Program-made: the position numbers and the translations under genes
Origin: Acidobacteriota bacterium
Lineage (GTDB): Bacteria > Acidobacteriota > UBA890 > WLXD01
Reading direction: 5' to 3'
Assembly (NCBI GenBank): GCA_965205505.1
Contig: CBDBHB010000009.1
Coordinates: 1,568,001-1,632,000, forward strand
Length of the DNA: 64,000 nucleotides
The notes under the pieces: generated by a model
The model's input: only the letters and a program-made list of their open reading frames with translations
The model's database searches: none
What the model was told of the DNA's origin: nothing
Shown here: piece after piece, positions 1 to 64,000 of the stretch
Layout of the letters: every line of letters begins with the position of its first letter
Position numbering within the stretch: the first letter of the stretch is position 1

Positions 1-2
1 TC

Positions 3-1715
3 GTCCAGCAGAACCAGGGCTACGTCAGCCTGGACTCGGAGGCCTGGGTCGGTGGCATCCTCGGCGTGCCGCGATCCCAGGTGCACGAGGCGGTCACGTT
101 CTACAACATGTTTCACACGCAGCCGGTTGGCCGTCGCGAGCTTCGGGTATGCACGAGCCTCCCTTGCCTGCTGCGCGGCGGCGGCGAGCTTCTCGAGCGC
201 ATCGAGGAGAAGCTGGGCATCAAGCCAGGCGAGACGACTGCCGACGGGGCGGTCACGCTTACCGAGACCGAGTGCCTGTGCGCCTGCGAGATGGCGCCGA
301 TGGCGCAGCTTGATGAGAGATTCGTCGGGCCGCTGGAGGGCTCCACGGTCGACGACATACTCCAGGATGCGCGCACCGCGCCCGGCTCACCGGAAGTAAC
401 GCCGGAACCGTCGCCCTACGTCTGTTCCGACGGGCCGATCCTGTCGAAGCGCTTCGGCAACCCCGAGGGAACCTGGTTCGACGACTTCGTGGCCGACGAG
501 GGATATGTCGCAGCCAGGAAGGTACTGAGCTCGATGACGCCGGAGCAGGTGATCGAGGAGGTCTCCAAGCCGAGCCTACGTGGCCTCGGTGGTGCCGGGT
601 TCCCGACTGGCAGGAAGTGGTCGTTTGTCCCGAAGGAGACCGACAAGCCGAAGTACCTGGTGGTCAACGCCGACGAAGGTGAGCCGGGCACCTTCAAAGA
701 CCGCTACATCATGGAGCGCGACCCGCACAATCTGCTCGAAGGGATGATCATCGCCGCCTACGCCATCGGCTGCCATAAGGCCTACATTTACATTCGCGGC
801 GAGTACTTCGAGTCAGCCCACCGCATGCGCCGCGCGATTGAAGAGGCCCGCGAGCAGGGCTGGCTCGGCAAGGACATGCAGGGCAGCGGCTTCGACCTCG
901 ACGTGGTGGTGCACGCAGGAGCCGGAGCCTACATCTGCGGCGAGGAGACCGCGCTGCTGACCTCGCTCGAGGGCGGCAAGGGTTTCCCCAAGCTCAAGCC
1001 ACCGTTTCCGGCGATCGAAGGCCTTTTCGCCTGCCCGACGATCGTCAACAACGTCGAGACCCTCGCCTGTGTGCCCTTCATCCTCCGTGAGGGCGCCGAT
1101 CGCTTTGCCGCCATCGGCACGGAGCGCCAGGGTGGTACGCGGCTGTTCTGCGTAAGCGGCCACGTCGTGCGGCCGGGAGTTTACGAGGCGTCGGTAAGCG
1201 TGACGCTTCGCGAGCTCATCGAGAACGAGGAGTATGCCGGCGGCGTTAGCGGCGGCAACAGGCTCAAGGCCGTCATCCCTGGCGGCATCTCGGCAAAGAT
1301 TCTCACTGCCGAGGAAATCGATGTGGCCATGGACTTCGACTCGCTGATGGCCGCGGGCACGATGGCCGGCTCCGGCGGCGTCATCGTCATGGACCACACC
1401 ACCTCGATGGTCGATGCGCTCGAGTCCGCTTCGAAGTTCTTCGCCGACGAATCCTGTGGACAGTGCTCGCCGTGCCGTGAGGGCACCGGCTGGGTGCACC
1501 GCATCATGCGGCGAATCGTCGCCAACGAAGGCGATATCCAGGACCTCGACAACATGTTGACCATTGCCGGCGAGATGGAGGGGAAGACCATCTGCGTATT
1601 CGCCGACGCCGCTGCCTGGCCGGTGCAGTCGTACATCGGCAAGTTCCGGGACGAGTTCGAGGAGTTTGTCCGTAGCGGCCGCAAGGCCGAGAGTGTGGAG
1701 GCGGTGAATGCCTAA
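3..1715 (+). CDS. nuoF: NADH:quinone oxidoreductase NuoE-NuoF fusion (5' truncated by window edge)
   Basis: Frame open from nt 3. NuoE [2Fe-2S] motifs CTSLPC...CLCAC, then NuoF motifs GLGGAGFPTG, NADEGEPG, YICGEETAL, CGQCSPCREG. Confidence 0.93.
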   Translation, partial: VQQNQGYVSLDSEAWVGGILGVPRSQVHEAVTFYNMFHTQPVGRRELRVCTSLPCLLRGGGELLERIEEKLGIKPGETTADGAVTLTETECLCACEMAPMAQLDERFVGPLEGSTVDDILQDARTAPGSPEVTPEPSPYVCSDGPILSKRFGNPEGTWFDDFVADEGYVAARKVLSSMTPEQVIEEVSKPSLRGLGGAGFPTGRKWSFVPKETDKPKYLVVNADEGEPGTFKDRYIMERDPHNLLEGMIIAAYAIGCHKAYIYIRGEYFESAHRMRRAIEEAREQGWLGKDMQGSGFDLDVVVHAGAGAYICGEETALLTSLEGGKGFPKLKPPFPAIEGLFACPTIVNNVETLACVPFILREGADRFAAIGTERQGGTRLFCVSGHVVRPGVYEASVSVTLRELIENEEYAGGVSGGNRLKAVIPGGISAKILTAEEIDVAMDFDSLMAAGTMAGSGGVIVMDHTTSMVDALESASKFFADESCGQCSPCREGTGWVHRIMRRIVANEGDIQDLDNMLTIAGEMEGKTICVFADAAAWPVQSYIGKFRDEFEEFVRSGRKAESVEAVNA

Positions 1716-3315
1716 GCTCACCATCGACGACCGCGAGATCGAGGTCGCCGAGGGAACCATGGTCATCCAGGCCGCGGAGCAGCTCGGGATCTTCGTCCCG
1801 CGCTACTGCTATCACCCGGGCCTCTCGATCGCGGGCAACTGTCGTATCTGTCTGGTGGAAGTCGAGAAGAACCCCAAGCTGCAGATCGCGTGCAATCTGC
1901 CGGCCACCGAGGGGATGGTCGTGCACACGCAGAACGAGCGGGCGGAGGACGGTCGGCGGTCGGTTCTGGAGTTCTTGCTTGCCAATCACCCGCTCGATTG
2001 TCCCGTCTGTGACCAGTCGGGCGAGTGTGACCTGCAGAACTTCTACATGAACTTCGGGCTCTACAGCCCGCTGTTCCGCGAGCACAAGGTCAAGAAGCAG
2101 AAGGCAGTAGAGCTCGGCCCGCATGTGATGCTCGATCAGGAACGCTGCATCCTGTGCTCCCGATGTGTGCGTTTCACCGACGAGATCACCGAGACTCACG
2201 AGTTCGGCATCTTCAACCGCGGCGACCGCGCGCAGCTGGCCATCTATCCGGGCGCCACGCTCGACAACGACTACTCTGCCAACGTCGTTGATATCTGCCC
2301 GGTGGGCGCGCTCACCGAAACCGACTTCCGTTTCAAGGCCCGCGTCTGGTACCTCTCGAGCGCCCCTACGGTGTGCAATGGCTGCAGTCGCGGATGCAAC
2401 ATCGACATGCACTTCGTTCTCGACCGGCCACACTTGAACGACGGCGCCCGCATGGCTCGCGTCAAGCCGCGCTACAACGCCGACGTCAACGAGTGGTGGC
2501 TGTGCGACGAAGGCCGCTACGGCCTCGGCTGGTTGGATCACGAGCGCCTCGACCTGGTGCGCGGGCCCGCCGGTGACTCCACCTGGGAGCAGGCTATGGA
2601 GACGATCTCGTCACGGCTCGGTGGCGACGGCGCCCGCCTGGGCGTGATCGCCTCCGCGCAACTGACCAATGAGGAGCTCTTCCTGATCCGGGAGGTGTTC
2701 CAGGGGGCGCAAATCAGCGCCAACGTTCCTGAGCAGCCTGGCTCTTCGGACGACTTCCTCATCAAGGCCGACAAGAACCCGAACACGCTCGGGGCGACGA
2801 TGCTCGGCCTCGCTGGCTCCGAAGCGCCAGAAGCCGGGCAGATCCTGGACGAGGCGCTGGCCGGAAACCTGGACGCTATCTGGGTCTTCGGGCACGATCT
2901 GGTGGACCTTTTCGGCGAGGAAAAGGCACTTGAGCTGGCCAACAAGGTCGATCTCCTGGTCTTTTCCGGGACGAACGAGAACGCCACGGCGTCGCTCGCC
3001 CACTGGACACTGCCGACTGCCGGCTACGTCGAGAAGGATGGGACGTTCGTCAACTGCGAGGGTCGCGTCCAGCGAGTCGGTCGGGTGATGCCGCCCTACG
3101 GGCGCTCGCAGGAGGACTGGCGCCTGCTCTTGAAGCTCGCGGAGTTGCTCGGTCGACCGCTCGATTGGGCGAAACCCGAAGAGATCTTCGCGGCGCTTGC
3201 CGAGGCCGAAGCGCCCTTCGCCGGGCTGAGCTACGAAGCCATCGGAGTTGAAGGTGCCGCGATCGCGCCCAACAGCCCGCCGCCAGGGCCGCGAGCAGAG
3301 ACGGCAACACTGTGA
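1708..3315 (+). CDS. nuoG: NADH:quinone oxidoreductase subunit G (short form, 535 aa)
   Basis: CYHPGLSIAGNCRIC, HPLDCPVCDQSGEC, CILCSRCVRF, DICPVGAL; molybdopterin-oxidoreductase-like C-terminus. Confidence 0.92.
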   Translation: MPKLTIDDREIEVAEGTMVIQAAEQLGIFVPRYCYHPGLSIAGNCRICLVEVEKNPKLQIACNLPATEGMVVHTQNERAEDGRRSVLEFLLANHPLDCPVCDQSGECDLQNFYMNFGLYSPLFREHKVKKQKAVELGPHVMLDQERCILCSRCVRFTDEITETHEFGIFNRGDRAQLAIYPGATLDNDYSANVVDICPVGALTETDFRFKARVWYLSSAPTVCNGCSRGCNIDMHFVLDRPHLNDGARMARVKPRYNADVNEWWLCDEGRYGLGWLDHERLDLVRGPAGDSTWEQAMETISSRLGGDGARLGVIASAQLTNEELFLIREVFQGAQISANVPEQPGSSDDFLIKADKNPNTLGATMLGLAGSEAPEAGQILDEALAGNLDAIWVFGHDLVDLFGEEKALELANKVDLLVFSGTNENATASLAHWTLPTAGYVEKDGTFVNCEGRVQRVGRVMPPYGRSQEDWRLLLKLAELLGRPLDWAKPEEIFAALAEAEAPFAGLSYEAIGVEGAAIAPNSPPPGPRAETATL

Positions 3316-4406
3316 TCGAAGCGCTCCTCATCAAGCTGACGCTGGCCGGGATCGTGCTCTTCGGCGTGATCAACTTCGCCGGCCTGCACACCTGGGTGGA
3401 GCGTAAGCAATCGGCGCTGATCCAGGATCGGATCGGGGCCAACCGCGCCCCCATCTTCGGCTTTCGCGCGCTGGGTCTGTTTCACGGCATCGCCGACGCC
3501 ATCAAGATGTTCACCAAGGAAGACATCGTTCCGACCGGCGCCAACAAGACGCTCCATACCCTGGCGCCATTCTTCTCGGTATTCTTCGCCCTGGTGGCCT
3601 TCGCGGCGATCCCGTTCGGGGACCGGCTGGTATGGGGAGATCTGGTCATCGATCTGCAGGTGGCCAACATCAACGCCGCGTTACTCTACGTGTTTGCCAT
3701 GCTTTCGATGGGCGTCTATGGCGTCATCCTTGCCGGCTTCGCCTCCCGCAACAACTACGCGATCATGGGGGGTTTGCGCGCCACTGCGCAGATGATCTCC
3801 TACGAGATCGCACTGGGCATGGCCATCCTCGGCGTGATCATGGTCTACGGAACCATGAACCTGTCTGAGCTGGTTCGCGCCCAGGGGCAGATGGTCGGTG
3901 GCTGGATACCGCTGTGGGGAATCGTCACCCAACCGGTGGCCTTCTTCATCTTCGTGACCGCGGCGCTGGCGGAGACCAAGCGGTTGCCCTTCGATCTTCC
4001 CGAAGGTGAGTCGGAGATCATCGGCTACTTCGTCGAATACAGCGGCATGAAGTTCGGGATGTTCTTCCTTACGGACTTCCTTGAGACCATCATGGTCGCT
4101 TGCCTTACGACGACGCTGTTTTTCGGTGGCTGGCAGGTACCGTTTCTCACGCCGGAGGGATTCCAGTTCCCCTGGGGCGCGCAGATCCCGTTGACCAACC
4201 TCGTCTACGTCCTGCTTGGGGTGGCGAGCTTCACGATCAAGGTGGTGGCCTTTTCCTGGCTGTTCATGCAACTACGCTGGACCTTGCCGCGCTTCCGCTA
4301 CGATCAGCTCATGGGCCTGGGCTGGAAGGGGCTGTTCCCGGTCGCGGTGGTCAACGTCGTGGTGACGGCCCTGGTGCTGCTGTTCTTTGCAGAGGGGACC
4401 TCGTGA
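3312..4406 (+). CDS. nuoH: NADH:quinone oxidoreductase subunit H
   Basis: ERK..A.IQDRIG, AQMISYE, AETKRLPFDLPEGESE, PRFRYDQLM; multiple TM helices. Confidence 0.95.
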   Translation: MIEALLIKLTLAGIVLFGVINFAGLHTWVERKQSALIQDRIGANRAPIFGFRALGLFHGIADAIKMFTKEDIVPTGANKTLHTLAPFFSVFFALVAFAAIPFGDRLVWGDLVIDLQVANINAALLYVFAMLSMGVYGVILAGFASRNNYAIMGGLRATAQMISYEIALGMAILGVIMVYGTMNLSELVRAQGQMVGGWIPLWGIVTQPVAFFIFVTAALAETKRLPFDLPEGESEIIGYFVEYSGMKFGMFFLTDFLETIMVACLTTTLFFGGWQVPFLTPEGFQFPWGAQIPLTNLVYVLLGVASFTIKVVAFSWLFMQLRWTLPRFRYDQLMGLGWKGLFPVAVVNVVVTALVLLFFAEGTS

Positions 4407-5020
4407 CTGTAAAAGTCGTCCAAAGACGCGAGCTGACATTCTGGGAGAACCTCTACATCCCGCAGATCATCTCCGGCCTGAGAATCACCTCAAAGCACTT
4501 CTTCCGTAACCTCTTTCTGCACATCGCCCACCGGGTAGGGCGTCTCAAGCACATCCGCGCCGCCGCCACGTACCAGTATCCCGAGGAGCTCCGGCCTCTC
4601 ATGTCGAGGTACCGTAGCCGGCACCGGCTTACCGTGCGCGACGACGGCACGCCGCGGTGCGTGGGGTGCATGCTCTGCGAGACGGTTTGCCCGGCTATGT
4701 GCATCACCATTGTGCCCGGAGAGCATCCAGATCCGAACGTGGAAAAGTACCCGGTACGCTTCGACATCGATCTGGGTGTCTGCGTTTATTGCGGGTATTG
4801 CGTCGAAGTCTGCCCCGAAGACGCGATCCGAATGGACACCGGAATCCTGGATCTCGCGGCGTACTCCAGGGAGGCGATGCGACTCGACATCCACGAGCTG
4901 ATGGACCCGGCACTGCGCAAGCCAATCGGCGACTGCAGCCTGGAGTTCCCCCACAAGTGCTCGCTGACCGAGGGCGGCATGAAGGGCAGCTGGGCTGGCG
5001 CGGGCGTCGATGTCTCATAG
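4403..5020 (+). CDS. nuoI: NADH:quinone oxidoreductase subunit I
   Basis: GTG overlaps the nuoH stop; QYPEE and two 4Fe-4S motifs (CVGCMLCETVCP, CVYCGYCVEVCP). Confidence 0.9.
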   Translation: MTVKVVQRRELTFWENLYIPQIISGLRITSKHFFRNLFLHIAHRVGRLKHIRAAATYQYPEELRPLMSRYRSRHRLTVRDDGTPRCVGCMLCETVCPAMCITIVPGEHPDPNVEKYPVRFDIDLGVCVYCGYCVEVCPEDAIRMDTGILDLAAYSREAMRLDIHELMDPALRKPIGDCSLEFPHKCSLTEGGMKGSWAGAGVDVS

Positions 5021-5026
5021 ACGACC

Positions 5027-6148
5027 GTGTTCCGCGCCCTCTGCCGATCGCCTGCCCCGGCAAAGTCCGCACGCGCAGGCTTGATTTCGCTGGCGGGTAA
5101 CGGCGTCGCCGTCGTCGCCGCCCGCATAGCCGTGTTGATCTTGCTCGGCGATGCTTGCGCGCCCACAACCGAGCCCGGAACGGGCGTGCTGCTGAGCGGG
5201 CCCACGATGGGGACGCGCTACAGCGTGCGCGTGGACGATGCCGGCGCGACTGCTGAAGAGGCCGCCATCGGTGCTCTGATCGACGCCACGCTCGAACGGA
5301 TCGACCGCAAGATGTCGACCTATCGGGCGGATTCCGAGATCTCCGAGCTCAACCGCGCCCCGGCGAACCAACCGATCGCGTTGTCGCCGGAAACCGTCGG
5401 CGTGCTATCGGCCGCCATCGACCTGGCGGCCGACTCCGGCGGTGCCTTCGACGTCACCGCCGGTCCGCTTATCAACGCTTGGGGCTTCGGCCCGTCGGGC
5501 CGCGTCGACGCGCCACCTTCAGACCGCTTGCTCGCCAGTGCCCTGCGTCATGTGGGCACCGACAAGATCGCCGTGGATGTGGCCGCCGGTACGGCGACCA
5601 AGCTCGATGCCGACGCGTACGTGGATCTATCCGGCATCGCCAAAGGCTACGCGGTCGACGCGGTAGTCGCCGCCTTGGCCACGGCAGGCTGGCGGCACAC
5701 GATGGTCGAGGTTGGCGGTGAGGTGCGGGCGAGCGGGCGCACCGCCTTCGGGCGCAGCTGGCGCATCGCCATCGAACAGCCTGACCTGGGCGCCGGGTCG
5801 GATCCGCCCCTCGCGCCGCTCGCCGTGGCGCTGGTCGATGGCGCGCTGGCGACATCGGCCAACTACCGCAACTTCTATTTCCTCGGCGACACCCCGGTAG
5901 GACATACGATCGATCCCCGGACCGGTCGCCCGGTGGCACACGATGGGGCTTCCGTTTCGGTGATGGCGGCGGATTGCATGACTGCGGACTCGCTGGCAAC
6001 CGCGCTCATGGTGTTGGGCCCTGACGAAGGACTCGACTGGGCGACCCAGCGCGATGTTGCTGCCGTGTTCGTGGTTCGCACAGGCGCCGTCTTCGAAAGG
6101 CGCGCGACGCCGGCGTTCAAGCGTCAGGCAGGCGTCGCGATACGATAA
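5027..6148 (+). CDS. apbE: FAD:protein FMN transferase ApbE
   Basis: TMGT, FDVT.GPL...WGF, DLSGIAKGYAVD, ATSANYR, HTIDPRTG, ADSLATAL; start uncertain. Confidence 0.9.
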   Translation: MFRALCRSPAPAKSARAGLISLAGNGVAVVAARIAVLILLGDACAPTTEPGTGVLLSGPTMGTRYSVRVDDAGATAEEAAIGALIDATLERIDRKMSTYRADSEISELNRAPANQPIALSPETVGVLSAAIDLAADSGGAFDVTAGPLINAWGFGPSGRVDAPPSDRLLASALRHVGTDKIAVDVAAGTATKLDADAYVDLSGIAKGYAVDAVVAALATAGWRHTMVEVGGEVRASGRTAFGRSWRIAIEQPDLGAGSDPPLAPLAVALVDGALATSANYRNFYFLGDTPVGHTIDPRTGRPVAHDGASVSVMAADCMTADSLATALMVLGPDEGLDWATQRDVAAVFVVRTGAVFERRATPAFKRQAGVAIR

Positions 6149-6167
6149 GGCACGACGAGGTGGGAGC

Positions 6168-6542
6168 GTGAGGGGCTCAGGCAAGTCGGCCCGCCGCGAT
6201 GGCGGCCTAGTGTACTCGACGGCGCACGGACAGATGTGCCCGCGCTGCGGCCAGCCGACGATTCGGTGTGCATGCCGGCGATCTGCGGCGCCGCCGAAGG
6301 GCGATGGTGTGGTGCGGGTCATGCGGCAAACGAAAGGGCGCCGCGGCAAGGGGGTGACCTTGATCACCGGAGTCCCGCTCGCGGCGTCGGAGCTCGCCAG
6401 CCTCTGCAAGGCGCTGAAACGCAAGTGTGGCTCCGGGGGTACCGTCAAGGACGGGACGATCGAGATTCAAGGGGACCATCGAGATTCCCTGGTAGTCGAG
6501 CTCGAACGGCGCGGCTGGGTGGTCAAGCGGGCAGGTGGATGT
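6168..6542 (+). CDS. yciH: SUI1/eIF1-like protein YciH (expected stop codon absent; reads through in frame)
   Basis: GLVYST, KGRRGKGVTLI, LKRKCGSGGTVKDGTIEIQGDHR, VKRAGG; TGT lies where TGA is expected. Confidence 0.85.
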
Positions 6543-6569
6543 GAAGCGGCCGATGGCCGAGGAGGTCGA

Positions 6570-8030
6570 GTGAAAGGCATATCTCTGCTGCTTGCCGCGG
6601 TTACGGTCGCCAGCTGTGCGCCGGCCCCCGTAACCACGGACACGACGGTGTTCCGCCACGTCAATGTCATCGACGTCGCTGATGGACTGCGGCCGAACAT
6701 GGTGGTTCGGGTGGCCGCTGGCCGCATCATCGAGGTTGCCGCGGAAACTGACGAGACCTCGGTGGACGGTGCGCGCGTCGTTGACGGCGAGGGCCGCTAC
6801 CTCATTCCGGGACTCTGGGACGCACATGTTCACTTGACGTTTACCCCGGAGCTCGAGGCGGCGATGTTCCCGCTGTTCCTCGCCAATGGGGTCACCAGTG
6901 TCCGTGATACCGGCGGATTGCTCGAAAAAGTGCTGCCGTGGCGCCAGCGGGTGCGGGAGGCCGCGGGTGCGGCGCCGCGCGTGTTCGTTGCCGGCCCCTT
7001 GGTGGACGGCGTGCCACGTGTGTACGACGGAGGTACGCCTTCCCGGCCCGAGCTAGCGATTGGCGTGGGCACGGTCGAAGAGGGAGAGCGTGCGGTGGAC
7101 GAGCTGGTCGCAGTGGGCGTCGACCTGGTGAAGGCGTACGAGATGCTCGATCCCGACGTGTACCGAGCCATCGTGGCATGGGCCAGCCTCCACGGGCTGC
7201 CGGTGACCGGACACGTGCCCTTGAGCATGGACGCTGGCGACGCCGCGATTGCTGGCCTCCGCAGCCTGGAGCATCTACGCAATCTCGAGCTGGCGTGTTC
7301 TTCGGAGGCGGAGGCGATGCTGTCCGCACGCCGCGAGATGTTGGCGGCAGGGGTGGAAGCGAGTGGCGGCGCGCTTCGCGGCAGCATCCATGCGGCGCAA
7401 CGGACCCGTGCCGTGGCGACGTACGATGCCGACCGCTGCGCCTGGGTGATCGAGCGCCTGGGGGCCAGCGACACCCGGCAGGTCCCGACGCTGACGATCG
7501 TGACACCGCGCGTGACGCGGCTGTTCGCGCGGCCCTCCTGGCGCCAAACCTTCCGTTATCTGCCGGAACCGGTGCGCACCGCGTGGATCCGGAATGCTAC
7601 CGCCATGGCCGACGAGCAGCCCGACGCGCCGGCGCTAGCACACGCGCAATGGGCCTTCCGGATGGTCGCCCGTTTGCAGGCTGCCGGCATCGGCATCATG
7701 GCGGGTACCGACACACCGATTTTCTTTCTTACGCCTGGGTTCAGCCTGCACGAAGAGTTGGTCCTGCTCGTCGAGGCGGGACTGACGCCACTGCAGGCGC
7801 TGCAAGCGGCAACGCAGCGTCCGGCGCAGTACTTCGGGCTGGAGGACGAGCTCGGCGCGGTCGCGGTCGGCATGCACGCGGACCTCGTGCTGCTCGAAGC
7901 CAACCCCCTCGACGACATTCGCAACACGCAGCGCATCGTGTCGGTGATGGTGGCCGGTCGCCTCTACGACCGCACCGCGCTCGACGGGCTTCTGGCCCAG
8001 CTGGAGTCATCGCCGGAGCAGGGCCAGTGA
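6570..8030 (+). CDS. Amidohydrolase family lipoprotein
   Basis: GGAGG RBS then GTG; lipobox VASC; PGLWDAHVH, AGTD, ADLVLLEANPL. Confidence 0.85.
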   Translation: MKGISLLLAAVTVASCAPAPVTTDTTVFRHVNVIDVADGLRPNMVVRVAAGRIIEVAAETDETSVDGARVVDGEGRYLIPGLWDAHVHLTFTPELEAAMFPLFLANGVTSVRDTGGLLEKVLPWRQRVREAAGAAPRVFVAGPLVDGVPRVYDGGTPSRPELAIGVGTVEEGERAVDELVAVGVDLVKAYEMLDPDVYRAIVAWASLHGLPVTGHVPLSMDAGDAAIAGLRSLEHLRNLELACSSEAEAMLSARREMLAAGVEASGGALRGSIHAAQRTRAVATYDADRCAWVIERLGASDTRQVPTLTIVTPRVTRLFARPSWRQTFRYLPEPVRTAWIRNATAMADEQPDAPALAHAQWAFRMVARLQAAGIGIMAGTDTPIFFLTPGFSLHEELVLLVEAGLTPLQALQAATQRPAQYFGLEDELGAVAVGMHADLVLLEANPLDDIRNTQRIVSVMVAGRLYDRTALDGLLAQLESSPEQGQ

Positions 8031-9880
8031 CCGAAGCTGCTAGCGGACGCGAGGGTCACGACGCCATCGCGGTGGTTGATTTCGGCGGCCAGTACGCGCA
8101 TCTGATCGCCACCAAGGTACGTCGTCAGGGCGTGCTGGCGGAGATCCGTCAGCCCGACGACCCGATCGAGGCGTTCGCTCCCTATCGCGGCATCATCATC
8201 TCCGGCAGCCCCAGCCTCGCCTCGCAAGGCGAGGACTCGGTCTACACGAAGTCGATCTACGACCTCGACGTGCCGCTCCTCGGGCTCTGCTTCGGACACC
8301 AGGAAATCGCCCAGTACTACGGCGGCAAAGTGGCTCACGGCGGACGCCAGTGGGGTCCCGCCCAGCTCCATTTGACCGGCGACCATGCGCTCTTCGCCGG
8401 ACTCGATTCTGTCGAGCCCGTATGGATGAGCCACTACGATTCGGTAACGTCGGTCGGCCCGGAGTTCACCGAGCTCGGCTACAGCAGCACGGTCGACGGC
8501 GCCCCCGGGCACCGTTTCGCGGCCATCGGCTCGGACTCTTTGCGTCGCTACGGATTGCAGTTTCATCCGGAGGTCGACGACACCATCCATGGCGACCGCA
8601 TGCTCGCCAACTTCGTTCTCGGTATCTGCGGCTGCGCGCCTTCGTGGTCGATGGATGGCTACGTCGAGGAGGAGATTGCCCGCATTCGTGCCCAGGTGGG
8701 CGAGCGGGCAGTGTTCCTGCTCGCCTCCGGAGGGGTGGATTCGACCGTTGCCGCGGTGTTGCTGGGGCGGGCGCTGGGCTCGGAGCGGCTGCATTTGTTG
8801 CACATCGACAACGGCCTCATGCGCCTCGACGAGAGCCGCCAGGTGCTGCAGATGTTCGCCGACCTCGGAATCGATGAGAACCTCAACTTCGTCGATGCCA
8901 GCGCTGTCTTCCTGCGGGCGCTCGAAGGAGTCGTCGAGCCGGAAAACAAGCGTCGCGCCATCGGCGAGACCTTCGTCCAGGTATTCCACTCCGAGGCTGA
9001 GCGTCTCGGCGTCGGCGAGCTATTGCTGGGGCAGGGGACGATCTACCCGGACACCATCGAGACCGGAGGCAGCAAGCGCGCCGATACGATCAAGACGCAC
9101 CACAACCGGGTGCCGATCATCGAGCAGATGATCGCCGAGGGCCGTGTGATCGAGCCGCTCGCGGAGCTGTACAAGACCGAGGTACGTGAGCTCGGGGAAC
9201 GCCTTGTCGTGCCCCACGCGGCGATCTGGCGGCACCCGTTCCCCGGTCCCGGGCTCGGCGTTCGATTGCTGTGCAGCGATGGCCGCGAAGATGCTCTGGA
9301 GCCCGATGTGCAGGCCGACGTGCTGCGCGAGATCGGTGACCGTTTTGGCCTCGATATGCTGGCGTTACCGATACGCTCAGTGGGTGTGAAGGCGGACCTG
9401 CGCGCCTACGAGCATCCGGTGATGTTGACCGGCGCTGTGTCGTGGGAGGACTTGATCAAGGCCACCTCGGAGATCACTGCCGAGGTCCGAGGAATCAACC
9501 GGTGCATCTGGAATCTCGGCACGGACACCCCCACCGGAGCGCGAGCCCTGGCGGCCACCGTGACGCGAGAGCGCCTGGACACGCTGCGCCGGGCTGACCA
9601 CCTGGTGATGGAGACACTACGACGTCACGGCCTGTACGACGAAGTGTGGCAGTGCCCGACGGTGCTGGTCCCGCTGTCGCTGGATTATGGCGACGAGCGC
9701 CAGGGTGAGCTCGTCGTCGTCCGACCGGTGCACTCCCAGCGCGCCATGACGGCGCGCCCGGTGGAGCTCAGCGCCGCCGTTCTCGACGACCTTCGCCGCG
9801 ATCTCCTGGCCATCCCAGGCGTATCGGGCCTAGCGCTCGATACCACCTCCAAGCCTCCGGGGACGATTGAATGGGAGTGA
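8027..9880 (+). CDS. guaA: GMP synthase (glutamine-hydrolysing)
   Basis: DFGGQY, LGLCFGHQ, QFHPEV, SGGVDS, IKTHHN, HPFPGPGL, SKPPGTIEWE. Confidence 0.95.
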   Translation: MTEAASGREGHDAIAVVDFGGQYAHLIATKVRRQGVLAEIRQPDDPIEAFAPYRGIIISGSPSLASQGEDSVYTKSIYDLDVPLLGLCFGHQEIAQYYGGKVAHGGRQWGPAQLHLTGDHALFAGLDSVEPVWMSHYDSVTSVGPEFTELGYSSTVDGAPGHRFAAIGSDSLRRYGLQFHPEVDDTIHGDRMLANFVLGICGCAPSWSMDGYVEEEIARIRAQVGERAVFLLASGGVDSTVAAVLLGRALGSERLHLLHIDNGLMRLDESRQVLQMFADLGIDENLNFVDASAVFLRALEGVVEPENKRRAIGETFVQVFHSEAERLGVGELLLGQGTIYPDTIETGGSKRADTIKTHHNRVPIIEQMIAEGRVIEPLAELYKTEVRELGERLVVPHAAIWRHPFPGPGLGVRLLCSDGREDALEPDVQADVLREIGDRFGLDMLALPIRSVGVKADLRAYEHPVMLTGAVSWEDLIKATSEITAEVRGINRCIWNLGTDTPTGARALAATVTRERLDTLRRADHLVMETLRRHGLYDEVWQCPTVLVPLSLDYGDERQGELVVVRPVHSQRAMTARPVELSAAVLDDLRRDLLAIPGVSGLALDTTSKPPGTIEWE

Positions 9881-10120
9881 TCGGAGGGGCGCTGGAGCTG
9901 GTTGGGAGGGCGGTTCCGGCCGCCCACGGCCGGTGATGCTCGCCGACACGTCGCAGGCGACCACGGTCATGGCGAGGGCAAACCTTTCGTTCGCCCTTTG
10001 ACCCGGTTGGAGTGCGGGGCGAGGTAGTGGCGCTTATCGCCCGTCCGTCCGGGAGGGCTGCCATTCTGTATGTTGGATCCCACGACCGATCGAATCGACC
10101 GGAATCATGGGAGCACCTCG

Positions 10121-12346
10121 ATGCGCCGAACTCTATCCCGTACTTGTCTTGTCAGCCTTGTAGTAATGGCCTTGGGCAGCCTGGCCACATCGCAGCTGCA
10201 GGCCGCTCCGGCACAGAGTGGCCGGATCACGCTCGAGTCGCTGTATAGCCCTGACTCGAGCGAGCGGGTGAGCTACTCGGGCTCGGTGCCTTCGCTCACC
10301 TGGGTCGACGACGCGAGCTATGTCGAGCGTGGCGAAAGCGGTGAATGGATGAAGATCGACGCCGCTACCGGGACGTCCTCCGCGGCCGTGGACATGGATG
10401 CCCTGGGCGCTTCGCTTGAAGACCTTGCGGGGCTGACCGACGACGACCTGGTCACGCTGACCGAGCGTGCCGCCTCCGGCATCGCACGTGGACGAGTCTC
10501 CGTCTTGCTCAACCACGCCAACGATCTGTTCGTGGTGTTTGCCACCGGCGCCGCCAAGAGGTTGACGTTCAACGCCGCGCCGGAGGTGGGCGAGGAGCTG
10601 TCACCTGACGGCCGCTTCGTATCGTTTGTCCGCGACTACAACCTCCACCTCATCGAGGTGGACTGCGGCCGCGAGCGGGCGCTGACTACCGACGGGTCCG
10701 ACGAGCTGTTCTACGGGCGTCTCGATTGGGTCTATCAGGAGGAAATCTACGGTCGTGGGAACTTCAAGGGGTACTGGTGGAGCCCCGACTCGAGCGCGCT
10801 TGCTTTCCTCAAGCTCGATGAGTCGCCGGTAAACGAGTTCACCGTGGTCGACCATATTCCCTCGACGCTCGATACCGAGGTGACCAACTATCCGAAGGCC
10901 GGAGATCCGAACCCCAAAGTGTGGCTCGGCGTGGTCAAGGCAGTTGGCGGCGAGGCAACGTGGATCGACGCCAAGAAGTACGAGCCCATTGAGCACCTGA
11001 TCGTCGGCGTTGGCTGGCATCCGAGCGGCGACCGTGTCGTGTATCAGGTCCAGGATCGTGAGCAGACCTGGCTCGAGCTCAATATGGGCAATCCGGCTAC
11101 CGGTAACAGTACGACGCTCATCCGCGAGACCACCGAGGCGTTTGTTCAGGAGATGGGCGGACCGAACTGGCTTCCGGACGGCAGCTTCCTTTGGTTCTCC
11201 GAGCGCACCGGCTTCAAGCACCTCTATCACTATGCGTTCGAGGGCTTCGATATCCCGGTGATCAGACACCAGGTGACCGAGGGCGAATGGGAGGCGCGGA
11301 CGCTACACGGTGTCGACGATGACGGTTGGGTGTACTTCTCGGGCACGGAGCACAGCCCCATTTCCAATCACGTGTATCGAGTTCGCGTCGACGGCTCGGG
11401 GCTCGAGCGCCTGTCGTCGGTCGAGGGCGACCACGCGGCGAGTTTCAACCCCGGGCTCACTCACTATCTTGACACCTGGAGCGACGTCACCACGCCGCCG
11501 CAGATTCGGCTCCACACGGACGACGGCTCCGAGGTGCGCGTCGTTGCCGAGAATCGGGTGACAGCGCTCGAGGATGTCGATCTCGGCACCGTGGAGTTCC
11601 TTCAGGTGTCTACGCGCGATGGCTTCCTGATGGAGGCGATGATCATCAAGCCGCCCGATTTCGACCCCGTCAAGCGCTACCCCGTGTTGCAATACAACTA
11701 CGGCGGCCCGCATGCGCCGGTGGTGCGCGACAGGTGGGGTGGGTCGCGCTACATGTGGCACCAGATGCTTGCGCAGCGCGGCTACATCATCTGGATGTGC
11801 GATAACCGCTCGGCCTCCGGCAAGGGCATCAAGCCCACCTGGTATGCCTACCAGCAGATGGGCGTGGTGGAGCTGCGCGATATCGAAGATGGACTCGACT
11901 GGCTCAAGCAACAGTCGTGGGTCGACGGCGACCGTCTCGGAATCTGGGGCTGGAGCTACGGGGGCTTCATGGCTTCTTTTGCGCTAACGCACTCGAAGTC
12001 GTTCAAGGCGGCCATCGCCGGAGCGCCAGTGACCGACTGGCGCCTGTACGACACCATCTACACCGAGCGCTACATGCGCATGCCGCAGAACAACCCCGAG
12101 GGTTACGATTCCACGTCGGTGGTGAAGGCGGCGGGAAACCTGCACGGCAAGCTGCTCATCGTGCACGGGACCATGGACGACAACGTGCATTTCCAGAACT
12201 CGGTGCAGTTGGTCTACGAGCTACAGAAGGCGGGTAAGGACTTCGAGTTCATGATGTACCCGCGCTCACGCCACGGCGTGCGGCAACGCGAGCTTGTCTG
12301 GCACCTGCAGCGCACGATGACCGACTTCGTGCTGGAGAACCTCTAG
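10121..12346 (+). CDS. S9 family dipeptidyl-peptidase IV-like, secreted
   Basis: Signal peptide, DWVYQEE, GWSYGG, HGTMDDNVH catalytic motifs. Confidence 0.92.
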   Translation: MRRTLSRTCLVSLVVMALGSLATSQLQAAPAQSGRITLESLYSPDSSERVSYSGSVPSLTWVDDASYVERGESGEWMKIDAATGTSSAAVDMDALGASLEDLAGLTDDDLVTLTERAASGIARGRVSVLLNHANDLFVVFATGAAKRLTFNAAPEVGEELSPDGRFVSFVRDYNLHLIEVDCGRERALTTDGSDELFYGRLDWVYQEEIYGRGNFKGYWWSPDSSALAFLKLDESPVNEFTVVDHIPSTLDTEVTNYPKAGDPNPKVWLGVVKAVGGEATWIDAKKYEPIEHLIVGVGWHPSGDRVVYQVQDREQTWLELNMGNPATGNSTTLIRETTEAFVQEMGGPNWLPDGSFLWFSERTGFKHLYHYAFEGFDIPVIRHQVTEGEWEARTLHGVDDDGWVYFSGTEHSPISNHVYRVRVDGSGLERLSSVEGDHAASFNPGLTHYLDTWSDVTTPPQIRLHTDDGSEVRVVAENRVTALEDVDLGTVEFLQVSTRDGFLMEAMIIKPPDFDPVKRYPVLQYNYGGPHAPVVRDRWGGSRYMWHQMLAQRGYIIWMCDNRSASGKGIKPTWYAYQQMGVVELRDIEDGLDWLKQQSWVDGDRLGIWGWSYGGFMASFALTHSKSFKAAIAGAPVTDWRLYDTIYTERYMRMPQNNPEGYDSTSVVKAAGNLHGKLLIVHGTMDDNVHFQNSVQLVYELQKAGKDFEFMMYPRSRHGVRQRELVWHLQRTMTDFVLENL

Positions 12347-12360
12347 TGTCAGGACACTAG
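12343..12360. repeat. Short palindrome CTAGTGTC-AG-GACACTAG (CTAG-bounded repeat family)
   Basis: Perfect 8-bp inverted repeat overlapping the TAG stop; same ends as 60712-60736. Confidence 0.6.
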
Positions 12361-12421
12361 CAGCCCTACCGGAGGCCGATACGGTCGTCCGACCACCCCT
12401 TGTAGACGACGCGGACGGAAC

Positions 12422-13108
12422 ATGGCACGAACCTATTTCAGCTCCAGTACCTTCAAGTTTCTGCGTGACCTGAACCGCAATAACGACCGAGACTGGTTCA
12501 AGGCCCGCCAGGATCGTTACGAGCGAACCGTGCGTGAGCCAGCGCTCGATTTCATCGCCGACTTCGAAGCGCCGCTTCATAGGATCAGCCGTCACTTCGT
12601 CGCCCTCGCGAAGAAGTCGGGCGGCTCGCTGTTTCGTATCCACCGCGATGTCCGGTTCTCGAAAGACAAGAGCCCCTACAAGCCCTACACCGGGGTGCAG
12701 TTTCGTCACGAACAGGGCAAGGATGCTCACTGCCCGGGGTACTACCTTCACCTCCAGCCCAAGAGCGTGTTCGCCGCAGCCGGGATCTGGAGACCCGATG
12801 GGCCGACGCTTCTGAAGATCCGCGAGCTCATCGCCGCTGATCCCGCCGGCTGGAAGAAGGCGGTCGGGGGTAAGCCCTTCAAAGATGCCTTCGTGCTGGA
12901 GGGCGACTCCTTGAAGCGGCCGCCGAGGGGCTTCGACGCCGACCACCCTTCGATTGAGGATCTGAAGCGCAAGGATTTCATCGCCGTGGCGCGAGTCAGC
13001 GAGAAGTACGTAACCGGCAACACCTTCATGAAGGACATCAATGCCTTGTGGCGGAAGGCGACGCCGCTGATGCGGTTTCTCTGCGACGCGATCGACGTAC
13101 CGTTCTAG
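12422..13108 (+). CDS. DUF2461 / TIGR02453 family protein
   Basis: NNDRDWF, FRIHRDVRFSKDKSPYK, LKRPPRGF. Confidence 0.9.
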   Translation: MARTYFSSSTFKFLRDLNRNNDRDWFKARQDRYERTVREPALDFIADFEAPLHRISRHFVALAKKSGGSLFRIHRDVRFSKDKSPYKPYTGVQFRHEQGKDAHCPGYYLHLQPKSVFAAAGIWRPDGPTLLKIRELIAADPAGWKKAVGGKPFKDAFVLEGDSLKRPPRGFDADHPSIEDLKRKDFIAVARVSEKYVTGNTFMKDINALWRKATPLMRFLCDAIDVPF

Positions 13109-13176
13109 TAAGGGAGGCGGCTGCGGCGACTATCGGAGTTCTCCCGGCGGAGCTGCGTAGGTCCGATGGAGACGAC

Positions 13177-13293
13177 GCCTAGCCAGAAGCAGCAAAAGAC
13201 GGATCGCTCTCGTCACGGGCCTTACGTACGCAACGCCCGCGCCAAGCCGGCTACGCCGGACGCGCTCACAGCTTAGCCTCAGTTCCGCTAGCC
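13177..13293 (+). other. Degenerate integron attC-like site
   Basis: GCCTAGC...CAGCTTA...GCTAGCC ends (mutated RYYYAAC/GTTRRRY) with an internal imperfect palindrome; lies just upstream of an ATG. Confidence 0.4.
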
Positions 13294-13297
13294 AGAC

Positions 13298-13612
13298 ATG
13301 AGCGAGATGAAGGAATTGCTCAGAACCGCTGCGCGTTCGGTTCGCAGCGTTAGTGGACCGTCGTCGGCTGCGAATGTCAGAGTCCTGAGAGCGCGAGGGA
13401 AAACCGTAGCCGCCCTACAGATCCGTGACGCGACCGAGGCAGACAACATACGTGCGCTTGCGGCGCTTCACGTGACGACCTGGAATGACATGCACGGACG
13501 GCGGCGGAGCGCGTCGACTGAGAAACTGCGCGAGCGCCAGTGGCCGTGTTCGATAGTCTGGATTGCGGCTGGTTCGGCCTGGTTGTCGTGAGACCGAATG
13601 GCGATCTGGTTC
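13298..13612 (+). pseudogene. GNAT acetyltransferase remnant (frameshifted, truncated)
   Basis: IRDATEADNIRALAALHVTTWND, then a shifted frame giving VFDSLDCGWFGLVVVRPNGDLV. Confidence 0.5.
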
Positions 13613-13718
13613 ACCGAGTAGCGCCGTAGCCTAGAGACGGCGGCCGATGCTTCAGAGCGCGTAGGCGGTTAGATTCGGCCCCGTTGGCGGCGTGGGGACA
13701 ATCGGGCGTGGTTCATGG

Positions 13719-14105
13719 TCAAAGCGCCGCGTGGACTAGGATCATGATCGCCACCATGGCGGCGACGAAGCCAGTCTCCGTGGCGATGGCGTAATGGCTC
13801 TTTCGTGAGAACAGACCGCCGGCGCCCATGAGCGCCATGATCGTGAGCGCGACGAGGATGATCGTAAGCAGCGCGTCTGCCGCCGCAGTTACGCCGACGA
13901 TCCACGCCAGCAAGAACGTGGCGACGAATTGAGCAAGCAGCGCTGGTACCGGTTGGCCGCTGCCTGCTTCCTCCGAAATCCCGACGCCTTCCATCCACTT
14001 CGCGCCGAACAGTTTGGGAGAGTACCAGAGTCCACCCAGCATGAATGCGAGGACCGTTCCTACCCCGACCGCCAGCCAGTTGACGTTCGCTGTGATCTCA
14101 GCCAT
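13719..14105 (-). CDS. DUF1761 family membrane protein
   Basis: NWLAV...LGGLWYSPKLFG.KW; 4 TM helices. Confidence 0.85.
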   Translation of the reverse strand: MAEITANVNWLAVGVGTVLAFMLGGLWYSPKLFGAKWMEGVGISEEAGSGQPVPALLAQFVATFLLAWIVGVTAAADALLTIILVALTIMALMGAGGLFSRKSHYAIATETGFVAAMVAIMILVHAAL

Positions 14106-14332
14106 TGAGCTTCGACTCCTTCCCAGTCTGGGGATATCGGTTGGAAGCGTGCAAGCTTCTTACAGCAGGTCGCTCAATAGGAGGCTCGGCGAGCCGGGTG
14201 AACGACCGGATCCACGACTATCGCCGGAGTCTTCGCGAGTACGACGGTGCCGGCTCGAAGGGGTGTGTGTGCCCCCCCGTTCTCTCCATCTTGTCGGCTA
14301 CCGCCAAGCCCTCGATCTGCGCCGATGCTCTC

Positions 14333-14920
14333 CTACGGATAGAGCATCCCGCTCCGCCAGCCGCCGTCCTCGGTGCGCTCGAACACCGTGCGATCGTGCA
14401 ATCGCCCCAGACGCGATTCCCAGAATTCGATTCGCGAAGGATTCAATAGATACCCTCCCCAGAATGCCGGTCGGGGGATCCTCTGCCCGAGCCGTCGCGC
14501 CTTTTCGGTGACGTAGGCGATGATCAGCTCTCGGCGACCCTGTATTGGCTCGCTTTGCCGCGATGCCCAGGCGCCGAGCTGGCTCTGGCGCGCCCGAGTG
14601 GCGAAGTAGGCGTCGGCTTCCGCGTCCGAGACGCGGGTAACGGTGCCCTCGACGCGGATCTGCTTGGCGAGGGTGGGCCAGTAGAAAACCAGAGCGGCGC
14701 GGGGGTTCGCGTCGAGCTCGCTGGCTTTGCGGCTGCCGTAGTTCGTGTAGAAGACAAAGCCGCGCTCGTCGGCGCACTTCAGCAGCACCATTCGCGCCGA
14801 CGGGTCCCCCTCTGCCGTGGTGGTCGCCAGGGTCATAGCCGTGGCGCGCTGCGGCTCGCCGTTGCGTTCGGCCTGTCGCTGCAACTGCAGGAAGCGAGCG
14901 ATGGGATCGTGATTGCGCAT
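14333..14920 (-). CDS. pdxH: Pyridoxine/pyridoxamine 5'-phosphate oxidase
   Basis: MTLAT, ARMVLLK, FYTNYGSRK, SQLGAWAS.QS, WGGY, EFW...RLHDR. Confidence 0.95.
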   Translation of the reverse strand: MRNHDPIARFLQLQRQAERNGEPQRATAMTLATTTAEGDPSARMVLLKCADERGFVFYTNYGSRKASELDANPRAALVFYWPTLAKQIRVEGTVTRVSDAEADAYFATRARQSQLGAWASRQSEPIQGRRELIIAYVTEKARRLGQRIPRPAFWGGYLLNPSRIEFWESRLGRLHDRTVFERTEDGGWRSGMLYP

Positions 14921-15138
14921 GGGGGTGATTATCGCCCGGACGGTGGTGCGGTGCGGCGCCGGTTGATCGCAGACATGCCTGGCGCTCCGAGATTTCGGTG
15001 TTCACCCGCCGGCAACGCGAGTCCATCGAAGCTCTCAAGTAATTGAAAAAACTTAGCTTAGAGAATTTTTCTCTGCCGCCTCGAGAAAAACCCGCGCTGC
15101 GCTTGCCGGAATGAAGCGTCCGTAGTTTGATCACTCGG

Positions 15139-15601
15139 GTCCGGATGATTGCCCCGGCCAAACGGGAGATTCGGAACCTGTTGAGGTTGCAAAACGACCT
15201 TGAGTAGAGAACGGCTCGACGAGCCTGGAAGCGGAACCGCAAGGGGAAGCGAAAGGGCTCGGGGGATAAACGGGAGCTCGAGAGGGAGCCCGGGATGCCC
15301 GGGGAGGCGCTGGAAGCCCGCAAGGGTGGAAGGCGACTGCCTGAACGAGATGGACCAGACGTCTGCAAGGACGAGTGGGAAGTCTCGACGGGGCTGGAAG
15401 GCGAACCCGCAAGGGGGAGCCAGAGAGCAACGGAGCCAACGGCACGTTCGTCAGAGTGATGCCGATGGCAGGGTCGACGGAAAGGCTCGCAAGAGTCGGG
15501 AAGTCGAGCCATAGAGGCGAAGGAAGCTCGAGGAAACGATCGCGACGGAGGGTTCCGGACCCCACGGGAGGCCGTCGCGGTAATCATCCGGGCATTTTTT
15601 T
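15139..15601 (+). ncRNA. Putative large structured ncRNA of unknown class
   Basis: 15139-15153 pairs with 15579-15593 (15 bp incl. 2 G.U), followed by T7; five GCAA-capped arms with purine internal loops; intergenic, strongly G/A-biased. Confidence 0.7.
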
Positions 15602-15735
15602 GGTACCCGGAATGGCCCGAGGGGATGCGGGGCGAACCTAGCAGCCAGCTGGTGTTCGCCTCGCTGGGGCGCCGTCAGCTCGCCGCTTCGCGGGCTCGGC
15701 TTTACCGGCTTGCCTTCCGTTTGCTCACCCGGGCG

Positions 15736-16539
15736 TCACCCATCGTCGAGTGGCAACGGCTCGACGATCAGGTTGCGCCAAATGCACGCGGGAGCGATCG
15801 GTATGCGAACGTTCCAGCGGGCAGTGTCCTCGATCCGAGGAGCCTGTAGGCTCACCTCGTAGAGACCCACCGCCAGGTCGTTGATCTCGAACCAGCCGTC
15901 GCTGTCGCTCAGGTAAGTTCGGTGATCGCCTTCGGCCACGTCTAAGCTGATTCGCACCCCGGGGACCGGGCCGCCGGGATCGAGGCGTATGTCGGGGCGC
16001 CGCTCGGCGTTGAGTGGCAGTTGCTGACGCTCCCGGTAGACCATGCCATACAGCGACACGACCTTCTCGGCTGTCTCGAGGCCGCGCAAGTAGGCCAGAT
16101 CTGTCTCGGCGTCTCTGGCTAGCCGGGTGCGCGAACAGATTCCGGTCTCGTATCGGCCGGTAAGAGCCGACTGGTTGGCGTAAACGAGGTAGGTGCGGTT
16201 CGTGGCGAACTGGAATCCGCAGTCTCCACCGCCGGCGCCGGTCGCCACGATCACCTCGCGCTTACCCTCGGCGCCTTGCCACCGTTCCTGCACCCGCAAG
16301 GTTGCCAGGATCTTGACCTGCACATCGCCGTCCGTTTCCTCGGTAACAGTGTCCAGGCGGGTCACCCGTCCGACAAAGATCGCGGCAGTCTGCCACCACA
16401 CCTCGCAGGCAGGGCGCTTCGGCGACATACAGGTGCAGCGGGCCGTGGCCACGCCGTTGGTGCCGGGCGTCCCCAGTCCCAGAGTCGCGGGCGCAAGGCC
16501 CAGGATGGCTGCCGCCAGCAGCGGCCGCAGTTGCTTCAT
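15736..16539 (-). CDS. Secreted protein with TIMP/NTR-like CxC domain plus carboxypeptidase-regulatory-like domain
   Basis: Signal peptide, CTC..C, IFVGRV, GGGDCGFQF..TYLVYA...CSRT. Confidence 0.65.
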   Translation of the reverse strand: MKQLRPLLAAAILGLAPATLGLGTPGTNGVATARCTCMSPKRPACEVWWQTAAIFVGRVTRLDTVTEETDGDVQVKILATLRVQERWQGAEGKREVIVATGAGGGDCGFQFATNRTYLVYANQSALTGRYETGICSRTRLARDAETDLAYLRGLETAEKVVSLYGMVYRERQQLPLNAERRPDIRLDPGGPVPGVRISLDVAEGDHRTYLSDSDGWFEINDLAVGLYEVSLQAPRIEDTARWNVRIPIAPACIWRNLIVEPLPLDDG

Positions 16540-16741
16540 TGTGGGATCCTCAGGGCGACAGGGGAACGACGATACAAGCATACACAAACCCGGCGCGGCG
16601 CGGTCCACATCGGCCAGCGTCAGGCGCGGCCGCGGTCGATCAGCTAACCTTCTTCGACAACGAGTTCGATTTTCGAGCGGCGGCGAATCGGGGTGTTCCC
16701 GCGTCCTACGTTCCGAGGACACTTCTATCAGGAGAGGTTTC

Positions 16742-17302
16742 ATGAAGATCCGCAATGTCGTGTTGCAAACGGTTTCCCTGACGATCGCGGTGATGATCGG
16801 CGCGGCGCTGCCGCTGAATGCGCAGAACGCCCCGGCGGGGCGCGTGGTCGTTGTCGACGGTGAACGGGTTACCGCCGAAACGCAGGTCGGGCAGGAAGTA
16901 CGGACGCAGGTGGAGGCTGCCGCCACCAATTGGCAGTCGCAGTCAGACCAGTTGGAGGCCGAGCTGCAGAGCCTGGCGACTAGTCGCCAGCAGCAGGCGT
17001 TGACGCTCAGCGCTCAGGCAATGGCCGATCTCAACTCGCAGATCGAAGTGAAGCAGATCTCCATCCAGCGGTTGCAAGACGATGCTCGTCGTCAGCTCGA
17101 TCGCCTCCAGCTTGAGGGTCAACAGCGCATCAACCAGGTGCTCGTTCCGGTGCTGGAGAGACTCGCAGCGGAGCAGGGCTGGGATCTCGTATTCGATACA
17201 CGACTCCTGCAGACGGGCAGCCTGCTCCATTACTCCACCTCTCTCGACGTAACCGACGAGTTCATCGCTGGCGTCAACGCCGCTTCGGGGAGCTCTGATT
17301 GA
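16742..17302 (+). CDS. OmpH/Skp periplasmic chaperone family
   Basis: Signal peptide, VVVVD, coiled coil, GWDLVFD...DVTDEFI. Confidence 0.75.
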   Translation: MKIRNVVLQTVSLTIAVMIGAALPLNAQNAPAGRVVVVDGERVTAETQVGQEVRTQVEAAATNWQSQSDQLEAELQSLATSRQQQALTLSAQAMADLNSQIEVKQISIQRLQDDARRQLDRLQLEGQQRINQVLVPVLERLAAEQGWDLVFDTRLLQTGSLLHYSTSLDVTDEFIAGVNAASGSSD

Positions 17303-17309
17303 CGGCCTG

Positions 17310-18824
17310 CTAGGGCGCCAACAGCTCCCTGAGCCGCTGGATGGGTACGCCGAGGTTCGACCCGCCGAACTCGGGCAACACCGCGGCGTTGAGGGCCACC
17401 ACGGCTCCGTCGAGCGCCAGTACCGGGCCACCGGCGCCTCCGTGCGTTGTCTCGGCGTCGTAGACGATGGCTCCGGCGGTGATTTGGCCAATGCTGCCCA
17501 TAGTGGCGAGTGGCGCCACATAGCCACCGCGCGCCAGATGTCCGGCAAGGTCCCAGAAGTCCACCGGGTCCTGGCCTAGGATGCTCGAGACGAACGTGGG
17601 ATCGGCTCGGGCCAGGAGCGACCGGATCCCGGCCGGGTAGCCCAGCACCAAGACTTCGTCGCCGATCTCCGGTGGAGCCTCCGCGAGTCGGAGACCGGCA
17701 ACGCGTTCGCCCAGGCCGGTGCTTCGTAGTATCGCCACGTCGGCCTGTGTGTGGCCGGTCTCCACTGCGAGGTCGAACGGCTCATCGACGCCCGGGAGGT
17801 AGCCGACGAGCCGTCGCATTTTCGGCGTGAAACCCTGTTCGATGAGATGTTGGGCGGCGGCGTCGAACTCCCAGGGCATCGCGACGTGCCGATTCGTGGC
17901 GACGACGTCGAGATCGGCGAGCACGAACCCGGTGCCCGTATAGCGGAACTCGAGCGGTGAGCCCCCGCCATCCGCTGCGACAACCGTCGGAGCGTCGCCG
18001 GAGGCCACGCCTGCGGATCGCAATGCGCGCCCGCTACGCGGCTCCACGAACCCGTAGGATCCCTGTATGAAGACAACGGAGGCCGATGCTTCCGAGATCA
18101 CTCGTCCGCGCGCCGTAGTTCTATTCTCGAGCGCCTCGATCCGGGCCAGGGTATCGTTGATGCGGAAGTCGAGCTGCGCTCGCACGTCGTTGTAGTCGTT
18201 GATCGTGAACGCGGCGCGTTCGGACGCCGCGAACAGCTCGACCAGCCCTTCGACGCCCTCTAGTGGGACACTGAGCTCGCGTCCCAGCCGCGCGTCACGT
18301 GTCCAAAGCATGCCCAGTCCTGCAACCAGAGCAAAGGCTCCCAGCAAGAACGCCGCTCGAACAGCCGGTCGCACCTGGGTGGCGAGCTCGCGGGCCGGTC
18401 CCAAGACCAGGATGCCGATGCGGTCCAGCGTTCCGTGGCCACCGAGCTTGGCGCAGCCGAGGCAATCGTTGAAAGCTTCGCGTACGCTCTTGTACGCGGC
18501 GCCCGCCACGCGTGGGCGGAAGCGCAGCAGCATGCGATCGCCGATCTCGATGAGGTCACCGGCGTGCAGCGATCGATTTCCGGCGCGCGTACCGTTCACC
18601 CAGGCTTCGGTATCACCGTGGACGTCGAGATACCAACCGTCGTTATCGGCAACCAACGCGGCGATGGGCTGCTCGCCAACCCGCGGCTGCCCGTAGACGA
18701 GCTTGAGTCGGCCACCCTCTAGCGGTACGAGATGGGTGGTACCGAAAACGCGTCGAGTACGGCCGCGCTCGGGTCCTGAAAGATGGACGAGCTGTGCGGC
18801 GGCAGCCGAAACGCTCTGTATCAT
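17310..18824 (-). CDS. FHA-domain membrane protein with trypsin-like protease domain (catalytic Ser replaced by Ala)
   Basis: WVNG..L.AGD.IEIG (FHA), TM segment, GTGF, ATNRHV, DVAIL, HGGAGGP. Confidence 0.75.
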   Translation of the reverse strand: MIQSVSAAAAQLVHLSGPERGRTRRVFGTTHLVPLEGGRLKLVYGQPRVGEQPIAALVADNDGWYLDVHGDTEAWVNGTRAGNRSLHAGDLIEIGDRMLLRFRPRVAGAAYKSVREAFNDCLGCAKLGGHGTLDRIGILVLGPARELATQVRPAVRAAFLLGAFALVAGLGMLWTRDARLGRELSVPLEGVEGLVELFAASERAAFTINDYNDVRAQLDFRINDTLARIEALENRTTARGRVISEASASVVFIQGSYGFVEPRSGRALRSAGVASGDAPTVVAADGGGSPLEFRYTGTGFVLADLDVVATNRHVAMPWEFDAAAQHLIEQGFTPKMRRLVGYLPGVDEPFDLAVETGHTQADVAILRSTGLGERVAGLRLAEAPPEIGDEVLVLGYPAGIRSLLARADPTFVSSILGQDPVDFWDLAGHLARGGYVAPLATMGSIGQITAGAIVYDAETTHGGAGGPVLALDGAVVALNAAVLPEFGGSNLGVPIQRLRELLAP

Positions 18825-18922
18825 CGTCGCCCAGCCTCCTGATAGGCGGCAGCGTAGCACCCAAGTGTGCCTGAACGCGCGGGGTCAGACTGGTTGCCAG
18901 ACTATCTCTGGTATGCGCAATT

Positions 18923-19348
18923 TCAGAGCGTCAGGTGAGGTTTCAGCGTCAGCCAGTCGTCGCTCGAATAGATGCTCGGTGCGACCTCGATCAGACGTGG
19001 GAGCATCTTGAACACCGATGTCTGGTTCCATTCGCCACCGAGCCGCGTCCGGAAGCCGGCCTCGTGCAACTCTGCGGCGATCTGACCGAAACCCTTGTCG
19101 TCGACGATCATCTTGAGCATGTGGATCATCACCTTGATCTCGTCGACGGCGGGTTCGAGCGTCATGCAATCGCTCGCCACTCGCAACCCGTACGGTACGG
19201 CCTCGGTAGACGTGTCTTCCTCTTCTCCTTCGACGGTTCGTTCCCACACGACTGCCAGGGCGCGCCAGCCGTCCTTCGCCTTGGATCGCAGTACCTCCTC
19301 GGTTAGCGGTCCGTCGATGACCTCATGCTTGCGTTCGATCTTTGCCAT
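18923..19348 (-). CDS. Recombinase-like HTH domain protein
   Basis: PYGLRV...E, QIAAELHEAGFRTRLGGEWNQTSVFKML; no catalytic domain. Confidence 0.6.
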   Translation of the reverse strand: MAKIERKHEVIDGPLTEEVLRSKAKDGWRALAVVWERTVEGEEEDTSTEAVPYGLRVASDCMTLEPAVDEIKVMIHMLKMIVDDKGFGQIAAELHEAGFRTRLGGEWNQTSVFKMLPRLIEVAPSIYSSDDWLTLKPHLTL

Positions 19349-19503
19349 GGTTTCCCCCGTGGCTTGTTTGGCGTCTGATACCCCCGCGGCACAGATCACC
19401 CCACGGACGTCCTGGAGGGAAGCTGGGGGAAATTATCAGAGCAGCGACGATCAAATGGAAGGTGCCGTCCCGGAAACGAACAGCGGTTAACGGCTAGCTG
19501 GTG

Positions 19504-21122
<1,619 letters not shown>

Positions 21123-21289
21123 GCCCCAAGAGTATCGGCGCGCTACTAACGCGCATAGGGTCGGACAGGCCGTCGACAGCTTGCAGAAGGCCCCATCAGT
21201 CGCATCCGGTTTTCCGACACGCTGGCGCAACGTCCGCTACCCTACCTGCTCTTCGCCCGTCAGACGCAGCGAGGGGGGTGGCGATCGTC

Positions 21290-22657
21290 GTGAGCAGACC
21301 CAGCCCAGCCAGCGAAGGGCTGGTTCGCAATCTCGGTGTGGCGGCGGCCGGTGCCTTCGTGGTGACCAACATGGTGGGCACCGGGATCTTCACGTTGCCG
21401 GCGATCGTTCGCGTCGCGGCAGGGAGTGCGCCGGCGGCGTTGGCTGTATGGGCTGCAGCGGGTCTACTGGGACTCTGTGGGGCGCTGTGCTACGCGGAGC
21501 TGGCGACCCGCATGCCCGGTGCCGGCGGAGAGTATCGCTACCTGGCACGAGTCTTCGGCCCGCTGTGGGGTTTCCTCAGCGGATGGACCTCCTTCATCGT
21601 CGGCTTCTCGGCCGCTGTTGCGGCATCGGCGCTCGGAATGACTGCCTACTTGGCGCCGTTGATTCCGGGTTGGGAGGCTGATGTTCCCTTGATCGCCGGC
21701 CTGGGCGTCACCCAGGGCGCTGCGGTCGCGGCGATCATCGTGCTCATTTTGACGCTCGTGCACAGTGTAGGCGTCCGTTCAAGCGGCCGCTTCCAGGTGA
21801 CCCTGGCGTCGGTGGTGGTCGCTGCTATTGTGCTCTTCGGGCTGGTGGGCTTCGCCAGCGGTCGGGGCGAGTGGAGCGGCCTGCGGGCGGCGGGAGTCGC
21901 ACAGGGCAGTTGGTGGGCAGCGCTATTGCCGGTCAGCTATGCCTACGCGGGATGGAACGCTGCCGCATACATGGCTGGCGAGGTGCGTCGGCCGGGACGA
22001 AACCTGCCGCGGGCAATCGTCGGTGGAGCGCTCGTTGTCACGGCCCTGTACCTGGCGGTCAATGCCCTCTTCTTCTACGCCATTCCCGAGGCCGATTGGG
22101 AACCGGTGATCGCCGTTGGTCAGCTGGCCGCATCGCGCCTGCTGGGCGACGCCGGCTCGCTCGCGGTCAGCGCGATCATCGCGACGGCGATGTTTGGCTC
22201 GGTCAGCGCCATGACCGCGGTCGGACCACGCATTTACTTCGCGATGGCGCGCGATGGCCTGGCCCCGCACTTCCTGGGTCGATTGTCGGCCTCGGGGCGG
22301 GTCCCGGTGGTCGCCATCGTGGCGCAAGGTGTGCTGGCGACGTTGCTGGCGCTGACCGGAGCGTTCGAGGCCCTCTTGATCTATATCGGGTCGTCGTTGC
22401 TGCTGTTCAACGCGTTGACGATCTCGACGCTGTTGGTGATTCGCCGCCGGGGCGAGGTGGCCCCAGCGGGAGCTTTCGTTACTCCAGGGCACCCTGTGCC
22501 GGGGCTCATCTTCATCGCGATGACTATTGCAGCATGGGGACAGGGTCTGATCTCGACGCCTCTTCCTACGACCGCCGCACTGGCCACGCTCTTCGCCGGC
22601 GGTCTCGTGTACGCGCTGGCGCGCCGCAAAGGGTGGCTTGCGCAGGCGACCAGCTGA
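21290..22657 (+). CDS. APC family amino acid permease
   Basis: MVGTGIF, CYAELATRMP.AGGEY, YAYAGWN, PRIYFAMARDG. Confidence 0.9.
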   Translation: MSRPSPASEGLVRNLGVAAAGAFVVTNMVGTGIFTLPAIVRVAAGSAPAALAVWAAAGLLGLCGALCYAELATRMPGAGGEYRYLARVFGPLWGFLSGWTSFIVGFSAAVAASALGMTAYLAPLIPGWEADVPLIAGLGVTQGAAVAAIIVLILTLVHSVGVRSSGRFQVTLASVVVAAIVLFGLVGFASGRGEWSGLRAAGVAQGSWWAALLPVSYAYAGWNAAAYMAGEVRRPGRNLPRAIVGGALVVTALYLAVNALFFYAIPEADWEPVIAVGQLAASRLLGDAGSLAVSAIIATAMFGSVSAMTAVGPRIYFAMARDGLAPHFLGRLSASGRVPVVAIVAQGVLATLLALTGAFEALLIYIGSSLLLFNALTISTLLVIRRRGEVAPAGAFVTPGHPVPGLIFIAMTIAAWGQGLISTPLPTTAALATLFAGGLVYALARRKGWLAQATS

Positions 22658-22660
22658 TTC

Positions 22661-23632
22661 CTATTCGAGCAGCTTCGTCTCAGGGTTGTTCAGGCTCCAC
22701 GTATACCAGAACGTATCGAAGCCACCGAGTCGCGTGATCTCGCCGTCGAACTCCATGCGCCGCGCGTCGAAGCTCTCACCGGCCACGTGGCGCCAAACGC
22801 CATCGTCGTTGACGAATCCATCTCCGGAAAAAGCTGCAGTGGAGGCGAACAGCGGCGCGTCAGGCTGGCGAAACAGGAAGAGTGCCCGGCCGCTCGGTAG
22901 CGCGAACGCCGCGCCCCCTTTGATGCGATCGTGGGTCACCGCGTAACGCCCCCCATCGGCTTGGAACGCATAAATCGGCGTCTTGGTGTCGAGGCGTGGA
23001 TCGTCGGCGAGTTGGCCCCCGAATCCGTCCTCACGCGCCCAGTAGTCGGTGTATACGTCGCGTGTGTGTTGCCGCCCTTGAATCGACAGGACGAGGGTGT
23101 CGGGGTGCTGTTGTCTCCAGTCCTGCCAGCTGACCCTGGAGCCCGTGGGCAGCTCGACGAGCTTGGTGCCGAGGTAGGCGCCAGCAACGGACTCACTGCG
23201 CATGATTGCCCAGTACGAGTCGGTCTGCTTGTCTTGCATGACCAGCGAGCTGTTCATGAGGCCACCGGACGCTTCGAACTGCAGCTCCTCACCACCGTAC
23301 TCTCGGCTGTACACGACAGCCGTATTCGCCAGCGGTCACCAGACGGCTGCGTAGGCGGTATCACCGATCTTGTCGTTGACGATCTCGTAGCCGCTGAGCA
23401 AGTTGATGCTGAACGCGCGCGCCTGCCCTTCGATGACAATCCCCAGCATCCAGGCATCGTCCGGAACATCCGCAGCGCCGGCCTCGACCCATTCCGGCTG
23501 ATCGATCGACGGGATCTGGCCACGTGGCAGAACCTGCACGAACCCAGGCGGTTGTGGCGCTGCGCATGCAGCCAGCGTCATGACGGGGGCGACCAAGATC
23601 CGTGTGAGCTTACGGCGGCAATCGGTGCGCAT
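22661..23632 (-). CDS. DUF3179 family lipoprotein, probable selenoprotein (UGA at 23336-23338)
   Basis: Two ORFs in the same frame joined as AVW*PLANTAVVY; IPSIDQP, EIVND, SG.L.NS.LVM.D.QT.S.W; SECIS-like hairpin. Confidence 0.8.
23304..23322 (-). promoter_or_regulatory. Bacterial SECIS-like hairpin
   Basis: CGGCUGU-CGUGU-ACAGCCG begins 13 nt after the UGA; GU in the apical loop. Confidence 0.65.
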
Positions 23633-23897
23633 ATCGCTCCTGCCCTCCGGGTGGCCGCGGGACCGGCCACCTTGGGCGTCGCGGCGCCTCGACGATACAC
23701 CCAGCATCGCCCTCGTCGCCGCTCCTACAATTCGCCCCGGTCGCGCGCGCCACAAACGTCACCGTACTTATGATCAGGAGCACTAGATTCTGCTACCTGC
23801 GTTACGGCAGGCCAAGAATTCACGCGGGCGGGGGAGGTCGGGCAGTGTGGCATGCCTTACAAAGGCTTACCCGACAACGGGCGCCTTCAGCGCCCTG

Positions 23898-26078
23898 TCA
23901 GGCTGCGGCGATGTCGCGTGCCGTGATGATGCTCAGCGCGTCGCTCAAGGTGGCGAGACCAGCGGTGCGATCGACACACGAGACGCCGAAGCTCTGCTGT
24001 AGCTCGATCATGCCGTGGGTCATGCCGCCATTGCTGTAGAGCAAGACTCGCCCCGCCATGTCGGCATCCTTGTCTCGCACGGCGGTGAGGAATTCGGGCA
24101 GGTCGTCGGCACCCACCACCGCGTCGATCACCAGCCCGCGGTAGGCGCGCTGGGTTCCGAGCATGACCTTGGCTTCATCGAGACTGGCCACGACATCGAC
24201 GTGCAGGCCGGCTCCCAGCAAAACGCGTAGCATCACGTCGCGAACCAGGTCGTTGGCCTCGACCAGCAGGACGCGCTGGCTGCCCGCGGCAGCCGCTTCG
24301 CTAACAGTGGCGGTGAGCTCTGTCTGCAAATCCGGGGTCATCGACGAAGCCGGGAGGATCAGGCAGAAACGACTGCCCACGCCCTCTTGGCTCTCGGCCG
24401 TGAGCATGCCGCCGTGACGCTGTGCGACCGATCGAGCGGTCGATAATCCGAGCCCTGTGCCGGCTTTCCCCTTGGTGGTGAACAGCGGGTCGAAGATGCG
24501 CTCCATGGTCTCCTTGGACATTCCGGTGCCGGTGTCCTCGACGCTGAACACCACTTTGTCGGCGACTTCCGTGAGGCCCAGCGTCATGGTGCCACCCTTC
24601 GGCATGGCGTCGACGGCATTGATGATCAGATTCAGCAGTACCTCACGCAGCTCGGGCGGGTTGCCTTCGACGGCGCGAGTTTCCTCAACGTTGAGCTGTA
24701 GCGTGAGCCCACGTGTGGCCTCACGCCGCGCCCAGAGTGGGCGAGCATACTTCCAAGCCTCCTCGAGCACCCCGCGGGCGTCGACCGCCACGGTGCCGGT
24801 TTCTCGTGCGTTCTCACCGTCTAGATGGGTCCACGCCGCCAGGCGCTCGACGATCGTCAGACCCTCCTTGACGGACAGCTCGATAGTATTGAACCGTGCC
24901 ATAGATTCGTCATCGAAGGGACCATCGGTACCACCGGTGGATTCGGCATGGCGAGTGGCTTGCTTGCGTAGCGCTTCGGCGGCGAGCAGCACCCTCGACA
25001 GGATGTCGTTAAAGCTATGAGACACGCTGATGGCGATCTGCGACACCATCTCCATTTTCTCGGAGCGTTCCATCGCTTCGCGCATCTTCGCCTGCCGGAA
25101 GACCGCGCCAATTGCCTCGGCTACGTGTTGCGTCGTTTTGACAAGGCTTGGGCTGAAGGCGCCGCCCGAGCGCGCCACGCGCAGCACCACGTGACCGATC
25201 GCCGGATCTTCTAGGTTGACCGGACACAGCAGCAACGCGTTCAACGGCAGATCGGCAACCAATTCACGTACGGACTCGGTAAGCGGATCGGTGCGAAGAT
25301 CGTCGATGACCATCGTCTTACTGGCCTCGACCGCCTTCACTAGCTCGGGATAGCGCCCGGGCGATAGCTCCAGCTCCCGAATCTTCTCGTCATCGCTCGA
25401 GGAGATCACCTGCATGCTGCTATCGCCCAGCTGCACCAACGATGCGCGGACGTTTCCGGGATAGATATTCTGAATGTCTACGAGGACGTGGCGAATCACA
25501 TCGGTTGCTTCGAAGTCGTCCGAGAATGCGGCGCGGATCTTGCCTACCCAGCCGAGCAGATGACTCTGCAGGAGCGTCTCACGCATTCGTGCGCGGCTCG
25601 CCTCGATGAGTCCGCCGTAGCCCACGCCAATGCTGAACAGGAAACCGAGCCGCCCGATCAGGGCCGGCGTTTGTAGCAGCACCATGCCGTGCTCGAGGCC
25701 CAGGATCGTGCCGTACCCGGCTACGGCAAGGGTCGTGCCGGCCAGCGCCCACCGTAGGCTACCCGCCATTCCGACGATCGCCAGGATGACGAAGTATGCG
25801 AAGAAGAAGTCGCGCGCGAAGCCCGGCCCCGAGACCATCGCTCCCAGCAGAACGCTTATGTCTACCGCCGCGACAACCGGCAGCATCGCCGGATGCTCCC
25901 AGGTAGCTGGGCGCAGCCGCGACAGCACGATATTCGACAGAGCCACGGTAGCCAGAAGCCCCGCCCGAAGCGCCACGGTGCCTTCACCGCTTGCCCACAC
26001 GAGGTACGCGAGGGCGATGAACATCACCCAACGCAACAGCGTGACGATGCGGCGACGGTCCTGGAGAGTGGAATTCAT
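23898..26078 (-). CDS. Hybrid sensor histidine kinase (TM-GAF-HisKA-HATPase-REC-like)
   Basis: SHSFNDIL, NLIINAVDAM, DTGTGM, FTTK, GTGLGL. Confidence 0.88.
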   Translation of the reverse strand: MNSTLQDRRRIVTLLRWVMFIALAYLVWASGEGTVALRAGLLATVALSNIVLSRLRPATWEHPAMLPVVAAVDISVLLGAMVSGPGFARDFFFAYFVILAIVGMAGSLRWALAGTTLAVAGYGTILGLEHGMVLLQTPALIGRLGFLFSIGVGYGGLIEASRARMRETLLQSHLLGWVGKIRAAFSDDFEATDVIRHVLVDIQNIYPGNVRASLVQLGDSSMQVISSSDDEKIRELELSPGRYPELVKAVEASKTMVIDDLRTDPLTESVRELVADLPLNALLLCPVNLEDPAIGHVVLRVARSGGAFSPSLVKTTQHVAEAIGAVFRQAKMREAMERSEKMEMVSQIAISVSHSFNDILSRVLLAAEALRKQATRHAESTGGTDGPFDDESMARFNTIELSVKEGLTIVERLAAWTHLDGENARETGTVAVDARGVLEEAWKYARPLWARREATRGLTLQLNVEETRAVEGNPPELREVLLNLIINAVDAMPKGGTMTLGLTEVADKVVFSVEDTGTGMSKETMERIFDPLFTTKGKAGTGLGLSTARSVAQRHGGMLTAESQEGVGSRFCLILPASSMTPDLQTELTATVSEAAAAGSQRVLLVEANDLVRDVMLRVLLGAGLHVDVVASLDEAKVMLGTQRAYRGLVIDAVVGADDLPEFLTAVRDKDADMAGRVLLYSNGGMTHGMIELQQSFGVSCVDRTAGLATLSDALSIITARDIAAA

Positions 26079-26220
26079 TGTGGTGCGTTCTCCGTATCCA
26101 AGAATAGGACAAGTATATGAATGGATATCTCCAGACCGAAGAACAAAAAATAACATTCTAAAAGTAACTAAAAGATGTACATGACCGGTATTGGTCAGTT
26201 TTAGTCGGAGCGAGAGCGCT

Positions 26221-27300
26221 CTACAACTGAACCCCGAGCCCGGGGCCCAGCCCGGGTGTAAGCAGGCCTTGGTGCACGCTGACCGCCGACGCGGTGGGAT
26301 CGTCGAGCAGGTCGAGGTGGCCATCAAGATCGATCCAGCGGATGGTCTTGGCGGCGAGCGCGAAGTGCAGAGCGGCAGCGATGGCAAGCGCGGCTTCGTC
26401 CATACAGCTCAACATGCAGGGGAGGCCAGCCGTTGCTGCTACCTGGTCGATTGCCCGCGCCGCGCTCACGCCGCCGGCCTTCATGAGCTTTACCGTGAAA
26501 CCGTCAACCACGCCGCCGGCAACCAACTCGACGGCGTCGGCAACACCAAGCAGGCTTTCGTCGGCCAGCACGGGGGGGATGCCCGGCTGCTCCTTTCGCA
26601 GGATGCGCAAGCTGGCGGTGAGCTCGGCTAGGCCGCGGCTGTCGTTTGCCGGAGTAGGCTGCTCGAAGGCAACCACGCTGGCGTCGGCGACTCCGCGTGC
26701 AAAACGTAGCGCCTCGTCGACGTCGTAGCCTTGGTTGGCGTCGAAGCGCATGTCGATGTCCGGCCCCAGCTCTCGGCGGAGACCGCCGACCCGCGCGATG
26801 TCGGCGTCTACATCCGTTCCGCCCTTGACCTTCAGTGCTCGGAATCCCTGCGCAATCTGATCGCGCCCACGCTCCAACGTTGCCTCGAGCGATTCGATGC
26901 CGAGCGTTACGGAGGTGATCAGGCTGCCAGGCGCTCCTCCGAGCATGACGCAGAGAGGCACGTTGGAGGCGCGAGCTCGGAGGTCCAGAAGGGCCATGTC
27001 CATGGCCGCTGCCGCTGCCGGCGCACCAGTCGCGGCGGGCCCGAGGTCAGGCCCGCGCCCCTGCTCGGGGTCGACGCCTATCGCGTCGGCCGCCAGCGTC
27101 TCCAGGGCATCCTTACAGTCCGTGACCGATTCGCCGGTGACTTCCGGCGCCGGCGCGGCGCAGCCGTAGCCGCGTATTCCAGTGTCGGTCTCGAGTCGAA
27201 CGAAGAGGTTGGTGGCGCTGTCATACGTCTCGTAGGCGATCGTGTAGGGCTCGCGCAGCTTGAAGTCGATTCGCCAAGTCTCCGAGTTGATGACGCGCAT
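26221..27300 (-). CDS. Dipeptide (L-Ala-D/L-Glu) epimerase, enolase superfamily
   Basis: LKVK, DANQG, EQP, ADES, VKLMKAGG, DLDG. Confidence 0.85.
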   Translation of the reverse strand: MRVINSETWRIDFKLREPYTIAYETYDSATNLFVRLETDTGIRGYGCAAPAPEVTGESVTDCKDALETLAADAIGVDPEQGRGPDLGPAATGAPAAAAAMDMALLDLRARASNVPLCVMLGGAPGSLITSVTLGIESLEATLERGRDQIAQGFRALKVKGGTDVDADIARVGGLRRELGPDIDMRFDANQGYDVDEALRFARGVADASVVAFEQPTPANDSRGLAELTASLRILRKEQPGIPPVLADESLLGVADAVELVAGGVVDGFTVKLMKAGGVSAARAIDQVAATAGLPCMLSCMDEAALAIAAALHFALAAKTIRWIDLDGHLDLLDDPTASAVSVHQGLLTPGLGPGLGVQL

Positions 27301-27338
27301 GGGGCAGATCATAGTCCGAGACGAGTAGTCTTGGTTCC

Positions 27339-27764
27339 ATGCTGAAGATCAACGAGCGACTGACCATTCCGGCCGACGAGATGCAGTTCGTCGCGTCGCG
27401 CGGCGGAGGCCCCGGCGGTCAGCACGTCAACAAGGTGTCGTCTCGGGTCACCTTGCGCTTCGACGTGGCTGGCTCGCCCAGCCTCGAGGATCGAGATCGT
27501 GATCGCCTGCTGTCGCTGCTGGCGACGCGAATCTCCAACGTGGGCGTGCTGCAAGTCTCGTCGCACGCGTCACGCTCGCAGGCAAACAACAAGGCCGAAG
27601 TGATCGAACGCTTTCGCCAGCTGCTGGCCGACGCATTGCGACCGCCAAAGGAACGCAAGGCGACGCGGCCGAGCCGTGGCGAACGGCGCCGGCGGCTCGA
27701 GGGAAAGCGTCACCGAGCCAAGGTGAAGCGCACCCGGGGCAAAGTGCACAACGTCGACGAATAA
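27339..27764 (+). CDS. arfB: Alternative ribosome rescue factor B
   Basis: GPGGQHVNK, RSQ..N, basic C-terminal tail. Confidence 0.93.
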   Translation: MLKINERLTIPADEMQFVASRGGGPGGQHVNKVSSRVTLRFDVAGSPSLEDRDRDRLLSLLATRISNVGVLQVSSHASRSQANNKAEVIERFRQLLADALRPPKERKATRPSRGERRRRLEGKRHRAKVKRTRGKVHNVDE

Positions 27765-27824
27765 CGTGCGACACTCGCCCCGGCCAGCGCACGTGACCAT
27801 CGCCACCGTCTCCAGGAGAGCGGC

Positions 27825-28094
27825 ATGCGTCTCAGCCCCAGGTTCTTCTCGCGTCGTCTGACAGCCCGCGAGCGGCTCGTCTACGGAGCTGTGACCCTCT
27901 GGTTCCTGGTCGTGTCGGCGGCCCTGGTCTGGCCGCTGTACACACCTTTTGCTCGCCTGCGGCCGTTTGTCCTCGGCGTGCCGTTTGCGCTGGCCTTTCT
28001 TGCCGGAGTGCTGGTGGCCTCGTTCGTTGCCGGCGTGGCGTTGTACCGGTGGGAATCACGCCAGGGACTTCTCGACCGGGACGTCTCCGACTGA
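27825..28094 (+). CDS. Small membrane partner of SSS transporter (DUF3311-like)
   Basis: 2 TM helices, P.VLGVPF; stop overlaps the symporter ATG. Confidence 0.65.
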   Translation: MRLSPRFFSRRLTARERLVYGAVTLWFLVVSAALVWPLYTPFARLRPFVLGVPFALAFLAGVLVASFVAGVALYRWESRQGLLDRDVSD

Positions 28095-29560
28095 TGCCTG
28101 CCTGGATGGTGGTGTTCGGGGTGACCCTGGGATATCTGCTGGCGTCACTCATCGTGGGCCTGCTTTCCGGGCGACGGGCGAGCTCCGGACCCGAAGGGTA
28201 TATCGCCGGTGATCGGTCGCTCGGCTTCGTGCTGATGTACTTCATCATGGGTGCGTCGATCTTCTCGGCGTTCTCTTTTCTTGGTGGACCGGGTTGGGCG
28301 TACTCGCGCGGCGCTGCGGCCTTCTACATCCTGTCGTACGCCACGGTCGGACTGATTCCCTGGTATGCGTACGGGCCGCGCGTCGCCAGGCTCGGACGGC
28401 GGTTCGGCTACGTCACTCAGGCGGAGCTCTTCGCGCACCGGTTCGACAGCCGATGGTTGTCGGCCGCGCTGGCGATCATCAGCCTGGTGGCCTTCGTTCC
28501 TTACCTGGTGCTGCAAATGCAGGGGGCCGGCTACGTCTTCAACGTCGTCACCGAGGGACGGGTGCCGCATTGGCTGGGTGCAGCGATTGCCTACGGTGTG
28601 GTGTTGATCTACGTGCTCGCCAGCGGCGTGATGGGCGTCGGGTGGACCAACACGTTTCAGGGCGTCTTCATGATGGTGCTCGCCTGGGGTCTTGGGCTCT
28701 ATCTGCCTTATCGGCTCTATGGCGGCGTCGGGCCGATGTTCCAGGAGCTCGCCGCCGCCGTACCGGAGATGCTCGCGCCGCCCGGTCTGGATGGCGCCGG
28801 TAACCGCTGGAGTTGGGGTGGATACTCGAGCGCCGTAGCGGTGTCGGCGATTGGCTTCAGCCTGTGGCCGCATTACTTCATGAAGATCTACACGGCGAGC
28901 AGCGAGCGCGTACTCAAGAAGACGATCATCTTCTACCCGACCTTCCAGGTGTTCTTGATTCCAATCATCTTCATCGGTTTCTCGGGGATTCTCCGCTACC
29001 GTGATGTGGTTCCGGCCGATGCCATCCTGCCTACAATTCTGATGTCGCTGGATCTCCCCGCGTTCGCCGTGGGGCTGTTCTGTGCCGGTGCCCTGGCGGC
29101 TTCCATGTCGACGGGCGACGCGCTGCTGCACGCTGCGGGGTCGATCATGGTGCGCGACTTCGTGTGCGTGCTTTCACCGCGATCCCTCACCGAGCGGCAG
29201 CAGACACGGTTGATCCGCACGTTCGTGCTCATAATCTCGGCCTTCGCCTACTACTTCGCGGTCGTTTCCGAGCTCTCCCTGGTTGCTCTGTTGCTGCTCG
29301 CGTATGGCTTTCTAGTGCAGATCGCGCCGGTCCTCGTGGCAACGTTCTACTGGCCGCGCGCCACACCACAGGGCGTGCTCTCGGGACTGGTGGTCGGCTG
29401 TGGCGTGGTCATCCTCTTCTACTACGTGCCGGCCCTCCAGTGGCAGCAGGTCCAGCCTGGGATCTTCGGCCTGGCGGCCAACCTCGTCACCCTGGTGGCC
29501 GTGTCGCTGCTGACCGCGCCGATGGACGAGGCACACGTCGAGCAGTTCGTGGTGAGCTAG
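28094..29560 (+). CDS. Sodium:solute symporter family protein
   Basis: AGDRSLG, SAFSFLGGPG, ALAASMST; many TM helices. Confidence 0.9.
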   Translation: MPAWMVVFGVTLGYLLASLIVGLLSGRRASSGPEGYIAGDRSLGFVLMYFIMGASIFSAFSFLGGPGWAYSRGAAAFYILSYATVGLIPWYAYGPRVARLGRRFGYVTQAELFAHRFDSRWLSAALAIISLVAFVPYLVLQMQGAGYVFNVVTEGRVPHWLGAAIAYGVVLIYVLASGVMGVGWTNTFQGVFMMVLAWGLGLYLPYRLYGGVGPMFQELAAAVPEMLAPPGLDGAGNRWSWGGYSSAVAVSAIGFSLWPHYFMKIYTASSERVLKKTIIFYPTFQVFLIPIIFIGFSGILRYRDVVPADAILPTILMSLDLPAFAVGLFCAGALAASMSTGDALLHAAGSIMVRDFVCVLSPRSLTERQQTRLIRTFVLIISAFAYYFAVVSELSLVALLLLAYGFLVQIAPVLVATFYWPRATPQGVLSGLVVGCGVVILFYYVPALQWQQVQPGIFGLAANLVTLVAVSLLTAPMDEAHVEQFVVS

Positions 29561-29657
29561 ATGAGATGAGAAGGCCAACCTCCTGAACGCAGTAGCCTGA
29601 CGGCTCTGCAAACGTTTCTTCAAACGTAACGGGCTCGAAGCCCAAGGAGGTTGGCCG

Positions 29658-30699
29658 ATGAGGAGTGTAACGATTGGACTGGACGTAAGCGACCGGTACA
29701 GCCGTATGTGCGTGCTCGACAGTAAGGGCAGGGTGATGGAGGAAGGGCGGGTGAGGACGAGCCCGGAGGGGCTGGCGAGGCGGTTCGGGTGCGAGGAGCC
29801 CGCTCGAGTAGTGCTGGAGGTTGGAACGCACTCGCCGTGGATGAGTGAGCAGTTGAAGCAACTGGGTCATGAGGTGCTGGTGGCTAACCCGAGGCGGCTG
29901 AAGCTGATCTATGGCGAGCACGGACCGACCGGTTGGATGCCGAGCACCTGGCACGAGTGGGCAGAATGGACCCAAAGCTGCTTAAGACGGTGCAGCATCG
30001 AGGCAGACAAGCGCGAGCGGATCTAGCCGTGATTCGGAGCCGAGATGCTCTGGTAAAGAGCCCACGCAGTTGGTGAGCCATGTGCGTGGTGCGGTCAAGT
30101 CGGCCGGTTGTCGTATTCCCAGGTGCTCGACGCCGGCGTTCGCGCGCACCGCGCCAGAGCACATACCGGAGCGGCTCAAGGGAGCGCTCGAGCCGGTGCT
30201 TGAAACGATCGCCATGCTGACGGGCAACATCCAGCAATACGAGCGTCAGATCGTGCAGCTGTGCCAGGGGCGATACCCGGAGACACAGCAGCTCCAGCAA
30301 GTGGCCGGGGTCGGAGCTCTGACCGCACTGGCGTATGTGCTGACGCTCGAGGAGCCGGAACGGTTCAATACCTCCAGAGCCGTGGGCCCGTACCTGGGAC
30401 TGAGACCGAAGAAACGGCAGTCGGGGGACAAGGACCCTGCGCTACGAATAACCAAGGCGGGCGACAAAATGCTCCGACGCCTGTTGGTGGGCTCGGCGCA
30501 TTACATCCTGGGCCCCTTCGGGCCCGATACTGAGCTCAGACGCTGGGGGCTCAAGCTGGCCGGACGCGGTGGTCCTCATGGCAACAAAAAGGCAGCAGTT
30601 GCTGTCGCCCGTAAGCTCGCCGTTGTGCTGCACCGACTGTGGCTGAGTGGAGACGAGTACGAACCGTTGCGCGCACCTGTAGAGGTTTCAGCAGCATGA
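29658..30699 (+). pseudogene. IS110 DEDD transposase/recombinase with two frameshifts
   Basis: IGLDVS, VVLE, (shift) TDRLDA, (shift) GVGALTA, YLGLRP...SG, ITKAG, AVARKL. Confidence 0.85.
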
Positions 30700-30945
30700 A
30701 CTAACCCGCAACCAGGAGGTCGGTAGGGCGACGCGACCCAACGGTTATCGATCTGACCGCCCGGTCCGGGCGACTGCGAAGGTCACTACGAGCTTCGAGC
30801 TCGGCAGCTAGATTGCAGCGCCTCGAATCGGGACGGACCCCAGAATGCACCGGACGACCTGAATCCTCGTCCACCAGAGTGCGAATAGGAGCATGGCGTG
30901 CAGATCGATTCTTCGCTGGGCACCACATTGCCCTTGACCGAACTA
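30700..30945 (+). ncRNA. Putative IS1111-type bridge/seek RNA
   Basis: 30774-30818: stem / AGGTCACTA / hairpin / CAGCTAG / stem; the guides match the two strands of the insertion site. Confidence 0.65.
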
Positions 30946-30959
30946 GGCCTTCTCATAGA

Positions 30960-31234
30960 AGTGGCCTGTAGCAGATGATCGTTGCCTATCGCAGATGGGA
31001 TTTGCGGGTGAGATCAAGGCGCGGCGACGAAGTCGATGCTGGGACATCGTCCAGGAGCCGCAACGCCGAGATCGCCCGCAACTGCCCATCTGTCCGGAGG
31101 ATGGTGGCGAACTGGGCCCGTCTGCGGCGTTGCTCCTCCTCCACGATGGGCAAACATCGTCTCGTCGGAGCGCCTGACATCCGGGCCCATTTCGCCACCA
31201 CGATAGGCAACGATCATCTGCTACAGGCCACTAG
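30960..31234. mobile_element. MITE-like element with 32-bp perfect terminal inverted repeats
   Basis: AGTGGCCTGTAGCAGATGATCGTTGCCTATCG (30960-30991) is the exact reverse complement of 31201-31232; two internal hairpins; left end interrupted by the IS110. Confidence 0.85.
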
Positions 31235-31446
31235 GGTGGGCCGTTCTCGGATGGCGGGTTCGGGCGACGTTCCTTGCTGCGCGTTGCCAGCAGCATCGTC
31301 GTCAGGCCCAGCAAAAGCTCATCGGCGAACGGCAGCATGTCGGGCACCAGCAAGTCGAGCACGAACAGCCCCGCGGTGAGCGCAAACAGCCACGGGTAGC
31401 GCAGTTGCGAAAAATAGCGCAACAGAATGGCCGGCAGCGCACTCAT
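31231..31446 (-). CDS. DUF6116-like small membrane protein
   Basis: LRYPWLF...LFVLDLLVPDMLPFADELLL. Confidence 0.7.
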   Translation of the reverse strand: MSALPAILLRYFSQLRYPWLFALTAGLFVLDLLVPDMLPFADELLLGLTTMLLATRSKERRPNPPSENGPP

Positions 31447-32702
31447 GACGACGATGCGGCGGGCGTATTCGCGGCAGCTTCTTTCGTCAGCTCCGCTGCT
31501 TTCGGCGCCCATCCGAGCGCCAGTGCTTCGTTACCGTCCAGGGCGAGACGCAAGGCATCGATCTCGATGTGTTCGTTCACCGTGTGCGCCAGCAGTTCGT
31601 CGCCGGGTCCGAAGCCGATGCACGCCACGCCGGCTTGCGAGAAATGGCCGCCGTCGGTGGCGAAGCGCCATGTTCCGACCGAGTCGACGGGACCCAGCAC
31701 TCCCTCGAGTGTCTGGCGGGCGGCCCGCACCGCAGGATGATCCTCGCCGAGGACATATGCCGGGTGCTCACCCCCCAGGACCATCTCGACGCCGGTGTGC
31801 GCCACCTGTTGGTGTTGAGGGATCGTGACGTCGGCCGTGGTGCCCTCGATCAAGCAGTCGGCGACCAGATGTTCGAGCGTGGTGCGCGCCGACTCGGCAG
31901 TTTCATCGGGCAGCAGCCGCCAGTCGCAGGTGAGCCAGATCTCGGCGGGGATCACGTTGCTGCTGATCTGATCTGTACGGATCAACGTTGGTGCCACGGT
32001 GCTGCGGCCGAGATCTGGCTGTACGGCCATGTCCAGCGATCCGAGCCCGACGATGAAAGGGGCCAGCACCTCGAGGGGGTTGGCGCCCTCATGCGGCACG
32101 CTGGCGTGCGCCGAGCGGCCGGTGATATGAACGATGAGCTCGCAACGGCCGCGATGGCCTCGCCGCAGCGTATTACCGCTCGGCTCGCCGATTACTGCCA
32201 ACGGTGGCGTCAAGTAGGTGTTCAGGTGGCGTGCGCCGAGGCCTCCGACTTCCTCCTGTACGACCGCAGTCACCCAGACGTCGCCGGCCGGTGTCGTCCC
32301 CGACTCCGGCAGCCGCCCGACACCGTATACCTGCGCTGCCAGAGGGCCCTTGATGTCGACCGCGCCGCGCCCCCAGATCTTGTCGTCGTGGATCTCGGCG
32401 CCGAAAGGAGAATGCGGCCAGCGCTCTGCCTCTCCGACATCGACGTGATCCAGGTGCGTATTGAACATGACGGCCGGAGCGGCGCTCGATCCGGGCACGC
32501 GCCCAACGACGTTGCCGACGTCATCCAGCTCGACGTCGGCGTAGCCGAGGTCTCGCATTTCAGTTGCCACGAGCTCGGCGATAGCACCCTCCTCGCCAGG
32601 CAGGCTGGGGGTACGAATCAAACGCTGCGTGAAGTCGACACAGCGCTGCAGGTCCGAGCTCATGGCGAATTTCCAGGCGCCGCGTGCTGCGTCGATGCTC
32701 AC
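31443..32702 (-). CDS. M20/M25/M40 metallo-hydrolase (ArgE/DapE-like)
   Basis: HLDHV, GRGAVDIKG, QEE, IGEPS, HAS, TDG, AHTVNE. Confidence 0.88.
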   Translation of the reverse strand: MSIDAARGAWKFAMSSDLQRCVDFTQRLIRTPSLPGEEGAIAELVATEMRDLGYADVELDDVGNVVGRVPGSSAAPAVMFNTHLDHVDVGEAERWPHSPFGAEIHDDKIWGRGAVDIKGPLAAQVYGVGRLPESGTTPAGDVWVTAVVQEEVGGLGARHLNTYLTPPLAVIGEPSGNTLRRGHRGRCELIVHITGRSAHASVPHEGANPLEVLAPFIVGLGSLDMAVQPDLGRSTVAPTLIRTDQISSNVIPAEIWLTCDWRLLPDETAESARTTLEHLVADCLIEGTTADVTIPQHQQVAHTGVEMVLGGEHPAYVLGEDHPAVRAARQTLEGVLGPVDSVGTWRFATDGGHFSQAGVACIGFGPGDELLAHTVNEHIEIDALRLALDGNEALALGWAPKAAELTKEAAANTPAASSS

Positions 32703-33463
32703 CGGTCGCGGCTCAGCCGCTCAATCGATCGCAGGGTATCGGTGCCGACCAGCTCGTCGTTGTCGTTTCGATACCAGGAGCGCACCTTCGGAAGACGCAT
32801 TCCATCGCCCTCGATGATGCGATCCAGGATGATGTACTCGCCGTCGTTGGCGGTTTCGTCGTGGTAGAAGCGGTAACCAACGAGCGCGAACGACCGAGGG
32901 TCGATGTAGAAGTACCAGGTATCGGTACCGACCTCGGGGTCGTAGGTCACGCGCACCTGCCACACGACGCCTCCCTGGAACTCGGTTCGTATGGCCTCCG
33001 GGTCAACGATCGTCCCCCGGTCACGGAGCTTCATCGGCAACCCGTAGAGGAAGGTGTGGTAGTCGCGTTGTCCGCGCATTTGCTCGCAGCTCAAGCGGTA
33101 GCGCTCCGCTTGTTCCGGGCTGAATTCCGACGAGCCGTCGAGCTTGGTCCAACACTCGTCTCCGCTGACCGCGGTCTCGATGAGCAGGCCGTAGCGGTCG
33201 CGGGCCATGGTGAATCGCCCGGCGGCGTTGTCGATGACGATCTCGGTCAGGGTCGGCCCGGCGATCGGACGCGTGCCGGCGATCTGCAGCCGGAACGCGT
33301 TCCAAGACCACAGACCCTGGGGATCGTGATAGTCGATGCTGTGCTGCAGGATGTCCACCGCTGGCGGCATCTGTGCGTTCGCGGTTCCTGCAAGTCCGGC
33401 GACGAGCAGGACAATCGCGGACGATGCGCGGCGGCTCAAGGTCGGTGTTTGCGGGGTGCTCAT
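32699..33463 (-). CDS. Secreted DUF6503-like protein
   Basis: Signal peptide, SIDYHDP, FLYGLPMKLRD, VGTDTWYFY. Confidence 0.7.
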   Translation of the reverse strand: MSTPQTPTLSRRASSAIVLLVAGLAGTANAQMPPAVDILQHSIDYHDPQGLWSWNAFRLQIAGTRPIAGPTLTEIVIDNAAGRFTMARDRYGLLIETAVSGDECWTKLDGSSEFSPEQAERYRLSCEQMRGQRDYHTFLYGLPMKLRDRGTIVDPEAIRTEFQGGVVWQVRVTYDPEVGTDTWYFYIDPRSFALVGYRFYHDETANDGEYIILDRIIEGDGMRLPKVRSWYRNDNDELVGTDTLRSIERLSRDR

Positions 33464-33882
33464 GATGTTGCCCTCGAGCTGTCGGGAGCGACCGTGACGA
33501 GTGACGAACTCCCGTCACCCTATGCTGTTGACGATGGCGCGGCTTCCCGAAAGTTAACAGAGACCAGTAAATACGGTCTGTTTTCGGGGGTCTATACCCA
33601 CGAAAAGCGACATTTCTGGCCACCAACGCAGCCGCAACGTGCCCACCTGGGGAGTAGGCTCCCGCGCATGAAGCTCACTCCGAGCATCCAGATAGCCCAC
33701 CTCGACGGCATCTGGATCGAGACCTCCTTCAGCCCTATTCACGCCTTCCTCTGATCGCAACGCGCCGTGAAGCAAGGCCTGCTCGGCGCAGGGCGGCCCG
33801 CTGCGGCGGCGGTGTGCGTTCTTGTGGCCGGCGTCAACGCGGACTACCTTGGCAGCATCTGCCAATTATCCGTGAGATGACG

Positions 33883-34563
33883 ATGAACGAGCACGACTTC
33901 TTGCGCCGCGCGTTCGAGGAACGCGCCACCGCGATTCTGCGCACCGATGATCAACAGACGGCGGCCCGCGCCATGGAGGCTGTGGTCCGCGGTGGCTTCC
34001 GCATTATCGAATTCACCCTTGGCTGTCCGGGGGCCTATGAGCTCATCGAGGACTTCGCGCGCCGCGATGACTTGCTCGTCGGTGTGGGCACGGTGCTCGA
34101 GCCTGAGCAGGCTCGCCGCGCCGTCGAGGCGGGCGCCTCGTTCGTGGTGTCGCCGGCAACCGACGAAGCAGTGATCCGCACCGCGCTCGAGCTCGGTGCG
34201 GTGGCCATGCCCGGCGCCTATACCGCCACCGAGATGGTTCTGGCGCAACGCGCCGGAGCGCAGCTTCAGAAGCTGTTTCCGGCGCCGGCGAACGGTCCGG
34301 AATACGCGCGCATGTTGCTTGGTCCGCTGCCTGGGCTCCGCCTGGTGCCGACGAGCGGCGTAACACCCGACAATGTAGGGGAGTGGTTCGCTGCCGGGGT
34401 CTTCGGGGTCGGGTGGGTCGCTAGCCTGTTCGACGCAGACGACCTGCGAGCCGGGCGCTTCGATCGCATCGAAGAACGCGCCAGGCAATGCCTCGCGGCA
34501 ACCCGCGCGGCGACGCGGCCGCAACGCGATTGGGGTCTGACGACCGCCGCGGCGATGGTCTGA
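33883..34563 (+). CDS. eda: KDPG/KHG aldolase family
   Basis: IEFTL, GVGTVL, FVVSP, KLFPA, PTSGV. Confidence 0.8.
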   Translation: MNEHDFLRRAFEERATAILRTDDQQTAARAMEAVVRGGFRIIEFTLGCPGAYELIEDFARRDDLLVGVGTVLEPEQARRAVEAGASFVVSPATDEAVIRTALELGAVAMPGAYTATEMVLAQRAGAQLQKLFPAPANGPEYARMLLGPLPGLRLVPTSGVTPDNVGEWFAAGVFGVGWVASLFDADDLRAGRFDRIEERARQCLAATRAATRPQRDWGLTTAAAMV

Positions 34564-35456
34564 TGACGAGCGCTCGATCTATAACGCTCGTCGCCAGCCT
34601 GGTGCTGGCGGCCTGCGGAACGGAATCCGTCGAAGATCTGCCGTACGACGCCGACGCGCATCGCGAAGCTGTGGAGTCGTGGCGACAATGGCGCCACGAT
34701 CAGCTAACGCGTCCCGACGGCTGGTTGTCGCTAGTGGGCCTCTACTGGCTGGAGCCCGGCGACAACTGGCTCGGCTCCGCCGACGACAACAAGCTGGTCT
34801 ACGATAGCTCCGGGGTTCCGCCGCGACTCGGCGTGTTCCGCGTCGCGGGCGACTCGGTGATGTTCATCGCCGCCGAGGGTGTCTCACCCAGCGTCGACGA
34901 TGAGCCGGTGGAGTCGGTGTTGGCTCACGACGGTGGTGAGGGCTCCGGGCCGGTGATCGCCTGGGACACGCTGCGCTGGAACGTGATGGTGCGCCAGGGC
35001 GAGTTTGCGGTGCGGCTAAAGGACGCAAGCAGCGTTGTGCTGACCAGCTTCGAGTCGATCGACAACTTCCAGCTTGCTGCCGAGTGGCATCGATCGGGCC
35101 GTTACGTGGGCTACGAGCCAGCGAAGATCATCAAGGTTCCGAACGTGCTCGGTACCGTTGCCGACGTCGAGTCGCCGGGTGCGGCGGTCTTTGAAATCGA
35201 CGGTAAGACGTACCGGCTCGACCTCCGGAAAGACTCGGACGACTCGGTAAACTTCTTCACCGCTTTCGGCGACCAGAGCAACAACGAGTCGACCTATGGA
35301 GCCGGTCGGTTCCTTTGGATCGATGCGCCCGACGACCAGGGCCGTGTGGTAGTTGACTTCAACCGTTCCTACAACCCGCCCTGTGCGTTCACCGCTTTCG
35401 CCACCTGCCCCCTGCCACCGCAACAGTGCCGCGCCGTGATTCAAGGCGTTTCGTGA
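34563..35456 (+). pseudogene. DUF1684 lipoprotein, C-terminus displaced by integrated element
   Basis: Lipobox LAAC, GWLSLVGL.WL, TYGAGRFL, DFNRSYNPPCAF...CPLPP; native tail found at 46013-46066. Confidence 0.88.
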
Positions 35457-35541
35457 AGACACCAATCTAGGGAATATTCCCTACCCTCAGCCGTTATTGT
35501 GGTGCACGCGAGCTCGACTTGTTACACTATGTTTCGTTCAT

Positions 35542-35561
35542 TTGTGACCTTTGCGTGACCT
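35542..35561 (+). repeat. Integrase arm-type site (left)
   Basis: TTGTGACCTTTGCGTGACCT, 18/20 identical to 45878-45897. Confidence 0.7.
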
Positions 35562-35573
35562 CAAGAGCATGGA

Positions 35574-36836
35574 ATGCCACCGCTGACGGCTCGTCGGGTA
35601 TCGGGCGCCAAGGCCACCAGCAAGGCCTACGCGATCCCCGATGGCACGGTACCCGGCCTTGAGCTTCGGGTTTCGAGGCACGGTGCGAAGACCTTTAGCC
35701 TCCGATACCGGATTGGCGCATATCAGCGCCGACTGACGCTGGGCTCGGCCAGCTTTCTCACCTTGGCCGACGCCCGGGACATGGCGCGAGAGGCACTCCG
35801 GAACCTCAAGAAGCGGGGCATCGATCCGGCAGAGGTGCAACGCGTCGCCCGCAACGCGCTGAGTTTCGCGGGTCTCGCTGAGCTCTACCTCGATCGGCGC
35901 GCCTTAGGCCGTACTGCGGGAGCGCGAGATGCGACGGGTGGCCTTGTCGAAGACGTTTGGGCACTCGCAAGCGCCGAAGGTTCCCCGACCATAAGGGGAT
36001 GGAAAGAGGAGCGGCGCTACCTGGCTAACGAGGCGCTTCCGGCGTGGCGTCATCGGCCGGCCGACTCAATCACGCGCCGCGATGTTCGATCGCTCGTCGA
36101 AGGTGTCGCGGATCGAGGGGCCCCCGTCTCAGCAAACCGTCTGCTTGGCCTGCTGCGCCGCGTCTTCGCTTGGGCCGTTGAGCAGGAGTTACTCCCGGCC
36201 AACCCGGCCGCTGGGATGAAACCGCCGGGCGGCCGAGAGAAGGCTCGCGATCGCGTTCTCAACGACGACGAGATCCGCCAATTTTGGCAGGCGACCGAGG
36301 GCATGGACCTCACGTCGCGCGCGTTCTGGCGACTGCGGCTGATCACCGCCCAGCGCTCCGGCGAGATCGCCACGATGAGTTGGCGCGACATAGACCAGGC
36401 GCGGCGCTGGTGGACGATTCCGGCCGAACGCGCCAAGAACGACTTGGCCCACCGCGTCTCCCTCACCGGGATGGCACTCGATCTGCTGCAGCAACTCCGA
36501 GAGCAAGGCATAGTGAGCGCGACGCTGGTGCTGCCGGAGGTGCGCAACCGTCGCCGTCTTCGCGCATCGGCGAGAGCTTTCGAGGGGATCCCTGACTTTC
36601 GCGGCCACGATCTCCGGCGTACGGCCGCGTCGGGCATGGCGAGCGCGGGGGTTCCCCGCCACCACATCGGGCGCGTTCTCAATCACGCGGAGACGGGAGT
36701 CACAGCGACCTACGACCGTCACATCTACGACCCAGAAAAGCGCCGCGCGCTTGAAGCGTGGGAGGCCGAGCTACGCAAGATTCTTGACGGCCGGCCCTTC
36801 CGGCAGGCTGGCGGGCAGGGGCGCCGGGGCGGATGA
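35574..36836 (+). CDS. int: Tyrosine integrase with N-terminal arm-binding domain (P4-like)
   Basis: GLELRV..G.KTF..RYR, TAQRSGEI, AKN, HDLRRT, LNH, TYD. Confidence 0.93.
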   Translation: MPPLTARRVSGAKATSKAYAIPDGTVPGLELRVSRHGAKTFSLRYRIGAYQRRLTLGSASFLTLADARDMAREALRNLKKRGIDPAEVQRVARNALSFAGLAELYLDRRALGRTAGARDATGGLVEDVWALASAEGSPTIRGWKEERRYLANEALPAWRHRPADSITRRDVRSLVEGVADRGAPVSANRLLGLLRRVFAWAVEQELLPANPAAGMKPPGGREKARDRVLNDDEIRQFWQATEGMDLTSRAFWRLRLITAQRSGEIATMSWRDIDQARRWWTIPAERAKNDLAHRVSLTGMALDLLQQLREQGIVSATLVLPEVRNRRRLRASARAFEGIPDFRGHDLRRTAASGMASAGVPRHHIGRVLNHAETGVTATYDRHIYDPEKRRALEAWEAELRKILDGRPFRQAGGQGRRGG

Positions 36837-37777
36837 GGCAGCGTAGCCGCCGCCTCGAGCCGGAGCGCGCCACCCGCACGCGCGCCGAGGTCGCCTTCGC
36901 GAACGCGGTTATAAAAGTCCTTCCGGCTGAAGCATGCAGGGAGCTAGAACCGATTGCCGAAGAGTTCAACGACAAGACACGTGAAACTCTACGACAGCGG
37001 TTCATACCGCGGCTCGAGCGAGCCGGATTCACGGACCTATTTAACCGAGCTGGCGTCACCAAGCAACGCGATATCGAGGCATGGCTCCGCGATGCCGCGC
37101 CGCCCGAGATTCGGCAGGTGGTCGCCGAGTTCAACCGTGCCGCAGCGGAGCGGCAAAGGCAGTACGAGGACCGGATCGGCGACTGGCTGCGAAAGCGGCA
37201 CCTCTACTGCCCAATCATGGAAACCTGGGTGGGCCATTGGATCAACAGTTTCTTGAGGACGGGCCGCCCCCCGGGCTGGAAGGGGCGCGAGCACAGGTGG
37301 GTTAGCTTTCCGGTAGTTTCACAAGAGTGGGATCAGGTGCTCGCCGGGTTTGATGCCTTGAAACCGTTAGGCGCCCCTCGGGTTGGCGATGCTGAATTAG
37401 ACGATGATGCGTTCTTGGCTCCACTATCCTTGAACCCGCTCGGTGAGTCTCCTGACCAAGCGCTGGAGCGGGCTCGTAAACACTACGCGGCCCGGGCAGC
37501 CGCGGCCGAGTCGCGTGGCTATGTCCCGGTGCTCGCCCGGCACCGGCTGGACGACCACGCGCGCTGGCTCGCGCGGCATCAGGTCCTTGGGGAATCGGTC
37601 GAGGAGATCCTCGCACACGAGCCGAGTGTGTCCGACCGTCGGACGATCGAAAAGGCGCTAGAGAACCTGTGTCGTGATTTGAAACTTCGGAAGCGCCCCG
37701 CGAAGCGCGGCCGTCGGCCGGGCGCCAAGAACTCGGCGAGAAGCCGGAGGGTGAGTCGACGGCGCACGGCGAAATAG
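36833..37777 (+). CDS. Hypothetical protein (basic C-terminus, possible regulator)
   Basis: 314-aa ORF translationally coupled to int (ATGA overlap). Confidence 0.6.
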   Translation: MRQRSRRLEPERATRTRAEVAFANAVIKVLPAEACRELEPIAEEFNDKTRETLRQRFIPRLERAGFTDLFNRAGVTKQRDIEAWLRDAAPPEIRQVVAEFNRAAAERQRQYEDRIGDWLRKRHLYCPIMETWVGHWINSFLRTGRPPGWKGREHRWVSFPVVSQEWDQVLAGFDALKPLGAPRVGDAELDDDAFLAPLSLNPLGESPDQALERARKHYAARAAAAESRGYVPVLARHRLDDHARWLARHQVLGESVEEILAHEPSVSDRRTIEKALENLCRDLKLRKRPAKRGRRPGAKNSARSRRVSRRRTAK

Positions 37778-37804
37778 GGAATTCGTTTCGGCGTTACGAA
37801 TTCC
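37778..37804. promoter_or_regulatory. Inverted repeat (operator/terminator candidate) upstream of alpA
   Basis: GGAATTCGT-N9-ACGAATTCC; a further AATTCGT half-site near 37813. Confidence 0.45.
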
Positions 37805-37842
37805 GCTATATCAATTCGTCCGGGGATGGTCCCCTCCGGTGC

Positions 37843-38085
37843 ATGGATAAGCACCAAGTCACCCGGAAGCCTGATCGGATCATTCCCGAGCCGCAAACGA
37901 GAGAACGTCTCGGCGGCATCTCGCGAACGACGCTCTGGCGCATGACTCGAGCGGGCATTTTCCCGCGCCCTATGCGTATCTCGCCCGGCCGCATCGGCTG
38001 GCGGGAGTCCACCATCGAGGAGTATCTCGAGGCTCGTGAGCGCGAGGCCGCGAGATTTTCCGTTCCCGGCCCGGACGATGGCTGA
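37843..38085 (+). CDS. alpA: AlpA family excisionase/regulator
   Basis: GISRTTLWR....FPRP.RIS...IGWRES.IEE. Confidence 0.88.
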   Translation: MDKHQVTRKPDRIIPEPQTRERLGGISRTTLWRMTRAGIFPRPMRISPGRIGWRESTIEEYLEAREREAARFSVPGPDDG

Positions 38086-38145
38086 CGCAGGAAACCCCGG
38101 CCACCGGGCAACTAACCGGCACGATTCTGATACTGGATCCGCGCT

Positions 38146-39852
38146 ATGAGCACGCAGGACGGTCCGGCGACTGACGGCGACAACGTCCCGGTCCCGGCAG
38201 AGGAGATCCCGTGGGAGCCCCCTGTCCCATCGGCGCGCGACCGGTCGCTAGAGGCGCGGGCCGCGCGCGCTATCGAAGCTGGCGCCGACGAGTTGGAACC
38301 GGCGACCCCGCACCTGGCCACCGTGCAGGCGTGGATCAGCGCACAGAAGCTAGCGCGGGCGGAGGCAAAGGCCGAAGGTGAGAACCCCCGCGGCGACTTG
38401 AACGAGATCCTCGAGGAGTTGGCGAAGCTCGACGTCGCAGACTACGAGCCACTGCGGTCCGAGCTGAAGCGCCTGTCTGGCTGGCGAACCGCGGTGATCG
38501 ACAGCGAGCGCGCGAAGCGGCGCCGGCAGCGCCCCACGGAAGGCCTCGCCGAGGGCCTGGGCGCCTCGGCGGTCGTCGCGGACGTTGAGCCGTGGGCTGA
38601 TCCGGTGGATGGAGCGGACCTGCTGTCTAGCATAGCCCGGTGCTTTGGCCGGTACGTGGTTCTTCCCGAAGGCGCCGCGACAGCCGCGACCCTTTGGGCG
38701 GTGTTTTCGCACGCCACCGCCTCTTTCGATATCTTCCCGCTCCTCGCGATTTCGAGCGCGGAAATGCGATGCGGCAAGTCAACGCTGCTCACAGTCCTGG
38801 GCCGTCTCGTGCCGCGTGCGATCCCGGCCTCGAACGTGAGCGCCGCCGCGCTTTTTCGCTCCGTCGAGCTGTGGAAACCGACGTTGCTGGTCGACGAGGC
38901 GGACAGCTTTCTGACGGACAACGAGGAGCTTCGCGGCGTCTTGAACTCGGGCCACCATCGTGCAAACGCGTACGTCGTGCGCTGCGATGGCGAGGCTAAC
39001 GAGCCGCGCTGCTTTTGCACATGGGCGCCCAAGGTCGTGGCGTTGATCGGCCGCCTGCCGGCCACGCTGGCAGATCGTTCCGTCAGAATCCGCATGCGGC
39101 GGAAGGCGCCTACAGAAGAAGTCGAGCGCGTGCGCCTAGACCGGTTCGATGTCGAAGAGCTGTGTCGCAAGGCGGCGCGCTGGGCCGCCGACAACGCCGC
39201 CGAGCTTCGGGCCGCGGACCCCGAGTTGCCGGAGAGCCTTGACGACCGGGCCTCCGACAACTGGCGGCCGCTGGTCGCGATTGCCGACCGCGCTGGCGGG
39301 AGGTGGCCGGAGCGTGCCCGCAAGGCGGCCGGGTTGCTTGCGGGCAATGGGGACGACGACAGCGCCTCCGTCGGCGTCATGCTCTTGGCCGATCTCAGGG
39401 AGCTGTTCGCGGAGCGCGGGGTCGACCGGCTCCGGTCATCCGAGATCGTTGAAGCGCTCGTCGAGCGGGAGGAACGGCCGTGGCCGGAGTTCCGCCATGG
39501 CAAGCCAATAACGGTTCGGCAGGTCGCATGGCTGCTACAGGCATTCGAAATCCGGCCGCAACAGCTCCGCGTCGGCGCCGGCAAGTTCCGGGGCTACCGG
39601 AAGAGCGACCTCGTGGAGACATGGAAGCGCTACCTCCCAGAAGGCCCCCCTATTTCATCCGGTACACCGGTACAAGGCCCGCCGGACGGGGCTTTTCCTG
39701 TACCGGATCACCCGGACGGATCCGGGACTGTACCGGATCGTGTACCGGATGAGAAGACCCAGAAACGCCTGCCCCGCAAGGGTTGTACCGGTGTACCGGA
39801 TGGATCCCCCCCTCCCCGGCGCGCAATACACTGCCGGGCGCCACGGAGCTAG
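38146..39852 (+). CDS. DUF3631-domain replication protein (satellite primase/helicase-associated)
   Basis: PWADPVDGA.LL, CGKSTLL, LLVDEAD, RASDNWRPL.AIAD..GG.WP, GY. Confidence 0.8.
   Translation: MSTQDGPATDGDNVPVPAEEIPWEPPVPSARDRSLEARAARAIEAGADELEPATPHLATVQAWISAQKLARAEAKAEGENPRGDLNEILEELAKLDVADYEPLRSELKRLSGWRTAVIDSERAKRRRQRPTEGLAEGLGASAVVADVEPWADPVDGADLLSSIARCFGRYVVLPEGAATAATLWAVFSHATASFDIFPLLAISSAEMRCGKSTLLTVLGRLVPRAIPASNVSAAALFRSVELWKPTLLVDEADSFLTDNEELRGVLNSGHHRANAYVVRCDGEANEPRCFCTWAPKVVALIGRLPATLADRSVRIRMRRKAPTEEVERVRLDRFDVEELCRKAARWAADNAAELRAADPELPESLDDRASDNWRPLVAIADRAGGRWPERARKAAGLLAGNGDDDSASVGVMLLADLRELFAERGVDRLRSSEIVEALVEREERPWPEFRHGKPITVRQVAWLLQAFEIRPQQLRVGAGKFRGYRKSDLVETWKRYLPEGPPISSGTPVQGPPDGAFPVPDHPDGSGTVPDRVPDEKTQKRLPRKGCTGVPDGSPPPRRAIHCRAPRS
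39659..39799. repeat. Iteron-like TGTACCGG repeats (putative origin)
   Basis: Two inverted copies (39659, 39667) and five direct copies (39699, 39729, 39741, 39784, 39792). Confidence 0.75.
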
Positions 39853-39898
39853 ACCGCAGCGACGACGACCAGCCACTCGGATGGGTAGAGGTTCTAAC

Positions 39899-40216
39899 GT
39901 GAGCGACCGCGCCATCGGTGTAAGCCTGCTGCGAGAGGCCCGCGACGCCGGCCTGATCGTTGCCCTCGATGGCGACACGGTTCGCCTGCGAGCTTCGGCC
40001 GAGCCACCCCAGGTGCTCGTTCAATCGCTCCGGCGCCACAAGGACGCGCTTGTGCGGGCACTCCGCAGCGAACACTGCGGCATCGGCGCCGCGCGACCGC
40101 CCGAGAGAACCTGCCACTCCTGCGGAGGCGGCCTCCAGCCGGACGACGATGACTTGTCTTTGTGTTCGGCGTGCCGATGGTACGCGGACCGCTTTGCCCC
40201 AAGGCGGATGCAATGA
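39899..40216 (+). CDS. Small satellite protein, TubC_N-like domain plus CxxC..CxxC zinc ribbon
   Basis: LDGDTVRLRA..PP....LRRHKDALV; CHSC...CSAC. Confidence 0.6.
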   Translation: MSDRAIGVSLLREARDAGLIVALDGDTVRLRASAEPPQVLVQSLRRHKDALVRALRSEHCGIGAARPPERTCHSCGGGLQPDDDDLSLCSACRWYADRFAPRRMQ

Positions 40217-40317
40217 AAAGCCGCCTTGCGTCCCGCCAAGGCCGATCTGCCCGTGGTGCGGGGACAACTGCGCCGCGTGTCGCGTCAGCCCCAGAACGCC
40301 CTGCGACAAGCCCGCCC

Positions 40318-40400
40318 GACAGGCCCCCCCGGGGGGCTGTAGGTTCTTCCGGGGCTTTCCGTCAACGGGTGTGTTCGGCGCAGAATAACGTAAGTTTTTT
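40318..40400 (+). other. cos-like packaging site candidate
   Basis: C7/G6 palindrome then AGGTTCTTCCGG (resembles lambda cosQ region GGGTCCTTTCCGG), directly upstream of the TerS-like gene. Confidence 0.45.
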
Positions 40401-40423
40401 GTACGGCTCTAAGGGGTTATGGG

Positions 40424-41590
40424 TTGTCTAAAGGTCAAGCACGCACGGCGTGGGTCGGCCGCAACAGCAAAGGACCCTCGGAGGCGTTCGAAGGGCTCGC
40501 CGATGGTTGCTCGATCCACGGCCTCTCTGACGGGACGTGGTCGCTGATCGACGGGATTGAATACCTGCTCGACCGGTGCGGACCGAGCGATGTCACGGTC
40601 TCGACCTGGACCGCGGCGAACGCGGATATCGAGCGGGCGGAGAGACTCCTGCAGGACGGGCGAATCAAGACGCTCCGGCTACTCGTTGACCGGTCGTTCG
40701 AGGGTAGGCAGCCCCGCTACTGTGGCCGCGCGCGGCACCTATTCGGCGATCAAGCGCTCCGGGTGTGGAACTCGCACGCGAAGTTCGCGCTCGTCCTGGG
40801 TGGGAAGCTCGACGTGCTGTACACCACGTCGGCGAACCTGAACGCCAACAAGCGCCTCGAGAACTTCACGCTATTCGCCGGTGGCGACCTGCCCGGGGAA
40901 TACCTCGCGGCGGTGGAAGAGCTGTGGAAACTCCAAAAGCCGGGCGAAGCCTTCGAGGGTGGGTCGTTCCTTGGGCGTGCTCATACCGAAGAGATTCTCG
41001 GGGTCGAAAAGCTACTCGGGCGTGCGGAACTGTCGGCCGCTTTAGGCCGGAGCGCGAAGGGGATTGCGAAGCTGGTAGACGCTGGGATGCCGGTGGCGAG
41101 GCGCGGTTCGAGTGGCCGGCCGCATGGCTACAGGCTCGAGGATGTCGAGGTGTGGATGGCGTCGCGCGACGAGACGCGCCAGCCGGGCGAGTTTCTCGAC
41201 GCGGTGCGCGAACGGGCGCTCAAGGAGCGGGCGCAGAGGCATCTTGCCGAGCAAACGCTCGAGGTGCGGGCCGGGGAGCTCGTGGCGGAGGACGAAGTGA
41301 TAGCGGAGTGGAGCGGGCATGCGGCCGCGGTGCAGACGAAGCTCGTGGCGATCTCCGCCGCGCTGCCGCGGACCGGGGCCACGGGGAGCACGTGCTTCGT
41401 AGACGAAGGCCAGTGCGTCGCGTTGCCGACCCCGCGGTGTTTGATCCGATGTCACGCCGCCCAGCCGACGGACAGCACCACCGCTTGCTGGAGCACGGCC
41501 TGCGCCGCCCTTTCCTGTTTGTCGGGCGGAGCCATTGAGACCGCACAGGTGATCGCGGAGCTGATCCAGTTGACCCCCGGAGATGCGTGA
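40424..41590 (+). CDS. PLD-like domain fused to lambda Nu1-like terminase small subunit (3' end scrambled)
   Basis: NSHAKF...SANLNAN; ELSAALGRS...GMPV...G....YRLEDV..W; coiled coil RAGELV. Confidence 0.7.
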
Positions 41591-41702
41591 GGCAAGTGCC
41601 CGCGGTGAAGAGCTGAGGCTATCCAAGGATGAGCTGGCCTTCTACGATGCGCTGGAGACCAATGACAGCGCCGTCCATGTGCTCGGTAACGACACCCTGC
41701 GC
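41531..41702 (+). pseudogene. hsdR: Type I restriction HsdR C-terminal (DUF3387) fragment
   Basis: [14 protein letters not shown] / [33 protein letters not shown], frameshifted. Confidence 0.7.
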
Positions 41703-41992
41703 AGTGCTGGAGCAAGCCGAAGTGCTGTCCGCAGAGGTGGGATGCCTGAATCGTTGAACGACCCGCACAGCTTGCCGCCTTATCGACGCATTGAAACAGC
41801 GACACTTCGGCGTTGTCGTCAGCAAGACCTGTGGCCGCCTGCTTCGCACGCGGGCGACAGTGGGTGGTTCACCGACGGCCTAGTCGACGCTCATCTGCGT
41901 GAGGCCGTGATTACGCTGTCGGAGGCTCGGAAGGCCCTCGAGGACCTGGCGAGAGCGCCCGGAATCCGCAGCGGGGACACGCCTGGCCGTTG

Positions 41993-42466
41993 ATGACAGC
42001 GGTAGCCCGGGGCGCCAAGCGACGGAAACGGCGAGAACTTGCACGTCGTGGCGGCCCATCACAAAATCGTGCTAGGGTCCGTCCGAAGCTATTCGAGTAT
42101 GTGGACCACAGAGGAGTCCTCGCGATTTCGTCCTGGCGAAAGGATCTCCAGCCTGGGCAGCGCGGCGCGTTCGACGACAAGGTCAGACTGCTCAAAGAGC
42201 AGGGTGCGGAACTCTCCGTCTCCCATACGATCCTTGCCGGTCCTGTCGAGAAGCACCTTTACAAACTGCGGTTCTCCGCTGGACGCGTGCAGCTGCGCCC
42301 GGTGTTATGCAGGGGCCCGATCGTTAACGCCAGCGAGTTCACGTTCTTAGTCGGTGCCAAGGAAAAAGGCGACAAGATGATCCCACGTAACGCGTACAGC
42401 AAGGCGCTAGAATGTCGGCAGATCATTCGCGGCGACCCTGACCGGAGACACGAATATGACTGCTGA
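41993..42466 (+). CDS. RelE/HigB (Gp49-like) toxin candidate
   Basis: YVDHRG...I..W...L, LYKLRF, R.VL...F.FL...KEK; precedes an HTH gene; start uncertain. Confidence 0.6.
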   Translation: MTAVARGAKRRKRRELARRGGPSQNRARVRPKLFEYVDHRGVLAISSWRKDLQPGQRGAFDDKVRLLKEQGAELSVSHTILAGPVEKHLYKLRFSAGRVQLRPVLCRGPIVNASEFTFLVGAKEKGDKMIPRNAYSKALECRQIIRGDPDRRHEYDC

Positions 42467-43064
42467 GATGAACCGCATCCGCGAAGAGTTCCGGGATCCA
42501 GAATACCGGCACGGATACATCCAATCGTTCGTCGACTCCGTGGTCGCCAGCCAGGTCCGGATCCTTCGAAAGCACCACGGCCTGTCCCAGGCGGAACTCG
42601 CGGAGAAACTCGGCACGAAGCAATCCGCTATCTCGCGGATCGAGGACCCGAACTCTTCGGCGTGTAGCGTGACGACGCTGAAACGGCTCGCAAAGGTGTT
42701 CGACGTGGGCCTGTCAGTGCGCTTCGAGAGCTTCGGCGAGATGCTATTCGAGATTGAGGACCGTAGCCCGGACACACTGTGGCAACCTTCCTTCGACAAG
42801 GATCCTGCCTTCCAATCCCGACCGGCGTTCGTGACGCACTCAGACCCAGAGCCGTCGCAAGGGAGAGAGTTTTTGAAGCCTTTCTCTAACGCCTTGGCGG
42901 AAGACTGGCGTGAGCAAGTTCTCCCTGTTGAGGGCAAGGGCCTCGACCAGCCTCTCGCCACCTCTAAGCAGCCCCTTAGTGACGCACGCGCTTCGCCGGA
43001 CACGTTCCGAATAGCCAGCGCTACCTCCACTTCTCCGCATGTTAGGGACGGGGCAGCTGCGTGA
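42456..43064 (+). CDS. XRE HTH antitoxin with long C-terminal extension
   Basis: LRKHHGLSQAELAEKLGTKQSAISRIE; ~90-aa P/S/A-rich tail. Confidence 0.8.
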   Translation: MTAEMNRIREEFRDPEYRHGYIQSFVDSVVASQVRILRKHHGLSQAELAEKLGTKQSAISRIEDPNSSACSVTTLKRLAKVFDVGLSVRFESFGEMLFEIEDRSPDTLWQPSFDKDPAFQSRPAFVTHSDPEPSQGREFLKPFSNALAEDWREQVLPVEGKGLDQPLATSKQPLSDARASPDTFRIASATSTSPHVRDGAAA

Positions 43065-43759
43065 AAGTGCGCCGCTTGGAAGTCACACAGACCCGTATCT
43101 TCAGGTCCGATGTTCTCCCTGTGAGCGCCCTGCTATCGACGAAGCTTGGGAGTCATCTTGTGTCGCAGTTCGGCTTCGGTGACGTACGCCCGAATCTGGT
43201 TGAAGGTGAGCTTGACTCGATCATTTACGCTCGCGGGTCGCTTGAGTTGGATGATGAGCGCTCGGTGTTAATTCTCAGCATGGCGGTGGGGCCTCGCCGG
43301 ATCGTATCGGCCATACACGGACCATCTGCCGACGCAGACGAGTTCTTCGCCCGGATCGTGCACATCCTGGCCGAACTGGGCTACGGTGAGCCGGAGACAC
43401 TCGTCCCCGTCGTTGCGGCTGAGGAGAGCGTGTGTGTCTGCACGCTCGACATCAACTTCGGCGCGATGTTCTCCCCGGCGCTCCACGAATTCGTCGCCGA
43501 TACAGTGGCACCGGCAACGGCTAGCCCCTACGCCGACCATCATGAATTGATGCCTCAGCGACTTGGGTTCCGCGTGAGATACAAGGCCGCTGAAGACGTC
43601 ACGTCATTCGAGGCGAGCCTTGCGGACAAGATCTTCGTTCTCGAACCAAGAACGGGTGCCGGAGACGGCGAGCCGCTGTACTACGCGTCGCTGCCGGGCT
43701 CGACGGACGCTTTAATCAGAGTGCTCAATGAGCTCGAGACAAGATTCCCGCCAGCGTAG
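43061..43759 (+). CDS. Hypothetical protein, third gene of the TA operon
   Basis: 232 aa, GTGA overlap with the antitoxin gene. Confidence 0.65.
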   Translation: MKVRRLEVTQTRIFRSDVLPVSALLSTKLGSHLVSQFGFGDVRPNLVEGELDSIIYARGSLELDDERSVLILSMAVGPRRIVSAIHGPSADADEFFARIVHILAELGYGEPETLVPVVAAEESVCVCTLDINFGAMFSPALHEFVADTVAPATASPYADHHELMPQRLGFRVRYKAAEDVTSFEASLADKIFVLEPRTGAGDGEPLYYASLPGSTDALIRVLNELETRFPPA

Positions 43760-43901
43760 TCTTCCTTTTGCGGGGTGAGCCGGTGCTCGGCAAAGGGCTT
43801 GCGAGACATCAGCCCTCACCTCGACACTACCTCGCCTGGAGGTTGCTTCCGCCCTGGGGCGGGGGAAGCAAGGCCAAGTCGAAGCGATTCGGGTAGGTCA
43901 C

Positions 43902-44411
43902 ATGGTGAAGAGGACGATGTGTTTGCTGTCAGCACTTGCAGTCGGCTGCGCGAGCACAGCGTCGGTGCCGGAGCTTGGCACGGTGCCCGGGAGCGAAGCG
44001 CAGGGGCAGTCATCGTGGCGTGGTTTGGTGGTGGCGCCGGAGCGGCGATATTCACCGTACGAGGCGGGTGCGTACCGGTACTCGCAGTCGGTTGAGGATC
44101 GCATCGTCGCACAACTCGGCGGAGTGTACGGCCCGTATGCAGGACGCTGGTTCGCATCCAAGTCGGAGACCGACATCGAGCACATCGTGGCGCGGTCGGA
44201 AGCGTACGATAGCCGTCTATGCGCCGCCGACGGGGCGACGAAACGACAGTTCTCCAACGATCTGATCAACCTGACATTCGCTGCGCCGGACGTGAATCGG
44301 TATCAGCAACGGGACCATGATGTGTCGATCGGCCGTTGGTACCCGGCCGGGTTCATCCGTTGGTACATGCGTGCCGTGGCCGGTGAAGTCGGGCCGGTGC
44401 TCGCCTACTGA
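43902..44411 (+). pseudogene. Lipoprotein with truncated DUF1524/HNH nuclease-like domain
   Basis: Lipobox AVGC, DIEHIVA, F.NDLINL....VN; similarity lost after residue ~140. Confidence 0.55.
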
Positions 44412-44413
44412 CC

Positions 44414-45523
44414 GTGTCGAGCGCGGCGGCACCGAGCCCGCGGTTCGCGTTCATCGACGGGTTGCGTGGCCTGGCTTCGCTGAGCGTTGCGTTGTCGCAT
44501 CTCGTGTGGCTGCTGCCGTACCCGCTGCCGCTGCTCGAGTACGGTATGCACGGCCTCGAAGCGTTTTTCGTCATCAGCGGCTTCGTGATCGCCCATGCGC
44601 TGCGACGAACTCACGTAACCTTCGCCTTCGTCGGCAACTTCCTCTTGCGCCGATCGGTCCGCCTAGACCCCGCCTACTGGATCGCGATCCTGGGGCAGTT
44701 GTTCGTGCTGTGGCTGTGGTCAGAGCCTCTGCCGAGCCTCGCGGTCATCGGTTTGAACGCCGCCTACCTTCACGACCTGGCGCAGGTGGCCCATGTCGTT
44801 GAGGTGTCGTGGACGCTCTGCCTCGAGTTCCAGTTCTACATCGTCTACGTCATGGTCCTGGGGCTGAGCCAGTTGCTGGCAGCGCGGCTCGCCACCCCCG
44901 TCGGCCGAGTACGTATGGCGCTCTTCGGATCGCTGACGGTTCTGTCCGTGCTCTCGGGCATTCCCTGGGGAATCCACCCTTGGCTCGAGGCGATCGGCAA
45001 CGTTCCGGGGCTGTTTGTTTCACTCTGGTACATGTTCTTCCTGGGCGTAGCAGTGCAGTGGACGCTGACCAATGAGCTGCACCGTGCTTGGTTCGTTGCC
45101 TTCCTCGTGGCACTGGGGGCTGTGGCCTGGCTCTGGCGCGACCCTGTGCTCGTTCCACGCGACGAGATCAGCCCGGCAATAGCCCTTGCCACCGCGCTGC
45201 TCGTATACGCCGCCGGCTCGCTGGGTCGGCTACCAGCCGCCCTGGGGCAAGGCTGGCTACAGTACTTCGGCAGGATCTCCTACAGCCTCTACTTGGTGCA
45301 CGTGATGGTGGGCATGAACCTGGTCTACCTAGGCGAGCTCCTGCATGGGTCCGGGCCCGTCGCGATGATCGCTTGGTTCCTGGCCGCCTTTGGCGCCAGC
45401 GTTCTCGCGGCTCATCTCCTCTACGTTGCCGTGGAGCGGCCGAGCCTGCGGCTGATCGAGCGCCTGAAAGGACGCCAACTAGCTCAACCTCGACGCTCAC
45501 CGAGGGTGGGCGCCGTCGTGTGA
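44414..45523 (+). CDS. Acyltransferase family 3 (OafA-like)
   Basis: IDGLRGLA, FFVISGFVI, RR..RL.P, WTL.LE.QFY, G.ISYSLYLVH, VERP. Confidence 0.9.
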   Translation: MSSAAAPSPRFAFIDGLRGLASLSVALSHLVWLLPYPLPLLEYGMHGLEAFFVISGFVIAHALRRTHVTFAFVGNFLLRRSVRLDPAYWIAILGQLFVLWLWSEPLPSLAVIGLNAAYLHDLAQVAHVVEVSWTLCLEFQFYIVYVMVLGLSQLLAARLATPVGRVRMALFGSLTVLSVLSGIPWGIHPWLEAIGNVPGLFVSLWYMFFLGVAVQWTLTNELHRAWFVAFLVALGAVAWLWRDPVLVPRDEISPAIALATALLVYAAGSLGRLPAALGQGWLQYFGRISYSLYLVHVMVGMNLVYLGELLHGSGPVAMIAWFLAAFGASVLAAHLLYVAVERPSLRLIERLKGRQLAQPRRSPRVGAVV

Positions 45524-45543
45524 CGGGTCGCCGCCGTCACGGG

Positions 45544-45800
45544 TTACGTACCCGGGTACTCGGTGAAGAGCACGACGTTGCCCTCCGAGTCGGTCGCGAC
45601 GAGCTGCGTGTAGCCGGGTTGGTGATCGATCCCCGTGCGGTCATTGATGGCAGGTATGTGCGGGAATACAGACCCCTGCGCGCAAAGGTACTCGTAGAGT
45701 CGATCCACCGATCGGACCCAGAAGCTCACGTAGCCATTAGCTTTACCGGGCCGCAACAACTCCTAGGCGTCGACGCGGCCTTGTATGGCGACCGTTGGGC
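45544..45800 (-). pseudogene. VOC/glyoxalase-like fragment
   Basis: FWVRSVDRLY...DSEGNVVLFTEY with an in-frame TAG upstream. Confidence 0.4.
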
Positions 45801-45877
45801 CGAAGCCTTTCACTGCCGCAACTGACCGCCTCAATCACCCTGAATCGCTGCGCGTTCCCCTGGATGGGCCTGTCAAG

Positions 45878-45897
45878 TTGTGACCTCTGTGTGACCT
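45878..45897 (+). repeat. Integrase arm-type site (right)
   Basis: TTGTGACCTCTGTGTGACCT. Confidence 0.7.
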
Positions 45898-45971
45898 AAT
45901 AGCAACGAACGCACGCAGTCTACCGGGACGATATCGACCGTAAATAGCTTATTTCATTTGAGTTATTTTAA

Positions 45972-45997
45972 GTCTGGGTGAGAGGATTTGAACCTCC
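45972..45997 (-). other. tRNA 3'-end fragment (tRNA-Pro-like), att vestige
   Basis: GGAGGTTCAAATCCTCTCACCCAGAC = T-arm plus acceptor 3' strand; no 5' half. Confidence 0.7.
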
Positions 45998-46012
45998 TGA
46001 ATACTGTCACTG

Positions 46013-46066
46013 CAGCAGAATCGCCTGCCGCTGCGCATCGAAGCCGGCGAGAGAACCTTCAAGTAG
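46013..46066 (+). pseudogene. Displaced DUF1684 C-terminus
   Basis: Encodes QQNRLPLRIEAGERTFK*. Confidence 0.85.
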
Positions 46067-47126
46067 CTGGTGTGCGGACCGTTTCGGGGGCGGCGTCTGC
46101 GCGGTCGGAATCGAGCGTCTCGGCGATTCTGTAGGGCGTCTGGCCGACCGCCTCGTAGTACGTGCGCATTGCCATCTCTGCTAGCAAGCCCGTACTGACT
46201 ATCTGGATACCGATGAGCACCAGCCCGAAGGCGACGATAAGCAGGGGACGGTTGGCGATGGGTTCGAACACCACGAAGCGCACGTACGCGAGGTAGGCGA
46301 GCAGCGCTGTGCCGGCGAGTGTCAGGCTGCCCCCCAGGGCACCAAAGAACAGGAACGGACGCGTCGCATAGCCGAGCAGGAAACGTACCAGCAGGATGTC
46401 GAGCACGACCTTGAACACGCGAAACAGCCCGTATTTCGTGGTTCCGGCGACGCGCGCCCGGTCGCTGACGGGGATCTCGGTGATGCGCGTTCCTTGCCAG
46501 CTGGCGATGGCCGGGATGAAGCGGTGCAGCTCGCCGTAGAGCTTGATGTTGCGCAGAATCTCGCGCCGATAGCCTTTCAGCGAGCAGCCGTAGTCGTGCA
46601 GCGATACCCCAGTCGTTCGAGAGATGATGCGATTGGCGATCATCGAGGGCAGACGTCGGGTCAGGAACGGCTCCTTACGGTTCAGTCGCCAGCCGCTGAC
46701 GATATCGAAGCCCTCATCCATCTTGGCCAGCACCATCGGGATGTCGGCCGGGTCGTTCTGCAAATCGCCGTCCATCGTCACCACGACATCACCGCGAGCC
46801 GCCTCAAAGCCGGCCGAGAATCCCGCCGTTTGCCCGAAGTTTCTCCGTAGTCGGATGATGCGCCAGCGATCATCGCGTCGATGCACGTCGCGCAGCTTCT
46901 CGAACGTGCCGTCGCTGCTGCCGTCGTCGACGATCACTACCTCGTAGGGACGCCCCAGATGCTCCAGCGCGCTCGTAATCTGTTCGTATAGAGGTTCGAC
47001 ATTGTCGACCTCGTTGAACATCGGGACCACTATCGATAGGTCAACGGCGGCGCGCGATCCGGGTCGCGTCTCGGCGGCCAACGCCGGGGAGGAGCCGGAG
47101 GTGGCCGGTCCTGATACTCCGGTCAC
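46059..47126 (-). CDS. Glycosyltransferase family 2 (ArnC/DPM1-like)
   Basis: SIVVPMFNE, DDGSSD, RNFGQT, MDGDLQNDP, HRFIP; two C-terminal TM helices. Confidence 0.9.
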   Translation of the reverse strand: MTGVSGPATSGSSPALAAETRPGSRAAVDLSIVVPMFNEVDNVEPLYEQITSALEHLGRPYEVVIVDDGSSDGTFEKLRDVHRRDDRWRIIRLRRNFGQTAGFSAGFEAARGDVVVTMDGDLQNDPADIPMVLAKMDEGFDIVSGWRLNRKEPFLTRRLPSMIANRIISRTTGVSLHDYGCSLKGYRREILRNIKLYGELHRFIPAIASWQGTRITEIPVSDRARVAGTTKYGLFRVFKVVLDILLVRFLLGYATRPFLFFGALGGSLTLAGTALLAYLAYVRFVVFEPIANRPLLIVAFGLVLIGIQIVSTGLLAEMAMRTYYEAVGQTPYRIAETLDSDRADAAPETVRTPAT

Positions 47127-47335
47127 AGTCGCTCTCCGCGACGTAGCTTTTCGAGCGCTTTGTCGAGTCGCCGCTGACGCGTATCTTCGCGCTTGGCGTC
47201 GGCGATCCAGCGGGCGTACTCCAGCACCCTTACCTGGCCGCGGGTCCCGTGCGTCTCTTGTACCGAGAAAGGAATCTCTACGAGGCCGCCGCCGCCGCGG
47301 CCCTCCGTGATGACGGCGTCGAACTCGTGGGTCAC
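47123..47335 (-). pseudogene. DUF1905-OmdA/YdeI protein with in-frame internal deletion
   Basis: FDAVI...VEIPFSV...GTRGQVRV joined directly to EYARWIADAKREDTRQRR. Confidence 0.6.
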
Positions 47336-48585
47336 TCGACCTTCCAGATGGCAATGCCGCCGGCCTGTTTGCCGATGTCGATGTTGCCGACGCGCTGCGC
47401 CGTGTGCAGATCGTAGGCTTCGACCGACCCCGGTTCGCCGCCGATGCCCTCGATGGTCACGAACGCGTAACGGCCGTCGGGCGAACAAACAACACCGTGT
47501 GGGATTGGTCGCAACGTGTCGATCTTGGCCACCTCCTCACCGAGCTCGAGGTCCCAGATGCCGACGGACTTGCTGCTCTTGTATGTGACCACGAGCAACT
47601 TGCCGTCTGGCGTGACGTCGAGGTTGTAGGGTCCGGCCGCGGTGCTGAACGTGCGCTCGACCTTCCAGTCCTCGACGTCCACCTCGAGCAGGCGAGCCGA
47701 CCCGTTGCCGGCGACATATACCTTCCCCTGGGGGGTGACCGGCGACACCCAGGTGGGCTTGATGAGGGGAGGCTTCATCGCCATGCCCTCGTCGTGGCTC
47801 ATGTCGCTCATGCTGTCTGCGCCCCCGAGGTCCTGTGCGAGACCGTTGCCGGTCTGCTGATAGCGCTCCCAGGACGGGGCGTTCTCCGAAAGCGGAAGGA
47901 TGCGGCGATTGCGCAGTTGGTAAGCGTCGATCTCGCGCAGCTCATCGTTCATCATCGCGACGCTGTATTGACGACTGCCAGCCGTGTTCATGCGCGAGCC
48001 ATGCGGCATGACGCCGGTGGGAATCTGCGCCACCTCGGTCATCGACTCGGTCTCGACCACCGAGACTGTGCTGGGCACGTGGTCGCCGTGGAGGTTGAAG
48101 TTCACGGCGAACAACAGTCCGGTGCTCGGCGAGATCACCGCCGAAGCAGGGAACAGCCCCAGGGTCACGTCGCCGACGTACTCGTCGGTCTCGGTGTCGT
48201 ACTTGAACAGGATCCCGAATGGGTTGCCGTGGGCGACGGTGACGTACCAATAGCGGCCGTCGGGCGAGATCGTCATGCCATGGGGGCCTTCGGTCTCCGT
48301 AGGCCATATACCTACCGGAATGCTGCGGATGAGTCGAAAACCCTCCGGGCCGAAGGCGATCTTCTCGACGACGTCGTCAGATTCGGCGGCGACGTATAGG
48401 TAGTAGGTGTTTTCGGGGGCTGCGGCGCCAGGCACCGGGTTCAGCACCGCGAGCGCGGTCATCAGCAATAGCGTCAGCATCCCTGAACCGACCACCTGGG
48501 CTCTTGGGCGAGGTAGGTGCCTCAAGGTTTGCCACGCTGTCGGCCGGGATCGCGTCTGCTTCATCCTGCCTCGCTCATCTGCCAC
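47332..48585 (-). CDS. YncE/YVTN beta-propeller protein
   Basis: GPHG..SPDG repeats, VSVV......IPTG.MPHG. Confidence 0.8.
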   Translation of the reverse strand: MADERGRMKQTRSRPTAWQTLRHLPRPRAQVVGSGMLTLLLMTALAVLNPVPGAAAPENTYYLYVAAESDDVVEKIAFGPEGFRLIRSIPVGIWPTETEGPHGMTISPDGRYWYVTVAHGNPFGILFKYDTETDEYVGDVTLGLFPASAVISPSTGLLFAVNFNLHGDHVPSTVSVVETESMTEVAQIPTGVMPHGSRMNTAGSRQYSVAMMNDELREIDAYQLRNRRILPLSENAPSWERYQQTGNGLAQDLGGADSMSDMSHDEGMAMKPPLIKPTWVSPVTPQGKVYVAGNGSARLLEVDVEDWKVERTFSTAAGPYNLDVTPDGKLLVVTYKSSKSVGIWDLELGEEVAKIDTLRPIPHGVVCSPDGRYAFVTIEGIGGEPGSVEAYDLHTAQRVGNIDIGKQAGGIAIWKVE

Positions 48586-50620
48586 CGGTAGTCGCGTCCT
48601 CGTCGTCGCGCGGCTTCAGTCGCACCGCCCAAAGGCCGGAGTTGTAGTCGGAGAAGAAGATGTTTCCCTTGTATGGTTGCGGGGCCCATGTGAACGGCGC
48701 GTTGGGCACGTGGCCCTCCGGGTCGAACGGCAAGAAGTAGGCGATCTCGCGCCCCTGCCGGTAGAGATCGCCGAGTAGCTCGCCCGATATGTCGACAACG
48801 CGGAGCCCGCCCTGATAGTAGGCCACGTAGAGGATCTCGTTCTCCTCATCGACCCAGAGGTTATGGGTGCCAGCCTCGGGTACCTCGTAACGGGCGACCT
48901 CCTCAGGGTTGTCCCAGTCGTCCCACTCGTAGATGTGGACCCAGCCCTGCATCCGCTGAGGCTCGCCTGCATAGCCCGGTGTGCCTCCACGCAGGCCCGC
49001 CTCGTCGCCGCCGATCATGTAGAAGCGGCCGGTGGACTCGGAGCGGAACGGGAACGCTGCGTGGTTCCAGCCGCTCGGATAGGGTGTGTTGCCAAGGAAC
49101 ACCGGGTTGTTCGGTGAGCCGCCCTTGCCGCCGCCGCCTACATCGACCGCTACTACACCGTCGATCCAGTTTGACGAGTAGGCGACGCCGTCGGTCACCC
49201 AGACGTCATGGATCGAGTGTCCGGGTGTGTCCATTTCGAAGGAGCTCACCCGGTGTGGCTTGGTCGGGTCCTCGATGCTGATGATGTCGTAGCGTTGGCC
49301 GGCGCTCAGCGCGTATACGTGGTCGTCGTAGACGAAGACGTTATGCACGCCCCCGGTCAACTGCTCGTCGTAGCGAGACAGCACCTGCGCACCCTGATCG
49401 TAAAGGTCCGATACGTCGAGGATGAGCAGGCCGTTGCGGCGGTTCGAGGCTCCCTCTCGGCTGATTACCGCGATGCGGCCGTCCTCCGACACCTTGACGT
49501 CGTTGACCGTGCGCGCATCGACCTTGATGGTGTCGATGAGCTGCATGTTGGCGGGCTCGGTAACGTCCCAGAAGTACGCATGTCCATCGGCGTTGTGGGT
49601 GCCGGTTATGGCGTAGTCACGTCCGTCCGGCCCCTCCCAGACCCAGAGGTCGGAGGTGGCTCGGTCGCTGACGCGCCCTTGTCCGAGGACCTCGATCTCG
49701 CGCCTGATATCGCGCGGCCTGATGGCGACCGTGACCGAGGCGGTGTGCGTGCCGCTGGCCGCGATGATGGTGTACTCGCCCGGCAGATCAGCCACGAAAC
49801 GGCCGTCCTGTGTGACCAGGCCGGAGCCCGGGTCGCCGATGCCGTACTCGACGCTTCGGGACTGGAAGGCGTACTGGACGGGCAACCCGGGGATGACGTT
49901 TCCGGCGCTGTCGCGCGGTAGCGCGGTGACGTGAATTACATCGCCTGTGCGCGCATCCAGTGCGCTTGCCTGCAGTTGCAACGATGCGGTGTTGTTCTCG
50001 TTCACCCGTGTCGCGAGGTCGGCGCTGACGTTGTCGGCAGCGACCGTAAAGGTCACGCTGCCCGGTGTCTTGAGCGTTACCGTACCCAGCGCGTTGATCT
50101 CGGCGATGCTCGGATCGCTGCTCGTGAAACGAAGTGCAACGTCGCTACGCTCGGCTCCGGAGGCGTCGGTGAGGCGCGTTTCCAGGCGTAACCGCGTCTG
50201 TGCGTAGAAGTTTTCAGGTGGCTCGACGAACTCCACTGTCGCAAGCGGTGGATTGGGAATCGTCACCCGAATCGTAGTGCGCACCGTGTCGGAGAGGTTT
50301 CGACGGCTGAACGCCACGCCCGGCTTCGGTACCAGGGCGACAACATCGAACGTGCCCGGGCGATAGGCCTCGAGCTCCCCGGTGCCACTCACGCCAAGGT
50401 TGCGGCGTGCCCTGGAGAAGTAGATGACCGCCGCTTCGAGGACGTTTCCATCCGCGTCCATCACCGTCGCCGAAAGCTGCATCTTCTGCCCCACCTCGAG
50501 GGTGAGGGACGATGGCTCCACGGCGATCTCGGTAGCCTCCGCCGGCTCCTGTGCAGGAATGCTCACGGGTAGGGCGGCGAGCGCCAGCAACAGCAAGGCC
50601 ATGGAGATCGGTCGTTTCAT
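48575..50620 (-). CDS. Secreted Ig-like/LVIVD-repeat protein
   Basis: Signal peptide, Big_2-like domains, HNVFV, HDVWV, YYQGGLRVVD. Confidence 0.75.
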   Translation of the reverse strand: MKRPISMALLLLALAALPVSIPAQEPAEATEIAVEPSSLTLEVGQKMQLSATVMDADGNVLEAAVIYFSRARRNLGVSGTGELEAYRPGTFDVVALVPKPGVAFSRRNLSDTVRTTIRVTIPNPPLATVEFVEPPENFYAQTRLRLETRLTDASGAERSDVALRFTSSDPSIAEINALGTVTLKTPGSVTFTVAADNVSADLATRVNENNTASLQLQASALDARTGDVIHVTALPRDSAGNVIPGLPVQYAFQSRSVEYGIGDPGSGLVTQDGRFVADLPGEYTIIAASGTHTASVTVAIRPRDIRREIEVLGQGRVSDRATSDLWVWEGPDGRDYAITGTHNADGHAYFWDVTEPANMQLIDTIKVDARTVNDVKVSEDGRIAVISREGASNRRNGLLILDVSDLYDQGAQVLSRYDEQLTGGVHNVFVYDDHVYALSAGQRYDIISIEDPTKPHRVSSFEMDTPGHSIHDVWVTDGVAYSSNWIDGVVAVDVGGGGKGGSPNNPVFLGNTPYPSGWNHAAFPFRSESTGRFYMIGGDEAGLRGGTPGYAGEPQRMQGWVHIYEWDDWDNPEEVARYEVPEAGTHNLWVDEENEILYVAYYQGGLRVVDISGELLGDLYRQGREIAYFLPFDPEGHVPNAPFTWAPQPYKGNIFFSDYNSGLWAVRLKPRDDEDATTGGR

Positions 50621-50867
50621 TGTTTACCTCTGAGGGTGCGAGAATCGCCGAGCGAAGCGTTGGCCGCGCAACGACATCGGAACGACAGTGAGAATGGCGC
50701 TGTGAAGCGCCCGCATGGAACAACAGTGTAGAAGCTTAAGCTTGCCACCGGCGGGGGACGGGCTCAACGGCCGCCGGCGGTCGCGTTCCCCCACGTCGGC
50801 ATCCCCGATGACATGTGATAGATAGAGACCTGTCAGTCTCGATCGCATGCATCTTGCCGGAGATCCG

Positions 50868-51251
50868 ATGCCGACCCACATAACGGCGCCCAGCCGCCCG
50901 CCGGCGGCAGGCAACTCTCCGAAGGTAATCGAGGAGTACGTTGGCCGCATGAACACCGGCTCGGAGCAGGTGAGTATTGCCCACATGCACAGCCCTGGCG
51001 GCTGGCAAGAGCCAGGTCAGGCGCCGGAGTTCGATGAGTACACGCTCGTGCTGGCGGGGACGTTGCACGTCGAGCATGCTGACGGCAGCTTCGACGTCAC
51101 CGTCGGGCAAGCGGTCCACGCGCGCAAGGGAGAATGGGTACGCTACAGTACGCTCGGTGCTGACGGGGCCGAGTATGTGGCGATTTGCACGCCGGCCTTC
51201 TCGCCGCATACCGTGCATCGGGACGACCGAGCCCCAAACCATTCCACATGA
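50868..51251 (+). CDS. Cupin domain protein
   Basis: EPGQ.PEFDEYTLV..G, GEWVRYST, PAFSP. Confidence 0.8.
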   Translation: MPTHITAPSRPPAAGNSPKVIEEYVGRMNTGSEQVSIAHMHSPGGWQEPGQAPEFDEYTLVLAGTLHVEHADGSFDVTVGQAVHARKGEWVRYSTLGADGAEYVAICTPAFSPHTVHRDDRAPNHST

Positions 51252-51601
51252 TTCCAGCAGCGATCAAGCCGACTGTTTCCTTTGCCGACTTCGAGAAGCT
51301 GGACGTGCGCGTCGGAACCATCGTGATGGTCGAGGAGGTTGCGGGAGCCGACAAGCTCATGAAGCTCACCGTCGATCTCGGCGACATGACGCGCACGGTG
51401 CTGGCCGGGATCAAGGGCGAGCGTGATGATCCGCTGCAGATCGAGGGCAGGCAGGCACTCTTCGTCGTCAACCTGGAGCCGCGGCGCATGATGGGGCAGG
51501 TTTCCGAGGGCATGCTGTTCGATCTCGGCTATGCCGACGGCATCACGCCGTGTTTGGCAATCCCGGAACATCCGGTTCCGAATGGAACGAGGGCAGGATG
51601 A
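51248..51601 (+). CDS. tRNA-binding/CsaA-like OB-fold protein
   Basis: DFEKLDVRVG, VNLEPR.M.G..SEGM. Confidence 0.85.
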   Translation: MIPAAIKPTVSFADFEKLDVRVGTIVMVEEVAGADKLMKLTVDLGDMTRTVLAGIKGERDDPLQIEGRQALFVVNLEPRRMMGQVSEGMLFDLGYADGITPCLAIPEHPVPNGTRAG

Positions 51602-52809
51602 TTCGGCGAGAGTGGTTCAACGGAGGGTTCTGGCGCACCTTGCCGTTGGCGTTGATGGTCTTGATGGCGGGGTTGGCGGCGTCTGCCTGCATGGAAGACG
51701 AGATGCTCGATCCCGAGCTCCTGGAGGATCCCAACGAAGCGGTTATCTACTTTCCGGGTCGCGGCGACGTGTGGGAGGAGCGCGAGCCGGCCGAGGCCGG
51801 CTTCAGCCCCTTGTTGTTGGAGGAGGCCATCGACTACGCCGTAATGAACGAGACCGACATACCCACCGATCTGCGAGAGTACCTCGAGAGCCGTTCCGAG
51901 GGGCGCGATGATCAGGAGATCACCGGTTCGGTGAAGGATCGCGGCTCGATGAACGGCCTCGTGTTGCATCGCGGCTATGTCGTCGCGGAGTGGGGCGACA
52001 CGAGCCGCGTTGACATGGCGTTCAGCATCACCAAAAGCTTCTTGTCGACGGTCGTCGGGTTGGCCGCCGACCGTGGTCTGATTCCTGATCTGGAGGGCCG
52101 GGTCGCGGACACGGTCGACGACGGCGGCTACGACTCGGAGCAGAATGCGCCGATAACCTGGCGGCACTCGCTGCGTCAGACAAGCGAGTGGGAGGGCGTG
52201 CTGTGGGACAAGGCCGATACGGCGGACCGACGCGAGGGCGTTGACCGCCAGCTGCAGATACCCGGTACGTTCTGGGAATACAACGACGTACGAGTAAATC
52301 GTACGGCGCTGTCGGCAGCGCGGGTTTGGCAACGGTCGCTTCCCGACGTGCTCGATCGCGAGATCATGACGCCGATTGGCAGCAGCCGATCGTGGCGCTG
52401 GCACGGCTATCGCAACTCGATCGTCGAGATCGGAGGTGCGGAAGTCGAGTCAGTAAGCGGCGGCGGCCACTGGGGTGGTGGCCTGTGGATCTCCAGTCGT
52501 GATCTGGCGCGGTTCGGGCTTCTCTATTTGCGCCGCGGCGTGTGGCGAGAGGAGCAGCTGCTGTCGGAAGAGTGGATCGACGACGCCACCACTCCCGGCG
52601 AGCTGAACCTGACATACGGCCACATGTGGTGGCTCAATACCGATGGCGAGCTATGGCCAAGCGCGTCGGAGGAGTCGTTTGGGGCTCGAGGTGGCGGTGC
52701 CAACCTGCTGTGGATCGACCCCGCGCTTGATCTCGTGGTGGTCGTCCGATGGATCCAGCCAGGTACGGAGGACGGCTTTCTCGAGAAAGTTATCGCCGCG
52801 GCCGGTTGA
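51598..52809 (+). CDS. Serine hydrolase (beta-lactamase-related) lipoprotein
   Basis: SITKS, YND, DLARFG, YGHMWW. Confidence 0.85.
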
Positions 52810-52831
52810 TTTGCCTGAGACGCGCCGGGCG

Positions 52832-53533
52832 ATGGTGGTACTGCGCGATCTGGTAAAGGAATACGGCGAAGCCGATGTCGTGCACCGGATTCTCGACGGC
52901 GTCAGCACCAGCATCGGACGCGGTGAGTTCGTCGTGGTATTGGGACGCAGCGGCTCGGGAAAGTCGACCCTGCTGAATCTGATCGCCGGACTGGACCAGC
53001 CGACAGGGGGCGAGGTGCATGTCGGCGATGCTCGCATCGATGCGCTTAGCGAGCGCGACCGCACGCTGTTTCGCCGTCGCTGCATCGGTTTCGTGTTCCA
53101 GTTCTTCAACCTGCTACCGACGCTGACAGTCCAGGAGAACGTTCTCCTGCCGCTCGAACTATGCGGCACGCTGAACACTCGCACAGGTTTGGCCGCCAAC
53201 CAGCTGCTCGCCGACATCGGCCTGGCTGACCGCGTGAACAGCTTCCCTGACCGGCTATCCGGCGGCGAACAGCAGCGACTCGCGATAGCTCGGGCGCTGG
53301 TGCACGAGCCGGAGCTGCTGCTGGCGGATGAGCCCACAGGCAACCTCGACATTGAAACCGGGGAGGAGGTTCTCAGTCTCCTCGACCGACTCGTGCGGCA
53401 GCGGGGCCGCACGCTGATCATGGCGACGCACAGTCACGAGATCGCCGCGACCGCCGATCGCGTGCTGCAGATCCGTGACGGCCAGTTGCAGGAGTCGGTA
53501 GCTCGGCGCCAGGGAGAGTCGCTGAGGAGATGA
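52832..53533 (+). CDS. ABC transporter ATP-binding protein (LolD-like)
   Basis: [26 protein letters not shown]. Confidence 0.92.
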
Positions 53534-56103
53534 CGGCCTCGGCTCGCCTGCTTCGACGCAGCAGCTACCGCTACCTTCAGAAACATCCCTGGCAGCTGGT
53601 GCTTTCGGTGCTCGGTGTAGCGCTGGGCGTCGCGGTTGCGGTCTCCGTCGACCTCGCTACGGGGTCGGCGCAACGCGCCTTCGAGCTGTCGACGGAGGCT
53701 CTAACCGGAACTACAACGCACCAAGTGGTCGCGGGTAGCGGCGGGCTCGACGAGGCTACCTACCGGCGCATACGCGTTGACCTGGACATCCGGACCGCCG
53801 CACCCGTCGTCACGGGCTACGTCGCCCTGGCAAGCGACCCTACTCAGGTACTGCGCTTGCTAGGAGTCGATCCGCTGGCCGAGAGGGCGGTGCGTACCTA
53901 CCTTGCCGCGAGCCTGGCAGATGCGCAGGCCCCTGACGAGTCCACCTCCTTGCCCCTTGGGGAGCTGATTGGCAGGCCGGGCGCAACGGCAGTTACGGCG
54001 CAAACTGCGGAAGCTCTCGGCTTGGCACCTGGTGCGCGGCTCGAGGTGCTCGTGGACGGCCGCAAAGAGCAGCTGTCGGTGGTGGCGGTAATGGGTACCG
54101 ACCGCACGGTGAATCGTGCTGGTCTACGCGACGTGCTTGTGGTCGACGTTTCCACCGCCCAGGAGGTTCTGGGCATGACAGGTCGGCTGACACACATTGA
54201 CCTACGGCTCGAGCGCGCTGACGTTGCGGCTGCTCTCGAGCGCATCGAGCCGGTGCTCTCGCCGAGGGCGCAGATCATCGCCGCTGGTGCTCGCACCGAG
54301 ACCACACTGCAGATGACGCGCGCGTTTCGCACCAACCTGCGCGCCATGAGCCTGCTGGCGATGGTCTGCGGCATGTTCCTCATCTACAACACGATGACGT
54401 TCTCCGTGGTGCAGCGGCGGTCGCTCATCGGTACCCTGCGCTCCCTCGGCGTGACGCGTGCCGAGATTTTTCGGCTGGTGATCGGCGAGGCCATGGTTGT
54501 CGGCGTGGTGGGCACCCTGGTGGGGTTGACCGCGGGCGTCGGTCTGGGACGTTTCCTCGTGGACCTAGTGACGCGTACGGTCAACGATCTCTACTTCGTG
54601 GTGACGGTCCGCGAGCTGGCGGTGTCCCCGGTGAGCATCGCGGTGGGCGCGCTGCTGGGGCTCGGCACGACGGTCGTGGCCGCACTCGTGCCGGCCCATG
54701 AGGCAACCCGAACGGCACCTCGTAAGGCGCTGGCGCGCTCGGAGATCGAGATTCGAACGCGCGCGTTGACTCCGAGGCTGGCAGCAGTGGCGACGTTACT
54801 GGGGGTGCTGGGGGCGGCCGCCATCGCCTTTCCGTCGGCGAGCCTGGTAGCCGCGTTTGCCGGACTGTTCGCCCTTCTCCTCGGCGCCGCGTTGCTGACC
54901 CCACTGGCCACGCGCGCCATGGCTGACCTGTTGCGTCGCCTGGTGCTCCGCCGCCTCGGGCCGGTGGGCACCCTGTCGTCGCGCGGCGTTGCCGCAGGGC
55001 TCAGCCGCACGGCGGTCGCGGTGGCGGCGTTGATGATCGCAGTGTCCGTAGTTATCGGCGTCGGGGTGATGGTGGCGAGCTTCCGGCTCACGTTGGTTCG
55101 CTGGCTCGACTACACACTGCAGGCGGATCTCTATGTGTCGTCGGCCTCGGCGCGTCGTTCAGCGGCGGATCTGGTGTTGGACGAGTCGGTGCGGACAACG
55201 CTCGAAGCGCACTCCGCGATCGTCAGGCTCGGTACCATCCGTATGGTGACGCTGCCGGCGGGGAACGCCGAGATCGCTCTGATCGCCATCGAGGATGGGG
55301 TCGACGATGGGTCGGCTTATCGACTGAAGGCGGGCGATTCGGACGCCTGGCAGACGTTCGTCGATGGAGACGTGCTGGTGTCCGAGCCCTACGCTTCTCG
55401 TCACGGCACCGAAGTAGGCGACGAGTTGGTCCTGCGCACCGAGCGCGGCGACCGCGCCTTCCGCGTCGCCGGCATCTACTACAGCTATGCCAGCGATCGG
55501 GGTGCCGTGTTGATGCATCGCGGTACCTACGATCGGTGGTGGTCCGATCGCGGCATCAGCGGGCTATCGATAACCGCGCAGCCGGGAGCGGCGCTCGACG
55601 CCTTGGCGGTAGATGTGCGCAACGCCTTTCCGCAGCAGCGGGTTGTCGTCACGACGAATCGGCTGCTGCGGGAGCGTTCGTTGCGCATATTCGATCGCAC
55701 GTTCCTGATCACCGGCGTGCTGCGGACACTGGTGATGATTGTTGCGTTCATCGGCGTGTTCAGTGCCCTCATGGCGATCCACCTCGAGAACACCCGGGAG
55801 TACGGCGTTCTGCGGGCCACCGGTCTTACACCGGCGCAGCTCTGGGCAATGATAACGTCGCAGACGGGTCTGATCGGCTTCATTGCGGGCGTCCTGGCGG
55901 TGCCGCTGGGCCTCGGCCTCGCCTGGGTCATGATCCACGTCATCAACAAGCGCTCGTTCGGCTGGACGCTACAGATGCATGTGCCGGTGGACATTCTGCT
56001 GCAGGCGATCGCACTGGCGATGATCGCGGCGCTGCTGGCCGGACTGTATCCAGCAGCTCGGATCGCGCAATTGCCTCCGGTGGCAGCGTTGCGCGAGGAA
56101 TAA
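53530..56103 (+). CDS. FtsX/MacB-like ABC permease
   Basis: Duplicated periplasmic plus TM architecture; IGTLRSLG; ALREE. Confidence 0.88.
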   Translation: MTASARLLRRSSYRYLQKHPWQLVLSVLGVALGVAVAVSVDLATGSAQRAFELSTEALTGTTTHQVVAGSGGLDEATYRRIRVDLDIRTAAPVVTGYVALASDPTQVLRLLGVDPLAERAVRTYLAASLADAQAPDESTSLPLGELIGRPGATAVTAQTAEALGLAPGARLEVLVDGRKEQLSVVAVMGTDRTVNRAGLRDVLVVDVSTAQEVLGMTGRLTHIDLRLERADVAAALERIEPVLSPRAQIIAAGARTETTLQMTRAFRTNLRAMSLLAMVCGMFLIYNTMTFSVVQRRSLIGTLRSLGVTRAEIFRLVIGEAMVVGVVGTLVGLTAGVGLGRFLVDLVTRTVNDLYFVVTVRELAVSPVSIAVGALLGLGTTVVAALVPAHEATRTAPRKALARSEIEIRTRALTPRLAAVATLLGVLGAAAIAFPSASLVAAFAGLFALLLGAALLTPLATRAMADLLRRLVLRRLGPVGTLSSRGVAAGLSRTAVAVAALMIAVSVVIGVGVMVASFRLTLVRWLDYTLQADLYVSSASARRSAADLVLDESVRTTLEAHSAIVRLGTIRMVTLPAGNAEIALIAIEDGVDDGSAYRLKAGDSDAWQTFVDGDVLVSEPYASRHGTEVGDELVLRTERGDRAFRVAGIYYSYASDRGAVLMHRGTYDRWWSDRGISGLSITAQPGAALDALAVDVRNAFPQQRVVVTTNRLLRERSLRIFDRTFLITGVLRTLVMIVAFIGVFSALMAIHLENTREYGVLRATGLTPAQLWAMITSQTGLIGFIAGVLAVPLGLGLAWVMIHVINKRSFGWTLQMHVPVDILLQAIALAMIAALLAGLYPAARIAQLPPVAALREE

Positions 56104-56105
56104 CC

Positions 56106-57263
56106 GTGCGACGCCATCCCACGCGAGCCCTGGCAAGCCTCTTGATCCTGACGATCGGCTGCACTCGAGGCTCAGCACTGGCACCGCCGCGTGCCGGGCT
56201 TTCGGTGACGTCGGTGCTCGGTGGCGAGACGCTGGGCTTCGCTCGGGCAGAAAGGCCCAGAGAGTTCGTCTTTCCACAGGATCACGCCGAGCACTCTGAC
56301 TTCCGCAACGAGTGGTGGTACCTCACCGGGCATCTCACCGACGATGATGGCGACGATTTTGGCTACCAGCTGACCTTCTTCCGCACCGCGCTCACGGCCG
56401 CAGCACCGCAACGAGAGTCGGCGTGGGCGGCCCAGAACCTGTACATGGGGCACTTCGCGCTGAGCGACGTGGCAGCCCAGGAGTTTCATTTGGCCGAGCG
56501 GTTCGCGCGCGGTGCCCTCGGGCTTGCCGGCACGACCGTCGACCCCTTGTCGGTTTGGCTCGAAGGCTGGCGCATGGAGGCCGTGCCTGCGGAGCCGGGC
56601 TCGACACCAGGGGATCTTCCGGAGCTCCGGCTGCTGGCCGCCGAAGACGGCTTTGCTGTGGATCTGCGCCTGCAGCCGCGCAGGCCGGTCGTTGCGCAAG
56701 GCGACAGCGGCCTCAGCCGCAAGGGGGCGAGTCCCGGCAACGCCTCGCACTATTACAGCGTCACCCGGTTGCAGACAGCCGGCGTGGTCCGCGTTGGTGG
56801 GGTGTTCCACGAGGTCACCGGGTCGAGCTGGTTCGACCGTGAGTGGAGCACCAGCGCCCTCGAGCCCGACCAGGTCGGCTGGGATTGGTTCTCTCTTCAA
56901 CTGTCAGACGGTCGTGACCTGATGCTGTACCTGATGCGTCGCGCCGACCGCACCAACGATCCGGTGAGCAGCGGCACGGTGATCGAGTCCGACGGCTCCT
57001 CGATTCATCTGCGGAAAGCCGACTTCGACGTGCAGGTACTCGATCGGTGGCGAAGTCGTGCGGGTGTGGTGTATCCGTCGCGATGGCGGATTCGGGTGCC
57101 GAGCATCGAGCTCGATCTCGAGGTGGAGCCGATGCTTGCCGATCAGGAGTTCGCGGCCACATTTCGCTACTGGGAGGGCATGGTGCACGCCGAGGGCAGA
57201 GCAGCCGGCGAAGCCATCAGCGCCCGCGGCTTCGTCGAGTTGACGGGCTACACGGTCAACTGA
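56106..57263 (+). CDS. AttH/CrtC-like lipocalin-domain protein
   Basis: FPQDH..H..EWWY.TG, SHYYS, WFDREWS, GWDWFS, YWEG, ELTGY. Confidence 0.85.
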   Translation: MRRHPTRALASLLILTIGCTRGSALAPPRAGLSVTSVLGGETLGFARAERPREFVFPQDHAEHSDFRNEWWYLTGHLTDDDGDDFGYQLTFFRTALTAAAPQRESAWAAQNLYMGHFALSDVAAQEFHLAERFARGALGLAGTTVDPLSVWLEGWRMEAVPAEPGSTPGDLPELRLLAAEDGFAVDLRLQPRRPVVAQGDSGLSRKGASPGNASHYYSVTRLQTAGVVRVGGVFHEVTGSSWFDREWSTSALEPDQVGWDWFSLQLSDGRDLMLYLMRRADRTNDPVSSGTVIESDGSSIHLRKADFDVQVLDRWRSRAGVVYPSRWRIRVPSIELDLEVEPMLADQEFAATFRYWEGMVHAEGRAAGEAISARGFVELTGYTVN

Positions 57264-57278
57264 CGCCGGACACGCAGC

Positions 57279-57638
57279 TCAGCCAGCCTGGAGGATCTCG
57301 ATGTCGTAGCCGTCGGGATCCTTCACGAAGATATAGCGTCCTGGATCGGGCTGGGAGCGGCGGTGCCACCAGCCTCGTGCCTCCACATCGCAAACCACCA
57401 CCTCCAGGTCGTCGGCAGTGAACGCCAGATGCCCGAACTGGTTGCCGGGTTCGTAGTCGCGCCCGTCATGGTTGTAGGTGAGCTCGATGTAGTGGTGTTC
57501 CTCTGCGTCTGCCAGGAACACCAGCGTGGCGTCGTTGAGCTCGGACCGCCGCACCTCGCGTAGGCCGAGGAAGCCGCTGTAGAACTCGATCGACGCCTCC
57601 ACGTCCCGGACCCGAATCATGGTGTGCGCGAGTTTCAT
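57279..57638 (-). CDS. VOC family (lactoylglutathione lyase-like)
   Basis: HTMIRV, IELTYNH, GHLAF, DPDGY.IE. Confidence 0.85.
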   Translation of the reverse strand: MKLAHTMIRVRDVEASIEFYSGFLGLREVRRSELNDATLVFLADAEEHHYIELTYNHDGRDYEPGNQFGHLAFTADDLEVVVCDVEARGWWHRRSQPDPGRYIFVKDPDGYDIEILQAG

Positions 57639-57726
57639 GCTTCCTCCGCTATAGGGTGGCCACCACGGTCTGCTAGGGCTTCTGGAGGCAGTCTACCGTT
57701 TCGTCGTCCTCGTCTATGATGCCGCC

Positions 57727-58944
57727 ATGGCGGAGCGGTGGCGAGTCTTGTGGTGGCTTTCGCTGGCGGAGCTGCTGGCGATGTCGTTATGGATGTCGGC
57801 GTCAGCCGTGGTCCCGGCGCTCACCACCGAGTGGGGTCTCGATGCGGGCGAGCGCGCATGGCTGACGGTGAGCGTACAGCTCGGATTCGTGGTCGGTGCT
57901 TTGGCCCTGGCGATCACCAACGCTGCCGACCTCGTCGCTGCGCATCGCTTGTTCCAGCTCGGCGCGGTGCTTGGAGCGTCGCTGAATGCGGCCATCCCGC
58001 TGATCGAGCAGGGATTGCTAGCCGTGTTGATATTGCGGGGCGCCACCGGCGCCTGCCTCGCCGGCGTATACCCGCCGGCGATGAAGCTCATGGCGAGCTG
58101 GTTCGAGCGCGGGCGCGGCCTGGCGATCGGTGCTCTGGTGGGTGCCACAACCATCGGCACCGCCTTGCCTCACCTGTTCGGTGTGTTGCCGCTTGCGACA
58201 TCACCCGACGGCTTGCCTTCGTGGCGCGTGGTCATGCTCTCGGCGTCGGCGGCGGCGTTGATTTCGGTGGTGGTCATCGGCTGGACGGTACGCCCGGGCC
58301 CACACCTGCCGGCGGCCACTCGCTTCAGGTGGCGCCAAGCAGCGCGCAGCCTACGCGACCCGGCGAGCCGCCGCGCCAACTTCGGGTACCTGGGACACAT
58401 GTGGGAGCTGTATGCGATGTGGGCTTGGGCACCCATCCTGCTGCTCGAGAGCTACCGCGCGGCCGGCTATGGCGAGGCCGCGGCACATATTGCCGGTTTC
58501 GCCACCATCGCTGTCGGCGGCGTGGGATCGTTGGTTGCGGGGGCGCTCGCCGACCGTATCGGCCGCACCACCACTACCAGCATCGCGATGGGGGTGTCGG
58601 GGGCCTGCGCCCTGCTGGTGGGCTGGCTCGGACCCTGGCCACTGCTGCTGACTGTCGTATGCCTGATATGGGGCCTCACGGTGGTTGCTGACAGCGCCCA
58701 GTTCAGCGCCGCGGTCAGCGAGTTGGGTGATCCGGCCTACGTCGGCACGGCGCTCACGATGCAAACCGCTATGGGGTTCCTGCTCACGACGGTCACCGTT
58801 CGCCTGGTGCCGTCGATGGTCGACTCGTTCGGGTGGGGCGTGGCGTTCGGAGCTCTGGCGGTCGGTCCGATCTTCGGCATTGCCAACATGGTGGCGCTGC
58901 GGAGAATGCCGGAGGCGCGGCGACTCGCCGGCGGGAAGAGATAG
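57727..58944 (+). CDS. MFS transporter
   Basis: 12 TM helices, GVYPP.MK, HMWELY, DSAQFS. Confidence 0.88.
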   Translation: MAERWRVLWWLSLAELLAMSLWMSASAVVPALTTEWGLDAGERAWLTVSVQLGFVVGALALAITNAADLVAAHRLFQLGAVLGASLNAAIPLIEQGLLAVLILRGATGACLAGVYPPAMKLMASWFERGRGLAIGALVGATTIGTALPHLFGVLPLATSPDGLPSWRVVMLSASAAALISVVVIGWTVRPGPHLPAATRFRWRQAARSLRDPASRRANFGYLGHMWELYAMWAWAPILLLESYRAAGYGEAAAHIAGFATIAVGGVGSLVAGALADRIGRTTTTSIAMGVSGACALLVGWLGPWPLLLTVVCLIWGLTVVADSAQFSAAVSELGDPAYVGTALTMQTAMGFLLTTVTVRLVPSMVDSFGWGVAFGALAVGPIFGIANMVALRRMPEARRLAGGKR

Positions 58945-58989
58945 CGTCGCGGAGTCGTCACGCCGGTTTAACTATCGATGTGATTTAGA

Positions 58990-59149
58990 AGGCAAACGCG
59001 ATCACCGTAGGCCATCTACGGCCAAGATTTGTTATGTTTAGATAAGTTTTTGTTCTTTTTACTTATTCATGATATGAAATAGTGATTAAATAAGCGTAAT
59101 AACATGAATTTCATAGTTTAAGTGATTAATACTATCTATTGGATTCGTC
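58990..59149 (+). promoter_or_regulatory. AT-rich upstream region
   Basis: Sharp AT enrichment in a GC-rich background. Confidence 0.45.
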
Positions 59150-59243
59150 ATGACCGACTCCGATTGCCGCTGCCCAACAGCGCTGCTGGTCGTCGTCGAC
59201 GCGCCGATGCGCGCGCTCGCGGTGGCGGCCACCACGCCACCGT

Positions 59244-60692
59244 GTGCGCTACCTGCTGCGCGCCGGCGCCGCCCTCCGAGAGCTTCGCGACAGTCGCACC
59301 AGCCTGGCGACGGCGCAACGCCTAGCGTATCGCGACACCCTCACCGGCCTGCCGAACCGACGCCTGTTTGCCGACCGGCTCGAGAGCGCCGTGGAGGATG
59401 CCCGGCAAACGCAGCGGCGTGTCGCTTTGCTGCATCTCGATATCGACCATTTCAAGACCATCAAAGAGGGGTTCGGAAACGACTTCGGCAACCAGCTCCT
59501 GCAGCAGGCCGCCGAGCGACTCGCCAGCTGTCTGCGCGGCGACGACACGTTGGCGCGAGGCGCAGACAAGGCAGACCCTACACTCTCGCGTCTCGCCGGT
59601 GACGAGTTTATGGTGGTGCTCTCGGGGCTCGGAGACGGATCCGACCCTGGGCAGATCGCCGGCCGGTTGCTGGAAACCCTGGCCTGGCCCTTCCGAGTTG
59701 ACCAGGCCGAGCTGTTGGCCACCGGGAGCATTGGGGTAGCGATCTTTCCCGACGACGGCGAGCGCTGCGACCGGCTGATCGAGCGCGCCGGTACGGCGCT
59801 CGCGCATGCCAAGGCGCAGGGTGGCAACTGCCATCTCTTCTACAGCGACCGGATGAACACCGGTGCTGCTTCCAGGCTCGAGCTTGCCAGCCGGCTGCGC
59901 AAGGCGCTCGCTGAGCAGGAGTTCGAGCTTACCTACCAACCGATCTGCAATACGGCGTCGGGGCGCGTCGGCAGTGTGGAAGCTCTACTTCGCTGGAACG
60001 ATCCGACGCACGGCCCGGTACCGCGGTCACGGTTCGTTCAGGTGGCCGAGCAGACGGGGCTCATCCTGCCGCTGGGCGAATTGATGATTGAGCGCGCCTG
60101 CAAGCAGTGGCGCGATTGGCTCGACGCCGGGGTCGGGCGCGTCGTGATAGCGATCAACGTGTCGGCCCGGCAGTTCCGGCACGCCGGCTTCGTCGACCGC
60201 GTACGGTCGATCGTGGACAAGCATGGCGTCGATCCGTCGTTCCTCCGCTTCGAGATTACCGAGGGAGTGTTCATGCGGGCGACCCCGGGCGCAGTAGCCA
60301 ACACCCAGGCGCTCCGCACCATGGGAATCGGCCTGTCGGTCGACGATTTCGGCACCGGGTACTCGTCGCTCAGCTACCTGCGACGCTTTCCAGCCGAAGT
60401 GTTGAAGATCGATCGGTCGTTCTTGCAGGGTGTGCCCGAGAATCAAGAAAACTGCAGCTTGGTGTCGGCGATCATCGCCATGGCGCACAAGCTCCACCTG
60501 GGCGTGGTCGCCGAGGGCATCGAGAACGAGGCTCAACTACGCTTCGTAGGTGCTCTGGACTGTGAGTCAGTGCAGGGCCCTCTGCTTGGAAAGGCGATGC
60601 TCGCGGATGAGATCGAGCCGCTGCTGCGGAGCAAGCTGGAGTATTCGAGCGGCTCCTCGGTAGTGCCTTTCCGCCGTCGCGCGGCATCCTAG
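59244..60692 (+). CDS. GGDEF-EAL protein (N-terminal REC domain apparently deleted)
   Basis: DTLTGLPNR, RLAGDEF, EALLRW, DDFGTGYSSL, KIDRSF, AEGIE. Confidence 0.85.
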   Translation: MRYLLRAGAALRELRDSRTSLATAQRLAYRDTLTGLPNRRLFADRLESAVEDARQTQRRVALLHLDIDHFKTIKEGFGNDFGNQLLQQAAERLASCLRGDDTLARGADKADPTLSRLAGDEFMVVLSGLGDGSDPGQIAGRLLETLAWPFRVDQAELLATGSIGVAIFPDDGERCDRLIERAGTALAHAKAQGGNCHLFYSDRMNTGAASRLELASRLRKALAEQEFELTYQPICNTASGRVGSVEALLRWNDPTHGPVPRSRFVQVAEQTGLILPLGELMIERACKQWRDWLDAGVGRVVIAINVSARQFRHAGFVDRVRSIVDKHGVDPSFLRFEITEGVFMRATPGAVANTQALRTMGIGLSVDDFGTGYSSLSYLRRFPAEVLKIDRSFLQGVPENQENCSLVSAIIAMAHKLHLGVVAEGIENEAQLRFVGALDCESVQGPLLGKAMLADEIEPLLRSKLEYSSGSSVVPFRRRAAS

Positions 60693-60705
60693 TATTCCTG
60701 ACTCA

Positions 60706-60742
60706 GGCCTACTAGTGTCCTGACTCAGGACACTAGTAGGCC
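60706..60742. repeat. Perfect 37-bp palindrome (CTAG-bounded family)
   Basis: GGCCTACTAGTGTCCTGA-C-TCAGGACACTAGTAGGCC. Confidence 0.8.
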
Positions 60743-60788
60743 CAGGTATCTGCGCCGCGCCATCTCTGTCCGCCGCGGGGCCGTTCGG

Positions 60789-61016
60789 CTATGATCCTGA
60801 CGCCGCGCCCGGCGTCAGGCCCGGTTCGGGCCTCGCAGCACTACGCGCGGGCAACAGCAACAGGGCGTGCAGTGTCTCGAAGATCGCCGCGACCCCGAAG
60901 CCGATGAGTCTGAACGGCAGCGTCAGCAGCCACACGAACGGGTAGACGATCAGGGCGAGTAGCGCCACCGGCCAGCAGATCACCAGCAGGATCACCCACA
61001 AGAAAAACGTCCACAT
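60789..61016 (-). CDS. Small hydrophobic membrane protein
   Basis: CWP.ALLAL..YP..WL..LPFRL; GGAGG RBS. Confidence 0.6.
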   Translation of the reverse strand: MWTFFLWVILLVICWPVALLALIVYPFVWLLTLPFRLIGFGVAAIFETLHALLLLPARSAARPEPGLTPGAASGS

Positions 61017-61126
61017 ACCGATCTTCCTCCGCTCCGCCGGCCGCAGAGAGCTTTGCGGCCAGCACCGTTGCCTACCTATGTTAGACGCAGCGCTGGCGGT
61101 GGAGTTTCAACAACGCGGAGACCGCC

Positions 61127-62443
61127 GTGTATCGACGACTCGGAGCTCTTGCTGGTGTCCTTTTCTGCCTCAGCGCGCTGATTCCAGCCGCTGCCAACGG
61201 GCAAGAGGCTAGAAGACGGTGGGAACGCATGGCGCAGATTCGGCGCGACAAGTTCGACTACGTGCTGCCGGAGGCAATGCGGGAGAATCGCATCGACATG
61301 TGGATCACGGTGGTCAAAGAGGGATTGCCCGATCCGCTCACCGACGATCTGGGGCGCGGCTACGTCGGGAGTACCGGTTACTACATCTTTGCCGATCGGG
61401 GTGAGGGCCGAATCGAGCGCGCCGCCCTGGGTATCGAAGGTTACCTTCTGGAGGAGAACGGTGCCTATGACATCGTCGCCGATACCGACCTGCGCGATTT
61501 CGTGCAGGCGCGCGATCCGGAGCGCATCGGCGTGAATATGTCGCAGCAGATCGGTGGCGCCGACGGGCTATCGCACAGCAGCTACATCCATCTGGTCGAG
61601 ACGCTCGGCGAGCCCTACGCGGAAAGGCTGGTGTCGGCCGAGAAGCTGATCTCCGATTTCCGCTCCCGGCGCGTTGCCAGCGAGATCGTCGCCTTTGCGG
61701 AGGCCGGCGAGATTTCGCGTGAGATCGCCGAGCGAGCGCTCTCGAACGAGGTCATCACGCCGGGCGTAACGGCGTTGGAGGATGTCGCCTGGTGGATCAT
61801 GGACGAGCTTCTGGACCGCGGCCTGGAGACCTCGTTCGACTTTCCGTCCGTCTACATCACCGGCCCCGAGGGGATTGTTGCGACCTCTAACGAGCGCATC
61901 ATCCAGCGTGGCGATCTGCTGATGATCGACTGGGGCGTCGGCTTCCTGAACATGTACACGGACATGAAGCGCATCGCCTATGTGCTTGGCGACGGGGAGG
62001 TGGCGGCACCGGCGGGCATCCAGAACGCCTTCGATCGTGCCCGTGAGGTGCGGGAGATCATTCGTCGCACCATCAAGCCCGGCCCGACCGCGGCCGACAT
62101 GCTCGAACGCCTCCACGACGAGATCACCGCCGGCGGGTTCGAGATGATGAAGGAGTTCAATGTCACCTCGGGGAGCGACCAGACCGAGGTAATCGTCGGC
62201 TGCCACTCGGTGGGCAACCTCGGCCATGGCGTCGGACCGTCGATCGCCTGGTTCAACCCGTTGCGGCTGAGCTTCGAGATTCAGCCGACGAACCTTTTTT
62301 CCATCGAGCTATTCGCCTACACGGCGGCTCCCGAATGGGGCGGTGCGAAGGTCCGAATCCCGCTGGAGGACGATGCCATCGTCACCGAGCGCGGCGTGGA
62401 ATGGCTGTACCCGGCCAACGACCGTATTCTGCTGGTGCGCTGA
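61127..62443 (+). CDS. M24 family metallopeptidase, secreted
   Basis: GD....D.G, TD.KR, H.VG..GH, FSIE, EDD. Confidence 0.85.
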   Translation: MYRRLGALAGVLFCLSALIPAAANGQEARRRWERMAQIRRDKFDYVLPEAMRENRIDMWITVVKEGLPDPLTDDLGRGYVGSTGYYIFADRGEGRIERAALGIEGYLLEENGAYDIVADTDLRDFVQARDPERIGVNMSQQIGGADGLSHSSYIHLVETLGEPYAERLVSAEKLISDFRSRRVASEIVAFAEAGEISREIAERALSNEVITPGVTALEDVAWWIMDELLDRGLETSFDFPSVYITGPEGIVATSNERIIQRGDLLMIDWGVGFLNMYTDMKRIAYVLGDGEVAAPAGIQNAFDRAREVREIIRRTIKPGPTAADMLERLHDEITAGGFEMMKEFNVTSGSDQTEVIVGCHSVGNLGHGVGPSIAWFNPLRLSFEIQPTNLFSIELFAYTAAPEWGGAKVRIPLEDDAIVTERGVEWLYPANDRILLVR

Positions 62444-62593
62444 CGCCGGGGCGGCAGTCGTACCCCGGACAATCAGCGCCGCCCCACACAGCGGCCTCGC
62501 TGGTCCCAACTGCGATAGAAAGCATCGGCGATGGGGCCTGCCCGCCGGGTGTAGACTCCGCCGGTCGCCCGACCCGCCGCAGAGGTACCGATC

Positions 62594-63127
62594 TTGAGCT
62601 TCGTTCGTCTAGTCGACGCGCTCAACGAGAGGATCGGCCGCGCCGTGTCCTGGCTCGTTCTCGCCATGGTGGTGATTGGGGCGTACAACGCGCTGGCGCG
62701 ATACGCGGGTCGCTGGATCGGCATCAACCTGAGCTCGAACTCGTACCTGGAAATGCAGTGGTACTTGTTCAGCCTGGTTTTCTTGCTCGGTGCTGCCTAC
62801 GCGCTCAAGCACGACGACCACGTTCGCGTCGACGTGCTGTACACACGTTTGTCGAAACGCGCCAAGCTGTGGGTTGACCTCGTCGGCACGATCGTCCTGA
62901 TGTTGCCGTTTGCGATCTTCTGTATCTGGGCGAGCATACCCACGGTGCTCAACTCCTGGTCGATTCGCGAGGCCTCACCCGATCCCGGGGGGCTACCGCG
63001 CTACCCCATCAAGATGATGATTCTGGTGGCGTTCGGGCTGCTGCTCCTGCAGGGGATGGCGGAAGTGATCCGCAAGGTCACGCTGCTACGCGGCGGGTCG
63101 CATTCCGAGCGCGGGGAAGACCAGTGA
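62594..63127 (+). CDS. dctQ: TRAP transporter small permease
   Basis: E.QWYL, GAAY.L....HVRVD, DPGGL. Confidence 0.88.
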   Translation: MSFVRLVDALNERIGRAVSWLVLAMVVIGAYNALARYAGRWIGINLSSNSYLEMQWYLFSLVFLLGAAYALKHDDHVRVDVLYTRLSKRAKLWVDLVGTIVLMLPFAIFCIWASIPTVLNSWSIREASPDPGGLPRYPIKMMILVAFGLLLLQGMAEVIRKVTLLRGGSHSERGEDQ

Positions 63128-64000
63128 CGGGTGACTCGCTCCCCATCCTGATGTTCGTCGTTCTGTTGCTGATGATCTTCACGGGCTTCCCGGTGGCATT
63201 CGCGATCGGCGGTACAGCCGTGATCTTCGCGTTCGTCGGAGTTGCAGCGGGTTACTTCGACTGGCCGCTCCTGCTGGCCATGCCGGAGCGCATCTTCGGC
63301 ATCATGTCCAACTTCGTGCTGTTGGCCGTGCCGTTCTTCATCTTCATGGGAACGGTGCTGGAGAAATCCGGGCTTGCCGAGGACCTGCTCAAGACCATCG
63401 GCAAGCTGTTCGGCCCGCTGCGCGGAGGGCTGGCCCTGGCGGCGGTATTCGTCGGTGCGCTGCTGGCGGCTGCGGTCGGGGTGGTAGGCGCATCAGTAGT
63501 GATGATGGGTCTGATATCGCTGCCCGTCATGTTGCACTATCGATACTCACCGGAGCTGTCGGCCGGGGTGATCGCGGCGTCCGGAACGCTCGGCCAGATC
63601 ATCCCGCCCAGCATCGTGCTCATCGTCCTCGCTGACCAGATGGGAATTTCCGTCGGGTCGCTATTTATCGGCGCTCTGCTGCCTGGCCTGTTGTTGGCGG
63701 GAATGTACGCGGCGTATGTTGTCGGCGTCGCCATCTTCAATCCGGCCGCCGTGCCTGCTTTGCCGCCCGAGGACCGCGAGCGGCTGGGCTGGCCGCTGCT
63801 GCGCAAAGTGGGCCTGGTATTGTTGCCGCCGTTGGCACTCATTCTGGTGGTTCTGGGAAGCGTGTTCGCAGGCATTGCCACCCCGACAGAGGCCGGCGCC
63901 TTGGGCGCGGTGGGGGCAATGACGCTTGCCTGGCTCAACGGGCGCCTGTCAATGACGGCAGTGCGACAAGCGCTCGACCACACCACCCGCCTGACGGCCA
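63124..64000 (+). CDS. dctM: TRAP transporter large permease (3' truncated by window edge)
   Basis: GFPVAF, LAVPFFIFMG, SGTLGQIIPPS, GIATPTEAG. Confidence 0.9.
   Translation, partial: MTGDSLPILMFVVLLLMIFTGFPVAFAIGGTAVIFAFVGVAAGYFDWPLLLAMPERIFGIMSNFVLLAVPFFIFMGTVLEKSGLAEDLLKTIGKLFGPLRGGLALAAVFVGALLAAAVGVVGASVVMMGLISLPVMLHYRYSPELSAGVIAASGTLGQIIPPSIVLIVLADQMGISVGSLFIGALLPGLLLAGMYAAYVVGVAIFNPAAVPALPPEDRERLGWPLLRKVGLVLLPPLALILVVLGSVFAGIATPTEAGALGAVGAMTLAWLNGRLSMTAVRQALDHTTRLTA

What the first reader, a model, noticed from the sequence alone, without database searches (positions are those of the whole stretch)
15139..15601. Unrecognised ~455-nt structured RNA with five repeated GCAA/GGAA arms
Seen: GTCCGGATGATTGCC (15139-15153) pairs with GGTAATCATCCGGGC (15579-15593), followed by seven T. 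Inside are five arms with different stem sequences but one architecture: stem, purine internal loop (UGGAA/GGAA/GAAG), stem, GCAA tetraloop. They lie at 15220-15261, 15308-15335, 15346-15387, 15393-15428 and 15474-15507. Further hairpins occur at 15184-15200 and 15541-15579. G.U pairs and GNRA loops work only on the + strand, there is no credible ORF, and a TAGTTT -10-like box sits at 15123. Stems varying while loops are conserved is an internal covariation signal. Inference: an independently transcribed multivalent RNA, such as a protein sponge analogous to CsrB (but with GGA in internal loops) or a self-assembling scaffold. This is the best candidate for an undescribed system in the window.
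Basis: partly seen in the sequence, partly recalled or inferred. Interest (0 to 1): 0.88.

Follow-up and report, generated by a model that had tools for sequence, protein, structure and literature searches.

The report
Abundant multi-armed Acidobacteriota RNA, undescribed
This is a real, very highly expressed folded RNA gene of about 455 bases, found only in one class of Acidobacteriota and matching no described RNA family; it was built by adding a bouquet of seven hairpins to the tip of a ~170-base rod-shaped RNA that its relatives carry, and what it does is still unknown.

Summary
Window 15139-15601 (+) folds far better than shuffles (z -8.7, against -2.5 for the other strand). It has a conserved promoter-like region and a closing helix followed by seven T. 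Metatranscriptome contigs from three studies cover only about 15148-15585 at high depth, while the flanks read 0-3.4. No Rfam 15 family matches, even at E<=10.

It is one member of an undescribed RNA family found in 23 of 26 genomes of one Acidobacteriota class and in 0 of 138 other genomes sampled from the phylum. Most relatives carry a ~168-nt rod; the sister family also has ~168-nt and ~93-nt paralogs that share the basal module. In four genera the rod tip is replaced by 175-330 nt of hairpins. The window has seven, five of them capped by GCAA. Eleven long forms give 25 of 104 pairs with compensatory changes.

The CsrB analogy fails: CsrA was found in 0 of 26 genomes, and GGA lies in helical purine loops. 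Canonical 6S RNA is missing from the whole class (0/26, against 24/35 elsewhere in the phylum) and its ancestral locus is empty, so a 6S replacement is a live rival, though it has no structural or sequence support.

My best reading is a stable RNA-protein scaffold with a conserved basal binding module and a lineage-specific apical expansion.

The parts
15103..15131 (+). Promoter-like region: -35 TTGCCG (15103-15108), 17-nt spacer, -10 TTTGAT (15126-15131).
   Evidence: TTG and GTTTGAT are conserved at the same distance from the RNA 5' end in four genera. The short forms of the sister family have a perfect TTGACA here. The consensus scanner found no promoter, so this part is inferred.
15139..15601 (+). 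The RNA gene, about 455 nt plus a U-tail
   Evidence: Fold z -8.66 on + against -2.54 on -. Metatranscriptome contigs of three studies cover 15148-15585 with flanks at 0-3.4. Single copy in the genome. No Rfam match.
15139..15159 (+). 5' strand of closing helix P1 (15 + 1 + 5 pairs)
   Evidence: Pairs with 15570-15593. 20 of its 21 pairs never change on both sides among the 11 long forms: 19 are invariant and one varies on one side only. One pair swaps GC/GU/UA. The helix covaries between paralogs A, B and C.
15170..15179 (+). 5' strand of P2 (UUCGGAACCU)
   Evidence: Pairs with 15550-15559. Compensatory AU<->GC and CG<->UA changes occur in helix 2.
15184..15218 (+). 5' strand of the upper rod (P3-P5). 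It includes the alternative local hairpin 15184-15200.
   Evidence: Pairs with 15514-15546. Compensatory changes occur in helices 3, 5 and 7. The local hairpin and rod helix P3 exclude each other, and both are kept in 11 of 11 sequences.
15220..15261 (+). Arm 1, GCAA loop at 15239-15242, two GGAA-type purine internal loops
   Evidence: Direct repeat of arm 5 at about 80% identity. A natural variant lacks 12 nt at the arm tip (L130; a contig, table 4).
15262..15300 (+). Arm 2, GAGA loop at 15280-15283
   Evidence: CUCGAGAGGG is conserved in both genera.
15301..15342 (+). Arm 3, GCAA loop at 15320-15323, UGGAA/UGGAA internal loop
15346..15387 (+). Arm 4, GCAA loop at 15365-15368
   Evidence: Six pairs with compensatory changes (helices 18 and 19).
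15389..15432 (+). Arm 5, GCAA loop at 15409-15412
15435..15469 (+). Arm 6. Its tip carries UUCGUCAGA, conserved in three genera.
   Evidence: The motif is seen in L008, L009 and L129.
15471..15510 (+). Arm 7, GCAA loop at 15489-15492
   Evidence: Compensatory changes in helices 25 and 26.
15514..15559 (+). 3' strand of the upper rod and P2. It holds the conserved CGGAGGG segment.
15565..15593 (+). GGGAGGCCGUCGCGG module and 3' strand of P1. This is the stretch most conserved across paralogs A, B and C.
   Evidence: The pattern scan found it followed by a T-run only in Acidobacteriota or unnamed MAG records (27 of 56 loci).
15594..15601 (+). A plus seven T: the termination tract directly after P1
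   Evidence: The same design is seen in every homologue. The scanner does not call it, because the stem is long-range.

Best explanation
Window 15139-15601 (+) is a stand-alone, very highly expressed structured RNA gene. It belongs to an undescribed RNA family restricted to one class of Acidobacteriota.

Shown. It is probably transcribed from its own sigma-70-type promoter (about 15103-15131), and it ends at a U-tract placed directly after a helix formed by its 5' and 3' ends. It folds into a ~60-bp imperfect rod whose tip carries a seven-hairpin junction. The ancestral form is a ~168-nt rod capped by one GNRA hairpin. In four genera of the window's family, 175-330 nt of hairpins were added at the apex, partly by duplication of arms.

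Inferred. The sequence-conserved basal module is shared by all three paralog classes, which have otherwise different bodies. It consists of P1/P2 with CCCGGCC on the 5' strand and GGGAGGCCG(A)UCGYGG on the 3' strand. I take it to be the docking site for a common cellular partner, most likely a protein, so the RNA works as a stable RNA-protein scaffold. This resembles the logic of Y RNAs: a conserved basal stem with variable upper modules. The apical bouquet of GCAA-capped arms stiffened by purine internal loops would then be a lineage-specific add-on. It either packs into a compact domain or presents several copies of one surface.

My confidence that it is an expressed, structured, undescribed RNA built by apical expansion is about 0.9. 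My confidence in the scaffold mechanism is about 0.45.
For: Structure and strand.

Covariation on 11 long forms. On 7 short forms, 18 of 56 pairs carry compensatory changes.

Expression. In run X15 a 460-nt contig at depth 2642 covers 15151-15585, and the only flanking contig has depth 3.4. Runs X16 and X18 reach summed depths of 1e5-5e5 inside 15140-15571 and 0 outside. Run X17, from a third study, covers 15227-15570.

The region matches no Rfam family, and the search tool was shown to work.

Family and distribution. Full-length copies occur in 4 of 4 other genomes of the genus, and long forms occur in three more genera. The short-form model R1 hits 13 of 15 genomes of the sister family plus G005. 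It hits 0 of 138 phylum genomes outside the class. The exact-pattern scan of 185,579 species gave 27 loci with a T-run, all in Acidobacteriota or unnamed MAG records.

Short and long forms are colinear over ~75 nt at each end, with the extra sequence at the apex. Arms 1 and 5 are direct repeats.

Paralogs B and C share the basal module but not the body.

The RNA cannot act in cis in the window, because the next gene is convergent (15736-16929 on the - strand).
Against: No partner is identified. G000 (96% complete) has no Hfq, CsrA, ProQ, Ro/TROVE or L7Ae, so the usual bacterial RNA chaperones and scaffold proteins are excluded and nothing replaces them.

Conservation of the basal module could instead reflect its role in termination or processing. 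It could also reflect RNA-RNA pairing: GGGAGG looks like a Shine-Dalgarno sequence.

Contigs cannot show the strand, the exact ends or true abundance (caveats printed).

The promoter is inferred from conservation only (one search found none).

Many of the compensatory changes trace to a single split between two genera.
Confidence: 0.45

Rival explanations
1. It is a functional replacement for 6S RNA. The class lost canonical 6S, and the rod RNA (paralogs A and B) now sequesters the RNA polymerase holoenzyme. The window's copy would be a 6S-like RNA with a large apical expansion.
For: RF00013 was found in 0 of 26 genomes of the class, against 24 of 35 genomes of other classes of the phylum (own genome at E<=10).

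RNase P RNA, tmRNA and SRP RNA are all present elsewhere in G000, so 6S is the one housekeeping RNA that is missing.

In the phylum 6S sits in the order pheT, zapB-like, zapA, 6S, rny. G000 keeps zapA and rny, but the 197-nt spacer between them is unstructured (z -0.24) and is conserved only within the genus.

The short forms are 167-171 nt rods closed by their two ends. A recurrent 6x3 internal loop lies at the relative position of the 6S central bubble.

Expression is very high. The sister family has two ~168-nt paralogs, as Bacillus has two 6S RNAs (that comparison is recalled, not from a call).
Against: Neither direction of search finds similarity. RF00013 finds nothing in the window at E<=10 or in the short-form loci at E<=1. 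Model R1 scores nothing at the six canonical 6S genes with filters off.

No large two-sided bubble is predicted. The recurrent loop at the bubble position is 6x3; MFE folds of three of the 15 short forms do show 6x6 to 8x8 loops further up the rod. Three of six canonical 6S RNAs show 7x7 or 8x8 at the bubble position.

The conservation pattern is the reverse of 6S. The basal stem region is the part conserved in sequence and the middle varies.

A ~93-nt paralog (C) shares the conserved module but is too small to mimic an open promoter.

The RNA is at a different locus. RF00013 also misses 11 of 35 genomes elsewhere in the phylum, so a miss is not rare.
Confidence: 0.25
2. It is an RNA-only architecture. 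The five GCAA tetraloops dock into helices of the same or of other copies, so the apical domain folds into a compact body or drives homo-oligomers, as reported for ROOL, GOLLD and OLE.
For: Five hairpins keep GCAA specifically in nearly all 11 long forms, not merely GNRA. The number of arms changes between genera, with about 175 to 330 nt added, while the unit GGAA-GCCC-GCAA-GGGU-GGAA recurs up to four times in L009. Abundance is very high. The start of the abstract of PMC12286853, seen in the listing, reports homo-oligomers for three other large bacterial RNAs.
Against: No receptor motif was identified. No covariation between a loop and a helix was tested or seen. GNRA caps are also simply stable hairpin ends. 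Variants lacking the tip of arm 1 exist and are expressed, so at least that loop is dispensable. No Rfam match to any ornate RNA.
Confidence: 0.12
3. It is a CsrB/RsmZ-type sponge that titrates a GGA-binding translational repressor.
For: There are 26 GGA triplets in 455 nt and the strand is 65% purine. The architecture is multivalent and repeated.
Against: CsrA (PF02599) was found in 0 of 26 genomes of the class, 12 of which are at least 90% complete. No hairpin loop carries GGA. The GGA triplets lie in symmetric purine internal loops, one of which becomes Watson-Crick in a sister genus. By my own estimate, not a call, roughly 18 GGA would be expected from base composition alone. No Rfam Csr/Rsm family matches.
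Confidence: 0.03
4. It is a cis-acting leader or riboswitch-like element whose closing helix is the terminator.
For: In 5 of 6 loci examined, paralog C lies directly upstream of a homoserine-dehydrogenase-like ORF, with its T-run a few bases before the start codon. In every member the closing helix is the terminator stem.
Against: In the window the next gene is on the opposite strand. Paralog B lies between divergent and convergent genes, and paralog A has different neighbours in the two families. The contigs stop at the RNA 3' end.
Confidence: 0.04

Closest known systems
6S RNA (Rfam RF00013)
   Same: The ancestral short form is a ~168-nt rod closed by its 5' and 3' ends, with internal loops mid-rod. 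It is very abundant and comes from a strong sigma-70-type promoter. It occurs exactly in a class where canonical 6S is not detected.
   Different: No covariance-model similarity in either direction. No large central bubble is predicted. The base of the rod, not its middle, is the conserved part. It lies at a different locus from the phylum's zapA-6S-rny arrangement. It ends at its own terminator. The window's copy carries ~290 extra nt.
Y RNAs with Ro60 (features recalled; bacterial YrlA is in Rfam)
   Same: Several paralogs of different size share a conserved basal stem made by the two ends, while the upper module varies.
   Different: No TROVE/Ro60 gene in G000, no tRNA-like module, and no Rfam match.
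CsrB/RsmY/RsmZ sponges
   Same: Repeated arms, many GGA triplets, and a stand-alone abundant RNA.
   Different: No CsrA in 0 of 26 genomes. GGA is not in hairpin loops. No Rfam match.
Large ornate bacterial RNAs of unknown function (OLE, ROOL, GOLLD, raiA; their features are recalled, apart from the abstract start seen)
   Same: A multi-helix RNA of several hundred nt, rich in GNRA loops, lineage-restricted and highly expressed, with no known function.
   Different: No Rfam match to any of them. Here the large form clearly derives from a small rod RNA by apical expansion, and small paralogs co-exist with it.
Acido-1 and Acido-Lenti-1 motifs (RF01686, RF01687)
   Same: Candidate non-coding RNAs reported from Acidobacteria. 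I saw passages of PMC2864571, Table 1.
   Different: Both are in Rfam and neither matches the window at E<=10. The paper's additional files, which hold their details, could not be seen.

Membership tests
6S RNA | Match to the RF00013 covariance model | tested here: not met
   No hit in the window at gathering threshold or at E<=10. None in G000 at E<=10. None in the short-form loci at E<=1. 0 of 26 class genomes.
6S RNA | A rod of about 180 nt closed by its 5' and 3' ends | tested here: met
   Met by the short forms: 167-171 nt, 55-56 consensus pairs. The window's copy is 455 nt with the same rod base.
6S RNA | Large central bubble that mimics an open promoter | tested here: inconclusive
   The recurrent loop is 6x3 at positions ~44-46/118-124 of 168. 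In the phylum's 6S RNAs, three of six show 7x7 or 8x8. Minimum-energy folds over-pair, so this test is weak.
6S RNA | The synteny seen in this phylum (zapA-6S-rny) | tested here: not met
   The zapA-rny spacer of G000 is unstructured, and the RNA lies about 557 kb away on the same contig.
6S RNA | Binds the RNA polymerase holoenzyme and templates product RNA | not testable with these tools
   Needs biochemistry.
CsrB/Rsm sponge | A CsrA/RsmA partner encoded in the genome | tested here: not met
   PF02599 in 0 of 26 genomes. The control rang in E. coli, B. subtilis and T. maritima.
CsrB/Rsm sponge | GGA presented in hairpin loops or single-stranded linkers | tested here: not met
   The hairpin loops are GCAA (five), GAGA and GUCA. 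GGA sits in symmetric internal loops.
Y RNA / Ro RNP | A Ro60 (TROVE) protein in the genome | tested here: not met
   PF05731 not found in G000.
Ornate large RNAs (OLE, ROOL, GOLLD, raiA, HEARO) | Match to the family's Rfam model | tested here: not met
   No match of any of 4227 models at E<=10 over 14900-15800.
Ornate large RNAs (OLE, ROOL, GOLLD, raiA, HEARO) | Homo-oligomeric assembly | not testable with these tools
   Needs native gels, SEC-MALS or cryo-EM.
Riboswitch / cis leader | A controlled gene downstream on the same strand | tested here: not met
   The next ORF with a domain hit is 15736-16929 on the - strand. This feature is met only by paralog C in other genomes.
k-turn RNA bound by an L7Ae-type protein | An L7Ae-family protein in the genome | tested here: not met
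   PF01248 not found in G000.

The most novel reading that the evidence does not exclude
A whole bacterial class has discarded canonical 6S RNA and uses an unrelated, newly evolved rod RNA family as its abundant housekeeping regulator. In one family this RNA has grown RNA 'expansion segments': a duplicating bouquet of GCAA-capped arms. These would make it multivalent or let it self-assemble. It would be a case of watching a small RNA become a large ornate RNA, with the intermediates (168, 343, 440-468 and 502 nt) still alive in sister genera.
Probability: 0.2. Interest if true: 0.88.

Novelty: new variant of a known kind. Interest (0 to 1): 0.72.

Why it matters
Large, highly expressed bacterial RNAs with no known function are rare, and each one found so far has opened a line of work. 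This one has three unusual assets.

1. It has a complete size series: ~93-, ~168-, 343-, 440-468- and 502-nt relatives share one base. This shows how a large multi-helix RNA can be built from a small one by duplicating hairpins at its tip.
2. It sits in a class that lacks detectable 6S RNA, which makes the question of what replaces 6S directly testable.
3. It is so abundant in environmental metatranscriptomes that it probably accounts for many unassigned reads from marine and sediment Acidobacteriota.

The family gives Rfam-type annotation a new model. It gives biochemists a defined ~40-nt conserved module to use as bait.

Tried and rejected
Rfam. No family reached gathering score anywhere in the 64-kb window. 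There was no match at E<=10 over 14900-15800, and none at E<=1 in 26 relatives' loci. The SRP control was found.

Coding. The four overlapping ORFs have no Pfam match, and homologue lengths do not keep a reading frame.

Repeat or mobile element. The RNA is single-copy in G000. A motif regex over the whole genome found only this site with the strict pattern. Profiles of paralogs B and C found no copy in G000 by nhmmer: the best B hit had E 0.39, and the only C hit was the 3' end of this RNA.

Known housekeeping RNAs. SRP RNA, RNase P RNA and tmRNA lie elsewhere in G000.

Known RNA-binding partners. CsrA, L7Ae, Ro/TROVE, Hfq and ProQ were not found in G000, and CsrA was not found in the class.

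Consensus scanner. It called no promoter and no terminator. The terminator stem is long-range, and the hexamers are weaker than in the sister family.

Long B-type form. In L084 and L113 a 573-nt candidate turned out to be a B-type 3' half preceded by unrelated sequence. I did not follow it up.

Pattern hits outside Acidobacteriota. 29 of 56 loci (Actinomycetota, Gemmatimonadales and others) lack the T-run and I read them as chance matches in GC-rich DNA. Short BLAST hits to distant genomes, including the unpublished G047, were at chance level and were not used. No claim here rests on G047.

Literature. Three searches found no description of this RNA: 'Acidobacteria' + '6S RNA'; 'Acidobacteriota' / 'structured RNA' / 'GNRA'; and a five-term search for non-coding RNA discovery. 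Of PMC2864571 I read only passages. This is not proof that the RNA is not in print. Subscription journals are not covered.

The parts of the laid stretch without cover are used only as a contrast with the covered RNA, not as proof that the flanks are silent.
Full report
**1. The observation**

- GTCCGGATGATTGCC (15139-15153) is complementary to GGTAATCATCCGGGC (15579-15593).
- That helix is followed by A and seven T (15595-15601).
- TAGTTT lies at 15123-15128.
- The five GCAA-capped arms are at the stated coordinates.

As RNA, the + strand folds to -223.7 kcal/mol. This is 8.7 standard deviations better than dinucleotide shuffles, and 0 of 100 shuffles do as well. The reverse strand reaches only z = -2.5.

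The minimum-energy structure has three parts.
- Closing helix P1: 15139-15159 with 15570-15593.
- An interrupted rod: P2 is 15170-15179 with 15550-15559, and further helices run up to 15217/15514.
- A seven-branch junction at the tip, with arms 15220-15261, 15262-15300, 15301-15342, 15346-15387, 15389-15432, 15435-15469 and 15471-15510. Five arms end in GCAA, one in GAGA and one in GUCA.

Arms 1 and 5 are direct repeats of each other at about 80% identity.

The four ORFs that overlap the region have no Pfam match. Homologues differ in length by 4, 5 and 15 nt, so no reading frame is kept.

**2. It is not a known RNA**

No Rfam 15 family reaches its gathering score anywhere in the window. No family matches 14900-15800 even at E<=10. 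The tool does find the SRP RNA of the same genome.

RNase P RNA, tmRNA and SRP RNA are located elsewhere in the genome. The region is single-copy.

**3. Relatives**

*Within the genus and family.* The four other genomes of the genus carry the RNA full-length at 91-98% identity. Three further genera of the same family (f1) carry long forms of 343 to 502 nt.

*Short forms.* One f1 genus (G005) and the sister family f2 carry a homologue of only 167-171 nt. It has a perfect TTGACA -35 box and the same helix-plus-T-run end. Seven of these short forms give a rod-like consensus of 56 pairs, 18 of them with compensatory changes.

*Short and long are colinear.* About 75 nt at each end align, and the extra 175-330 nt sit at the apex. 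There the short form has a single GNRA hairpin.

*Paralogs.* A covariance model of the short form (R1) found it in 13 of 15 f2 genomes plus G005. The same search uncovered two weaker classes of hits in f2:
- paralog B, about 168 nt, in ten genomes;
- paralog C, about 93 nt before its T-run, in six genomes and three more.

Each paralog has its own TTGACA promoter and T-run. All three share a 5' CCC(G/U)... segment and a 3' GGGAGGC(C)G(A)UCGYGG segment next to the closing helix. Their bodies differ, and the closing helix itself covaries between them. None matches Rfam. G000 has no B or C copy.

*Distribution.* Taking together, the family is present in 23 of 26 genomes of the class. The three without it are 55-77% complete.
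- R1 hit 0 of 138 genomes of other classes in a sample of the phylum.
- An exact IUPAC pattern for the 3' module, scanned over one genome of each of 185,579 species, gave 56 loci.
- The 27 loci followed by a T-run are all in records titled Acidobacteria/Acidobacteriota (20) or 'uncultured bacterium' (7).
- The other 29 lack the T-run and look like chance matches in GC-rich DNA.

This is how I learned the phylum.

*Metagenome scan.* It added nine loci containing three new distinct long forms, a 440-nt variant and one partial copy.

**4. Covariation in the long form**

Eleven distinct long forms from two genus-level groups align colinearly over 478 columns. RNAalifold predicts 104 pairs, and 25 of them have at least one sequence changed on both sides with the pair kept.

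Counted against controls:
- 97.9% of cells are paired, against 93.8% shuffled and 34-49% with partners slid;
- 25 pairs have double changes, against 14.8 shuffled (0 of 500 shuffles reach 25) and at most 9 slid.

The rod helices and arms 4, 6 and 7 carry most of the signal. A large part of it is one 6:5 split between the two groups, so the number of independent events is modest.

Two details stand out.
- The inner GGAA/GGAA internal loop of arm 1 in the window's genus is Watson-Crick UUCC/GGGA in the other genus. These purine loops therefore behave as helix, not as conserved single-stranded sites.
- The local hairpin 15185-15199 and the rod helix 15187-15191/15541-15545 exclude each other. Both are kept in 11 of 11 sequences, and both show a UA-to-CG swap. 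I cannot tell whether this is a folding intermediate or a switch.

**5. Expression**

Six metatranscriptomic runs hold about a third of the sampled words of a 751-nt stretch centred on the RNA. I laid four of them, from three studies, on 14600-16200.
- All four cover only the RNA.
- X15 has a 460-nt contig at depth 2642 over 15151-15585. The only flanking contig (15695-15854) has depth 3.4.
- X16 and X18 reach summed depths of 1e5 to 5e5 between 15140 and 15571, and 0 outside.
- X17 covers 15227-15570.

Contigs cannot give the strand, exact ends or real abundance, and some contigs are chimeric (loose ends in table 7). Still, covered RNA against bare flanks in three studies fits a discrete, very abundant transcript.

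One X15 contig lacks 12 nt at 15233. This is the same arm-1 tip that is missing in the 440-nt metagenome variant, so that tip is dispensable.

**6. What it is not**

*A CsrA sponge.* CsrA is absent from all 26 genomes, and no hairpin loop carries GGA.

*An RNA bound by the usual partners.* Hfq, ProQ, Ro/TROVE and L7Ae were not found in G000.

*A cis-regulatory leader in the window.* The next gene is convergent. A pdxH gene lies divergently upstream in four f1 genera. In f2 the neighbour is a citrate-synthase-like gene, and B has other neighbours again. The synteny looks inherited rather than functional.

Paralog C, however, lies immediately upstream of a homoserine-dehydrogenase-like ORF in five of six loci and may be a leader.

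**7. The 6S question**

Evidence for a 6S replacement:
- RF00013 is found in 24 of 35 genomes of other classes of the phylum but in 0 of 26 of this class.
- In the phylum 6S lies between zapA and rny.
- G000 keeps both genes, but the 197-nt spacer is unstructured (z -0.24) and is conserved only within the genus at 77-87%.
- So the ancestral 6S gene is gone. The only abundant rod RNA of 6S size in the class is this family.

Evidence against:
- There is no model similarity in either direction.
- No large bubble is predicted at the central position. The recurrent loop there is 6x3, although three of the 15 short forms show 6x6 to 8x8 loops further up the rod. Three of six canonical 6S RNAs show 7x7 or 8x8 at the bubble position.
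- The conservation pattern is inverted: the base of the rod is conserved and the middle is free.
- A ~93-nt paralog shares the conserved part.

I give a 6S-like role about one chance in four.

**8. Best reading**

*Shown.* This is a stand-alone, abundant, structured RNA of an undescribed, class-restricted family. It was enlarged in one family by hairpins added at the rod tip, partly by duplication.

*Inferred.* The conserved basal module, common to three paralogs with different bodies, is the partner-binding site of a stable RNA-protein particle. The logic resembles that of Y RNAs (features recalled). The bouquet would then be a lineage-specific structural or multivalent add-on.

The conservation of GCAA specifically keeps an RNA-only assembly model open, like the one reported for ROOL, GOLLD and OLE. 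I saw only the start of the abstract of PMC12286853, in the listing.

A further peculiarity is that the terminator stem is the helix between the two ends of the RNA. If so, release at the U-tract would depend on a helix that spans the whole molecule. This is an inference from the sequence.

**9. Novelty and limits**

I found no description of this RNA in three literature searches. The Acidobacteria motifs of PMC2864571 (passages read) are in Rfam and do not match.

I rate it a new variant of a known kind: an abundant, stable, structured bacterial RNA. It could turn out to be categorically new once its partner is known.

Noticed in passing
L047:1501-1679 (-), L049:1501-1680 (-), L041:1501-1678 (+) and seven more loci: Paralog B is a second ~168-nt rod RNA in ten genomes of the sister family. 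It has its own TTGACA promoter and T-run, and lies divergent from a sodium:neurotransmitter-symporter-like gene. It has no Rfam match.
   Followed up: partly
L055:1501-1604 (-), L056:1501-1604 (+), L054, L045, L053, L057: Paralog C is a ~93-nt RNA (104 nt with its tail) that shares the basal module. In five of six loci its T-run ends a few bases before the start codon of a homoserine-dehydrogenase-like ORF, so it may be a cis-acting leader.
   Followed up: partly
Own genome contig C9:2140843-2141039 (outside the window); L134: The zapA-rny spacer holds 6S RNA in other Acidobacteriota. Here it is 197 nt, unstructured (z -0.24) and without any RF00013 signal. The whole class (0 of 26 genomes) lacks a detectable canonical 6S RNA.
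   Followed up: yes
window 15184-15200 versus 15187-15191 with 15541-15545: Two mutually exclusive pairings, a local 5' hairpin and rod helix P3, are both kept in 11 of 11 long forms with the same UA-to-CG swap. This could be a folding intermediate or a conformational switch.
   Followed up: partly
window about 15233-15244; L130:1360-1799 (-): A natural variant lacks 12 nt at the tip of arm 1, including its GCAA loop. It appears both in a metagenome contig and in a high-depth metatranscriptome contig.
   Followed up: partly
L084 (- strand, about 4650-5225) and L113:900-1474 (+): A B-type 3' half (CUGGAGGAGAAGCGG...GGGAGGCCGAUCG... plus T-run) is preceded by about 400 nt of unrelated sequence instead of the B 5' half. 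This may be an insertion or a disrupted copy.
   Followed up: no
window 15445-15458; also L008, L009, L129: The tip of arm 6 carries UUCGUCAGA, conserved in three genera but replaced in a fourth. No partner sequence was found.
   Followed up: no
window 15139-15593: The + strand is strongly purine-skewed (65% G+A) in all long forms.
   Followed up: no
window 14333-14920 (-): A pyridoxamine 5'-phosphate oxidase gene (pdxH type) lies divergently upstream of the RNA. It keeps this position in four genera of the family but not in the sister family.
   Followed up: partly

Follow-up and report, generated by a model that had tools for sequence, protein, structure and literature searches.

How does an insertion sequence come to lie, in copy after copy and always the same way round, against the tip of another mobile element, and where in its own DNA might that site be specified? 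The question is raised by a 1401-bp element at positions 29561–30961 (plus strand) of the 64,000-nucleotide stretch of an Acidobacteriota genome analyzed here (the window), delimited by BLAST comparison with its copies in the genome. This non-autonomous, frameshifted copy is, with high probability, an IS1111-group (IS110-family) insertion sequence (IS) whose insertion site is selected by an RNA that its own 3′ non-coding end encodes.

At the left junction the sequence is GAGCTAG/ATGAGATGAGAAGGCC (29560/29561), and at the right junction it is GGCCTTCTCATAGAAG/TGGCCTGTAG (30961/30962). The dinucleotide AG is present at both (29559–29560 and 30960–30961) and nothing beyond it is common to the two; the same AG is found directly 5′ of the left end in 58 listed metagenomic relatives. 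Excision of 29561–30961 restores the end of a MITE with AG on both sides, and here the coordinates and letters of the initial annotation stand as given. The left target half is CTAG (29557–29560), its AG being the core dinucleotide shared with the right junction, as assigned from junction counts in the copies. On the left the element abuts a sodium:solute symporter gene (28049–29560, plus strand; PF00474, 115.9 bits), whose stop codon TAG (29558–29560) is part of this CTAG and is preserved.

Five bases inward from each end lie 11-bp subterminal inverted repeats, exact inverted repeats of one another: ATGAGAAGGCC on the left (29566–29576; present in 58 of 80 metagenomic loci) and GGCCTTCTCAT on the right (30946–30956; also seen in relatives). 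Outside them are the left-end extension ATGAG, between core and repeat (29561–29565; ATGRG in most relatives), and the right-end tip AGA followed by the core AG (30957–30961, read in the window and its relatives). The left end comprises 97 nt (29561–29657) versus 262 nt for the right end (30700–30961), i.e., the longer non-coding part is downstream of the transposase gene.

This gene (29658–30699, plus strand; ORFs, PF01548, PF02371, NF033542) is broken in the window and encodes 348 amino acids when intact. The frameshift noticed initially proved to be two, since, compared with intact copies, the window copy has lost 4 bases after 29922 and a single base after 30062. The protein of an intact copy contains both the N-terminal domain DEDD_Tnp_IS110 (PF01548, 64.6 bits, cut-off 29) and the C-terminal domain Transposase_20 (PF02371, 62.3 bits, cut-off 21.3), and matches the NCBIfam model NF033542, “IS110 family RNA-guided transposase,” with 205.5 bits (cut-off 140). 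The first fragment of the window copy scores 26.6 bits for PF01548, under the cut-off of 29, because the gene is split. The intact protein contains GLRPKKRQSG, an instance of the motif GL-P----S(T)G that, together with a length of 330–350 amino acids, is described for IS1111 transposases (PMC11187229), while the group itself is described as having subterminal inverted repeats of 7–17 bp with short terminal extensions (PMC11208160). With the Pfam and NCBIfam cut-offs passed, the 11-bp subterminal repeats and the long 3′ non-coding end, the element is indeed of the IS1111 type, as first proposed. The window copy is unable to make its own enzyme and could move only with the enzyme from one of the 10 intact copies.

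BLAST yielded 33 matches of the element in the genome, comprising 27 full-length copies (98.5–100% identical) and 6 fragments; copies and fragments together are 98.4–100% identical, except for one 96-base fragment at 94.8%. The full-length copies follow CTAG in 26 cases (one after a register fix) and TTAG in one, and precede TGGCCT in 26 cases and TGACCT in one. The fragments consist of four right ends, all before TGGCCTG, and two left ends, both after CTAG. Over all ends examined, 29/29 left ends follow (C/T)TAG (28 CTAG, 1 TTAG) and 31/31 right ends precede TG(G/A)CCT. Insertion takes place at one specific sequence, in one orientation, without target duplication beyond the AG core; as had been predicted, other copies sit in CTAGTGRCCT, and none was found at an unrelated site.

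A 278-bp MITE provides the target site, which is formed by the tip of its terminal inverted repeat with the flanking CTAG. In the window, the MITE body extends over 30962–31237, as defined from the window sequence and genome copies, with TGGCCT (30962–30967) forming the right target half and CTACAGGCCACTAG (31224–31237) the far end; read on the minus strand, this other end is ACCCTAGTGGCCTGTAG (31221–31237). Uninterrupted CTAGTGGCCT occurs 109 times in the genome versus 13.4 expected from base composition, mostly at MITE ends, which agrees with the original suggestion of a multicopy host repeat as the target. A search for an autonomous parent of the MITE considered repeat-tip-like pairs 0.7–4 kb apart, and comparison of the ORFs of two candidates with Pfam gave no transposase; one of them is a DUF5916/CBM9 protein.

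All copies have identical flanks for four bases on the left and six to seven on the right, and to the right of 20 of the 27 copies the sequence runs on into either of two MITE types, as would be expected if the constant flanks were part of the element itself, either because its boundaries had been drawn too narrowly or because IS and MITE formed a composite, with no target choice involved. This is scarcely credible, given the 109 uninterrupted sites without the IS, the presence of the MITE 67–88 times in each of three congeners where the IS protein was not found, and the state of the orthologous locus in G004, a shortened MITE remnant without the IS. In addition, past TGGCCT(G) the right flanks split into at least 8 continuations, the left flanks are all different, and relatives have the same ends with other flanks. 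The reading of the flanks as a chosen target is therefore retained.

Within the copies, a full open frame is kept in 10/27 and broken in 17/27; a 4-base deletion is common to 12/27, and both frameshift lesions occur together in the window copy alone. Such decay, and the lack of a right-end/left-end circle junction in the runs compared (assembled contigs, which are uninformative on the circular form), might suggest that the family is a fossil here, with a real site preference and immobile copies, the window copy merely decaying. We regard this as unlikely in view of the 10 open frames, the near identity of the full-length copies noted above, and an intact transposase variant present in assembled contigs of RNA-library and other runs. 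Moreover, the element was searched for and not found in four congeners that carry the target (congeners have 65–135 free sites), which indicates a recent expansion. The element itself is covered by contigs of the RNA-library runs X1, X2, and X4, all from one study, and of run X8; being assembled contigs, these attest presence only and say nothing of transcription, ends, or strand. Each of the 27 copies has its own mosaic of variants, so that some variants, frameshifts included, have possibly been shuffled by gene conversion or assembly. Mobilization of defective copies in trans, which the deletion shared by 12 copies might bring to mind, is not claimed, as gene conversion or assembly mixing accounts for it equally well.

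A candidate for the specificity determinant is found in the 3′ non-coding end, where the order stem, guide, hairpin, guide, stem proposed in the initial annotation is recovered unaided by the minimum-free-energy fold of 30760–30935, with all elements in place. The target-binding stem-loop of the predicted bridge/seek RNA spans 30760–30832 (plus strand), the outer stem pairing 30760–30779 with 30813–30832. The stem strand CTGCGA (30774–30779) leads into target guide 1, AGGUCACUA (DNA AGGTCACTA; 30780–30788), followed by a hairpin (CGAGCU-UCG-AGCUCG; 30789–30803), G 30804, CAGCTAG (30805–30811), A 30812, and the stem strand TTGCAG (30813–30818). Guide 1 complements the top strand of TAG+TGGCCT with one U.G wobble, and that of TAG+TGACCT exactly; the pairing previously described as identity to the bottom strand with one G.U wobble is read directly in the window. 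Target guide 2, AGCUAG (30806–30811), has the sequence of the top strand to the left of the cut, which makes it a partner for the bottom strand, as read in the window and in the target classes described below. The claim for this guide had been (G)AGCTAG, of which the six nucleotides AGCTAG match the window flank and the preceding C at 30805 does not.

The region 30707–30825, containing both guides, is invariant across the 27 copies. When the non-coding end was shuffled by mononucleotides 100000 times, both guides arose by chance in 40 cases and guide 1 alone in 791, where a hit was defined as a complement of TAGTGGCCT with at most one wobble, plus GCTAG no more than 60 nt downstream. In 22 aligned sequences, the pairing of stem and hairpin is kept by compensatory changes, e.g., a core stem pair is CG in 9, UA in 9, UG in 2, and AU in 1, and in the hairpin pairs 34–52 and 35–51 of alignment A3 covary; the overall covariation score is 0.192 versus 0.106 for shuffled alignments, with 0/500 as high. 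A scan of 29000–31600 against Rfam 15 (E up to 10) gave chance-level matches to unrelated families only and no bridge-RNA family, and a search of the genome for solo RNA genes found none besides truncated IS copies. The order of the guides, with the one complementary to the top strand first and the two overlapping in the target, is that described for IS1111 seekRNAs (PMC11187229).

If the guides specify the site, they should change with the flanks in relatives. A relative in genome G011, 63–68% identical, has the same ends and lies between the flanks GAGTAG/AGTCCG; its guides are CGGACTCTA, whose reverse complement TAGAGTCCG matches at 9/9 positions, and GAGTAG, separated by a hairpin that shows compensatory changes. 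A wider comparison comprised 49 metagenomic relatives in 34 target classes, after 22/80 loci and then 5/56 sets had been left out as their ends or anchors could not be placed; for these relatives, the conserved subterminal repeats rather than empty sites served to infer the boundaries. The left guide is identical to the flank at each of positions −3 to −6 in 29–33 of the 34 classes, versus a fraction of about 0.25 for non-cognate pairs, and matches on average 4.60 of 6 positions versus 1.88 for non-cognate pairs. The right guide, homologous to guide 1 and complementing the right flank, matches on average 5.25 of 6 versus 3.66 over the same classes. The observed sum for the two guides was reached in 0/5000 permutations. 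In these relatives the ends are constant while both guides change with the flanks. Covariation of this kind shows the predicted RNA to contain a bipartite target guide, and it lends support to the earlier proposal of an RNA-guided recombinase programmed against a repeat. At greater distance the comparison loses its footing: the non-coding end has no recognizable homology at locus L031, found by a protein scan of genome contigs (43% identity), and no usable similarity in the distant relatives L034–L039 (31–48% identity).

Because the whole subfamily preserves the subterminal repeats and end extensions, recognition of the donor ends by the protein is quite plausible. One could go further and suppose that the target site, too, is read by the protein, through these repeats or a DNA-binding domain, the RNA-like complementarity being incidental or only regulatory; the RNA is, after all, predicted here from sequence. 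We consider this very improbable for several reasons. Firstly, relatives with 50–71% identical proteins and the same ends occupy 34 target classes, and both loop segments track the flanks. Secondly, a protein-only code would leave no such signature in non-coding DNA, and a chance fit between guides and flanks is excluded by the permutations. Finally, experiments described for other IS1111 members find the RNA to be essential and reprogrammable (PMC11187229).

Retaining guidance of the target by RNA, we find that its two arms are used unevenly in the genome. On the left side, CTAG alone is constant across the 27 copies; positions −5 and −6 vary, so that two of the six left-guide positions are dispensable. 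Occupied sites are nonetheless enriched over free ones for the bases matching guide 2, with G at −5 in 11/27 versus 21/109 (p = 0.024) and A at −6 in 10/27 versus 12/109 (p = 0.0025), values to be read with the caveat that sites are not independent.

On the donor side, the segment AUAGGAG (30885–30891, plus strand), put forward tentatively as a donor guide, has gained support from covariation: in relatives the donor guide is identical to the right-end tip 7-mer in 45/49 loci, changing with it through five tip variants. In the window it equals the tip ATAGAAG except for one position, where its G can wobble with the T of the bottom strand. A second, tentative donor guide is CCCAG (30839–30843, plus strand), located where relatives carry a complement of the left-end extension; the cognate fit in relatives is 0.75 versus 0.59 for non-cognate pairs, and in the window element only 3/5 positions fit. 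The two segments are separated by a predicted hairpin (GCAC...GUGC; 30847–30882, plus strand) obtained in the minimum-free-energy fold, whose frame TGCACC/AGTGCG is conserved in relatives.

What is observed comprises a constant site, guide complementarity, a fold kept in relatives, and guides (two for the target, one for the donor) that covary with the DNA matched by them. Drawing on the mechanism published for the family, we infer that the cell produces the RNA, that the DEDD recombinase binds it, and that it guides the recombination of a circular intermediate. In such a scheme AGGUCACUA, exposed in the stem-closed loop, would pair with TAG-TGGCCT on the top strand, while AGCUAG would pair with the bottom strand opposite AGCTAG; these matches overlap at the AG core, where strands would be exchanged. 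This pairing and overlap would make the element land in one orientation, exactly between CTAG and TGGCCT, and some 30 copies could have been reached because a resident MITE carries this 10-nt site at the tip of its terminal inverted repeat. In the second part of the RNA, AUAGGAG would recognize the right-end tip, a match that covariation supports, and a weaker complement of the left-end extension may be present as well; together the two donor segments would bind the excised circle where its ends are joined. No complete sigma-70-type promoter was found in a scan of the integrated element. TTGACC (30934–30939, plus strand), TTGAC(A) in the alignment of relatives, may represent the −35 box of a promoter that becomes complete once the ends are joined in the circle. 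The corresponding −10 candidate, GAAGAT after an 18-nt spacer, matches the consensus at 3/6 positions by our own count and was discarded, only the conserved TTGAC(A) being kept.

The transposases of IS621 and ISCro4 (structures 8wt6 and 9t56) belong to the same protein family, with weak sequence matches (E = 6e-8 and 6e-9). The core of IS621 is CT, whereas that of the window element is AG. As described for IS621 and other IS110-group bridge RNAs (Durrant et al., 2024, PMC11208160), the predicted RNA is bispecific, with target and donor loops and a dinucleotide core; it differs from that of IS621 in its location in the right rather than the left end, in the reversed guide order, and in the long subterminal repeats of the element, and its donor-binding part resembles a multi-loop, as noted there for many IS1111 members. 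Closer parallels are the IS1111 elements ISEc11, ISPa11, ISKpn4, and ISPst6, for which a DEDD transposase of 330–350 amino acids with the GL-P----SG motif, subterminal inverted repeats, a long non-coding region downstream of the transposase gene, and natural re-direction between relatives are likewise described (Siddiquee et al., 2024, PMC11187229), and from which the window element differs in its MITE-tip target, its guides, and an RNA that is here a prediction. Judged from their absence among the search matches, these four are only distantly related to it, and they were compared by description.

Targeting of repeats has precedents as well. An IS1111-family element is reportedly aimed, in one orientation, at the 38-bp terminal inverted repeat of large plasmid resistance transposons; it shares with the window element the choice of another transposable element's terminal inverted repeat, here that of a chromosomal MITE instead. 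In Coxiella burnetii, 20/21 copies of IS1111 are reported inside the resident MITE QMITE2 (Wachter et al., 2018, PMC5896051), the site there being an internal GTAG palindrome as opposed to the terminal-inverted-repeat tip with CTAG. ISPpu9 of Pseudomonas putida, an IS110-family member in which a small RNA gene follows the transposase gene, shares the multicopy host-repeat target and differs, as described, by its insertion in REP sequences and by extra solo copies of the RNA gene (PMC12288879). The mechanism and the habit of targeting MITEs, REPs, and transposon ends are already published, RNA-guided elements of this kind being known since 2024.

It is possible, though we would not favor it, that the element is a parasite living on another parasite, observed in the middle of its expansion. 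The exact complement of guide 1, TAG-TGACCT, is rare in the genome (2 free sites and 1 occupied); the single U.G wobble would then open up TAG-TGGCCT, found at the tip of a MITE that had already dispersed within the genus, with only the four bases CTAG strictly needed by the left guide in the cell. Copy number would track target supply, with about 33 copies here versus a single broken one in G011, where 6 target sites are present. In that case, guides that tolerate wobble and match only in part would let bridge-RNA elements reach new multicopy repeats, and each insertion, splitting CTAG from the repeat tip, would disable that MITE end.

The value of the system lies in material rather than discovery: the genome offers about 30 copies beside 109 sites still free, congeners possess the target without the element, and there is a large, mostly metagenomic subfamily whose ends are constant and which contains no fewer than 34 guide pairs reprogrammed in nature. 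It accounts for an annotation of some 33 “IS110 family transposase” genes and pseudogenes beside one repeat in this genome. It points to the guide positions that matter in nature, namely six right-hand positions in addition to the core and four to five left-hand ones, with wobble pairs tolerated, and it adds the inverted-repeat tip of a MITE to the list of repeats used as landing sites by IS1111-type elements.

The 1401-bp insertion sequence (IS) is located at window positions 29561–30961 (+), flanked on the left by a sodium:solute symporter gene (28049–29560; PF00474), at its stop codon, and on the right by a short repeat body (30962–31237). The left junction reads GAGCTAG followed by ATGAGATGAGAAGGCC, the right one GGCCTTCTCATAGAAG followed by TGGCCTGTAG, with AG as the sole sequence common to both. 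Subterminal inverted repeats of 11 bp are situated five bases from the left (ATGAGAAGGCC, 29566–76) and right (GGCCTTCTCAT, 30946–56) ends. The sequence letters and coordinates of the element in the initial annotation were all correct on re-reading.

In the genome that contains the window (G000; 5.98 Mb, 9 contigs, 64% G+C), BLAST identified 33 matches to the element, comprising 27 full-length copies and 6 fragments, with 98.4–100% identity except for one 96-base fragment at 94.8%. All full copies (27/27) lie between (C/T)TAG and TG(G/A)CCT: left flanks are CTAG in 26 cases (one after a register correction) and TTAG in one, and right flanks are TGGCCT in 26 and TGACCT in one. The fragments provide four further right ends, 4/4 before TGGCCTG, and two further left ends, 2/2 after CTAG. 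In all, 29/29 left junctions fit (C/T)TAG and 31/31 right junctions fit TG(G/A)CCT; the initial annotation had proposed to look for CTAGTGRCCT at other copies, and the single TTAG is the one departure from it. The sequence to the left of CTAG is different at every copy, while TGGCCT is continued by TGGCCTGTARCAG... in 15 copies, TGGCCTGAGTCAG... in 5, and six other sequences in 7. Eleven variable sites, including a 4-base and a 1-base gap, form a combination that is different in each of the 27 full-length copies. Such mosaic haplotypes suggest that copies have undergone gene conversion or were mixed in the assembly, which may blur statements on single copies. In one copy (C8:891218–892373), ~116 bases stand in place of positions 694–1055; this derivative has an internal deletion, with both ends and the RNA region retained.

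This genome has 109 uninterrupted copies of CTAGTGGCCT versus the 13.4 expected from base composition. Most of these free sites are the start of a ~33-bp terminal inverted repeat, CTAGTGGCCTGTAACAGATGATCGTTGCATATCG, that delimits elements of 278, 356, and 552 bp, the first being the most common size. The 278-bp form, a MITE, has 46 near-full-length matches; its representative in the window consists of CTAG (29557–60) and 30962–31237, the far end being 31221–37. Judging by genome content, the MITE predates the IS, since three congeners hold 67–88 MITE matches and 65–135 free target sites, and the IS protein was not found in 4/4 same-genus genomes searched (92–96% complete; E <= 1e-30). At the orthologous locus of one congener, G004 (L142 2355–2430; window 29550–31240), a ~70-bp MITE remnant occupies the corresponding position behind the symporter gene; its two repeat tips are present (CTAGTGGCCGGTAACAG ... 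CTGTTACAGGACACTAG) and the IS is absent, and hence the MITE had inserted before the two species diverged. At C9:129739, C9:1325510, and C9:1339279 of G000, two target sites stand head to head with one CTAG in common (AGGCCACTAGTGGCCT), as would be expected of abutting MITE ends or of a bare palindrome. Counting target bases leftward from the cut as negative positions, free CTAGTGGCCT sites have an excess of CA immediately to the left of CTAG (56/109 with C at -6, 60/109 with A at -5), which may reflect the insertion preference of the MITE itself or abutting repeat ends.

The window copy contains two partial ORFs, which encode the DEDD_Tnp_IS110 domain (N-terminal) and the Transposase_20 domain (C-terminal). 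The frameshift noticed earlier is borne out by two gaps, four bases missing after 29922 (the same gap in 12/27 copies) and one base after 30062 (5/27); both together occur, among the 27, only in the window copy. Since 10/27 copies keep an open frame of 367–369 codons encoding a 348-aa protein, an intact enzyme is predicted to be available in the same cell. This protein scores above the curated cut-offs of PF01548, PF02371, and NCBIfam NF033542 ("IS110 family RNA-guided transposase") and contains the GL-P----SG motif, given as a trait of IS1111 transposases in PMC11187229. Its sequence weakly matches those of the ISCro4 and IS621 transposases with solved structures.

In the energy-minimised fold of the 262-nt non-coding end (30700–30961), a long stem (30760–79 with 30813–32) closes a loop containing target guide 1, AGGUCACUA (30780–88), a hairpin (30789–30803), and a CAGCUAG segment with guide 2 (30805–11). 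Guide 1 is complementary to TAG+TGGCCT on the top strand, apart from a single U.G wobble, and AGCUAG is identical to the top-strand sequence on the left of the cut. The proposed bipartite target guides are thereby confirmed in their complementarity around the AG core, and both covary with the flanks in relatives. The two matches overlap at TAG, with the top-strand-complementary segment first; the same overlap and order characterize the IS1111 seekRNAs of Siddiquee et al. (PMC11187229). Among 100000 mononucleotide shuffles of the non-coding end, guide 1 appeared in 791 and both guides in 40. Positions 30707–30825 are invariant among the 27 copies. Guide 1 is an exact complement of TAG+TGACCT rather than of TAG+TGGCCT, the common form; G000 contains few CTAGTGACCT sites, 2 free versus 7.5 expected and 1 occupied (C9:68585–69991). 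On the left side, the genome's own copies are constant at CTAG only. Occupied sites are richer than free ones in bases matching guide 2, both G at -5 (11/27 vs. 21/109; Fisher p=0.024) and A at -6 (10/27 vs. 12/109; p=0.0025), which is only a hint, as the sites are not independent and some flanks are duplicated.

The decisive test of the guide reading is natural reprogramming among relatives. A same-order genome, G011, contains a relative, inserted between GAGTAG and AGTCCG, whose ends are the same and whose protein and non-coding end are 63–68% and 78% identical, respectively. Its guides are CGGACTCTA (reverse complement TAGAGTCCG, fit 9/9) and GAGTAG, and the hairpin between them differs through compensatory changes. 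This copy (C1:3908161–3911885) is the only one in G011, its transposase gene is split by ~2.7 kb of inserted DNA, and its 10-base target occurs just 6 times in that genome.

After alignment of 42 homologues, scanning of metagenome contigs yielded 592 stretches encoding relatives, of which 80 loci with 50–71% identity were kept. Both subterminal repeats were found by script in 58/80, the other 22 being on short contigs or without an exact seed. The common layout is a flank ending in AG, ATGRG and the repeat on the left, and the repeat, RGA, AG and the flank on the right; boundaries were placed by these conserved repeats and not by empty sites. Enough flank on both sides was available for 54 of the 58 loci, giving 56 sets with the window and G011. 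Fixed anchors were present in 51/56; the five left out (L069, L080, L106, L139, L140) have the same layout by eye. The guides vary within a constant frame, GRCGACTGCG - guide - hairpin - CG NN guide..AG - AT(T/G)GCAGC.

Grouped into 34 target classes, the left guide equals its cognate flank at -3 in 33/34, -4 in 29/34, -5 in 29/34, -6 in 32/34, and -7 in 21/34 (non-cognate 0.24–0.28), and at -8 in 9/34 (non-cognate 0.24). The right guide complements the first six flank bases with a score >= 5.5 of 6 in 21/34 classes versus 0.8% of non-cognate pairs. The covariation of guides with targets envisaged initially is therefore present, with 0/5000 permutations of the guide-flank pairing reaching the observed sum, the relatives being non-independent and one target class common to 11/51 loci. 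This class, TTCTCSGAAG followed by TTCGC, partly palindromic (CGAAG/TTCG), was observed in different samples (L065, L073, L075, L079, L082, L083, L084, L086, L091, L095, L110) and may be another multicopy repeat serving as a landing site. In a 22-sequence alignment, pairing of the core stem and hairpin is kept through double changes (e.g., CG 9, UA 9, UG 2, AU 1), and the covariation score of 0.192 versus 0.106 in shuffles was reached in 0/500 of them; the outer stem aligned poorly.

On the donor side, ATAGGAG (30885–91), tentatively proposed as a donor guide, lies within a conserved frame, GTGCG-N-ATRGAAG. This motif was found in 49/51 loci, and in 45/49 the 7-mer equals the right-end tip and covaries with it, following five tip variants (ATAGAAG, ATGGAAG, ATGGCAG, ATGGGAG, ATAAGAG). 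The four exceptions are the window, L064, L081, and L137; in the first two, one G stands against A of the tip, and bottom-strand pairing is still possible by wobble. A second donor segment, 5' of a conserved hairpin (30847–82), tends to complement the left-end extension and is tentatively a guide for it: rare extensions fit at 5–6 of 5–6 positions (L077, L137, L112, L117, L087), the overall score is 0.75 for cognate versus 0.59 for non-cognate pairs, and CCCAG (30839–43) of the window element fits at 3/5. As on the target side, the order is top-strand-complementary segment, hairpin, top-strand-identical segment, and the arrangement looks like the multi-loop one mentioned for many IS1111 members by Durrant et al. 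(PMC11208160).

The hexamer TTGAC(A) (30934–30939) precedes the right subterminal repeat by ~7–10 nt and is conserved across almost all relatives; it may represent the -35 box of a promoter that joining of the ends would complete. Such completion is reportedly known for ISEc11. No complete sigma-70-type promoter was found within the integrated element. Most of the element, including the non-coding end, is covered in the intact variant by contigs assembled from RNA libraries of a single study, although contigs cannot prove transcription; no joined element ends were seen in them.

Comparative sequence analysis shows a fixed site and orientation, two-strand complementarity around the AG core, a conserved fold, and three guides (both on the target side, one on the donor side) that covary with the matching DNA. 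By analogy with the family biochemistry described in PMC11187229 and PMC11208160, the RNA would be made, probably from the tnp transcript, and bind a DEDD recombinase tetramer; the complex would hold the target and the joined element ends together, with strand exchange at the core. Movement of the window copy would require the enzyme of an intact copy.

IS4321 and IS5075 are known to target transposon inverted repeats. Within the literature searched on IS110/IS1111 elements and MITEs, no example of an element targeting the tip of a MITE repeat was found. The founding IS1111, according to PMC5896051, has 20/21 copies in the MITE QMITE2, and the window element likewise resides in a MITE. Publications of 2024 describe bridge and seek RNAs for both IS110 and IS1111 elements (PMC11187229, PMC11208160); the details added here are a MITE tip as the target, a wobble guide, a left guide of short effective length, and a large subfamily in which guides are reprogrammed and ends stay constant.
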